Positions 1 to 64,000 of a DNA stretch of 64,000 bases are shown here, one piece after another (positions within the stretch are counted from its first letter, which is position 1; the number at the start of each line of letters is the position of its first letter). The notes beneath the pieces were generated by a model. It was not told the origin of the DNA and searched no databases. It was given only the letters and a program-made list of their open reading frames with translations. The translations under genes and the position numbers were made by a program. The stretch comes from Octopus vulgaris (lineage: Eukaryota): the NCBI GenBank assembly GCA_951406725.2, contig OX597829.1, positions 13,268,001-13,332,000 on the forward strand, given 5' to 3'.

Positions 1-3
1 TAT

Positions 4-70
<67 letters not shown>

Positions 71-82
71 TGTAGTAGTAGT

Positions 83-159
<77 letters not shown>

Positions 160-168
160 TATCATCAT
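1..168. repeat. Compound trinucleotide microsatellite (TAG)n-(CAT)n
   Basis: Directly visible; abuts the 3' tail of a minus-strand R4-like fragment. Confidence 0.97.
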
Positions 169-538
169 TGCCTTTGCACAGCTTCTAACGCTAGAGATGA
201 ACTTCGGCGTCAACTGTTCACTACCAATGTACTAAGGTAACACACCTTATTTTTCGAGCACCTTCCGGAGTATTCGAGCGGTTCCAAGCAGTGCTGTTTT
301 CCGCAAATGCTCCACCCTTATTGCAGCCCCAATCTTTTCTATATACTTTTCAAGATTTTTACTCACTACTGCTACCTTTTTCATCGATCACCACTGCTTA
401 ACTTCCCAGACTAGCTTGTCATATCTCTCGACTTTTCTTTCTTCCTAATCACATTGTTGTCAGATGATATATCTATGGTCCAACATAGTTTGCTTTCTTT
501 CTCAAGACTATGTCCGGCTTCCTATTCTCTATCTCATC
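166..538 (-). mobile_element. 3' fragment of R4/Dong-like RLE retrotransposon (family C): endonuclease C-terminus and 3' UTR
   Basis: Reverse complement reads ENRKPDIV...EERKVERYDKLVWEVKQ...KTALLGTARILRKVLEK*. 3' UTR closely matches 55400-55490. Confidence 0.85.
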
Positions 539-1098
539 TTGTCTTGCCTTGAGACAGCTTTCACCCGGGGTTGGTTGAAGTGGCTTCATTCATCCTCAAT
601 GCTGCATCTTTCACAAACGCCGACCAGGCCTGGCGATTTGAGGCTAACGACCGCATGATCTCCGACCACTCCTTATTCCAGCGGCGAATGCCGTAGATAT
701 GGAGGCCTAGATTGGGTTCCAGATCAGCCTTGACTGTCGTCAGCCAGGTTTTTCGTTGTCTACCACATCGTTTTCACCAACCCTGAAGGGGAGCTGGAGC
801 AATTGCTTCGTAGATGAATTCTCCTGGTTGACGACGGAGGGCATGACCCAGCCAACGCAGACGTCTCGTTAGGATGACTTGTCGGAGGGAGGTGATTCTG
901 CACTGGTGTCGCACCGAATTGTTGGAGACAAAGTGATGCCATTGGACACGAAGGATGCGGCGTAGACAGAGGTAATCGAAGGATTCTAGTCGCTTAATAT
1001 CTTCCATCCTCATGGGCCATGACTCGCTGCCGTAAAGGAGAATCGTTCGCACTAGTGCTTGGTAGATCCGTACTTTGATGGTGCGTCGGATAGTCGGT
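539..1098 (-). mobile_element. 3' fragment of RTE-clade LINE (RT thumb/C-terminus, short CAAGA-type tail)
   Basis: ORF 774-1190 contains KVRIYQALVRTILLYGSESW...LRRILRVQW...RRLRWLGHALR, followed by GRQRKTW, typical of the RTE C-terminal domain. Confidence 0.85.
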
Positions 1099-1113
1099 AT
1101 ATATATGTGTGTC

Positions 1114-1155
<42 letters not shown>

Positions 1156-1204
1156 TTTGGTTTTTTTATTTTTTTCTCTCTTCCTACCATTAATTAAAAA
1201 TATA

Positions 1205-1946
1205 ACAAGCTGAATTGCTTTTCAAGGCAGTGCTGGTACTAGTAATCAGGTTTGACCTCTCCTGACCTAAATACGAACATCTCACTGACCCGTCGGATGA
1301 ACGATGTCACTGACCCGAAATGCAGATTGTGTCATGAGCAGGATAAAACAGTGAACCACAACTTAACTGGATGCACAGAGCTTGCAAACACCGAATATAT
1401 TTACAGACACGATAGAGTAGCGCAATATATCCATTGGAAGTTATGTAAACACTACCAGCTTCCAACGTCAGAAAGATGGTACCAGCATAAACCTGAAACT
1501 ATGACCGGAAAAGATGATGTAACAGTACTCTGGGGCATGCCAATCGACACCGATAAAGAAATCAAGGGAAACTGCCGGACATAATCATCAAAGATTGGAA
1601 GAATAAGGATGTGACAGTACCATCAGAGAGAAATGTGTCCATTGACGAAGTTGAGAAGTTATTTAAGTACAAAGACCTAGAAATAGAAGTGACCAAGATA
1701 TGGGGAATGAAAAGCAGCACAGCACCAGTGGTGATTGGAGCGTTAGGGCTAATTAAAAAGGGCCTTGGTAAGTAGCTCAACAAACTCCCTTGCAGTGTTA
1801 ACGTGGGAGAACTTCAGAAAATAGCGTTGCTAGGTTCTGCACACATTTTACGCCGTGTAATCTCCATGAGATGAGGACCTACTGTGACCCTAGGGTCAAA
1901 AGATGACCCCGGTTCAGCAGAAGACAACGGAACATATTTTATTTTA

Positions 1947-1950
<4 letters not shown>
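1205..1950 (+). mobile_element. 3' fragment of R4/Dong-like retrotransposon (CCHC knuckle, RLE, 3' UTR hairpin)
   Basis: DPKCRLCHEQDKTVNHNLTGC...YIYRHDRVAQYIHW; downstream [30 protein letters not shown]; followed by an (AAC)/(AAT) tract. Confidence 0.88.
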
Positions 1951-2118
<168 letters not shown>

Positions 2119-2400
2119 CTGAGTTAGCAAAGCTAGACAGAACTAGGAAGGAATTCAATGTGAATGGAGGACTCCGCCCACCAAGAAAGGGTATGGTGGA
2201 AGAGGGTTAATATCAGTAGAAGACTGTGTGGAGTTAGCTAGAGTAGATATAGACATCTATGAAATTAATAGTGAAGAAGATTTATTAAGAGCTGCTGGAG
2301 TTCCATCAGGACATAAGGAAACCAAAAAACCAAACGAAGTTAAAAGCCAGAAGAAAGAACAGAAATTATCTGACTGGCAGGAGAAGGTGTTGCATGTTAG
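2119..2400 (+). mobile_element. Internal fragment of a divergent R4-like ORF (post-RT region)
   Basis: ELAKLDR..., GGRGLISVEDCVELAR..., WQEKVLH motifs, homologous to the GGRG/WxxKPLHG region of the full-length copies. Confidence 0.7.
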
Positions 2401-2419
2401 ATTCCCATGGGTGCTGTAA

Positions 2420-5380
2420 CTAGTCCTTCGATATTGTCCTGCATGTTTTGCACCCTTGTGGACAATAAAGAAGTTGTTGTTGTTGTTATCCCAGAGGATA
2501 GTGACATTTTGACCAGCAAACAGGAATGTTGATTTTGTAGTGTTTACATATTTTCCAATGTATATACTGTCCCACTCTTATCGTGACAACTTTTGTATTC
2601 GTTTGGTATCAGCACAGGACTTCTCGAGACGAGATGGTCTATTGTTTCATCAAATGCGTCGCAGAATCTGCATTTAGCGTCAGAACCGTTTTGAAGAACG
2701 TTAGCCTTTTAGTGTTTGGTGAGCAAGCTTTATTCTTGTGCCGAGAATCTGAAACCTTCAGTTTCTGTGTTCAGTCCTGAGCTTCTCAGCCACTGATGTG
2801 TTGTTGCATGGTCGACATCAGCATTTAGGCTTCGAAAAATAAACTGTCCATGCGGAGACTTTTGGCTCCACCGCTCTTGAATTTGTTTCTATCCGTTCTT
2901 CTTTGCGGTCTGTTTGTTCCGTTTTGCTTTTTCGCGGTAGTTGTTTCAGGTTCTTCATCTAATTCAGGGTTAATGCCGAGTTCCCTTGTGAATTTGCAAG
3001 CTTCTCTGACAATAGAATGTGTTTTTTTTTTTGCTGCTTCCGTGTTTGCACACAAGCCGCAGCATCCAGTCCTAGTACTAGATACATACCTGTTCATTGG
3101 TATTGTGGAGATCTTATAGCACAGTTCTAGCTGCATCATTCCTCTTCCCCCATTACTTCTAGGTAGGTACAGACGATCGACGTCTGCTTTTGGGTGATGC
3201 ATGTTCTTAGATGTTAGTAGTTTTCTTGTCTTCTTTTCCAGGCGTTGGAGTTCCATTAAATGATGTTAAAATTGTATTGGACTATTAGAAGTGCCAGGGT
3301 GTTAATGGCTTCTATGCGATTTTTAGTGTTGAGTTCAGATTTTAGTATGTCGTATTCTTCTGTAATACTCCTTTCGTATTTTTCATTCATAGAAGGATGT
3401 TGTATACCATCTCCTTCGTTTATTCTCAGTTATTTATAGCTTTCTTGTGAGCCAAGCTCTTTGATAGTAGTGTCGGCATCTAACTTAATGGAAGCCTGTT
3501 TGCTTGAGCTTGTCTCTTAAAAAATTTGCTTTAGCACGCTTATCAAATCCAAAATCCATTCTGATGGTATTGCTGAACTCTTTACTGGCTTTTCGTCATT
3601 GCTAGCAAAGAGCTTCGTTTGAGAGTGGAATCAGTACCATGCAAAAGAGTATTAGGGAGAGGGATTCATCTTAAAAGCTGCTTCGTTTGATGTTGATGTT
3701 GTTGGAAGGCGACGTGTATTCCACTTGTAAGAATTTGGAGACGACAGGAAAGGTCTTGTATATCTCAAGGGCCTTGAGTAGCCGATTATGTGGGACACTA
3801 TCAAACGCTTTCCCATAATCTATTCATACCATACTAAGGTTATTCTTTTTGCTCCGGCAATTCTCTGCAATCATTTTATTTAATAGTAATTATTTTTGCA
3901 TCCATAAGAATTCCTTTTACAACCTTTTTGAGCTTGTAGAACGATAGAGTTCTGTTCAAGGAATGTATCTATTCTTTCATTTAGTATCGATGCGAAGATG
4001 TTTTACGTGGTCGGTAGTTCTTTGGATTTTTCGCATCTTCAGTTTTTGGTAGAAGGTATGCTGTTCTTTCGGTCAGCCAGGCAGGTATTTGCTCTGGGTT
4101 CTGGATGACAGGGATGCAGCAAAATATTGGTGTACTTCCGTCAAAAAATTCAGCCAGAAGTTAGGGATCCGGCCCAGCCCTAGGGTTTTCCATTTGTGAG
4201 ACTTTTTAAGAACACGCTTTAGCTCTTCTACAATTGCCTACCATTTCTGCTTTTCAACTTCATCCAGCCTCGTTTTCTCACGTCCTATCCAGTGAGCTTC
4301 AGCATTATATTCTTTTTTTTTTTTGTTGCTCCATCCAGAGCTCTTTCATTTCCTCAGTCTTAGGTGCCTCCTTTACTTTTATCTTGCCTTTGACAATTTC
4401 CCTATAAATTTTGTTGCATTCGTCTTGAATACCTTTCGATAAAATTTGATTCTTTTGTCATACCTTCTAAGCCATTGGGCTTTTAATTGTATTCGTTATT
4501 TCATTAGTTCCTTGGTTGCGGGGAGGTTTATAAAATCCTTTATTTCATATTTTTACGTGATTTTTCTAGCTTGTTTCGTTTAACATTTACTCTTCTAGCA
4601 AGTTCATCGAGAACTGGTACATCCGCACGCAGAGATTCGATCCCTTTTGTATTGCTATTTTCCACCTAGGAGATCTATTGATATGGTCCCTTTCTGTGTT
4701 GTACTGAAACCTACTTGAGCAGTTAAATTTCTAGCAGTGGAATAGATGAGGTTATTTACGATTGTTAGTTAATTTCCCTTATTTCCTAAGATCTGTCTTA
4801 GAGCAACATTATACACCATGGTATTGGTGTTAATTTTATGCTGTTTTAGAGCTTTGGTAGCAGTTCTCTATTGATCCTGTCAGTAAATTCAGTCTTGTTG
4901 GGTTCTCTCATATCTTCTTTTGCTTCTATGATCTCTTTATTATTCACCTCAAATTCTGTTTCAAATATATTCTGGTGTTCATGAGGTAGGTCTACTTTCT
5001 TCTCTTTTTTCACATATCTTTTCTTCGCTATTCTGTCGTTCGGATGTACTGGTTGTACACTGGGTTCTGTGCATCAATTATCTATTTTATCTGCATTGTT
5101 GCAATTTTCATTTGGTCTGCCATTTGGTTACTTTCAGCGTCAGTTGATCTTTTATTCTTAATAATGTGTCTACGTACATTACTTAATTTGTTTGCGTCTA
5201 TATATCTGCATACTTCGTTGCCTATAAAGTTTCTCCATGAAGTGTATGTTTGTACAATGAGGTCATTGTTTGGGTTTAGGTGAAATGTATAGAAAGCTTT
5301 CAACATATCTTTATAATCCTTTCTAGTTCATTTTATGCGTTTTATTTAGGGGGCGTTTTTGATGATGTCACTACAGCTCT
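2420..5380 (-). mobile_element. Old degenerate copy of R4/Dong-like family A (many stops and deletions)
   Basis: ORFs 5082-5306 and 2825-3256 align by eye to 9697-12729 (LKAFYT..LNPNN..VQTY.SWRN; ELQRL..KTRKLLTSK.MHHPKADVDRLYLPRS.GGRGMMQLELCYK). Confidence 0.9.
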
Positions 5381-5384
5381 AGGG

Positions 5385-7030
5385 TAAGGGTAATCGTGGT
5401 TCAGTAGGATAGTCTGTTTCAAATATAGTCGTGCAGGTCTGTCCACGAAAAACTTCACCTTCTTCGATACATCATAGAAAGGGCTGGGGCTAAAGCTGGC
5501 TTCGGGCGTACTCTGATCAATTCGGATCAATCCAAAGCATTCGAGAGCAACGGCCATCGCTACTTGGAAGCCAATCTGAAAGCAGATGGTTTCGGACCCG
5601 TTTTTAGAGACTGGATTGCTGCAATGCACAGCGGTACCTTTTCAGTGGCCAAAGTAAACGGCCACCTATCGGGGCTGTTTGGCATCACATGCTCGGGCCG
5701 TCAGGGCTGCACACTGTCGCTTCTTCTCTACGTATTGGTTCTCGAGTCACTACTGCGAAACTTGGAACAGCTAAAGGGCATCCTTTTCGAACTGGGACGA
5801 TGAAGGACAGTGTCGGCATACGCGGATGACGCCACCGTTATGGTGTCGGACGCCTCCGAAGTGGAGACAGTCGGCACCATCCTAAAAGAATATGAGTCGG
5901 TTGCAGGGGCTAAAATTAACGCCGACAAATCGATGGATTTGTGGTTGGGCTCCTGGAGAGGCAGGACGATGCTATCGGAAGGCGTCGTTGGACGCTGGAC
6001 CAACGGATCAGTTGAATTGATCGGGATCTGGTTTGGTCCCGACCTCCGGGTTGATAAGAACTGGGACGAGGTGGCGAACAGGGTAGCTAGTCTTACTCAA
6101 AAATGGGCTGAGAGGAAGTTAAGAGGATTAGGTATGCCATGGCTGCTCATGCGAAGACACGCCGTTAGGTTATGTCCCTCCAAAGATTTCTGGACGGTGA
6201 TTGAGTGTGGACTACGTGTGACGAGAATGAACTGTCTAGTGTGGTCCGGAGAACTTTTCGTTCGGGAACTATCATGGATAATTTCCAGGTGCTTTTGGCC
6301 TGGCATTGCTACCGATGGGTACTACCGGTTCGAGATAACTCTGCAGGCATGGATGTGCTGTCAGACGGGCTTGTCCGAGATGCGTGCTGTATGACGAAAC
6401 CGTTCTGCACGTCCTCGTTCAGTGTCCGGGCATTGCTGTCACGTGTGGGACAGATCTGTCTGTCGGTCGTGTCTGTAGTGATGATCGCCCCGACGGCCTC
6501 CTTCAATCGGGCAGGCAGTTTTTCTTTCTCTAGTGGCTGTGGTAAAAGAAGTTATTTGGTGGATAAGGCTCTTTGGTAGAGCTCTCATTGACTTTTCAAG
6601 TTTCCATGTAAAGGAAACTGAGAGTTGAGAGGGAAGTATTGTCTTCGAGTGAGTTTATTGAAAAGTGGATGAAAGTTGCGAACATGGCAAGAGTGTATGT
6701 TACCTCTCTAAGTGTAGACCTGTGAGTCGAAGGGAAGGAATTGGAGAGGGCAGTTGCCCTTGGGGTTTCAGGGAAGTCTGCGACAGTGAGGTTCCTCGAT
6801 TATCCCTAGAGGCCTTCCTGTATCAGGAGGGCCACATCTCTATAAACTACCCCAACACTTTTTTAAAAACCTTTGTATGCTATGCATATGTCTCTTCTTT
6901 TTCTGTGTATACCATGTTTACTTTCTTTCGTTCTTTCACTTTTTTAATCATTTTATTAAATCCTCACACTATATGTCTGTCTTTCTATGGCCCCCTTACC
7001 CTTCGTGCTCGTGGCAAATAAGTGAAATCA
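5385..7030 (+). mobile_element. Degenerate Tx1/L1-clade LINE, RT and 3' end
   Basis: DQSKAF, GFG...WI, SGRQGCTLSLLLYVL, SAYADDATV, GAKINADKS, LIGIWFG motifs; T-rich 3' UTR ending AAATAAGTGAAATC next to the microsatellite. Confidence 0.8.
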
Positions 7031-7160
7031 TCGTTATTATTACTGTTATCATCATCATCATCATCATTATTATTATTACTATAATAATTATAACAAGAGT
7101 AATAATGAAAATAGTAGTAGTATTAGTAGTAGTAGTAATAATAATAATAATAATAATAAT

Positions 7161-7204
<44 letters not shown>

Positions 7205-7211
7205 TAATAAA

Positions 7212-7247
<36 letters not shown>

Positions 7248-7374
7248 CATAATAATAATCATAATAATCATAATAATAATAATAATAATCATAATAATGA
7301 TAATAATAGTAATAATAATAATAATAATAATAAAAATAAAAATAATAATAATAATCATATTAATCATAATAATC

Positions 7375-7405
<31 letters not shown>

Positions 7406-7475
7406 TCATAATAATCATAATAAACATAATAATAATGATAATAATAATAATAATAATAAAAATAATAATAATAAT

Positions 7476-7520
<45 letters not shown>

Positions 7521-7675
7521 AATACTAATAATAATAATCATAATAATAATAATAATAATAATAAAAATAATAATAATAATAATGAAAATAATAATAATCA
7601 TAATAATCATAATATTCATAATAATAATGATAATAATAATAATAATCACAATAATAATAATAATAATTATAATAA

Positions 7676-7742
<67 letters not shown>

Positions 7743-7834
7743 CATAATAATAATAATAAAAATAATAATAATAATAATGAAAATAATAATAATCATAATA
7801 ATCATAATAATCATAATAATAATAATAATCATAA

Positions 7835-7865
<31 letters not shown>

Positions 7866-7961
7866 AATCATAATAATCATAATAATAATAATAATCATAA
7901 TAATAATAAAAATAATGATAATAATAATAATAATCATAATAATCATAATAATAATAATAAT

Positions 7962-7995
<34 letters not shown>

Positions 7996-8076
7996 GTAAT
8001 AATAATAATAATATTAATAATAATAATAATAATGTTAATAATAATAATAATAATAACAATAATAATCATAATAATC

Positions 8077-8141
<65 letters not shown>

Positions 8142-8188
8142 CATAATAATAATAATAATAATAATAACAATAATAAAAATAATAATAA

Positions 8189-8219
<31 letters not shown>

Positions 8220-8260
8220 AATAATCATATTAATAATAATAATGATAATAATGATAATAC

Positions 8261-8301
<41 letters not shown>

Positions 8302-8370
8302 GCAATATAATAATAATAATAATAATCATAATAATCAATAATAATCATAATAATAATAATAATCATAATC

Positions 8371-8428
<58 letters not shown>

Positions 8429-8434
8429 GATTAC

Positions 8435-8522
<88 letters not shown>

Positions 8523-8551
8523 TTAATAATAATAATAATAATAATTATAAT

Positions 8552-8615
<64 letters not shown>

Positions 8616-8660
8616 TTAATAATAATAATAAGATTAATAATAATAATAATGATAATAATG

Positions 8661-8735
<75 letters not shown>

Positions 8736-8804
8736 GCAATCATAATAATAATAATAATAATCATAATAATCATAATAATCATAATAATAATAATAATCAT
8801 AATC

Positions 8805-8865
<61 letters not shown>

Positions 8866-8871
8866 GATTAC

Positions 8872-8965
<94 letters not shown>

Positions 8966-8994
8966 TTAATAATAATAATAATAATAATTATAAT

Positions 8995-9058
<64 letters not shown>

Positions 9059-9103
9059 TTAATAATAATAATAAGATTAATAATAATAATAATGATAATA
9101 ATG

Positions 9104-9178
<75 letters not shown>
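7030..9178. repeat. ~2.1-kb imperfect (AAT)n array with a ~437-bp higher-order duplication in its right part
   Basis: Directly visible. Variant pattern ATGATTACTATAAT...AGATTAAT...GATAATAATG occurs at 8427 and again at 8864. Confidence 0.95.
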
Positions 9179-12100
9179 GATGTTCCCTGGGAGCCTCTCT
9201 CCAAAAAACGAATTTAATCCAACAACATCGTTACAATGGAAGAAAGGTTCCACAAAATATCTTTTCCAAACTTTCTTTTAAGGCAAAGTAACTAAAAAGT
9301 CCGAACTATTATTGCCGTATATAGTATGGTTTTCTTTCTTTTATGCATAATATTTCCATGTGACATGCATAAGAAATAGAAGCGAACATCAGAGCTCTTG
9401 AAAGACAGTAAGTACATAAATTGATTAATTAATTAATTAATTAAATAAGTATACATGCAACTGTTTATGCATACACGTAGACATTTTAATTGTAAAGTAT
9501 ACATGCAACTGTTTGTGCATGCATGTACACATTTTAATTATAAAGCATAAATAATGCTTACACGCGCTCACACGTACACACAGAAAGAAAAACCACGTTA
9601 CGCGGACGAAAACAAAACAAAAACAAAGCGATTTTTCACGAACAAACGCAAAAAAGAGCAAATTGGTCACTGAATTTAGAAAGTCACTGAACAGTTATGC
9701 CCGGAAACATGACTACCAAAATAAATAGAGGCGAATTTCGATCTGTAAGTCTTATGCGAGTTCGATATGAACAATATATTAATTCGGAGAATTCAGAAGC
9801 GGTGTTTTGTCAAAAAATTGACCCTGTACAAACACTCCCTTCTTCTAACGACACCGTCACAGAGGCGGCGTCTTGTCAAAAAGTTGACTCTGAAAAAATG
9901 GACCCCTCTGATGTCGCCGTCAATCATTTAATGAAAACAAGCCAAAAATCATGCCGGATCGGTCATCGCCCGGGACAACAAGGACCGCGTTACCCAGTAG
10001 GGAACCAGACTGGGGTCGAAAAGTTTGCTGCTGGAACAAACTCTCAAAAAGACGATCTACCAGGTGACCAGAACCAGAATACTTCTAACTCTGGACTTGT
10101 AGTGACACCACCAAAAACACCACCTAAAGCAAAACGTATAAAATGGACCAGAGAGGACTATAGAGATGTGTTGAAAGCTTTTTATACAGCCCAACTAAAC
10201 CCAAACAATAACCTCAGTGTACAAACATACATCTCATGGAGAAATTCAGTAGGCAATGACGTACGTAGATATATAGACGCAACTAAATTAAGTAATGTAC
10301 GCAGAGATATAATTAAAAACAAAAGACTAACTGACGCTGAAATTGACAAAATTAGGATACTAATAGCTCATGGTAGACCAAAAGAAAACAGCAACAATGT
10401 AGACGAAATTGGTAACAGTAGCACAGAAGCCAGTGTACAAGCGGCAAATCAACTTCCCAATGGGGAAGTTAAACAAAGAATAGCGAAGACGAGAGATTTG
10501 AAAAAAGAGGAGAACGTAGACCTTCCTCAAGAAAACCAAAATAGATATGACATAGAATTTGAGGTGAATAATAGAGAAAAGATTATGGAAGCAAAAGTGG
10601 ACATTATGAGAGAACTCGGCAAGATTGAGCTCACTGACATGGTTAATAGAGAACCACTACCAAAGTTTTCAAATGGCACAAGAAATAACAACACAATCAT
10701 GACATATAACGTTGCCCTAGGACATATCTTAAGAAATAAGGGGAATGATTTGACAACCTTAAATAATCTCATTTATTCCACTGCTAAAGTAGTAACAACC
10801 CAACTAGGTATTAAGATGACAAAGAAAAAGGCCAGGCATGTCAATGAACCTCCTAAGTGGAAAGTAGCGATACAAAAAGAGATTGAATCTCTGCGGGCGG
10901 ATGTTTCAGTTCTCGATGAGCTTGCTAGAGGAGTGAATATTAAGCCGAGAAAAGCTAGAAAAATCAAGCAAAAATATAAAATCTAAGATCTCATAAACCT
11001 CCCTGCAACTAAGGAACTGTTGAAACAACGGATACAGTTGAAAGCTCAACGGCTTAGAAGGTATGACAAAAGAAACAAATTTTATCGACAAAATAAATTT
11101 GTTAAGACAGATGCAAAGAAATTTTATAAGGAAATTGGCAAAAATAAAATACACATAGAAGATCCACCTAAGATTGAGGAGGTGGAGGAGTTCTGGAAGA
11201 AGGTATGGAGCAACGAAAAAGAGTTTAATGCTGAGGCTGACTGGATAGAACGTGAGAAAGAGAGACTGGATGAACTTAAAGAACAGAAATGGGAAGCAAT
11301 AGGAATAGAGGAGCTAAGGTGTGTCCTTAGGAAGGCTCATAAATGGAAAACCCCAGGACTGGATTGGATCCCTAACTTCTGGCTGAATTGTTTGACAGAG
11401 GTACACGAACATCTCGCTGCATCTCTGTCTGATGTCATTCAGAACCCAGAGCAAATACCTGCTTGGCTGACTGAAGGAACCACCTACCTATTACCTAAAA
11501 CCGAAGACACAAAAAACCCAAAGAATTACCGGCCAATAACATGTCTCAACAGCACCTACAAAATCCTCACATCCATAATAACGGAGAGAATGTACGCTTT
11601 CCTTGAACAAAATTCTATCTTTCCACAAGCTCAAATAGGTTGTAAAAGAAACTCTTATGGGTGCAAAGACCAATTGCTCATAAACAGAATGATTGTAGAG
11701 AATTGCCGTAGCAAAAACAAAAACCTGAGTATGGCATGGATAGACTACAGGAAAGCGTATGACAGTGTCCCACATAAATGGATACTCAAGGCCCTTGAGA
11801 TATACAAGATCTCTCCTGTCGTCTCAAAATTCTTAGAGAATAGCATGACCATGTGGAACACACGTCTCTTTCTAAGCCATAGTAATGGGATGAGCCAGTC
11901 CAACAGCATCAACATCAAACGAGGCATCTTTCAAGGTGACTCCCTCTCTCCATTACATTTTTGCATGGCACTGATCCCACTCTTAAACGAATTGGATAGT
12001 ACCAGATATGGGTACAAAGTTTTTAGTAAGTCAATAAACCACCTTTTCTATATGGACGACCTAAAGCTGTTTGCCAGGAATGACCAAGAGCTAGAAGGGC

Positions 12101-13757
12101 TGCTAACAACTGTTAACGAGTTTAGCAATGATATCGGAATGGATTTTGGCCTTGATAAGTGTGCTAAAGCAACTTTTGTAAGAGGCAAGCTCAGGCAAAC
12201 AGCTTCTATTAAATTAGATATTGACACTACCATCAAGGACCTTGACCTACAAGAAAGTTACAAATACCTAGGAATCAACGAAGGAGATGGTATACATCAT
12301 GCTACTATGAAGGAAAAAATAAGAAAGGAATACTATAGGAGAATAAGGCTTGTACTGAAGACTGAACTCAACTCCAAAAATTGCATTGAGGCCATTAACG
12401 CCCTGGCACTTCCAGTAGTCCAGTACAGTTTTTACATCATTATCTGGAACCTTACGGAACTCCAACGCTTGGACAGGAAGACAAGAAAGTTACTGACATC
12501 CAAGAGCATGCACCACCCTAAGGCAGATGTAGACCGCTTGTACCTACCTAGAAGCAGCGGGGGGAGAGGAATGATGCAATTAGAGCTGTGCTATAAGACC
12601 TCTACTGTAGGAATGAACAGGTACCTATCTAGTACAAAGGACTGGATGCTGCGACTTGTGTGCGAACACGAAAGCAGCAAAAGCTACATTCTATTGTCAA
12701 GGAAGCTTATAAGTTCGAAAGGGAACTAGACATTAACCTTGAATCAGATGAAGAGCCGGAAACCACTGCTACCAAGCAAGCAAAGCGAATCAAGCAGACT
12801 GCAAAAAAGAACGGGCAGAATCAAATTGAGAGGCGGTGGAGTCAGAAGCCCCTGCATGGACAATATATTCTCCGAAGCCAAAATGCTGATGTAGACCAAG
12901 CAACAACCCATTAGTGGCTGAAGAGCTCTGGATTGAAAGCAGAGACTGAAGGTTTCATAATGGCAGCACAAGATCAAAGCTTGTTTACCAGAAATTACCA
13001 GGCTAACGTTCTCCGAAACTGTACTGACCCTAAATGCAGATTCTGCGACACATTTGACGAAACGATAGACCATCTCGTTTCGGGATGTCCTGTGCTGACA
13101 CCAAACGAATACAAAAATCGCCACGATAGGGTAGGACAGTATATACATTGGAAGATATGTAAACACTACAAATCCGACACTCCTGCTAACTGGTATGAAC
13201 ACCATCCTCAGCCAGTTGTTGAAGGTAAAGATGTCACCATCCTCTGGGATTTTCCAGTCAACACTGACAGAACGATCAAGGCTAATCGACCAGACATAAT
13301 TGTTAAAGACAGGGAAGAAAATACCTGCAGACTAATAGAAGTAAGCGTCCCCACTGATAAAAATGTATCTGTCAAGGAATTTGACAAACTTAGTAAATAT
13401 AAGGACCTGGAAATCGAAATACAGAGGATGTGGAATCTTAAAACAAAAACTGTTCCTGTTATTGTAGGTGCCCTAGGTATGATAAAAAAGGGATGTCAGA
13501 AACACCTAGACAATATCCCTGGAAAACCATGTCTCAAGGAAATCCAAAAGATTGTGCTAATAAGTACTGCCCACATCCTTAGAAAAACCCTATCAATATA
13601 AATGTTTGTGTTTGCATTACATGGAGATATATCTCTACTTCCCCTCCCCAAGCTTTCAGCTATATTTCAACAACTCTTAACCTTCACTTGCCCTAGGGCG
13701 CTGGGTGTGCCCCGGCAGGTGATTGCATCAAACATGCAGATTAAAAGTAAAAGACAA
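9177..13757 (+). mobile_element. Near full-length R4/Dong-clade RLE non-LTR retrotransposon (family A) inserted in (AAT)n
   Basis: ~520-bp 5' UTR, single ORF, ~155-bp structured 3' UTR; (AAT)n on both sides; no APE domain; C-terminal CCHC plus PD-(D/E)xK nuclease. Confidence 0.93.
9697..13601 (+). pseudogene. Family A polyprotein (~1300 aa): Myb-like N-terminus, reverse transcriptase, CCHC knuckle, restriction-like endonuclease; 3 apparent lesions
   Basis: KRIKWTREDY (Myb-like); NYRPITCL, WIDYRKAYDSVPH, RGIFQGDSLSP, FYMDDLKLF (~12049); CRFC..ETIDHLVSGC; RPDII..LIEVSVP..KLSKY. In-frame TAA at 10984, 1-nt frameshift at ~12680, TAG at 12912. Confidence 0.92.
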
Positions 13758-13773
13758 TAATAATAATAATAAT

Positions 13774-14329
13774 AAATGCCCTGATGCAGTACCTGGCAGT
13801 GGCTCTCGTGGCTTCTGATCTTAACTGATTGGAAGTGTTATCATGTACATTGTTTTGTCTTGGTATAAAAGATGAGCTACAGCAAATATTCTGCTCAATA
13901 CCACAGATTTGCTTGCCAGTTGTTTGTCCTTAACCAGTTGAACATGTCCCTTAGTGGCTGACGATATGTACATCTCTGATCACGAGCAGAAGTAGTGGGG
14001 GAGCATCATAGTCATGTGTTGAGAGGGATTCTTTGGGGCTTGAATAATTCACCTCTGGAAACATGGGTGGTTCTTTCAACATCCTTAAACAACCCTTATT
14101 CAGGGACCTTTTGAGTGGGATGGGCTACTCAACCTGAAGAAAATTCTAACTGGGCCCCACCTGCAAGGTCATGTGCCGTTTATCTTGATATGAGATCACC
14201 ATGTCGCGCACATATGGTTGTGATGCATGTGCCTGGTGTACCCTTATCAGACGGGTAGTCATGATGGGTAAATTGGGCTTCGTATATTTTGCCCCAGTGT
14301 CACTTTGATGGCATGCACTGCTCTCTCAC
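13774..14329 (+). mobile_element. ~555-bp non-coding (AAT)n-embedded SINE-like element, copy 1
   Basis: Near-identical to five other copies; starts AAATGCCCTGATGCAGTACC, ends CTCTCTCAC(TC)+(AAT)n. Confidence 0.85.
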
Positions 14330-14408
<79 letters not shown>

Positions 14409-14431
14409 TTAATAATAATAATAATAATAAT

Positions 14432-14989
14432 AAATGCCCGGATGCAGTACCAGGCAGTGGCTCTCATGGCTTCTGATCTTAACTGATTGGAAGTGTTATC
14501 ATGTACATTGTTTTGTCTTGGTACAAAAGATGGGCTACAGCAAATATTCTGCTCAATACCACAGATTTGCTTGTCAGTTGTTTGACCTTAACCAGGTGAG
14601 CATGTCCCTTAGTGGCTGACGATATGTGCATCTCTGATCACGAGCAGAAGTAGTGGGGGAGCATCATAGCCATGTGTTGAGAAGGATTCTTTGGGGTTTG
14701 AATAATTCACCTCTGGAAACATGGGTGTTTCGTTCAACGTCCTTAAACAACCCTTATTCAGGGACCTTTTGAGCGGAATGGGTTACTCGATCTGAAGAAA
14801 ATTCTAACTGGGCTCCACCTGCAAGGTCATGTGCTGTTTATCTTGATATGAGATCACCATGTCGCGCACATATGGTTGTGATGCATGTGCCTGGTGTACC
14901 CTTATCAGACGGGTAGTCATGATGGGTATACTGGGCTTCGTATATTTTACCCCAGTGTCACTTTGATGGCATGCTCTGCTCGCTCACTC
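14432..14989 (+). mobile_element. ~555-bp (AAT)n-embedded element, copy 2
   Basis: Same termini and body as copy 1, separated from it by an (AAT)n tract. Confidence 0.85.
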
Positions 14990-15137
<148 letters not shown>

Positions 15138-15142
15138 TTAAT

Positions 15143-15590
15143 AAATGCCCGGATGCAGTACCAGGCAGAGGCTCTCATGGCTTCTGATCTTAACTGAATG
15201 GAAGTGTTATCATGTACATTGTTTTGTCTTGGTATAAAAGATGGGCTACAGCAAATATTCTGCTCAATACCACAGATTTGCTTGTCAGTTGTTTGACCTT
15301 AACCAGTTGAGCATGTCCCTTAGTGGCTGACGATATGTGCATCTCTGATCACGAGCATAAGTAGTGGGGGAGCATCATAGTCATGTGTTGAAAGGGATTC
15401 TTCGGGGCTTGAATAATTCACCTCTGGAAACATGGGTATTTCGTTCAACATCCTTAAACAACTCTTTTTCAGAGACCATTTGAGTGGAAAAGCTACTCCA
15501 CCTTACGAAAATTTTAACTGGGCCCCACTTGCAAGGCCATGCCCTGTCTATATATGAGATCCCCATGTGGCACGTATATGGTTGTGATGC

Positions 15591-15592
<2 letters not shown>
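15143..15592 (+). mobile_element. ~555-bp (AAT)n-embedded element, copy 3 (3'-truncated, more diverged distal part)
   Basis: Same 5' end; stops at GGTTGTGATGCAT into (TA)n. Confidence 0.8.
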
Positions 15593-15626
<34 letters not shown>

Positions 15627-15628
<2 letters not shown>

Positions 15629-16015
15629 TGCAGGAGTGGCTGTGTGGTAACTAGCTTGCCTACCAATGGCATGGTTCCGGTTCAGTCTTTCTTCATGGCA
15701 CCTTGGGCAAGTGTCTTCTACTATAGCCACGGGCCGACCAAAGCCTTGTGAGTTGAGTTGGTAGACGGAAAGAAACCCGTTGTATATATATGTGTGTATG
15801 CGTGTGTCTATTTGTACTTGTGTGTGTAGTGTGTTTGACCCTTCTCCACCGTCGCTTACAAACCGATGTTGCTGTCTTTATGTCCCAATAAGCTAGCGGT
15901 ACGGCAGAAGACACAGATAGAATAAGTAGCAAGTTTACAAACTCTATTTATTCAACGAAATGCGGTGCTCCAGCGTGGCCGCTGTCACATGACTAAAACA
16001 AATAAAAGAATAAAA
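15627..16015 (+). mobile_element. tRNA-headed SINE family 1 (CORE-like domain)
   Basis: A box TGGCTGTGTGG, B box GGTTCAGTC, CCTTGGGCAAGTGTCTT core-like segment; many homologous copies in the window. Confidence 0.8.
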
Positions 16016-16142
16016 GCGAGAATAAAAGAATACATACATACATACATATATAAAATTAAATTAGAGATAAAACCACTATTAGGCAACTCAAACAGTGATA
16101 TACTCCCTAATATTATTATAATATATATATATATATATATAT

Positions 16143-16302
16143 AGGCGTGGAGGTGTGGTAAGTAGCTTGCTTCACAACCACATACTCCTCGGGCTCAGTC
16201 CCACAGAGTGGCATCTTGGGCAACTTTCTTCTACTACAAACACGGGCCGACCAAATCCTTGTGAATGGATTTGGTAGCTAGAAGCTGAAAGAGGCCCGTC
16301 GA
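16143..16302 (+). mobile_element. SINE family 1, 5' half
   Basis: Homologous to 15627-15785. Confidence 0.75.
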
Positions 16303-16357
16303 ATATGTGTATGTATATACGTGTATATATATATATATATACGTGTATATATACGTG

Positions 16358-16410
<53 letters not shown>

Positions 16411-17384
16411 TTATATATCAAAATAATCAGCAAGGATAATTTGTGTATCTCTATAAATTCATACTTAGGTTATATAACACTATACTGGTATATTCACTGT
16501 TTATAAAAAAATACTCCTTATATTAAAATTTTATTAATATATAATTAGTATGGTCCTTTACCATAATACTCCTTTATTAATACCAGAATATACCAATTAA
16601 TCAATATTCCCAGATACCATCTGATGAGTTAGCATTTAAGTATACAATATGTATAAATATTAAACTATTTCTGGATAAATTCTTTTCCTCTATTGTGATA
16701 AAAGTTTGGTATATACTCAAAAGTATTCATAAATTTCTATCCTTTTGTTATAATATTCTTCTTAATAATCCTCTGAATAACTCTAAACTTTAACTGAATA
16801 CATTATAGCAACATTGTTTAAAATATTGTACTACATGATAAGACTTCCCCTGTTTCATTATCAATGGTCTGCTAGTGGGAGACCCCCTTGATTATCAGCT
16901 AACAACTTGTTTTAAGTTTTCCTTTACTAAACCTCATGATTTTACTTATAATAAATCTTGATTTTTTATGACTATACCAGCTATACACGCAGATATACGA
17001 GTGTATGTAAATACATATATGTATAAAGGAATGAGACATATGCATGACAGTCGCCCTTATGCACCGGATAGTCTTACACTCATATGCATACATACACACG
17101 TACACTTATACATAAAACGAAAATGTTACTATCGATCAATTTTATTAAGGGTAAGCACTACCTATCTTGCCTACCCAGGCGGCATGCCCCTGATACACAT
17201 GCATACACATATATGCGTATTCATATATATATGACTCTACATATATATATATATATATAGTACGCATATATAATTATAATAATTTTAATGACAGAGAAAA
17301 ATCTAAATGATATGTATGTATATATATATACATATTTAGACTTTTCTCTGTTATTGAAACTATTATAATTATATATATGAAAAG

Positions 17385-17431
<47 letters not shown>

Positions 17432-18919
17432 TGCATCTATGTATATAAACATATATAAATGTGTGTGTGTACGTACATACATACATACATACATACATCA
17501 ACATGTAATACAACATATTAATGTGTAGAATTCGATTTGTGTGTAGAGGCTGTAAGCGTTTATTAATTTAGAGATGGGCGTGGTAGGAGAGGCAAGTGTC
17601 TCGACATGTATCACGCGTGAAATCCATAACGAAAGCAATTAAACATGATAGAGTAATATCCTTGCATTTATTGTCTCGTTCGGGAAGTAGAAGGCCAATA
17701 TTACAGACCGATCGCGTTTCTCGTTAAGTTTTTATTAAAGGGGATACGGAGACAGCAGTAGTGGTAAGGAGAGACAGAGCGAAGAGATGTAAGGAAGATG
17801 TGAGGTAGGTGTATGAGACACAGCAAGAGAAGGAAAGAAATGAAGACGGAAAGTAGGAAAGAAGGTAGAAAGGAGAGAGAAAAATAAACATAGAAGAAAT
17901 TATTTGTAATTTTGTTGTTCACAAATTGTTAATAACGTTTCATTGCATTTTTCCTCGGGAATCGTACAATCTTATTTGCTTGTAAATTTTTGAAATGTAT
18001 GTATGTGTGTGTGCGTATGTGTGCGTATGTGTGTGTTTGTGTGTGTGTTTCTATGTACATATGAATATGCGTATCTATCTATAAGTGTTTATGATTAAAT
18101 GTGTGTATTTGTCACTATGTAGACATATATACACATATTTATGTGTGAATATATGTATGTGTCTATGTGTGTGTATGCGTATATATATGTGTGCACGCGT
18201 GTATTTATGTGTGTATATAAGTGTACTTGTGTGCGCGCGTGTGTGTGTATCATGTAGTTATATATATGTATATCTATGAATACAAGTGCACATTCATACT
18301 CACACTCGCAGACACACAAATATTTACATGCATACTTATAAACACACACATCCACACATACGACAGGCTTCTTTCAGTTTCCGTCTACCAAATCCACTCA
18401 CAAAGCTTTGGTCAGCCCGATGCTATAACAGTAAACACCTGGAACCATGTGGTTGAGGGCATATATGTGTGGATACGCTAATGCGAATGCATGTAAAGCG
18501 CATGTTAATATATATAGTTTTTGATAAACTTCTAGATCGCACCTAATATTTATTGGCACACGCTTATATTTACACTCACGCGCACAAACACACTTTCAGA
18601 CGCGCATATGATACAAATGCATGCACACACATTGACAGACGTTTCTGAACTGCGACCAACCAATTTACAACATCCATTGTCAGCGCGTCGGTGTTTCCAT
18701 GATGCTTGACCTCCAGATCTGTGAGCCTCATGAATGGCACTGTGGATTCTTTTGGCCTACCACTCCATATCACCCTTAACACAATAGTAAAGCATGGCCT
18801 ACAAGCCGCAACTTCCCTTCTCAGCTCGAGGTTGCGCGGTTAGAACTAGGGGACGGAAAAAGCCGGACGGCATGAACATTTCTCGTTCCTTGGCGAGATA
18901 TATTTCCTTATTTTGTAAG

Positions 18920-18971
<52 letters not shown>

Positions 18972-18989
18972 GTGTGTGTGTGTGTGTGT

Positions 18990-19180
18990 GTCTGTTTGTC
19001 CAACCAACATCGCTTGACAACCGATGCTGGTGTGTTTACCTCCCCGTAACTTAGCGGTTCGGCAAAAGAGATCGATAGAATAAGAACACAGGCTTACAAA
19101 GAATAAGTCCAGGGGGCGATTTGCTCGACTAAAGGCGATGCTCCAGTATGGCCACAGTTAAATGACTGAAACATGTAATA
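18990..19180 (+). mobile_element. SINE family 1, 3' half
   Basis: CTTGACAACCGATGCTGGTGTGTTTA...TAGCGGTTCGGCAAAAGAG...AAATGACTGAAAC. Confidence 0.75.
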
Positions 19181-19772
19181 GAATCAAATCGCTCTGTGAT
19201 AAAATTATTTAGACGAAGTGGTAACGTTTTTTCTCTCACAGTATTCTTAAATATGTCGCTGTGTTGGCTAAGTCTAAATATGAAGGCGTTTGTCTTTCCT
19301 GAATATGTCTAGTTATAATAGATTTATGTTAAGCAGGAAATTATGAGTTCCCGTCTCGATACACTCCTCATGTATGAAGATTTTCTTTTCATGTCAGCTA
19401 AATTATAGATAGTACGATAAAATTGCAAATTTCTGTTGAGTATTTAAATTCCCTATCATTGATCAAGAATCTAACGATAGAACATTGCAATGAGACCGAA
19501 CACTAAATTATATATTTACACACACACACACACATACACACACATATATGACAGGCTTCTTTCAGTTTCCGTTTACCAAATCCACTCAGAAGGCATATAC
19601 CATGACAGTTTGCTTTTCTTAGCCTGACGAGCGCTGGAACCTGGACTAGTAGGTGAATACGCCAAGGAACGAGAAATATATTGGATATATTTGGGGTACT
19701 TAGGTCTGCTCAGGACTTAGTGCTTGCTTTTTCCATGAGTATGAGTAAGTATTTCATTTATGTCTTACGTAT

Positions 19773-19833
19773 TTATCGCTGAGGAGGGAAAAATTCTTAT
19801 GAATTAACCCCGAAATTGGGACCAATACGGTAA
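19773..19833 (+). ncRNA. Type I hammerhead ribozyme motif
   Basis: Stem I TTATCG/CGGTAA; CTGAGGA; stem II GGG..AATTC-TTAT-GAATT..CCC; GAAA; stem III TTGG-GA-CCAA; TA cleavage site. Confidence 0.8.
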
Positions 19834-20036
19834 TAACGGATTTTTTAGAAATTTCTATCGGCTTGTTCCGAGACGCATAAATTATAATGGTTATTGACAA
19901 TTTTGTCTTTTTTCGGCATATTTGGCACTAGAATTTTTCTTTTTTCGTAAGTTATTTTTTATTTTGTAAGTTATTTATAAATTTAACATTTAAAGGTAAA
20001 ATTTTTGTTTCGAAAAAAATGTTATCCTACATTAGT

Positions 20037-20090
<54 letters not shown>

Positions 20091-20091
<1 letters not shown>

Positions 20092-20255
20092 GACGGGCTT
20101 CTTTCAGTTTCCGTCTACCAAATCCACTCACAAGGCTTTGGTCGGCCTGAGGCTATAGTAGAAGACACTTGCCCAAGGTGCCACGCAGTGGGACTGAACC
20201 CGGAACTGTGTGGTTGGCAAGCAAGCTACTTACCACACAGCCACTCCCACGCCTA
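20091..20255 (-). mobile_element. SINE family 1, 5' half
   Basis: Reverse complement of the tRNA head and core segment. Confidence 0.8.
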
Positions 20256-21603
20256 TAATTGTAGGTAATTAATTATGAAATATTTGGAGATATTAGCCTA
20301 CCTATTCTTGTAATCAAAAGTCTACACAGAAATTACAACAATCTTCACTGCTCCCACTTAAATGTAGATAACTATGAGCACAAACTTTACTGCGGTTGTT
20401 GCAGTGAGAGAAACTTTCACATTGGTTTTTTGGTGCAAAATACATTCTTATTTATAGCACTAGCAGGCAGATAAATCCGCTACCTAGAGGCAAGACAATC
20501 AGAGCACGGAATTTTCAATCTCTTTGGGCTTGTCAATAATGGACACTCGACCGCTAGAGATAACAGCAATTCAACTACCCGCCAGAGATATATAGATTGA
20601 TAGAGCCAGAATAGGCACCGGTTTGCGATTATACACACATTATAGATAAATATAGATAGATAGATAGATAGATAGTTTGGAAGATAGATAGATATCCATG
20701 TATCTATATATCTGCATATGTATTTATATGCATGTTCTCATGAATGTGGCTGGAAAAATACAAGAGAAACAGGACATCTATAGACCATAAGATAATGAGT
20801 TAGCAAATCCAGCAACAAAGATACATTTTCAGCTTTAAAGCTATTATGATTGGAGAAACAAGGATACGTACCAAACTCTCTCGAGCAAAGCAGGGCAGAA
20901 GTTAGGAACTTGGGGACAGAATGCAAATCTATAATTTATATGCTACAATTCATATTTGGAAATATAAAAATCTGCAAGACCTTCTTAAAATTTGAAGGAT
21001 GATGGTTAAAAGAAAGTCATTTCCTTCACAAGGTATACATACATACATATATGCATGCATGCATAAATACAAACATACATACACATGCGTGTATGTGAGT
21101 ATATATGTAAGTGTACATATATGTAGGAATGTGTTTACATCTTGAATGCCTCTCGCATCGAAAGGAGTCCTTGAAAACAGGGTAATTATGTGTGTGTGTG
21201 TGTGAGCGGAGACATGTGTTTTGATAGGGTAATAAATAGTTTGATAAATAGATCTCAACATGTAGAACCATTACTTTCCGACACGATTTCTTTGTCTCAC
21301 CGACACAATTTCTTTCTCGTACTCTCCATTTATTTTTTTGTCACATTCCCTTTTGTCGAAGAGCGTAGGATTGAAACGTCAAAAACTTTTCCCTTTTTCC
21401 CCCGAGCGTCAAACTAAAACGCATGCTTGTTGTTTCCTCACCTGTCTCTCTCTTTTGTGTGTATGTGAACTACACATACACACACAGCGACACACACACA
21501 CGCGCACACACACGTGTGTGTGTATATATATATGTATGAATATATGCATACATACATATATACATAGATCCATACATACATTTTTGACGTTCCAAGCCTA
21601 CGC

Positions 21604-21604
<1 letters not shown>

Positions 21605-21635
<31 letters not shown>

Positions 21636-22136
21636 GAAATCTACGGATACACTAATGCGCAAAACGGAGAAATTGAAACAACCCCGAGTGGGGGAACAGT
21701 TCTTCAAAAAACCCTCGATTGTTTTCCTCCAAAAGTTCCTATGTGCTCGGAATCTATATAGTCCGAGGTATATTTGTAGAGAATTTCATTAAAAAATATC
21801 CATTTTCTTGAAAGTTAAGACGAATGAAGTGGACTCCGGTAAATTTTCAGAAGTTCCCCATCCAACGCCCTCCTAAAACACTTTCTCCACAAAATTTTGT
21901 ATAATCAAAATCTACATGATTTTCTACACGTAGAAATTTTCATTAAAAAATGCCCATTTTTCTGTGAGTTATCTTCATCCAAAATCGGGGAGAAAGAAAT
22001 TTGTTGTTACGCCAGATAATCATTTACTCCTTTCATCTCACTTTCTCCTACAATCGAGGGTTTTTTGAAGAACTGTTCCCCCACTCGGGGTTGTTTCAAT
22101 TTCTCCGTTTTGCGCATTAGTGTATCCGTAGATTTC

Positions 22137-22168
<32 letters not shown>
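21605..22168. repeat. Perfect ~118-bp inverted repeat (21605-21722 / 22050-22168) enclosing a dispersed repeat
   Basis: TTAGAAATCTACGGATACACTAATGCGC...CCCTCGATTGT is mirrored exactly, including the flanking (TG)n/(CA)n. Confidence 0.9.
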
Positions 22169-22170
<2 letters not shown>

Positions 22171-22502
22171 AATTAAAAATGTTCAAGCGGGGAATTATTC
22201 CATTCAATATCATGTATATTATAGAGATTATGTAACAAATTATATTTGTGTATTTAACTGTGCGTGTATATTCCTTATTTTTGCTTCTGGTGTCTTCTGC
22301 CTTTCTATTAGAAACGTTTACCTAGGAATTTACTTCAAGTGAAAAAAAATTATATGCAACAGATAACTCGTCTTAATAGCATATTTCTGTGTATGAGAAC
22401 TTTAGCTGTTGTTTTTAGCATAACGAGTTTTCTGGTGAGGGTTTCATTTGCCTTCATTGCCTGTTTGTTGCTTCAGTAGAAATCTGATACGGACGACTTC
22501 TT

Positions 22503-23300
22503 CCGAAACACCCCCAAGTGGGGAACAGTTCTCAAAAATAACCTCTAATTGTTTTCTCCCAAAGTTCCTATGTCCTCAGAAACTACATATTCTTATGTAT
22601 ATTTGTAGAGTATTTCATTAAATAATATCCATTATGGACACCGGGGAATTTTCCGAAATTCCCCACGCCATCCTCTCCTGAAACACTTCCCATAAAAATT
22701 TTGCATATCTGGAATCTACATGATATAATGCATATTCGTTAAAAAAATTATTAAAAAACTAGCAGTATCGCCCGGCGTTGCTCGGGTTTGTAAGGGAAAT
22801 AACTATATAAGCATTTTTAGAGAGTTACTTCCCTTATAGATGCCAATTCGGTCTTTCTTAGCCATTTCTGTTTTGGTGTCTTCAAGCCATGAAGTCGTTG
22901 TTCTAAAAGAATGCTGGTCTCCTTGACAACGACGTTGATTTCTTTACACTCCCTTCCCCACAGCTTCACGAGGGAGGGAAGAAGGGGGAGAAGCAAACAG
23001 GTGCAGGTGTGACCATGGACGCCAACTCCGCCGCCATCGACACACGAAAAATTATGCATTAAAATGGAATAAAAAGTGATGTTAAATTATTTTTAAAATC
23101 GTAGACTCAGCGTAGACGCGCGCTAATACTCAGACGGGCTCGATATGAATCACGACTATAAGATACCCGAATTTGGTTAAACTGCACCGCAAAATGTGGG
23201 AGTAGTTAGGAATCTAATTCGAAGGGGACAGACACTCACACAACTACAGTTTTATATATATAGATATCCATTTTCCTGAAAGTTATTATCGTCCAAATTG
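22503..23300 (+). mobile_element. Diverged second copy of the 21675-21990 repeat, interrupted by a Helitron
   Basis: GAAACAcCCCcAAGTGGGGAACAGTTCT...AAAGTTCCTATGT...TATATTTGTAGAG..TTTCATTAAA is shared with 21675-21810; resumes ATCCATTTTCCTGAAAGTTA after 23265. Confidence 0.65.
22759..23264 (-). mobile_element. Complete non-autonomous Helitron
   Basis: Minus strand begins TCTATATATATAAAA and ends with hairpin CCCGAGC-AAC-GCCGGG then CTAG; inserted between A and T with no TSD. Confidence 0.85.
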
Positions 23301-23455
23301 AATGTGGGTGGGTAGTTATGCCGAATATCTAGTGAAGTTCATTAGCTTACAGCTATCTCTGTTATAAGATGCATTGGAGTGCTTCAATAACAGTTTATAG
23401 CGTCATCGGAGCCTCGAATATGACGGGCGAAATATATGGGAAAGAATTATATTAA

Positions 23456-23489
<34 letters not shown>

Positions 23490-25330
23490 GGTAAAAACAT
23501 TACCAATGAGAAAGCCAACTCGTACGGCGGGGATAAATGTCAAGGGCTCCTCCCATAAATTAAGCTGATGATGTTCATTAGAGTATCGTTTATATCATTG
23601 TCGTGTAATTTTCTTATTTCCGCCCTGTACAAGACTAATATTTCGATCAGGAGCATATATATATATATATTGGGTTCTATACCAGGTTATTAGTTTCGCA
23701 ATGCCAAGGCGAAATATACACACATATATAGACACAAATATACACACATATGTGTGTGTGTGTACTCACACACACATACACATACATACACACGCGTGCT
23801 ATATTTTGTGTGTATATGTGCTGGTAATGTATCCCTTTATCTTTGTGTATAATCACGCAAATGTGTTTGTCTGTATGGAGATATAACGAGTGCACGTGTC
23901 AGTTCGTCCGTGTGTATGATCGTATATTAATGAACACCGATATTTAAGGCATTTAAATGAAATTACTTTTGGGTAAATCGATTTGCCTCTCAAATGAGTG
24001 TTAATTTCCAACTTCAAATTAGCAAAATCGTTATACATCATTGTAGAAAAGCATTAACATTATTACCTTATGTATTTTTTGAAATTTTATTTTGGGTAAA
24101 GCATAGAAAATTCAATTAACAATTACAGTTAAGATAATTAATAATACGAATTATTAAATTATTTTACTTAGCGGTTTAAAATATTTATTAATTCATAAAT
24201 TCGTTAATAACGTTCATTAAACGGACGTAATCCATATATTATAAACACGTATAGAATGCATATATAAATGTGTATATATATGTATATATGTATAAATATG
24301 TATATATATATATATATATATCTCTCTCTATATATATATATACAAACCTATATATATATATAGTTATATAGATAGATACATGTATAAGAATATAAACATA
24401 TGTGTGTATATATCCATGTATGTATGTATGTATGTATGTATGTATGTATGTATGTATGTATGTATGCATGTATGTATGTGCGTATGTATGTATGTATACA
24501 TGTATGTATGTATGTGTGTGTATGTATGCATGTATGTATGCATGTATGTATGCATGTGTGTATGTAAGTATACATGTATGTAAAATGTGCACTTTTCTCA
24601 CGATTCTTTGATATAATTTATACCCTCCCAGCCTAATTCGGTTAAATACACATCCTTTGAGAAATTACTGAATATGCATTAAAACTGAAAATTGCTATTA
24701 TTTCTATAAATACTCATTTAATTTACATTAGTGTATTTTGTGTTTGTAAATTTACTATATACGTGCGTTTTTGTATGTACACTTATACCTATATATATAC
24801 ACTTACATATATACATGTATATACATATATATATACATATTTAAATATATATATATATACATACATATTTATACATATATACACACCTGTGTGTGTGTGC
24901 GTGTGTGTGTGTGTAATTATAATATATTCCCTCACTTCAATGAAATATATTTTAACACAACCATTTAATTAGTAGCATACTAACAATCTTTTTATCTACC
25001 CTGTGTATATGTGTGCGAACGTGTGAGCTTGTATATGTGAGTATATGTATGTGTGACACAGAGAGATTCAGAGTCAAACAGAAAGAGCGAGATGGAATGG
25101 AGAGTGAGTGATTATGCAGCAATTTAAAAATTAAAAAAATTGCAGCAAAAAATACTAATAAATAGATATAAAAGAAACAACTAAAATCTTAATACACTTT
25201 CAACTATTTAAATTGCAAATTATCTCCATAAGCATTAAAAAATAAAGTAGGCTTGATATATTTTCGAATCTCGTATTTATGAGAGGAAATGTTTTCAATA
25301 TATACCATATATATATGGTTATATATATTA

Positions 25331-25365
<35 letters not shown>

Positions 25366-25458
25366 TTATATATATATATGATATATACATATATTAATTA
25401 AAAATCTATATATGTTCATAGATGCATGTGTGTATGTATGTATTGATTTATCTATCTA

Positions 25459-25499
<41 letters not shown>

Positions 25500-25501
<2 letters not shown>

Positions 25502-26023
25502 GCAAAACGTTTGGCATCACTCGATAAAGAAACTTAATTTATATAGATAATATAAATATAGAATGTCTTATAGTAACTTCTAGAATAGCCACGCATATGT
25601 ATCATGACACTAAGTAAGTATTCCATAAGCTGAGTATTTTATCATCAGTTCTACTCAACAGTCATGCACTTTCTATTCAAAATTGAAACTGGTAATTCCC
25701 AGTATTCCTTGCCGTGGATTATCATCGACAATTCTCATTTAAAACCGCTAATGGACCTGAACTATAACTGTATTATTTATTCAATCATGGAACTATGCAA
25801 CGCAAACCTATCTTACTCTCATCCTTCCCTCATTTTTGACAAACTGGAATATACCCATATCATCGGCCGGGGACATTCCGTCATTTTCACAGTTATGGAA
25901 TCCTTACTCAATATCATGAACCACACGTTTGACTATTCTAGAAATAGCTGTAAGAGATTCTATATGTTTATATTCTCCATATAAATTAAATATCTTTTTC
26001 GACCGCTGCCAAACGTTTTGCTT
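25500..26023. mobile_element. MITE-like element with ~95-bp imperfect terminal inverted repeats
   Basis: AAGCAAAACGTTTGGCA..TCGA.AAAGA..TTAATTTATAT..TATAGAAT.TCTTA..TTCTAGAATAG is mirrored at 25930-26023. Confidence 0.7.
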
Positions 26024-26209
26024 TTCCATTTTTACTTTCATCTATATCTACCCAGTCATGAAGAAACCACTTCCATCCACCTCTGACAGGCAGTCTTAAC
26101 ATTACACTTTCATTTGCAGCTCAAGCAGGAATTGTAGTGGTGACCCAAGCTGAGTACTCATAGTTCATACCTATTACATTATGTCAGTTACCGAAAACTC
26201 CATATATAT

Positions 26210-26290
<81 letters not shown>

Positions 26291-26334
26291 CAAAGATATA
26301 CATACATACATACATACATACATACATACACATC

Positions 26335-26780
26335 TTTTATACTTTTTCAACTATTAGACAGGAGCTATGTAGGGGCACTCATCGTAGTGCTTTTAGTCGA
26401 ATATATCGATCTCAGTATTTATTTTTTATGAAGCATGGTACTTATTTTAACGGACGCTTGGCCGAACCGCTAGGATCCAGGAACGTAAACACACCAACGC
26501 CGGTTGTCAAGGGGCCGACCAGAGCTTTGTGAGTGGGTATGGTAGACGAAAACTGAAAGAAGTCTGTCAAATACATGTGTGTGTATGTCTGTGTCTGCCC
26601 CCCCCCCCAACACCAACTGACAACCGGAGTTGCTGTGCTTACGTTTCTATAAATTAGCGGTCCGGCAACCGTTACCGATAGAATATGTACCAGGCTTTGA
26701 AATAAGTACTGGGAGTCGATTCACTTAACTAAAATCTTTCTAGGTGGTGCTCCAGCATTGCCTCAGTCTAATGATAAAAT
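26335..26780. mobile_element. Rearranged, diverged SINE family 1 pieces (minus-strand tail then plus-strand body)
   Basis: GCCGAACCGCTA..AAACACACCAAC..GGTTGTCAAG followed by GCCGACCA..TTGTGAGTGG..GGTAGACG.AAACTGAAAGAAG. Confidence 0.6.
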
Positions 26781-27164
26781 AATTAAGAATGTGTTTGTAT
26801 ATAATTATGATGGAATTCCTGTATGTATGTATACATGTCTGTATGCATGCATGTATGCACGTATCTATGTATGTGTGTATGCATGCATGCATGTATGTAT
26901 GTGTGCATGTATGTATGTATGCATGTATACATGAATGTATGTACGTAACAACGCATTGGCAAATTCGTTAGAGTGGTGGAAGGATCACTTTCTGGTATTT
27001 GTTCCGGCTGAGACTGTTCTGAGTAAGATCTGGTCAAGTTTCATCTAGGAAACGATAAAAATATTACACCAATGAAGAACACAGTGAACGGCCGGTATGG
27101 GATTCAATACCACAATCTTGCAATCGTAGGTGCATCACCATAATCTCCAGACCATACACACATC

Positions 27165-27378
27165 TTGATTTCAAATTTTGCCCCGAAGCTAGCAACTTCG
27201 GGGAAACGGGTAAGTCGATTACGTCGACCTCACTGCTCAACTGGTACTGATTCGATCAACCTCGAAAGGATGAAAGTCAGTGAACTTCAGTGGTATTCAA
27301 ACTCAGAACGTAAAGATGGAGGAAATGGCGCTAAGCATATTGCCCGGCGTACTAACGATTCTGATAGCTCGCCGCCTT
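27165..27378 (-). mobile_element. tRNA-headed SINE family 2 (Meta-domain-like), diverged
   Basis: CGAAAGGATGAAAG...AACTCAGAACGTAA...GCCCGGCGT.CTAAC...AGCTCGCCGCCT, homologous to 36209-36441. Confidence 0.7.
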
Positions 27379-27409
27379 ACATACACATATATATATATAT
27401 CTTAATATA

Positions 27410-27615
27410 TAGATGTTCCTGGGTCTAAGGGTATTGCGCAAGGCCTGATTGGAGGCACAACCTTCCGAGATATTTTACACGGCTTACAAAAACTAAAGGA
27501 ACCCAGCAATAAGTGTATGAATCTGAGAGGGAAATATGTGAAATAAATCCATAATTAATTGATCCTCCTGTATTTTCTTTTACCCAAAGTCAGAATTTTT
27601 TAGGCCCAACTCGTA
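27410..27615 (+). mobile_element. Non-autonomous mariner remnant
   Basis: Encodes KCMNLRGKYVK* (mariner transposase C-terminus KCxxxxGxYxE*), followed by a TIR-like ...TTTTAGGCCCAACTCG-TA. Confidence 0.55.
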
Positions 27616-27786
27616 CATACATACATAGATACATACATTTTTATATGCGTATATTTATGGATAAATGTATTTATGTATATGCATATGGATGTATGTAAAT
27701 ATACCATAGAGGGGATAAACCAATGAAAATTAATATTTTTATGTTTGTGCCGATTAGAGAGCTTCTCCTTTTCTTACATTTTTTTC

Positions 27787-28235
<449 letters not shown>

Positions 28236-28452
28236 TCCCTCAAATCTCACTCCACCATGTATATATACATACATACATACATATATATATATATGTTTGT
28301 TGAAATGGAAAGATGAATTATCTTGTTACGGATTATTCAAAAGTTTAACCGATACCTGGGTAGCAAAAATCACAGCAGAGAAAACACGGTTGGAGATAAG
28401 ACCATATGGTGTTGCAACCGTGCGTTGGTGCGGATAATTGAAGTTTAATATA

Positions 28453-28546
28453 ATTAGTGAATGGAAGAAATGGAGTTGAACGAAGATTGTACAGGGAATA
28501 AAAGGAATTCTGTACAATCTTCGTTCAACTCCATTTCTTCCATTCA

Positions 28547-28551
<5 letters not shown>
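28453..28551. repeat. Perfect 42-bp inverted repeat with 15-nt spacer
   Basis: ATTAGTGAATGGAAGAAATGGAGTTGAACGAAGATTGTACAG (28453-28494) and its exact reverse complement (28510-28551). Confidence 0.92.
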
Positions 28552-28606
<55 letters not shown>

Positions 28607-29992
28607 CATGTGTGTATGTGTGTATATATACACACACACATACATACACACATACACACGCACACGCACACACACACAACGCACGCACGTGAATATATGT
28701 ATATATTAGATCAGAGTTAAAATTTCTGTGCAATAAATAGATTATACTTCTACAATACACAAGATATTTTAACATTTTTTAAAAAACAATTCCTAGTAAT
28801 ACTTAATTGTAAAAATTTTATTTTAAATGCCGAAATTCTATAAGGGTCCACTGCATTATGTGATTAAAACTGGAATAAAAGACCCTGCTGAAATATCCTT
28901 CATTATAACTACTAGATTAGGGATAATTTGAGATTATATAATGATTACAGTTGGAATATTTTCGGTTGTTTTAAGGAGATTAATGTTAACTGACACCTGT
29001 AACTACAATTTTTTTATATTTCAATAATAGTTAGACTTCTACTTGTATTAAGCGTATATATGAAAAAGAATGAAGATATTTTACCCCGGTAATTTCCTGG
29101 AATGGACGTACTTCAGGATTGATACAGTTACTGTTAGGACAGATTTGTAATAATTGTGAGAAATTAGGTTTACCTGTTTAGAACGCAATATAAATTATTT
29201 TGGTTTAATTGTTTACGGTAATTTTGGTTGAAAGGGAAATATTTATTTAAGAGTTTGTTGGAAAATGTTGGTTTTAGGTGAAAGAACTTATAGATTAAAA
29301 AGCGGATTAATTTTTATTTGGCTAACATATATACAATAGGTTATTCGCTTATATTTTACTTCCTCAAAAAAGCCAATTTTTTCTCAATGACTCATTATAA
29401 TATCCTAATGTTTCTTTAATTGAAAATATCTAAGACAAGATTAAAACTCAACAGAATTTTAACTTAGCTTTACCATTTACACTGCTTCCTTTGTGGGTTT
29501 TTGTCTTTCATACTTCTAAATTATTCCTTAGTATTCTTTACTTGCTTCTATCCTTCATTCGTTGAACTAGGCCTTAATTACTTTTTACCAAAACCATTTC
29601 ATTTCAGCCGTTACGGCGGACAGTTCCAAAATCTCGATTATCTTTTCCTTTGACCTTTCAATCATTAGAAAAACAAACATGTACTGACGCTATATTCAGT
29701 ATCATTCACTCCTTTTCTTTCTCCATCACTAATCGATTTATCAATACAACCAAACTCAGGGCTTCCTATTTGTTCTTGTCCTACTTTCTTCGACCTTGAA
29801 TCTCACTTATTTAACTAAGACCACACTTTACCTTTTATATCATTCACATTACACATAGGTCCTAGTTCTGATACTTTAAAGCCACTCTTTGGCCAAACTT
29901 TGAACTGTCTCCCATCTTATACAAAATATTTAAACAACTTCTATTTGATGCTTGTATATATTCAACAACACTTGTCTTTCTCTGTGTGTGTG

Positions 29993-30079
<87 letters not shown>

Positions 30080-30224
30080 CTGTGTGGTAAGAAGCTTGTT
30101 TCCCAACCACACGGTTCTCAGTTCATTACCACTGCGAACGGATCTAGTATGTAGAAATTGAAAGAAGTCCGTCTTATCTATCTACACGTATATGTCTGTG
30201 TGTGTGTGAGTGTATATATGACTT

Positions 30225-30540
30225 TTCTTTTTGAGAGAGTTCAAAGAGATCGCTAACAAATCGACAAGACATTTTGAGTTAAGAATGTTCTCGTTGTTTG
30301 TAAATATGTATTTGAGTTGGTGTGTTAGTTGAACTGTCGATGCATACACACAAGTGTGTGCTTGTATTCGCACAAGAATCTCAGATGGAGAGTTTTGGGA
30401 ATGTACTTCAAATTTTCACTGCGCCACTAATAGATTAGATTTGGAGGATCCACATTAACCTTTTTCTTTCATTCTTTTTTTTTTGCTTTTTCTCCGAGAA
30501 ATCTAGTAATTCTAAGTTTTTGTGCAAATTTGTTGCTATA
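30225..30540 (-). repeat. Unclassified ~300-bp dispersed repeat, inverted relative to copy at 42330-42610
   Basis: Shared AAATTTGCACAAAA.C.TAGAA, TGTATGCATCGACAGT, CACCAACTCAAA, GTCTTGTCG.TT..TTAGCG, TTGAACTCTCTCAA. Confidence 0.65.
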
Positions 30541-30916
30541 TTACTTAATTCGCCTATGATGACAATTGTATGTATGTATGTTTGAATGTATATGTGCATG
30601 TATGCATGTTTATATGTGTTTGTATGTAAGTTTGAATGTAAGTGTGCATGTATGTATGTGCATATTTGTGTGTATGTATGGGTGTGTGTGTGAGTACGTA
30701 TGTATCTATGTATGTATGTTTCATACTAGTATAAAGAACGTCGCATTGGTCTCTTTTACACACCAGAATGTAATATATGACATGCAAGTTCTTGGTGCGC
30801 AAAGCTTCTGCAATCCTGCTTGTTTCTCTTGAATCAGACTCGTCAAGCATGAAAAAGCTTGCAGGAGATGTAAACGTACCTCTCCGTAAATCTTCGGTCA
30901 CGAAGCCAAGCCATGG

Positions 30917-31024
<108 letters not shown>

Positions 31025-31125
31025 TTGCATGTGCGCGCATATGTGTATGTGTGTTATATAAACATGGTTTAGGACTTACTAGTTTCATGCTCTTTTCTAA
31101 TTACAATGTTTTTTTCTAAAACACT

Positions 31126-31563
31126 AGCGTGGCTGTGTAGTGAGATTCCTTCCTAACTACATAGTTCCCGGTTCAGTCCCACTGCATGGCACCTTAGGTA
31201 TGTGTCTTCTATTGTAGCCTTGAACCAACCAAAGACTTGTAAGTGGAATGGTAGTCGGAAACTGAAAGAAAACTGCCGTGTGTGTGTGTGTATATATGTA
31301 TATATACACACGCGGCAGTCTTATATATATATATATGAATGTATGTGCTTGCGTGTGTATTTCTTAGTGCCTGCTGGTTCACTCATGACCAGTTGACAAC
31401 CGATGTTTGTGCGTTTAAGTCTCCGTAACTTAGCTTTTCAGCAAAAGATACTGATTGAATTAGTACTACGCTTAAAAAATATCCTGGGGTCAATTTGCCC
31501 GACTAAAATCACTCAACGTGGTACTTCATCATGGTCGCAGTCAAATGACTGAAACAAGTAAAA
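31126..31563 (+). mobile_element. SINE family 1, diverged full-length copy
   Basis: GTGGCTGTG...GGTTCAGTCCCACTGC...TGACAACCGATG...GCAGTCAAATGACTGAAACAAGTAAAA. Confidence 0.75.
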
Positions 31564-32544
31564 CAATATAATAATAAATGAAAGCATAAGATTAAAAAAT
31601 AAGATGTTGAGTATAGTGTTGATACAGTTATAGTGCGGATGTCGTTAAAATTTGCCAGCGTTTGCAAAATGTATAGTTGTGCATGTGGTATATATTTCTG
31701 TGCTTGTATGACTAATTGTGACTGTAAATAACGTGCTTAGTCAAGCATACATAATCATGTATAAACATATGTATGTATGTATGTATGTATGTATGCTTGC
31801 ATGCATGCATGTATGTATGTTTGTGATGAACGTATGTTACTACGTATGTATGCCTGGATGTATGTGTGATTATGTACTCATGAATGTGCGTCGATGTTTG
31901 TGTATGTGTGTGCATTGTAAGATACAATACTAAAGCTTCTGACGCTTAATATATTTCACGCCTGGTTGAGCAGGTTTCGTTGTGCGTTGCAAGCAAGAAA
32001 AGAAGAGAAAAAAAAGAAAAGAAGTGAAAACAGATGAAGATTAAGCAATAATATTTACAAAACACTAGGAAAGAACTAAGACCGAAACAACCGTATCAAG
32101 CAACGTTTCATCTGTAATCTGCCCTTTTCCTACTTATGTATGTATGTATGTATGTATGTATGTATGTATGTATGTATGCATGTATGTATGTATGTATGTA
32201 TGTGTGTATGTATGTGTGTATGTATGCTCGTATGTATGTATAAATGTATGTATGTATGTATGTATGTATGTATGTACGCATGTAAGTATGTATGTACGTA
32301 CGCATGTATAAGTATGTATGTACGTACGCAAGCATGCATGTATGTATGTATATGCCTGTGTGTATTTATGTATATGTGTGTGTATATATGTGTATATACA
32401 CACATTTTTATATGCATATATATATGTACATATAACATTAATTAGAGACAAAACCACTATTATGCAAATCAAACAAAGAAAGACTTAATCCAATACATAC
32501 AAAATTTTATATAAATTAAATATAATTAAATATAATTAAGATAT

Positions 32545-32590
32545 CCACTACGATCGTTTCTTGTCACTTCTATGGACATTCATCAGGTGG
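32545..32590 (-). ncRNA. Minimal type I hammerhead ribozyme (left arm of palindrome)
   Basis: Reverse complement of 32653-32698. Confidence 0.8.
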
Positions 32591-32652
32591 TTTCAAGACC
32601 TTCTTTGCAAGCTTAAACTTCATAGTTTAAACTTGCAAAGAAGGTCTTGAAA

Positions 32653-32698
32653 CCACCTGATGAATGTCCATAGAAGTGACAAGAAACGATCGTAGTGG
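32653..32698 (+). ncRNA. Minimal type I hammerhead ribozyme (right arm of palindrome)
   Basis: CCAC-CTGATGA-aTGTC(catagaagt)GACAa-GAAA-CGATCG-TA-GTGG; palindromic stem III. Confidence 0.82.
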
Positions 32699-32979
32699 AT
32701 ATCTTAATTATATTTAATTATATTTAATTTATATAAAATTTTGTATGTATTGGATTAAGTCTTTCTTTGTTTGATTTGCATAATAGTGGTTTTTGTCTCT
32801 AATTAAAATTATATTATATTTTACTATAAAATTGGATTCAATCCTAAATCTGATTTTTCCCTGTAAATTTGGATTTATTCCCTAATATTTATTATTATAT
32901 GTACGTATATATACATAAATATATATACAAGTAGAGAAAAAGAGATGGAGGGAGAGAGAAAGAGAGGGAAACAGAGATA

Positions 32980-34142
32980 CATACACATACATACATATAT
33001 ATATATACATACATATGTACATAGATACATACATATATTCATACATATATGCATACAGACGTACATAGATACATACATACGTACATTCATACATACATTC
33101 ATACATACATACATACATAGAAACATACATACATAGATACACACACATACATACATATATATACATACAGATGTATATAGATACATACATACATTCATAC
33201 ATACATTCATACATACATACATACATAGATACATACATACATAGATACACACACATATATACATATGTATACATACAGATGTATATAGATACATACATAC
33301 ATTCATACATACATTCATACATACATACAAGCATACTTAGATACATGCATACAGACGTACATAGATATATACATACATACATTCATACATACAGACATAC
33401 ATACAAACATACATACATAGATACATATACACATACCTATTCACACATACATACTTACATGCATACATACATACATACGTGCATACGTACCTACATACAT
33501 TCATACATACATAAATATACACATATATACATACATAGATATGTACGTACATACAAACATACAAACATACATACATACACACATAGATACATACATACGT
33601 ACGTACGTACATACATACATGCGTACGTACATACATGCATACATGCATACATACGTACATACATACATACTTACATACATACATACGTACATAGATACGT
33701 CCATAGATGCCTACATACATACATACATACATTGTGCATACCTACATACATACATTCATACATACATACATATATACATACATACGTACCTACATATATA
33801 CATACATAAATACATACGTACATAGAAACATATATACATACGTACGTACGTACGTACATACATACATACATACATACATACATACATACGTACGTACATA
33901 CATACATACGTAGATACGTACATACGTACATGCATACATATATACGTACATACATACATACAAACATACTTACATACGTACTTACATACATGCATACATA
34001 CGTACTTACGTATATACATACGTACATACGTACATACGTACATACATACATACATACATACGTACATACATACATACATTCGTCCATAGATGCATACATA
34101 CATACGTACATACATACATGCATACATGCATACATGCATACA

Positions 34143-34173
<31 letters not shown>

Positions 34174-34981
34174 GTACGTACATACATACGAACGTACATA
34201 CGTTCGTACATACATACATATGTACATACATACATACATACATACATACATACGTACATACATACGTACATACGTCCATAGATGCATACATATATACATA
34301 CGGACATGCGTACATACATACATACATGCATACAGACATTCAAACATACATACATACGTACGTACGTACGTACGTACATACATACATACATACATACATA
34401 TATACGTACATACACACATGCATACATACATACCAACATACATATATACATACAAACATACATATATACGTACATACATACATACGTACGTACGTACATA
34501 CGTACATACATACGTACGTACGTACGTACGTACGTACGTACAAACATACATACGTACATACATACATACGTCCATAGATGCATACATACATACGTACATA
34601 GATACATACATGCATGCATATATGCATACATACATACATACGTATGTACATACGTATATACATATGTACGTACGTACATATGTACATACATACATATATA
34701 CGTACATACATACATACGACCATAGATGTATACATACATACATACATACATACATACATACATACATACATACATACATACATACATACATACATACATA
34801 CATTCGTACATACATACATGCATATATACATACACAAATACATACGTACATACATACATGCATACATACATACATACGTACATACGTACATACATACGTA
34901 CATGCATACATATATGCATACATACGTACATAAGTACATACATACATACAAGCATACCTACATACCTACATACATGCATAC

Positions 34982-35012
<31 letters not shown>

Positions 35013-35455
35013 CATACATACATACATACGTACATATATACATACTTACATACAAACATTCATATATACGTAGTGACATACATACATACATACATACGTA
35101 CGTACGTACATACACACATACTACGTATGTACATACATACATGTATACATACATACATACGTACATACATACATACATACATACATACATACATACATAC
35201 ATACGTACATACATACATACATACATTCATACATACATACATGCATACATACATACATACGTACATACATACGTATATACATACATACATACGTACGTAC
35301 ATACGTACATACATACATGCATACGTACATACATACGTACATACATACGTACATACATACATACATACATACATACATGTGTACGTACATACATACATAC
35401 ATACATACATACATACATACATACAAACATACATACGTACGTACACACATATACG
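32980..35455. repeat. ~2.5-kb degenerate (TACA)n/(TACG)n tetranucleotide array
   Basis: Directly visible; source of the MYVC/HTYI ORFs. Confidence 0.97.
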
Positions 35456-35717
35456 TAACGCCGATATGTTCTGAAAATGTAACTTTCCCAAATAAATTGC
35501 ACTTTCATACTCTGATGAAGCTATATGATGTTATCCCGGTACTCAACTAAGAGCCCACCACAACTTTTATCAGAAATAGCATTATATAACATTCGGCGTT
35601 TTCCGGAGTCATCTCTTTATTTTCTATTACCACTGTATATTCATATAACATTGTGTTCCTGACCATACGTATATTGATTTCTACTCTAGGTTATTATTCT
35701 CACTATGCCGAAGAGAA

Positions 35718-35810
<93 letters not shown>

Positions 35811-35825
35811 TATATATATATATAT

Positions 35826-35876
<51 letters not shown>

Positions 35877-35877
35877 G

Positions 35878-35947
<70 letters not shown>

Positions 35948-36106
35948 TTAGGTATTCGAGAGGGGATGACCTCCCTTTGCGAATATCAGAAGGGCACAGA
36001 AAGTGTGTCTAAAGCCAGCTGGAGACGATGATCTCCTGGGGCTAAAGGCTTCAGTAACACCCACCCCCAGTGGCTAGCCACATTGAGATGGCTAGTACAC
36101 ATTACG

Positions 36107-36166
<60 letters not shown>

Positions 36167-36208
36167 GATAGGCTTCTTTCAGTTTCGTCAGCCAAATCCA
36201 CTCATACC

Positions 36209-36444
36209 TATTTCTTTATTACCGTCAAGGGGCTAAACATAGAGGGGACAAACAAGGACGGACATAGGTATTAAGTCAATTACATCGACCCCAGTGCGTA
36301 ACTGGTGCTTAAATTTTCGACCCCGAAAGGATGAAAGGCAAAGTCGACCTCGGCGGAATTTGAACTCAGAACGTAACGGCATACGAAATACCGCAAAGTA
36401 TTTCGCCCGGCGTGCTAACTCTTCTGCCAGCTCGCTGCCTTATT
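36209..36444 (-). mobile_element. SINE family 2 (tRNA head plus Meta-like domain) inserted into a family 1 SINE, 13-bp TSD
   Basis: Minus strand GGCAGCGAGCTGGCAGAA...GAGTTCAAATTCC...GCCTTTCATCCTTTCGGGGTCGA; TSD ATCCACTCATACC at 36196-36208 and 36445-36457. Confidence 0.85.
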
Positions 36445-36480
36445 ATCCACTCATACCGCTTTGGTCGATCCGAACTTATG

Positions 36481-36658
36481 GCAGGGCTAGCTAGCAGAAA
36501 CGTTAGCACGCCGTGCGAAATTCTTTTTCCTTTCATCCTTTCGGGGTCGATTAAATAAGTACCAGCTACGCACTGTGGTCGATGTAATCGACTTAATCCG
36601 TTTGTCTGTCCTTGTTTGTCCTCTCTGTGTGTAGCCCCTTGTTGGCAGTAAAGAAATA
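36481..36658 (+). mobile_element. SINE family 2, internally deleted copy in opposite orientation within the same host SINE
   Basis: GCAGAAACGTTAGCACGCCG...CCTTTCATCCTTTCGGGGTCGAT...TAAAGAAATA. Confidence 0.8.
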
Positions 36659-37019
36659 TGAAACCCTTGCTCAAGATGCCACGCAGTGGGACTGAACACG
36701 GAACTCTGTAGTCGATAAGCTACTTCTGCGGCTATATAGACACACACGCACACACATATATTGATAAACATATATGTAAGACATTTATTTACGTCTCTCA
36801 TTCTTTTCATTCACCCAGTATTTTTATGTTATGAGTTATCTCACCTTTTATTAACTGAATCAACTTTTATCTTTCCAATAACAATAGGCTGCTATAGATT
36901 GAGAAGGAGTATGTTTTGCACATATATTTGTTACAGTATCTACAAATGTCTGCTTTGATGTGTTTATGTTGGTGGGGGTATGTGCGTGCGTGAAAGCTCA
37001 ATCAACTTGTGAAAGATCA

Positions 37020-37992
37020 TGATTGATCGCATCCCAGTCTGCGTTATGAAGATCCATAGTGTCAAATGGATGGACTGGAGCGATGTCACTGGCTAGGAAG
37101 GAACCAAGACCGAAACAACCGTATCAAGCAACGTTTCATCTGTAATCTGCCCTTTTTCTACTTATGTATGTATGTATGTATGTATAAATGTACGTATGTA
37201 TGCATGTATGTATGTATGTACGCATGTATGTAAGTATGTATGTATGCATGTGTGTATGTATGCATGTATGTATACATGTATGTATGTATGTGCCTGTGTG
37301 TATTTATGTATATGTGTGTATATATGTGTATATACACACATTTTTATATGCATATATATATGTACATATATATATACATGTATATATGTATATATACATG
37401 TATATATACATGTCATGGTCTGAGGGTAGAGATGTTTTTTTCCACTGCAATATTGTGGATAGCGTCAGTGTGGTTGCTGAACACTAGGTCGAAGGTGTTT
37501 TTGTGTCATCTTGTTGGTTCGAGAACAAGTGGGGTCAGGAAAAACTCATCCATGAAATCAAAAAGCAATTCGATTGATTCGTTATCAGGAGTTGAGGTGG
37601 AAAAACCTGGTTTCAAGCTGTTTGTGGACCAATCAACTCTGGGAAGGTTGAAGTCTCACATCATGAATATGTTGTCAGCATGACACCGATGGATGAAACT
37701 CTTAATACTGTTGAGGCAGTCCTTGAAGCGTAGTAAAGGAGTTTGGGGTGAACTATAGAGGCCAACTACTATTACATTGTTGGTTTTACTAAACACAGAA
37801 GCTGCTTCACAGTAGCCATTGGTAAATATGTCCGTTGCTTCGACGGAAAAAAGAATCGTGCACGAAAATGGCGCTCGCACCCTTTCTTCTGTCGACACGA
37901 TCTGCACGGATGGCTATAAAATTCTTCACTCTCATCTCAGTTTCTAATTGGAGGTTGTTGAGATGGGGCTCTGTGAAGACGAAGAAAGGGAT
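37020..37992 (-). mobile_element. Apurinic-like endonuclease fragment of a CR1/L2/Jockey-group LINE, interrupted by a duplicated segment at 37095-37410
   Basis: FTEPHL..RADR, VVGLYSSP, (G)DFNLPRVDW, EPTR..NTFDLVFSN and SDH motifs over 37412-37992; downstream ADWDAI at ~37040. Confidence 0.75.
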
Positions 37993-38084
37993 ATATATAT
38001 ATATACCATATGCATGTTTACATTCATTTAAGTGTGTATGCGTTTATGTATGTATGCACATATGCATATACATATGTATGTATG

Positions 38085-38119
<35 letters not shown>

Positions 38120-38901
38120 GTGTATGTATGTATGTATGTATATATGTATGCATGTATATATGTATATTTGTATGTAAGGCTCAAACTTCACAAGCGATGT
38201 GTCTGAGTTTCATGTTTTACCGTTTCTCGAACAATAATGGAAATTAATCAAACTCGTTTATTGTTGTATATGAAATAAAACTTATTGAATATGCACGTTA
38301 ACAATAGAAAGTCCTTTTGAATTGGTTGACGCGCGTAACGGTGTTATTGGTGGCTCTTTGACAATCACCTGCTAAGCATTTTGAAATATTTCAATAAAAG
38401 ATTTCGTTTTATGACAACAATAATATTGATTTTGAAATGTACGCTAACTAAAGAAAATATTGATTTGTTTGCACTGTGTATCAGTATGGACAAGGCTGTC
38501 CAGTGTTTAGCATCACAATTAACGTTTGGAAACTTGGCAATATCCAGATATTAGGTCTACACGTGTGTTCTTATAATATACATCCATTTTGTGAGAAATA
38601 CAATGCTCTCATCCATCCATCGTTCTGCAGATTATAGAGTTTAATTATGTTCCGAATATCTTCCAGATGCTTTCAGTTTCTGATTTTGTTAGTTATAAAC
38701 CCCACATGTACTTTGACAAGCATATATCCAAAGATCTTTCCAGATTTATGAAAGTAAGCCCATGCTGATTTTATTTTCGTTTAAATGAATTTTTATTCAT
38801 TTGAACTATCAGCCTGGCAAGTTATTTACAGAATTTTGAGCGTACTTCATTGTACCTGTTGACCTTTATTTCGATGTAAATACTTTGTGCAAGTAAATAC
38901 T

Positions 38902-38994
38902 GTGTATGTATGTATGTATGTATGTATGTATGTATGTATGTGTGTATGTATGTATGTATGTATGTATGTATGTATGTATGTATGTATGTATGTA

Positions 38995-39029
<35 letters not shown>

Positions 39030-39200
39030 ATGTATGTATGTATGTATGCATGTATGTATGTATGTATGTATGTATGTATGTATGTATGTATGTATGTATG
39101 TATGTATGTATATATGTGTGTATGTATGTATGCATGTATGTATCCATGTATGTATGTATGTGCGTATGTATGTATGTATTTATGTGTGTATGTATGTATT
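38902..39200. repeat. (TATG)n microsatellite
   Basis: Directly visible. Confidence 0.95.
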
Positions 39201-39439
39201 TAACTAACTGTCTGTGTGTCTCTTTTTCTCCCCGTCTATCAGTTTCTATATCTGCTTAACAAGCCTTCTGTATATCTTCATATATATCAATGCATAAACA
39301 TGTTTGTCGGTCTATCGATGTAACGTTGAACGTTTGTACTTAGATGAGTGACAGGTTGGGAAACCTAAGTGCTGTAAGCACCTTACGTTTAGGTGTGGTA
39401 AGAAGCTTCGCAATCATGATTCCGGGTTCAGTCTAATTA

Positions 39440-40135
39440 CCATCATCTGACAGCCATAAAGTTTGAGGTTATCCATGAATAACAAGTGGCTCACATTTTG
39501 TTGGCGGCTCTTGAATACATAACCAGCCTTTGCTTTCCTCAGAATCAGTGTTAGTGGCATCATGCACAGTACAAAAGTCAGTGGACACAGGAAGTCCCCT
39601 TGGAAGATGCCTCTCCTGATTTCTATTGTCCCTAAACTTCTTCCATATACTGTCAGTTCTGTCCGCCACTCCGCTATACGTTTTCCAAGCAATCGCTCAA
39701 CATTTGATGCGATGCCAAATAGGTTCATGCATTCCGTAATCCAAGAATATGGGATCAAGGTGTTGAGTTGCGCAGCTATTCGTGCATGACATTCACCAAA
39801 TCTTTTGCTTCAGTAGCCTTGAACTCCATCTGGTCCCGGGGCTTTCTAGTTGCCCATTCTTTTGCTGATTGCCTTCACTTCCCTAACTTAAATGGTTAGT
39901 TCTGCCTCTTGTGGACAGACTACTGTTTGTTTCAGTTCTTGCAACTCATCAGCATCCTTCTTGTACTCCTTGTCTTTGCTCCAGATGTCACTCCAAAACC
40001 TTCGACTTTCAATGTTATCTGGTTTCAACTTTTCATCTGTACACTCTCCATTTATTTCTTTGTAGAATCTATTCTGCTGGTATCTCCTCATTCTTTAGTC
40101 ATATCTTACCATCTTTGCTTTCTTTACAACGAGGC
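39440..40135 (-). mobile_element. Internally deleted RT fragment of a divergent R4-like family
   Basis: FWSDIWS, NxKAPGPDGVQG, IPYSWI, IRRGIFQGD.L.PL.FVLCM, HLLFMDNLKLYG. Confidence 0.82.
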
Positions 40136-40151
40136 ACTATTTCAGTTTGAG

Positions 40152-40615
40152 AGAACACCGGGGACGTTTGACATGTAAGAGCGATAAAACACTGCTCCAA
40201 AATCTATCAAAAACATCGGGAATAAAGACAACAAAGAGAGCCTAAAGTAACTGCAAAGCGTTGGATTTTATCCGAGTAATATTCGTTAAAATTTATTTAT
40301 ATTTTCCGAATGAATTGATGTATTTTAACTGTGTGTCACCTCCGTCACTCGCATAACACAGGTAAATACGCTCGCCTCACTCATAGAGCGCTAGACTACA
40401 CCTGAATTGCTCATTAAAAGTGTTGGACTATATCCGTGTAAGTACATAGTGCACATCACAAACATGTAAGTACGCAAACTAATTAATTACGTATACACCT
40501 TAGTTTTACATCAACACATTTTAATATTTCAAATAACATTAAATAAGGTATAAACAAGCACGCGCACGCACACACGTCAGCGAATCCAATAAAAACAAAC
40601 GACAAAGACTAGTCA
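40152..40615 (+). mobile_element. Isolated 5' UTR of an R4-like element related to family B
   Basis: GAACACCGGGGACGTTT.A.ATGTAAGA.CGATAAAACA..GCTCC...AACATCG...TTGGA...TATCCGAGTAA...TGATGTATTTT.ACT matches 57880-58080. Confidence 0.72.
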
Positions 40616-40660
40616 TTATTGATCACAAAAGCATTAAACATATCTATCTATCTAGCTCTC

Positions 40661-40730
<70 letters not shown>

Positions 40731-40794
40731 CATGTATATATATATATATATACACACATATATATACATATATACTGATGCACATACACATAAA

Positions 40795-40836
<42 letters not shown>

Positions 40837-41479
40837 AAAGAACAAAGTGTACGTACGCCGCTATATTTTTATATATATAAAAAATACAAAAGAGGGACAA
40901 CAAAGCATCCAGATAGACGAAACAAAAGAAACAAGGATGGGTCATTCGGAGTTTTCTTTCCTCAGTCGAGTACATGATTGTCTTTGAAATTTTGGCTGCT
41001 TGTACTCGAGATTGCTCCAAGGAAAAATTAAGCTAAGAGCATTAGATTCCTTGGAATAAAGCACCGAATGTATACGAATACAAGGACGGAAAAAAAACGG
41101 AGAAATGGTACACAAATACAAATAAGAGGACATTAACAACGGATGTCTTTCGACTAAGGACGAATTAAATTAAGCTGGCGTGTGTGGAAGTAAAGCCTTA
41201 CGGCAGGGACATAGGATTTGACAGGCACAGGGAGGAATATAGATGTTGCACGGATGGTAGTCGAGCCAAAAAAGAAAGGTTAGGTTTGACCGAACACCGG
41301 TCACGTGGGGAGAGAAGGGAGAGAGGCAGAGGAATAGATGAATTAAGGAGGGGCGAGAAAAAACTGAGCGGGACAGAGTGAAGTGAAAGAGGAGGGAAGG
41401 TGAGCACGAAGAGAAGGTCTGGAAATGTGAGAGAAGGGGAACGAAAGAACGAAGAGTGGAATAAATGAAGTGTGAAGGA

Positions 41480-41975
41480 CTTTATTCTCAGTGGTATTAT
41501 CGTAGTACTAAGCTTCCACATTTTCGTGATTTCAATTTGTGGATCTTTTTCGTATTCCATTCTTGAGACATTTTGATCTTGTGTGACAGACATATCTAAT
41601 AGATATGGTTTGAAACAAGTCCCTCTGGTGTAGTCCATGATCACAATGTCTGGTCGACTGGAGTGCATTTTTTGTTTGTTTGTATTGGGAAGTTCCAACG
41701 GATGGTGACGCCCTCACTATTTACTACATCTTCTGGGTGGTGCTTGTAGCACTTATCATGGAATTTAATTTTATAGTATTTACAAGCATTCCAGTGGATG
41801 TACTACCTTAGTTTGTCATGTCTTATGCGGTACTCTTTTCAGCGAGGACTGGGCAGTCAGAAAGTGCATGATCAATTTTCTCTGTGAATTTTCCGCAAAT
41901 TCTACACGAGGGGTCAGATACATCTTTAAGGATGCTTCCATGGTAGTTTCTGGTAGGTAAGTTCTGATATAAGAA
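41480..41975 (-). mobile_element. R4-like 3' fragment (CCHC and RLE), degenerate
   Basis: NLPTRNY..DPSCRIC..IDH..DCPVL..RHDK; SRPDIVI..LLDMSV; EITKMWKL. Confidence 0.8.
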
Positions 41976-42329
41976 AACCTTCGATAAAGAAATAACTACA
42001 TTAGCGAAACCTTCTTTTTCTTGCTGTTGTTGTTGTTGTTGTTGTTCTTCTTCTTCTTCTTCTTCTTCTTCTTCTTCTTCTTCTTCTTCTTCTTCTTCTT
42101 CTTCTTTTTCTTCTCCTTCTTCTTCTCCTCCTCCTCATTATTATTATTATTACTATATATCCGCATATACATATTTGTCTGCATGCATACACACACACAC
42201 ATACACACACGCACATATACATTTATACAGACAGACAGACAGAGAACATAGCTGGTGAATTAATGTGGCATTTACAGTTCTTATAGTCTGAATAGGATTT
42301 CCCATTTGCACATCTTATCATAGGTGCCT

Positions 42330-42610
42330 TTGTAGCCAAAAATTTGCACAAAACCTAGAAATACTCAGTTTCACAGAGAAAGAGAAAAACAAACTGACGC
42401 GATTTTCCAAATCCAACCTATTAGTGGCACAGTGAAAATTTGCTAAGACATAGCAAAAATTCTCCATCTGAGATTTTTATGTGAATAGAAGCACACACTT
42501 GTCTGTATGCATCGACAGTCACCCAACGCACCAACTCAAACACAAGACTCAAAAAGTCTTGTCGCTTTATTAGCGGCCAGCTTGAACTCTCTCAAGAAGT
42601 TAAATAAAAC
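42330..42610 (+). repeat. Unclassified dispersed repeat (partner of 30225-30540)
   Basis: Shares the motifs listed for 30225-30540. Confidence 0.65.
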
Positions 42611-42737
42611 TCAAGGAGTTAAAGAAAAATCATACACATACATGCACTCACACGTATGCACATACATTTTGTTAGTGTTTTAAAATATTTACATGTTTAA
42701 GCATCTTTTTATTATCTTTTACTTTTGATCTTTCTTT

Positions 42738-42967
<230 letters not shown>

Positions 42968-45077
42968 AGGTGTAAAGATCAACTACTCATCAATAAGATG
43001 ATCCTAGAAGATTGTCACAAACGACACAAAAACTTATCAATAGCCTGGATAGACTATAAAAAGGCTTTTGCTAGCCTACCACATAGCTGGATTGAGAAAT
43101 GCCTGGAAATGTATAAGATAGCACCTACTCTGCGAAACGTTTAGTCTGTAAGTATGAGATCATGGAGAACCACACTAACTTTGAACAGTGACAATGAATC
43201 TCTAAATGCTGGTGATGTAAAAATTCCATGTGACATTTTCCAGGGTGACTCACTATCACCACTCCTCTTTTGTTTAGCCTTAATACTTCTCTCAAAATTG
43301 CTCAATGACGCGCAGTACGGATATAAAATGTTTGACAAAAATATAAATCATCTAATTTACATGGACGATTTAAAGCTCTTTGCAAAAAATGACCAATAAC
43401 TCAAGGGCTTACTAGTGATTGTTAAACAATTCAGTGACGACATCAGAATGCAATTTGGCCTCGATAAATGTGCAAAAGCTACTTTTATCAAACGAATAAT
43501 GACAGAAACATCTAACGTTAACCTTGATCAGCAGAATGTCATAAAAGAATTAGACCCAGCGGAGAGCTACAAGTGCCTAGGGGTAATTGAAGGGGACGGA
43601 ATAAGGCATTTAGTGATGAAGGAAAGGATCAGGATAGAATGTAATCGCAGAGTAAGAGCAATACTGAAGACAGAGCCTAATGCGAGAAACAGGATCGAAG
43701 CGATCAATGCCTTAGCCATACTAGTCGTGACTTACAGTTTCAATATCGTTAACTGGTCAATTACTGAAATATGTAATGTTGACAGAAAAATACGAAAACT
43801 GTTGATAATGCATAGAATGCACCACCCTAAGGCAGATATAGAACAACCTTATCTGCCAAGAAAAGAGGGAGGCCGTGGACTTTTACAACTTGCAATAACA
43901 ATGAAGATTGCTACAATTGGCCTAGACACCTACCTGAAAAAGTCTGAGGACTAGATGTTAAAACTTGTCTCAAGAAAGCATCATACTCAGTAACAAAACA
44001 GGCAAAGGAATATCTAAGTGAATTCCGAATACAACAAATTTCGGAATTAGACATACAAGAAACAAGCACAGAAAAAGCTAACGCATAAAGCCGTGGTAAA
44101 ACTGCTGCCTTAGATATTCTGAATGATAAATGACAAGAAAAACCTCTCTATGGCAAATACCCAAAGAGAGCGAATAATGCAGATGTTGACAAAGCCCTGA
44201 CCCATCAATGGCTAATGGCCTCTGGCTTAAAATCTGAAACAGAAGGGTTTATCATAGCAGCTCAAGATCAATGCCTACCAACAAGGAACTACCAGGCCAA
44301 CATATCAAAGAACGGCAGTAGCCCAACATGTCGTGTATGTCAACAACAAAATGAAACCATTGATCATGTTGTCTCCAAGTGCAGTCTTCTAGCGCCTACA
44401 GAGTATCTCAACAGGCATGAAAGAGCTGCACAATATATTCACTGGGTAATCTGCAAAAACCTGGATTTGCCCCAGGAAAAAAACTGGTGGGAACACAAAC
44501 CACCTCCAGTGCTTGAAAATGACCACATCTCACTCCTCTAGAACTTTCTCATTCAAACTGACAGAAAGATAGATGCAAATAGGCTAGACATCATATTGAA
44601 AGACTTCAAACAAAGAACATGCCTCCTCATTGATATGACTGTCCCAATCGATATAAACGTATCTGTCAAGACCTACCAAAAACTGAGCAAATATAAAGAT
44701 CTTGAAATAGAAATCAGCAAAATGTGGAACCTGAAGACTAAAACAATACCTGTTGTCATAGGTGCCCTGGGAATGATAGCAAAAGGGGCTAATCGCTACC
44801 TAACTCAGATACCAGGAAACCCCAAAATGGCAGAAATTCAAAAGATAGTGCTCATGGGAACTGCTCATATCCTACGCAAAATACTTTCTATGTAATCTCA
44901 AGTTTTAAAACAAACATAATTTTCGTTTTTTTTGTTTTTGACATTCACTAGTATAACACTAAATACAAAACCAAATATATGGTACACTAGGCATAACAAC
45001 ATCACGAACTTCCAACCTGTCTCTGGGTGAAACTTGGAGCAAACTTTAACAAAAATGTAAAGCAAAAGTCAAGCATA

Positions 45078-45080
<3 letters not shown>
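42968..45080 (+). mobile_element. 5'-truncated R4/Dong-like copy (family D): RT to RLE and 3' UTR
   Basis: [80 protein letters not shown]; followed by (AAT)n. Confidence 0.92.
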
Positions 45081-45150
<70 letters not shown>

Positions 45151-45156
45151 ATTGAA

Positions 45157-45203
<47 letters not shown>

Positions 45204-45725
45204 CATTGTTATGCTGGCTTTTTCTCTTCGTGCTCATAAGGTGGTTTTCATGTCACCACTAAAAGAGGGAAAGGAAAAAAAAATACAAAAGAAAAGAGCC
45301 GGAAAAAACGTTATATAAACAATTACCAATGAAAAATTATGTTAATTGCTAGTTTTGTTGACATACATATGGACACGCATGCACACTCCCATATTATCCG
45401 TGTGTGTGATTGTGTGTGTGTGTGTGTGTATACATATATATATATAGTTATATATGTATTATTTATGTATATATGTTTGAATTTATGTGTGTCTGCATAC
45501 ATATGTATATTATTCAAACATACATTTTGATATATACATAAGTACAGAGATATAAGTGTAAACTCACCAGTAGTAACATACGCACAAATTCACACATTAA
45601 AAACAAATCCATAGATATGTATGTGCATATGTATATGTGTGTGTGTATATATATAAGGGTATAAGACCACTACACGTAAACTATTGACGATTTTTTCCGC
45701 TTCTTTTAGACTTTCGTATGTCTCC

Positions 45726-45762
45726 TGTTTCCGAAGAAGATCTTTGCTCGAAACGTAAAACA
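45726..45762 (+). ncRNA. Ultra-minimal hammerhead-like motif with CCGAAGA core
   Basis: TGTTT-CCGAAGA-agatctttgctc-GAAA-CG-TA-AAACA; related degenerate copies at ~46300-46335 (-) and ~21352-21385 (+). Confidence 0.5.
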
Positions 45763-45918
45763 ACCACCCTTTCTTTCCTTCACTGAGCCTCTTATTAATA
45801 CTTTGTATCACGTCCTAGAATTGTTGTTTGTTTTCTTGTCAGACACACACACAGTTCCATACATATCTACATATGTATATATACGCGCGTATATATACAT
45901 GTAAATAGTGTGTGAGTG

Positions 45919-45979
<61 letters not shown>

Positions 45980-46117
45980 CGGAGATGTACTCGCATAGCA
46001 AGTAATTTGATCTGAGATCGTGTGCTGAAACGAAAACAATTGCAGCGTGGAAGGTGTTTATAAGCCATTTAAGAAACACACAAAAGCCGTTCGATTCACT
46101 CCAACATTTAAGTTTAA

Positions 46118-46167
46118 TTTGTCAAAATATTTTCGTCGCTAAAATCCGCGACCTGTTCACTGACAAA
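46118..46167 (-). ncRNA. Type I hammerhead with compensatory G3-C8 core
   Basis: Minus strand TTTGTCA-GTGAACA-gGTCGC(ggatttta)GCGAC-GAAA-ATAT-TT-TGACAAA. Confidence 0.75.
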
Positions 46168-46174
46168 GTCCGTG

Positions 46175-46210
<36 letters not shown>

Positions 46211-46454
46211 AACTGAAATAAGCAACCATTTCGATTAAACGAATAAAAAATGAGGAAAAGTAAAAACAACGAACGTGAAGATGTGTACAAGAAGCATATT
46301 AGCTTCAACGTTTTGAGCAAAGCTTCTTTGTCGAAAAGGAGGAAGGGAAAAGTCCAAAGAAAAATTAAAAATCGCCAACGGCACACGTGTAGTTACATTC
46401 CTGAAATATATATATATGTGTGTATGTATGTATTTCTCTCTTTTACTCTGTTAC

Positions 46455-46818
46455 TTGTTTCAGTAATTTGACTGCGGTCATGCTAGAGCACCGCCTTTAG
46501 TCGATCAAATCGACCCCGGGACTTATCCTTTGTAAGCCCAGTACTTATTCTATCGGTCTCTTTTGCCGAACCGCTAAGTGACGGGGACATAAACACACCA
46601 GCATCGGTTGTCAAGCAATGCTAGGGGGACAAACACAGACACACAACCACACACATACATATATATATACATATATACGACAGGCTTCTTTCAGTTTCCG
46701 TTTACCAAATCCACTCGCAAGGCATTGGTCGGCCCGGGGCTATATCAGAAGACACTTGCCCAAGATGCCACGCAGTGGGACTGAACTCGGAACCATGTGG
46801 TTGGTAAGCAAGCTACTT
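46455..46818 (-). mobile_element. SINE family 1, near full length
   Basis: High identity to 47200-47597. Confidence 0.85.
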
Positions 46819-47069
46819 TATTTCATAAATTTGTCATAGAGACAGTACAAAGAGCTTTGCGGGCTGGACAAATACATTAATGAATGAAAATGAATTATAA
46901 TGAAGAAATGAGAGACGAAACACAACACCCGCCGATTGGATTTTTCTCGAAAACACATTTTCTTTTTTCTTTCTTAAAACACAAAATAGTCCAATAAGGT
47001 GAGGTTTCAAATTAGCACACTATGAACGTAAGCGAGCAGAACAAATGAAAAATAACAAAAATATAGATT

Positions 47070-47148
47070 AACCCCAGACAATTGTTTCACTGTTAATAAA
47101 TTATGCAATTTTACTTACACAATTAATCTGCAGATCATCAGTGAGGTT
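47070..47148 (-). ncRNA. Type I hammerhead ribozyme with extended stem II
   Basis: Minus strand AACCTCA-CTGATGA-tCTG...CAGt-GAAA-CAATTG-TC-TGGGGTT; GUC site, palindromic stem III. Confidence 0.82.
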
Positions 47149-47154
47149 CGTCGT

Positions 47155-47197
<43 letters not shown>

Positions 47198-47199
47198 TT

Positions 47200-47597
47200 C
47201 TTTTCTTTTACTTGTTTCAGTCATTTAACTGCGGCCATGCTGGAGCACCGCCTTTAGACGAGCAACTCGACCCCGGGACTTATTCTTTGTAAGCCCAGTA
47301 CTTATTTTATCGGTCTCTTTTGCCGAACCGCTAGGTGACGGAGACATAAACACAGCAGCATCGGTTATCAAGCAATGCTAGGGGAACAAACACACACGAA
47401 CACATATATATATATATATATATACATATATACGACGGGCTTCTTTCAGCTTCCGTCTACCAAATCCACTCGCAAGGCTTTGGTCGGCCCGAGGCTATAG
47501 TAGAAGTGACTTGCCCAAGATGCCACGCAGTGGGACTGAACCCGGTACCATGTGGTTGGTAAGCAAGCTAATTACCACACAGCCACTCTTGCGCCTA
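47200..47597 (-). mobile_element. SINE family 1, most intact copy
   Basis: Minus strand GGCGCAAGAGTGGCTGTGTGGTAA...GGGTTCAGTCCC (A and B boxes) through to tail AAACAAGTAAAAGA. Confidence 0.87.
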
Positions 47598-47699
47598 TAT
47601 ATATATACATATAATATAATATATATATATATATATTATATTATATTAAATTAGAGACAATTTATTCCCTAATATTTATTATATATATATATACTACAC

Positions 47700-49181
47700 T
47701 TATGTTGAAACATGTGATACGAGAAAGTGCAGCATTGATAAAAGTGCACCATCTGTGGACTAGGGCTAATACGACCAAGAGACTTGTCATGCGTCCGTTT
47801 AAGGTATTCTAGGCCCTAATCAATCATGGAAAATTGGGGTTGATGAGTATGTGATTTTTGAACGAATTTGCGGCAGTCGGTGCTACATCTAACATCATCA
47901 ATCGCCTGAAGTTTTGTTGTCCTACATCACTCATAAAGTAAATTTGGAGATACTGCAGTTGTTCATTTGTGTTTAACAGGGAACCAATGAGGGGATAGAC
48001 TTGCCCTTGAACTTTATAGGTCGGTGTAAGTCCATGTTCAACTATCTCCTTAGATGCACCAAATGATGTTATTTGAAATGCAGAGTTGTATTGTCTGATA
48101 TATCAGAAAATTCTTTCACTGGTTGGAAGTGCCTTCCAAAAGATCTATAAGGGGTTGAGGAGGAGCTGGTAGTGCTGGCAAGTTTACCTTATTGCCCGAG
48201 CAGTGGATGCCATTAGTTTCATTTGGAAATGTTAAAGCTATGCAGAAATGACAATTTGAGTTTAGCACACCAATTTGTCCAAAATTATATTTATAGGAAT
48301 GGGATGGATTATATTTGGAAGCAGCGCCGGGAGTTGTGAAGAACGAATTTGTACGTAGTCTGCTTTTGAGAGTTATTCTTTTGGACTGCTGTCTAATCAT
48401 TAAAACGTTGTTTTATGTGTTACAGCATGTCTTTGCTGATCTTGAGAATGTCTCATCTTTCTCTCTTGAGAATCTTCACATTCTCTTTCTACAATCCTCC
48501 TTTATACTTGTTTCTGGAGAGATTACGTCTTTTCTTTGGTGGCATATTTCTTTCAATATTGTAAGCCAAAAATTATAAACATAGAATAACTTATACAGTA
48601 ATGTCTATTATTGTAAGCAGTTGTATGTAGAATATCTTTATTTTTGTATGCAGGATAATTTAACCAAATATAAGCAAATTAACCAAACACATGTATGAAC
48701 TGCTAATTTAACAGTAAATTTGCAAATGCTGCGATAATTACTAACAAATAATTGAACGGTAAATGTGTATTTTTATATAGCTTGGACTTGCCACCTCATT
48801 GTTTTTTGTCAAGAGTTTCACCTCCAGCCGTTCGTTATGTTAGTCAACACACATACACCGACACACTATTCAGCTGACGTGGCCGTAAAGACGGAAAGTT
48901 ACCAATGCATAATGTTGTTCACATTAGGATTATAATTAGAATTAAGTAAAAGAATAAAAGTGAAACAATATTATATCACATTACAATATAGATGTTATTC
49001 TTTCACTTTTGACGTGTAATACCGAACTTGTGCCAATGTTATATTGTTTCAATGAAATAAAAAAAAATCTTCATTCACGGGGTCTGATACTATCACCATG
49101 TAAACTTTAATTTGATTTGGTTGAGCCGTTTGAGAATGCATTGGGAACAGACAGAGACAAAGAATTATATATATATATAGA
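47700..49181 (-). mobile_element. 5' portion of an autonomous-type Helitron (TC terminus and N-terminal RepHel coding relic)
   Basis: TCTATATATAT terminus at 49181; start MPPKKRR at ~48545; CHFCIA..FPNE....CSGNKVNL...PPQPL..LL, then IRQYNSAFQITSFGA...KVQGQVY.LIGSL...LQIYF. Confidence 0.85.
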
Positions 49182-49199
49182 TTACGACGTGTGTGTATG

Positions 49200-49257
<58 letters not shown>

Positions 49258-49264
49258 TGTGTAT

Positions 49265-49485
49265 GTGTGTCTTTGCGCGTATGTTTGTCCCCGCTTCACC
49301 GCTTGGCAACCGGTGTTGGTGTTTTTACATCCCCTTAACATTAGCGGTTCAGCCAAAGAGGCGGATAGAATAAGTTCAAGGCTTTAAAAATAAGTCCTCG
49401 GGTTGATTTGTTCGACGAAACCCTTGAAGGCAGAGCTCCAGTATGGCTGTAATCAAATGACTGAACCAAGTAAAAGAATAAAAGA
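49265..49485 (+). mobile_element. SINE family 1, 3' half
   Basis: CTTGGCAACCGGTGTTGGTGTTTTTAC...CAAATGACTGAA.CAAGTAAAAGAATAAAAGAA. Confidence 0.72.
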
Positions 49486-49492
49486 ATGTTTG

Positions 49493-49536
<44 letters not shown>

Positions 49537-49708
49537 TGAGTAGACAAACGAACAAAAAGGCACTCAATTATTTAAGACAGTTTGATACGGTTTGCCGTCT
49601 GAAAATCCTGGAAGCGACAGGTTCAGTTAGAAGCCTTCGAAACTTTAAGTCACATGAAACCGTATCAGATTTTAATGCACAGGCGTAGTTGTTTGGTTAG
49701 CAGCTTGC

Positions 49709-49833
49709 GGTACTTTTTGGTTATCTCACCCCCATTGAAAAATTGCCATTACAAAAGTATCGATATTTCTCTTAAAACGGGGTGGGGGAAGATAACCCAA
49801 TTTTTAACGGAGGTGAGATAACCAAAAAGTACC
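49709..49833. mobile_element. 125-bp MITE, probably Merlin superfamily, inserted in a family 1 SINE head (49678-49945)
   Basis: 22-bp perfect TIR GGTACTTTTTGGTTATCTCACC; 8-bp TSD CAGCTTGC/CAGCGTGC; GG termini. Confidence 0.8.
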
Positions 49834-50146
49834 CAGCGTGCTTCCCAGCCATATGGTTTCCAGTTGAGTCCCACTGCGTGGTCGGGCCGGCAAAAGACTT
49901 GTGAGTGGATTTGTTACACAGAAACTAAAAGAAACCCGTCGTATATATCTGTATGTGCGTGAGTGTGTGTCAGTGTCTTTGTGAGACGGCAGAAGAGAAT
50001 AAGTATCAAGCTTTAAAAAAACAATAAAATGAAAGTACTGAAGTCGATTCACTCTGCTAAAAAGTTGTCCAAGCCGGTGCTCCAGTATAACCGTAGCCTA
50101 ATGACTGAAACAAGTAAAATACGAAACATAAAACATATACGTATAG

Positions 50147-50228
<82 letters not shown>

Positions 50229-50701
50229 GAGAGAGAAAGTGAGAGAGAGAGAGCGACTGAGAGAGGGAGAGGAAACATATACTGTTGTGATTCCCGACTC
50301 ATAACTAGTACGGCCATCTTAGCTCCAATGCTGTAGGGGACACAGTTGACTAACCACGTGACAATAAAACGCTATTAACTTTAGGTTTTGCATGCACACA
50401 CATACACACACACGCGTACACATACACACACACACACACAAATGTGTCTGTCACTTTTACTAAGCGTTTATAGTTTTATATTGCTGTGTGTACCGTATGG
50501 AGAGTATTTTAGGGGGCTGATGAATGATTTTCCAAATGAATGCGTTTTTCGGTTAACACAATAGCCACTTGACGTTGAATAGGAAGACCAGCAGAGATGG
50601 GGTAAAAGTGGAGAAGTGGAGAGCGGAATGAAAGCAAGAGAGACAGGGGAAGAGGAGTGTCTTTATGTGTATGCGTGTACGCATATATGTATGTATGTAT
50701 G

Positions 50702-50741
<40 letters not shown>

Positions 50742-51439
50742 TCTATTTTGTGTGTGAAGTAGAGTGCAGCGTAGTGCAATAAGTGAAAAAGATGTGCAAG
50801 GATGTTTTGTGTATTTCTGTGGTTGTGTGTTTGTGCGTACTTGTATTTTTGTGCGCGCACGCGCGCGCGTGTGTGTGTGTGTGTGTGTGTGTGGGTAGTG
50901 AGGATTTGTTTTGTATTTTGTTCTGCTTTTTTTCTTTTTTCATGTAGCCTGTGTTTGAATGTGAAGATTACAGTAAATTTAGCTGAAGGGTGGAAAAATC
51001 TATATAATAACTCATTTGTAAACAGCTCACCACCTACCCATTACACACACGCATACACATACATACTCAGAATAACGGCCGCCAATGCTCTTGCATCGGT
51101 CTCTGACTACCATAACGATCAGCAAACATCATCATTAACATAACCTCCTCCATCATTATCACTTACCCTCTTTATCATCACTAACAAAACCATCACCACC
51201 ACTACCACCGTCGTTAAAGAACGTTATCTCCACCATCATCATCACTATTACCGTCTTATGACCTGCTAGAAATAGCAACAAAATCTCGCTGAAATCACAC
51301 ATTACTGCCAATGAATAGAACAAGTATAATGCGGTTCTAGATTCTTTACTCAAAATGTAAAGACAAACTAGTCATAGCTAGAACGCTTTTTATCTTAAGT
51401 CTCCTCAACCAGAGCTGACTTGGCGCAAAACAGCGTTGA

Positions 51440-51628
51440 CGTCGGTTTCAAATTTTAGGACAAGGCCAGGAATCTAGGAGTGCTCGACTGGTACTTACTT
51501 TATCGACCCCAAAAGGATGAAAGGCAAAGTTGACCGCGATGGAATTTGAACTCAGAACGTAAAGATGTACGAAATGCCGCTAAGCATTTTGCTCATCACA
51601 TTAACGATTCTGCCAGCTCGACGCCTTA
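51440..51628 (-). mobile_element. SINE family 2, diverged
   Basis: ACTGGTACTTA.TTTATCGACCCC.AAAGGATGAAAGGCAAAGT...GGAATTTGAACTCAGAACGTAA. Confidence 0.75.
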
Positions 51629-52065
51629 AACATCCTCACCTGCACAACAAAAACCTCAACCACCTCCAACAACGCCAATATCACCAACTAAAACAATAAC
51701 ACCCAGAACATCAACGTCAACAGCACCACTGTCACCACCACCACCACCACCACCACTTAACAATCCTGCCTCTGTACTCGACAACAATTTCAACAAACTG
51801 GTGTCAAATTAGGTGAAAAAGGAGAATAGTTAAAAGTAACGGGAAGTCAAGTCTACATTCGCTTGATTTAACAGGAAGAATAGATTTCAACATAATTGTC
51901 GCTATTCTGACTGGTTATGTATCTCACACAAACACACACACATACACACAAACTTAAAACACATAAATAAAAACACACACACACACAGACGCGTACGCAC
52001 GTGGACACGCACATTCACACACATACGCACACATATATGCAAACATGCACGCATGTATACATATA

Positions 52066-52106
<41 letters not shown>

Positions 52107-52539
52107 ACGTACATACATATGTATATGTATGTGTGTATATGTGTGTGTGTTTGTGTGTGTGTGTTTGTGTGCGTGTGTTTGTGTGTGTGTGTGTGTGTGT
52201 ATGTGTGTGTGTGTGTGTGTGTGCGCGTAAATGTATAAGTGCAGGCGTGGCTCTGTGCTAAGAAGTTTGCTTCCCAAACACATGGTTTGGAGTTCAGTCC
52301 CACTCAAATCACTCCTTCCCGCCTGAAGTAGGAATAATTCAAATGACAACAACGTGTTTCAAGGTTAGCACCTAAGCGATGAGGTGGTCCTGGCTGGAGG
52401 AACACTTGTTATCATCGAATATATATGCTTATATCTGCATAAATACGCACGCATAGACACTGAGACACACATACATATTTATACACGCGAATACATACAT
52501 ACATATTATATATATATATCTTTTATATATACGTTATAT

Positions 52540-52585
<46 letters not shown>

Positions 52586-52592
52586 TCCATTC

Positions 52593-52648
52593 TAGCAAAA
52601 ACTGTCTGATGAACGGCAACGAGAAACTCAGAGTAACAGATTTTGTTG
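52593..52648 (+). ncRNA. Minimal type I hammerhead motif in a ~97-bp island between (TA)n tracts
   Basis: TAGCAAAAaCTGT-CTGATGA-aCG(GCAA)CGa-GAAA-CTCAGAG-TA-ACAGaTTTTGTTG. Confidence 0.72.
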
Positions 52649-52667
52649 AATTTTCTGCTGCTTTAAA

Positions 52668-52712
<45 letters not shown>

Positions 52713-52733
52713 GCATATATAATATGCATATGA

Positions 52734-52772
<39 letters not shown>

Positions 52773-52788
52773 TGTATATATGTGTATA

Positions 52789-52822
<34 letters not shown>

Positions 52823-52858
52823 TATCTATCTATATATATATATATATACATATTCATA

Positions 52859-52935
<77 letters not shown>

Positions 52936-53119
52936 GTATGTTCACACACATATGTGTGTGTGTATGTGTGAGTTTATGTATCTATCTATATGAAGGGTGT
53001 AGGGGTAGGGAAAGAAATGGTGAGCTAGAGGTGAGATGTAAAAACAGTAGGGTGTGATGAGGTGGAGTGAAAATACTGGAAGAAAAACCGAGAGAAAATG
53101 AGAATGAAGAACGGACAAG

Positions 53120-53650
53120 ATATTAGCAGTGGTGGCGTCGACGGAGTTTGTGGTGGCGGCGGTGCTGGTGGTGCTAGTGGTGTTTGTACTGGTGCTGTTT
53201 ATAGCGGCAGTGGTGGCGGTGATAGTGGTAATATCGGCTGCACAAGTAGGGGGAGGAAGTGGTGGTGTTGGTGGTGGTCGGGCTGATGTGATGATGGTGG
53301 TGATGATGATAGTGGTGGTAGTGTTAGTTGTAGTGTTGGCGTCGGTGGTGAAGTTGGCGGGTAGTAGTGGGGTGGAGTGAGGGTTTGGGGTCGTGTGGTG
53401 TGCTGGTGGCGTTGGGTATTGGTGGTTGAGCGGTGTGAAGTGTATCGTTTGTGGTTTATGCAGCGAAGCATGATGGAAATATTGTTTTCCTTTGTTGAGA
53501 ATTACTAAAAAAAAGAAAAAAAGATGGAAAAGAAAAAGAGAAGAAAAGAGAGAAAGAAAACAGAAGAGGGAGTGGGGTGGAAAGAAATATAGAACGGAAG
53601 AAGGAAAGAAAGAAAAACTGGAAGAAAAAGAAAGCAACCAGAAGAATGAA
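53120..53650. repeat. Degenerate (GGT)n low-complexity tract followed by purine-rich tract
   Basis: Directly visible. Confidence 0.8.
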
Positions 53651-55217
53651 TCGATCTGTAAGGTGTGTATATGTGTGCATGTGTGTGAGTGTGTGTTAGT
53701 GTTTGTGTGTGTGCGTGTGTGTCTGTGAGTGTACGTGTGTGAGTGTGTGGTGTAATATATTTGTGTAATATGACGTGGTATTCCGTAGGTCAGTGCAACG
53801 CTCGATTCTACTTCACTGTCAGGTGGCAATTAATAGGTTCAATGAAACCGATTACTTGTAAAGGGTTATAAACACCCAAAATATAAAGCGTTTAAAAATC
53901 ATTTCTTTGTTTGTTTCTTCCTTTTGGCAAGTCTTTTATATTGATGTATTTGCTTTTTTTTAGCATTCGCTAGTTATATTTTATATATATATTGGCATTG
54001 CAGTTTTGTTTACATTATTTTTGTTAATTATTTTTTCTGATTCTGTTTTCTTCATGACTCCTTTAGATGACTGTGGGTGCCGGAAATGAAGGATGGATGT
54101 GACATTCAAGAGCCGCTGCAACTAATTCATATTAATGATGTCAGTGTTTAGTCAACAGGACGTGATCAAAGACGGTCCGATCCTGACCATCTCATACACA
54201 GCGCATTCAAGGTTGCATTATTCAATATGTGTATGTGTACGCGAAAGTACTCGTGTTTCTTTAAAATGGCTTTATGACGTATCTGATATATCAGACACTC
54301 CGTGCCCACTATCATGTTGTCTAGATTCTTTATATATTTGTGGTAGTAATATACGAGACAAAAACGGGTTACAGCCCCTACATCAACTTTTTCCTTTCTA
54401 GATGAAAAGGCTTTTGTGAACAGTCTTCCATGTTGCAGTCACAACCCTTAAGAATATGGGAGAAAATGAGCGAAAAGGCTCCACCCTAGTATTTGTATTT
54501 GTCTAGTCCTTTACACACCGATCATGTAGTGACTAAAGGTTAACTTGACTTCGGCACAATTTGAACACCAAACGCAAACGAACAATAACTTTCTTCTTGA
54601 AAAGAATTTGAACTGAAACAGTGAAACGACAAATCATTTTAAAATGTATGAAAATTATAGTTTTTTTTTTGTGAGGAACGGGGTTAGTGAGCAATGGATC
54701 ACCACATTGAATTGATCCAAACAATGGAATTTTTGATCTAGCAGAACTGCTGTCCAGATGGTTTCTTGCTTTCCAGGAGAATGAGCTACTGACAAAAGAT
54801 TTTGAAGACCTCTAAACTGCCTTTTGAGCAAAAGAATGATTTTATTTCAGAATGTGAAGAAATAAATTTTTCTGAAAAGGTGGTCTTGAAAATATTTCAC
54901 AGTTACTGTGCAAGCAACCCTAAATTACTTCCATGCTGAACCGACAGCATTTACACAGGCCAAAATAGGTTTAAGACCGATGATGACAGTTCTATTCCTT
55001 CATTAATATATTTTAAACAAAACTGTATAAAATTATTTTACTTTCTACAGTTTACGTAGACAGCACGTCTTACCTCTTTATATAGGCGTTATATATCTTT
55101 CTACAATTTGAATAATGTTAATCCGTAAGTTTTCAATTTCAAAAAATAAATGTTGGTACTGTCATAAACTTATTTTGCTGACAATTTTTAACCATTTGAA
55201 TTAACTGCGGATTAACA

Positions 55218-55490
55218 TTATAGATATAGCATGCACAGCTGACAACAAAGTATGCGATAAGGAAGAAAGAAAAGTCGAGAGATATGACAGGTTAGCTTGG
55301 GAAGTTAAGCAGCTGTGGTCGATGAAAAAGGTAGTAGTAATACCAATAATTGTCGGAGCCCTGGGAACAGTGAGCAAAAATCTCGAGAAGTACGTGGAAC
55401 AAAATAAGAGGTGTTACTTTAGTTCATTGGTAGTGAACAGCTGACACTGTAGTACATCTCCAGCGTTAGAAGCTGTGCAAAGGCAATGAT
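55218..55490 (+). mobile_element. 3' fragment of R4-like family C
   Basis: IDIAC..EERKVERYDRLAWEVKQLWSMKKVVVIPIIVGALGTVSKNLEKY; 3' UTR shared with 166-260; followed by (AAC)/(AAT)n. Confidence 0.85.
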
Positions 55491-55518
55491 AACAACAACA
55501 ACAACAACAACAATAATG

Positions 55519-55586
<68 letters not shown>

Positions 55587-55590
<4 letters not shown>

Positions 55591-56146
55591 GCCCTGATGC
55601 AGTACCAGGCAGTGGCTCTCATGGCTTCTGATCTTAACTGATTGGAAGTGTTATCATCTGCATTGTTTTGTCTTGGTATAAAAGATGGGCTACAGCAAAT
55701 ATTCTGCTCAATACCACAGATTTGCTTGTCAGTTGTTTGACTTTAACCAGTTGAGCATGTCCCTTAGTGGCTGACGATATGTGCATCTCTGATCACGAGC
55801 AGAAGTAGTGGGGGAGCATCATAGCCATGTGTTGAGAGGGATTCTTTGGGGTTTGAATAATTCACCTCTGGAAACATGGGTGGTTCTTTCAACATCCTTA
55901 AACAACCCTTATTCAGGGACCTTTTGAGTGGGATGGGCTACTCAACCTGAAAAAAAAATTCTAACTGGGGCTCACCTGCAAGATCATGTGCTGTTTATCT
56001 TGATATGAGATCACCATGTCGCGCACATATGGTTGTGATGCATGTGCCTGGTGTACCTTTATCAGACGGGTAGTCATGATGGGTATATTGGGCTTCGTAT
56101 ATTTTACCCCAGTGTCACTTTGATGGCATGAACTGCTCTCTCACTC
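55587..56146 (+). mobile_element. ~555-bp (AAT)n-embedded element, copy 4
   Basis: Same termini as copy 1. Confidence 0.85.
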
Positions 56147-56177
56147 AATAATAATAATAATAATAATAATAATAATC

Positions 56178-56226
<49 letters not shown>

Positions 56227-56228
<2 letters not shown>

Positions 56229-56715
56229 GTACATTGTTTTGTCTTGGTATAAAAGATGGGCTACAGCAAATATTCTGCTCAATACCACAGATTTGCTTGT
56301 CAGTTGTTTGACCTTAACCAGTTGAGCATGTCCCTTAGTGGCTGACGATATTTGCATCTCTCATCACGAGCAGAAGTAGTGGGGGAGCATCATAGCCATG
56401 TGTTGAGAGGGATTCTTTGGGGTTTGAATAATTCACCTCTGGAAACATGGGTGGTTCTTTCAACATCCTTAAACAACCCTTATTTAGGGACCTTTTGAGT
56501 GGGATGGGCTACTCAACCTGAAAAAAATTCTAACTGGGCCCCACCTGCAAGGTCATGTGCTGTTTATCTTGATATGAGATCACCATGTCGCGCACATATG
56601 GTTGTGATGCATGTGCCTGGTGTACCTTTATCAGACGGGTAGTCATGATGGGTATATTGGGCTTCGTATATTTTACCCCAGTGTCACTTTGATGGCATGA
56701 ACTGCTCTCTCACTC
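56227..56715 (+). mobile_element. ~555-bp (AAT)n-embedded element, copy 5 (5'-truncated by ~70 bp)
   Basis: Begins at ATGTACATTGTTTTG; intact 3' end followed by (AAT)n. Confidence 0.85.
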
Positions 56716-56740
56716 AATAATAATAATAATAATAATAATA

Positions 56741-57205
56741 ACATGCTTCCTTATTGATATGACTGTCCCAATCGATATAAACGTATCTGTCAAGACCTAC
56801 CAAAAACTAAGCAAGTATAAAGATCTTGAAATAGAAATCAGTAAAATGTGGAACCTGAAGACTAAAACAATACCTGTTGTCGTAGGTGCCCTGGGAACGA
56901 TTGCAAAAGAGGATGATTGCTACCAAGCTCAAATACCAGGAAAATCCAAAATAGCAGAAATTCAAGAGATAGTGCTCATTGGAACTGCCCATATCCTACG
57001 CAAAATAATCTCAAAATATTAAAACAAACTCATAATTTTCTTATGTTTCCTTAAACATTCCCTAGAACAACATAACGTACAAAACCAAATATGTGGCGCC
57101 CTAAGCATAACACCGACATTACCTTCTAACTTGTTGTCGCTTGAGGTCTCTGGGTGAGACTTGGTGTCAACTTGTACAAATATAAAGCAAAAGGCAAACT
57201 TAAAA
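56741..57205 (+). mobile_element. 5'-truncated 3' end of R4-like family D
   Basis: ORF 56759-57022 is nearly identical to 44596-44895; 3' UTR hairpin present. Confidence 0.88.
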
Positions 57206-57807
<602 letters not shown>

Positions 57808-57831
57808 TTAATAATAATAATAATAATAATA

Positions 57832-57878
<47 letters not shown>

Positions 57879-57881
<3 letters not shown>

Positions 57882-60800
57882 ACACCGGGGGACGTTTAAG
57901 ATGTAAGAACGATAAAACAGAGCTCCGAAATATATCCACAAACATCGAAAACAAGGACATCGTATGAAGCCAAAGATTTACTAACAAAGGATTGGACTGT
58001 ATCCGAGTAAGTAATACTAATTGAAATTTATTACTATTTTCGAAACGAAATGATGTATTTTGACTCGATATCATCTCCACCTCTAACACAACACATGTAA
58101 ACATGCGTGATACATTACGATCCATCAACACCAGATCATCCCCGACACCAAACACCATGTACAAAGGAACTACGGAGAAATTAAATGCCACCGATATTAT
58201 TCAACACAAGAATAACAATCGAGCGGTACGTACTTTAAACTTACAACACAAAATGTACGAAAAACTACACGTGCAAAACAATGTGACAACAGAAATGAAC
58301 GGACCGGTACCCTACGAAAATGACGACCGTCAAAATAATGGGCCGGACGTTGTACCTCATGTCCCGCAAATAAAAGCCAAAAGACATAAATGGACACGTG
58401 AGGAATACATTTCTATCTTACACGCATATTTAACAGCAGTGCTCTACCCAAAAAATGAAAATACAACAACACATACATATAAAATATGGAAGGAAAATAA
58501 CATAGACTTGGATACAGCAATGAACCCTAATAAACTAGCTAACGTACGAAGATAAATTCTCAACGCAAAAAAAATATCAGAAATAGAAATAGAACATCTA
58601 AAAGAAAAAATACACCAGGAAAATGTAGATAGAAGCCACACAACAATGCCCAATATTATAAACACTGAAACAGTAAAGCACGAAGACAAACGTAACATTC
58701 CCAACAAACACGATGTAAACAACGAATGGGAGCCTAATGATTATGATAATATGAAAAGTAAAATAATCAAAGAACTGAAAACCACAGAGCTCAAAATGGA
58801 TCACCGACCATACCTCCCAAGAATCAAAATAGACGAAACAACAACACCAATTATAAACAGCATAAACCTAGCCATCACGGAACTAATAGCCTCTGAAACA
58901 AAAAGCGATATCACTGAGCTAAATGACTTAGTATACGCAGCAGCCACTGCAGCCACAAAAGAAGCTGGATACTCACTCAAACCCATCCAAACTGGAGTAC
59001 CACCACCCAAACAAACCCTGTGGATAAATAACATCCAAAACAAGATACAAAAATGAGAAAAGATCTGTCGATTCTTAATGAAATCAGCAGACAATCAACG
59101 CTAATGAGCAACAAAAAGAAAACAAAAATAATCCGCAAATATACCATCACAGAAAAAGATTTACCAGAGATAAAAGAAAAGCTGAAGCACAAAGGATCCG
59201 CCGGTATGAGAAACGCCAGCGCTTCTTTGAACAAAACAAAAATTCTACCAAGAACTTGGCAAAAATAAAATAGAAATCACTGCAGCACCAACGGCAGAAG
59301 AAGTGGAAGAATTCTGGAGAGAAATATGGTCGGCGAACGAACAGCCAAAAAAAAAAGGAGTATTAAAACAACAAACTCAACATCTGAACAACTTTGGACC
59401 CCCATAACAGCTGAAGAGGTCACCCAGACACTGCAAAGACTAAGCAACTGGAAGGCACCTGGGCATGACAAGATCCCCAACTTCTGGTTGAAATATCTAA
59501 CAGTAATGCACAAAAATCTGGCTGAAAATTTTAACAGCATACTAGCAGAGCCAGAGACAAAGCCTGAATGGCCCACGAAGGGGAAAACCATCTTAATTCC
59601 CAAATCAAATGAGACAGCAAAACCAGAAAACTACAGACCAATAACCTGTCTCCCTACTATGTTCAAGGCATTTACTGCAGTAATATCACAAAGATTAAAC
59701 AAGCACCTGGACGAAAACAACCAGTTTCCAGAAGAGCAGAAAGGATGCCGCAAAGACTCATATGGCTGTAAAGATCAACTAATGATTAATAAAGCCATAA
59801 CTGAAGACAGCCACAGAAAGAAGAAAGGTCTCGGTATAGCCTGGATCGACTACAAAAAGGTGTTTGATAGCATCCCCCACACATGGATCCTCGAAACACT
59901 AGCCATTAACAAAGTAGCACCAACAATCATAAAATTCATAGAGCACTCTATGTATAAATGGCAAACAGTGCTACAGCTCCAAACAAAAAAGGGACTCATG
60001 AAAACCAAAGCCATCCCCATTAGAAGAGGAATATTCCAGGGAGACACGCTTTCTCCACTCATTTTCTGCTTGGCATTGTCACCTCTATCTGATATGCTAA
60101 ATAGAACAGGATGCGGGTATAAATGTTACGGCAAAAAGATCAGCCACCTTTTATATATGGATGACCTAAAACTATACGCTGCAAATGACAAACAGCTGGA
60201 AACACTATTAAAGACAGTTCATGGATTTACCAAAGAAATAGATATTAAATTTAGATTAGAAAAATGCGCCAAAGTAACCATGAAAAGAGGAAAACTAGTT
60301 AAGAGTAGCAACATCACACTAGATAAAACCAATGAAATAAAAGAATTAGACCAAAGCCAAACTTACAAATACTTAGGAATCCATGAACTAGATGAGACAC
60401 AACACACACAAATGAAAGAGAAAATAAAAAAAGAATATTATAGACGAGTTAGATCAATACTAAAAACAGAGCTCAATGCTAAAAACAAGATAATAGGTAT
60501 TAATACTTTAGCTGTCCCAGTTATAAGTTACAGCTACAATATCCTTAACTGGACACTAAATGAACTGACCAAAATAGATAGGAAAACAAAAAAAATAATG
60601 ACAGGATCTAGGATGCATCACCCAAAATCTGACATAGAAAGCCTATATATACAACGTATAGAAGGTGGTAGAGGCCTTATACAACTGGAAACTACTATAA
60701 AATAACCACCATAGGACTGCAAAAATATCTACTTCAGAAGGAAGGAAAACTGATACAAATAGCGGCAAAACACGAGCAAAACAAAAAACTGTTCTCAGTA

Positions 60801-61794
60801 TTTAAGGAAGCTGACAAATACAAACAAGAAATCATACCACCTAATAAACACAAAGAAGAAGAAGAAGATGAAGAAACAACAAAAGCTATAAAACAAATGA
60901 AATCCAAACTAAAAATAGAACAGCAACGAACCATGATAAAACGGTGGCAAGAAAAGCCCCTTCATGGTAAATACTGGACTAAACTAAACGCAAAAAAATA
61001 GACAAAGAAAAATTCCAGCAATGGTTGAGAAGCTCAGGACTCAAAGCAGAAACAGAGGGATTTTTAATTGCAGCACAAGACCAAATCCTCCCCACCAGAA
61101 ATTACCAAAAACATGTAATGAAAAGAAATATAAGTAACTGCAGAATATGTGGAGATGGACAAGAAACAATAACTCATATTATCTCTAGCTGCCCAGTCCT
61201 GGCTAAGAAGGAATATATTCACAGACATGACAGAGTTGGAACCTACATACATTGGAAGCTATGCCAACATTATGGAATGACAACAGAAAAAAGACGGTAT
61301 AGGCACACACCAAAAAAGGTCATAGAAAACGAGAAAGCAACTATACTCTGGGATATGCCGATACACACAGATAGAGAAATTAAGGCCAACAGACCAGATA
61401 TAGTTGTCAGAGATCATGAAGAAAAAAATGCTTTCTAATTGATGTATCAATACTGGAAGATGACAACGTGTCTCTAAAAGAAATGGAGAAACTTTCAAAA
61501 TACAAAGACCTGGAAATAGAAGTAACCAGAATGTGGAATCTAAAAACAGAAACAATTCCTATCATAGTAGGAGCATTAGGCATGATAAAACAAATATTCA
61601 GACAAATACATCACAAAAACACCAGGACTTACAAACACATATAACATACATAAAATTGCACTACTAGGCACTGCACACATCCTACGCAGAAAACTTTCCA
61701 TACAATAACCATCAGAGAATCACAACAAATCACAGCACATAGCCAAGGGACATAGAGCTGCACTCGGTAGTGAAGTGAAAGCACGCTATAAAAA

Positions 61795-61797
<3 letters not shown>
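57879..61797 (+). mobile_element. Near full-length R4/Dong-like element (family B) in an (AAT)/(GAT)n array
   Basis: 5' UTR, disrupted single ORF and 3' UTR, followed by (AAT)n. Confidence 0.92.
58103..61708 (+). pseudogene. Family B polyprotein (Myb-like, RT, CCHC, RLE) with multiple frameshifts and stops
   Basis: KRHKWTREEY; WKAPGHDKIPNFWLK; NYRPITCL; RGIFQGDTLSP; LYMDDLKLY; CRIC..ETITHIISSC; RPDIVV; GTAHILR. Confidence 0.9.
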
Positions 61798-61868
<71 letters not shown>

Positions 61869-61910
61869 TTAATAAAAATAATAATAATTATAATTATAAT
61901 AATAATAATG

Positions 61911-62721
<811 letters not shown>

Positions 62722-62758
62722 AAGAAGAAGAAGAAGAAGAAAAAGAATAATCAGCGTA

Positions 62759-62832
62759 CCTGCTGATGAAGATTTAGCCTCAGTAAATAATAATTTCTAT
62801 TTACTGAAATATGTCAGAAACTATGGTCCGGG
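62759..62832 (+). ncRNA. Type I hammerhead ribozyme with long stem II
   Basis: CCTG-CTGATGA-...TCAGTAAATA(ataatttc)TATTTACTGA...-GAAA-CTATGG-TC-CGGG; GUC site. Confidence 0.72.
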
Positions 62833-63044
62833 AATTAAATTAGATGGTAAATGTTTTTATTTTTCATTCCCTTCGAGAATTTATCCCTAATTAGTGGTTT
62901 AGACTTTAATTGTATTTCTAGCGCAATGGATTTCTAAGATGGAAGCCTCTTAATGGTTTTAATGTAGACTGTATTTTAAATATATATAAATATAAATAGA
63001 TTGATATATAGATAGATAGATAGTTTGCTAGATAGATAGGTATG

Positions 63045-63092
<48 letters not shown>

Positions 63093-63265
63093 TAGATAGA
63101 TAGATATATGTAAAAACAGGTGATCTGGAGCACGAGTTGTGATATATAAAAAAAGGAAATGAAGAAAATGCTGACAAAATAAGTTAAGTAAGGGAGAGTG
63201 TATTTAATTAGGTGAAAGTTCTTTTTTTAAACAAAAAAAGAGAAAAATTGGGTTAGAATACAATT

Positions 63266-64000
63266 TTCATTTTTTGTGAATGATTTCAGTGTATAAGAAA
63301 AAAAGTAAGAGTCTTTTACAGTGTTCTGTTTCAGAATATGAAATTTAGTAAAAGCGTGTAATATACAGTTTTTTGTGGAAAAGTTCAATGTCAGATTTCA
63401 GTGTAGAATAAAAAAAGTAAGAGTTTACCGGTTGCGCATTTGTTATGCTTATCAAAAGATATTTTGAGTGAGATAGAGTTCCTTTCTGATTGATTTTTTC
63501 TCTTATCTGACTTTATGTTGGGTTTGCTGTCTCTTATATGTGAAAAAAGAGGCTCCAGAGTTGTTTAAGATTTGCTTGGTTTCGCGCCTAAAATTTCTTG
63601 TGGACAATGGTCAATACAATTTTGATTGGTCATTATAAAGGGGTCACGTGAATGTTTGAATGGAAGTTGGTGTTGGGGTAAGAAAATAGGCTCCAGAGAT
63701 GTTAAAATTTGGCTGGTATCGCGCCTAAAATTTATTGGTCATAATAAAGAGGTCACGCGAATGTGGTCATAATAGAGAGGTCACGTGAATGTTTAGAATG
63801 AATGTTGGTGTAGGAGGCATAACAAATGGGCAACCGGTAAACTCTTACTTTTTTTTATTCTACACTGAAATCTGACATTGAACTTTTCCACAAAAAACTG
63901 TATATTACACGCTTTTACTAAATTTCTTATTCTGAAACAGAACACTGTAAAAGACTCTTACTTTTTTTCTTATACACTGAAATCATTCACAAAAAATGAA
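63266..64000. mobile_element. Foldback/MITE-like element with >=183-bp inverted arms and internal ~138-bp direct repeat; runs off the window
   Basis: 63266-63448 is mirrored at 63817-64000 with 2-3 differences; AGGCTCCAGAG...CGCGCCTAAAATTT...GGTCACGTGAATG occurs at ~63550 and ~63688. Confidence 0.82.

Follow-up and report, generated by a model that had tools for sequence, protein, structure and literature searches.

Among retrotransposons with a restriction-like endonuclease (RLE; clade lists in PMC4640811 and PMC7650587), RNA recognition was found described only for R2, whose tail structures are established (PMC10499050, PMC12180492, PMC12503042). In R2Bm, the "R2 tag" P1-J1/2-P2 is a small structured core, made of two stems and a single-stranded junction, in a 248-nt UTR. 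Its stems vary while unpaired adenosines are conserved, it is read by the NTE-1 helix, whose residues R307, R310 and R311 bind the 3' UTR at stem P1; the divergence of the UTRs made the key bases hard to find (PMC10499050). The -1 region of R2 is needed for RNA binding and TPRT (PMC4117753). A-clade R2 elements, even divergent ones, have in common an architecture of the pseudoknot-hinge-stem type where the 3' UTR ends, with a purine-rich single strand following the first structure, and the N-terminal zinc finger is needed (PMC12180492). Outside the RLE elements, the tail stem-loops of the stringent L2-clade LINEs ZfL2-1, ZfL2-2 and UnaL2 are required for retrotransposition and are bound by a basic region that precedes the RT; one bulged base is important, and family specificity comes from the loop sequence (PMC4176376). 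R4/Dong elements combine an RT with a REL endonuclease, have (TAA)n targets and lack N-terminal zinc fingers (PMC7998251, PMC3812793), and a diverged N-terminal SANT/Myb-like domain was found in them by HHpred (PMC7998251); Dong elements and TAA targets are also treated in PMC9115989 and PMC10294476. In Entamoeba, the EhLINE/EhSINE and R4-1_ED pairs have SINE-like partners which share the 3' end, in an account that also reviews tail stem-loops (PMC3747384). The available portions of these R4/Dong and Entamoeba accounts (PMC7998251, PMC3812793, PMC3747384) give no 3' RNA structure, and none was found for R4/Dong in a survey of titles and abstract openings, so that an earlier mention elsewhere is possible. 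The stem-loop of PMC6609765 was considered and is unrelated to the one described here. A stem-loop in a LINE tail is an old idea; the one described here keeps its geometry and core bases across a broad RLE branch.

The window analysed here, a 64-kb stretch of microsatellite-rich DNA of eukaryotic type, contains five families of RT elements (A to E, delimited by self-comparison and tblastn), all of them decayed. Their ends are AAT/GAT-type arrays, and families A and B also begin after such arrays, as is the case in most of the relatives' loci. The first-pass annotation had drawn one bulged hairpin in the 3' UTRs of all five families, and the strings it quoted are all present in the window. The best preserved example belongs to family A, whose features are as follows.

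9179-13755 (start about 9179), plus strand: family A element, near full-length
9691-10983, 10987-12726 (RT) and 12915-13601 (CCHC knuckle and RLE), plus strand: pieces of the family A ORF
13684-13722 (core 13690-13716), plus strand: family A hairpin, with an outer stem, a 3x1 internal loop (CUA opposite C), a 6-bp inner stem and a UGGGU loop
13717-13755, plus strand: A-rich linker of 39 nt from the hairpin core to the tail, including the outer-stem extension
13756-13775, plus strand: (AAT)n tail or target repeat

The ORF of this copy is interrupted by one stop and one frameshift, and the RT regions of families A and B match Pfam RVT_1 with E values of 6e-31 and 2e-32, respectively. The family A hairpin as originally drawn is the minimum-energy fold of 13684-13722 (z -3.5, with 0 of 200 shuffles equally stable); its geometry holds, while "3x1 internal loop" is a better term than two bulges. 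Eleven variants are listed in it among the contigs aligned to family A: seven lie in the stems with pairing kept, two fall on unpaired bases, and a pair is broken by the two others, both rare. Pair-keeping is weak support here, since a C>T change on the 3' arm yields a G-U pair unaided. The change 13698 G>A keeps pairing only with 13710 C>T, and one loose-end contig has both, the variant table being without linkage.

The other copies of the hairpin in the window are the following.

1881-1919 (core 1887-1913), plus strand: family E hairpin with an AAAGA loop; the tail, at 1948, follows after 34 nt
57133-57171 (core 57139-57165), plus strand: family D hairpin, copy 2, found by strict descriptor and model
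57586-57624 (core 57592-57618), plus strand: family D hairpin, copy 3, in a short 5'-truncated insertion (57401-57654)
about 45018-45044, plus strand: family D copy 1, a hairpin remnant with the 5' arm lost
55411-55447, plus strand: family C hairpin, with UUA opposite A, 6/6 inner pairs and one outer mismatch
206-244, minus strand: family C hairpin, second copy, with 5/6 inner pairs, missed by the model
61735-61774, plus strand: family B hairpin, degenerate, with 4/6 inner pairs and a 6-nt loop, ending the element 57880-61787

Families E and D (copies 2 and 3) match the strict 3/6/5/6/1 descriptor with zero mismatches, as the annotation had them, except that its span for the first of these D hairpins (57139-57166) was one base too long; the copy at about 45018-45044 had escaped it. 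The 5' arm of this remnant, as compared with 57586-57624, appears to have been deleted between short direct repeats. For family C the inner pairs of the earlier drawing all stand in one copy and all but one in the other, while one outer pair is broken, energy alone does not give the fold and the model misses it; the copy at 55411-55447 also carries a deletion which spans the ORF end. Family B had been called a degenerate version, in agreement with its 4/6 inner pairs and a pair probability of 0.05, and energy alone does not give this fold either. The strict descriptor is unspecific on its own, with 12 matches on both strands of the window, of which four lie at R4-type ends. Given this, and the weakness of families C and B, the window alone could not settle whether the hairpin is real.

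We therefore turn to related elements. Full-length homologues of the protein number 83 (1062-1276 aa), each with a single long ORF with an RT domain. The CCHC knuckle pattern is present in 82/83, the PD..D RLE pattern in 75/83 and an N-terminal zinc-finger pattern in 0/83. In profile alignment the protein matches the knuckle of R2 and, weakly, its RLE; Pfam gave no AP endonuclease family in five full-length homologues, which sets them apart from the AP-endonuclease L2 elements (PMC4176376). A block is conserved at the N-terminus of the homologues; Pfam gave no Myb/SANT match at E<=5 in seven proteins. The combination of an RT, a CCHC knuckle, a PD..D RLE, (AAT)n ends and no N-terminal fingers fits the description of R4/Dong, and the elements likely belong to this clade, as assigned by domain layout and target rather than by a tree with named references. 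None of the relatives found is named R4, Dong or Rex6, and identity to the R2 structures is about 20%. Three of the full-length homologues (P0203, P0206 and P0219) carry an extra Pfam domain, PF02338, which we take to be the OTU-like protease family.

Relatives were collected in one metagenome scan (the best 80 of 471 confirmed stretches), with two GTDB loci added, giving 82 loci; viral contigs yielded none (0/52 pattern matches). The element ends from these loci and from the window were clustered into 25 families that extend at least 38 nt past the end of the ORF; of these, 20 come from outside the window. By inspection of these metagenome and genome contigs, the hairpin is present with five or six of the six inner pairs in 16/20 outside families (L001, L003, L004, L005, L006, L009, L011, L012, L044, L014, the L016 group, L022, L034, L040, the L074 group and L082). 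The remaining four comprise two degenerate versions with 4/6 inner pairs (L008 and L017), a contig which ends inside the hairpin (L031) and one divergent family with a 2x1 variant; L007, which clustered with L011, is without a 3' end. The setting is the 3' UTR of a single-ORF element with an RT and a restriction-like endonuclease, ending in (AAT)n. The proteins of the hairpin-bearing families are 39-73% identical to that of family A over the C-terminal region, and in the protein tree they are interspersed with named relatives of hydrozoan, coral, echinoderm (two), shrimp, psyllid and louse origin. Support at the deep nodes is modest, and these animals are placed by protein.

Across 22 aligned families the anatomy is as follows. 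The outer stem has at least three pairs, with two C-G pairs adjoining the internal loop. The long side of this loop reads Y-N-A, with A in 21/22 families and C (12/22) or U (10/22) as first base, while the short side is a single base (C in 16, U in 4, A in 2). The inner stem has six pairs and starts with G-Y, so that the conserved sequence around the internal loop is C-C-Y-N-A-G on one side and Y-Y-G-G on the other. The apical loop is 5 nt long in 17 families, while four have 4 nt and one has 6 nt; its central G is invariant in an alignment of 17 families and is replaced by A in window family E. This differs from L2, where the loop sequence gives family specificity (PMC4176376): here the conserved sequence at the 3x1 internal loop and the one loop G are common to the families, and the function is predicted. 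It also differs from R2Bm, with its two stems and single-stranded junction (PMC10499050), in being one contiguous 27-nt hairpin. The fold is not energy-favoured in 4/20 families, the inner-stem pair probability being at most 0.05 for L006, L017, C and B, and damaged hairpins exist (window D copy 1, L035 and L052). Two of the loci (L077:750-860 and L051:140-230) contain insertions of about 100 nt which are mostly hairpin and linker, with triplet arrays on both sides.

Conservation by covariation had been proposed from the five window families, which are insufficient to show it; it is shown on 17 to 25 families. In a pairing-blind test on 25 families, one site was picked per family with a leave-one-family-out profile built on 12 anchor bases. 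At these sites, 99/125 cells of the five unconstrained inner pairs were paired, against 45.4±5.3 in shuffled UTRs (maximum 66 in 20,000 draws), and at least four of the five pairs formed in 17/25 families (null mean 1.6). With anchors taken from three window sites only, 70/100 cells were paired in the 20 outside families. In a tree-aware test, a G-test with average-product correction was compared with 2000 alignments simulated on the protein tree, which approximates R-scape but is not R-scape itself; the alignment of 22 families was registered by hand and left out L005, L007, L031 and the variant family. Five stem pairs ranked as the top 5/741, with E<0.0005 for four of them and 0.038 for the other, so the larger alignment bears out the covariation. 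The other four pairs of the structure vary too little for covariation to show (E from 0.67 to 432), among them the two conserved C-G pairs adjoining the internal loop (no covariation, E>100). A sequence-only MAFFT alignment of 17 outside families gave the same register, except for the placement of a one-base gap in L008 and L022, with 92% of cells paired (21-46% in slid controls) and two-sided changes in 8/9 pairs; RNAalifold recovered only the inner stem from the 17-family alignment.

A covariance model, a check suggested along with the first drawing, was built from the 17 outside families without any window sequence. It gave 15 window matches at E<=10, the top four being the hairpins of A (5e-8, 33 bits), D (1e-5), D (8e-5) and E (0.002); families C and B and the 556-bp repeat described below are absent from these 15. 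The fifth match, at 6556-6591 (E 0.93), was taken as chance. In the relatives' loci the model had 48 matches, and eight that had not been picked by hand were inspected: seven lie at the ends of known families, of which six have a triplet tail behind them and one is truncated where the contig stops, and the weakest (E 2.6) is unrelated. These results bear directly on whether the hairpin could be a selection artefact, or a DNA-level inverted repeat without RNA function. The 12 descriptor matches in the window and the hand registration of the 22-row alignment could be read in that direction. The excess of G-U over A-C cells in the same alignment (18 against 6) favours a sense-strand RNA, with the caveat that it is partly built into the site choice. 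Against an artefact, the pairing-blind choice, the sequence-only alignment, the tree-aware null and the model without window sequence all recover the hairpin, and a mirror geometry occurs in only 1/20 outside families, compared with 9/20 for the 3x1/6-bp one (5x3/4-bp and 4x2/5-bp geometries, found in 12/20 and 10/20, are in the same register and require fewer pairs). This explanation is largely refuted, and we give it next to no credence. The hairpin is a real and well-supported structure, conserved and covarying at R4/Dong-type 3' ends. The claim that it is an R4-like 3' UTR structure holds to that extent and not as a universal, since one divergent lineage has the 2x1 variant.

The position of the hairpin is nearly fixed relative to the 3' end. 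Where a tail was detected (17 families), the distance from the end of the hairpin to the tail is 27-54 nt (median 39, SD 7.7), whereas the distance from the ORF end to its start varies from -5 to 198 nt (SD 50). A role in translation termination, readthrough or mRNA decay might be suspected from L016, L022, L040 and family C, where the hairpin begins about 10 nt or less from the end of the ORF, but the wide spread of the ORF-end offset beside the narrow tail distance makes such a role very improbable. A second conserved stem, as in R2Bm, was looked for downstream of the hairpin and none was found: in pseudoknot-free folding, the segments fold like shuffles (mean z -0.13 over 20 families, with 3/20 below -1). 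This, together with the scarcity of conserved unpaired bases (the internal-loop A and the loop G) and a location 27-54 nt inside the end instead of at it, speaks against a small self-cleaving or otherwise catalytic RNA that would release the element's 3' end when tandem insertions are transcribed by read-through. The elements do stand in tandem in the same (AAT)n arrays, so that an end must be defined, but no Rfam family, ribozymes, SECIS and IRE included, matched at the gathering score in the 64 kb, and six sub-threshold matches at 13560-15000 are at chance level; we consider catalysis highly unlikely.

A host factor could instead read the hairpin for 3'-end formation, stability or nuclear import, with no part in template choice. 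The same motif in families with proteins only 39-73% identical to that of family A could reflect a conserved host partner, and the fixed distance to the 3' end would suit processing too. The asymmetric 3x1 loop in a hairpin, its first base often C (12/22), also resembles the C-loop, a nuclear import signal in viroids (PMC9516175). The trans Watson-Crick/Hoogsteen pair of a C-loop, which joins the first loop base to the short strand's distal closing base, would correspond here to alignment columns 10 and 30, where all four pyrimidine combinations occur (C/C 6, C/U 6, U/C 7 and U/U 3); C with U cannot form that pair (PMC9516175), and this disallowed combination is found in 6/12 of the families that start with C. 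These combinations do not support an identity with the C-loop. Since the element's own protein also retains an R2-type RNA-binding helix, we regard a host factor as an unlikely reader, though a less unlikely one than the alternatives considered above.

The helix is the following feature of family A.

10999-11109, plus strand: predicted long basic helix before the RT, NTE-1-like (residues 5-41), from predicted fold and profile alignment

The fold was predicted for the unaltered ORF piece 10987-12726 with the 83 homologues (pLDDT 88.8) and is closest to R2 TPRT complexes (TM 0.76-0.80). In a profile alignment of low identity, R25, K28 and R29 of the helix (11059-11073) align to R307, R310 and R311 of R2Bm. 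R25 is R in 80/83 homologues, the position of K28 is basic in 87% and R29 is R in 80/83. The covariation, the near-fixed distance to the tail and the retention of this R2-type basic helix together suggest that the hairpin is probably a cis tag by which the RT-endonuclease of the element recognises its own RNA for TPRT, as the first-pass annotation had proposed. In such a mechanism, the basic helix would dock at the conserved 3x1 internal loop and the loop G could offer the protein a second contact, with the variable 6-bp stem serving as a spacer; thanks to the flexible A-rich linker, the (AAU)n end would reach the nicked (ATT)n strand, the primer of cDNA synthesis, and pair with it. The tag reading draws on the analogy with R2Bm, also an RLE-type element, where a small structured core with variable stems and conserved unpaired adenosines is held by the three arginines to which these basic residues align (PMC10499050). 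As in L2, a small stem-loop lies close to the element's 3' end; in L2 the basic region before the RT binds it (PMC4176376). The A-clade R2 structures resemble it in an architecture common to divergent elements at the 3' UTR end and in the purine-rich single strand after the first structure, and differ in the pseudoknot and in needing an N-terminal zinc finger (PMC12180492), a pattern found in 0/83 homologues here. Several observations weigh against a tag: RLE elements in general have a basic helix at this place, irrespective of the RNA bound, the alignment over the helix is of low identity, the C-G pairs next to the internal loop do not covary, RNAalifold gives only the inner stem, and there are the damaged copies, the 4/20 families with unfavourable energy and the 2x1 lineage. 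The latter (L025:867, L029:2807 and L055:1961) has a 15-nt apical part with one compensatory change among the three copies, and its protein, 33% identical to that of family A, groups with beetle and butterfly proteins (support 0.97). At L025:866-955, L029:2806-2895 and L055:1960-2050, the 2x1 variant hairpin is followed by a second hairpin.

The hairpin is a compact candidate tag, supported by covariation, for a second RLE clade. It names targets for mutation, both in the RNA (the internal-loop A, the flanking C-G pairs and the loop G) and in the protein (R25, K28 and R29), and it opens self-recognition and cross-mobilisation in R4/Dong to direct tests. As a short marker it helps to annotate 3' ends and non-autonomous partners, and it could provide a minimal template module for directing gene insertions into microsatellites. 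A broader and distinctly more speculative proposal is that a whole branch of R4/Dong elements, whose relatives occur in cnidarians, echinoderms, crustaceans and insects, has a single 27-nt tag in common, read at the internal loop by an arginine helix. Families with unalignable UTRs might then cross-mobilise in trans, the 556-bp repeat might be a tag-mimicking parasite, and the tag with its linker (about 70 nt) might suffice to direct any RNA into (AAT)n; we consider this less likely than not.

The repeat in question adjoins R4-type tails, and the similar hairpin near its 3' end had escaped the first-pass annotation.

13776-14329 (plus strand), 14434-14989, 15145-15592, 55589-56146, 56227-56715 and 62053-62598: six copies of a 556-bp non-coding repeat, 88-98% alike
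14231-14278, plus strand: candidate hairpin of the repeat, with UUA opposite U, a GGGUA loop, an extra A in the inner stem and a 13-bp outer stem, 61 nt before the tail, without a model score

An (AAT)n array precedes 6/6 copies and also follows 5/6. The plus strand is strongly structured (z -3.7, compared with -0.7 for the minus strand), and the common variants 14243 C>T and 14273 T>C keep plus-strand pairing in the candidate hairpin. A descriptor match at 14093-14119 in the repeat, with three G-U pairs and about 210 nt from the tail, was not counted. The repeat resembles neither R4-type proteins nor the relatives' loci and shows no ORF similarity and no Rfam match; ARAGORN detected no tRNA in the window, hence no tRNA head for the repeat, and no autonomous partner with its tail sequence was found by self-comparison of the window or in the relatives' loci. 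With neither a model score nor a partner with the same tail, there are about even odds that the repeat is a non-autonomous passenger of R4-type elements. In the copy at 14434-14989, eight bases at the 5' end (element positions 16-23) are complementary to the 5' arm of the terminal hairpin (455-462), so that the two ends might pair with each other as an alternative. In three runs, tens of thousands of contigs aligned to the region of the repeat, contig depth not being equal to copy number; the one raw DNA run gave 12 aligned reads, none of which covers the hairpin.

Some further features of the window were observed. Between 55150 and 63000, families C, D and B and the 556-bp repeat lie head to tail in the same orientation, in one expanding AAT/TAC/GAT array. 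A relative of family A, 75-80% alike and without a 3' end, lies at 2495-5343 on the minus strand; beyond it, near 2120-2420, the sequence reads like another RT fragment on the opposite strand. A fragment of a different RT, not of R4 type, is located at 5804-6394 (weak Pfam RVT_1 match). Two near-perfect inverted repeats are also present, at 63266-63448 and 63817-64000 (184 bp, 98%) and at 21634-21722 and 22050-22138 (89 bp, 100%).
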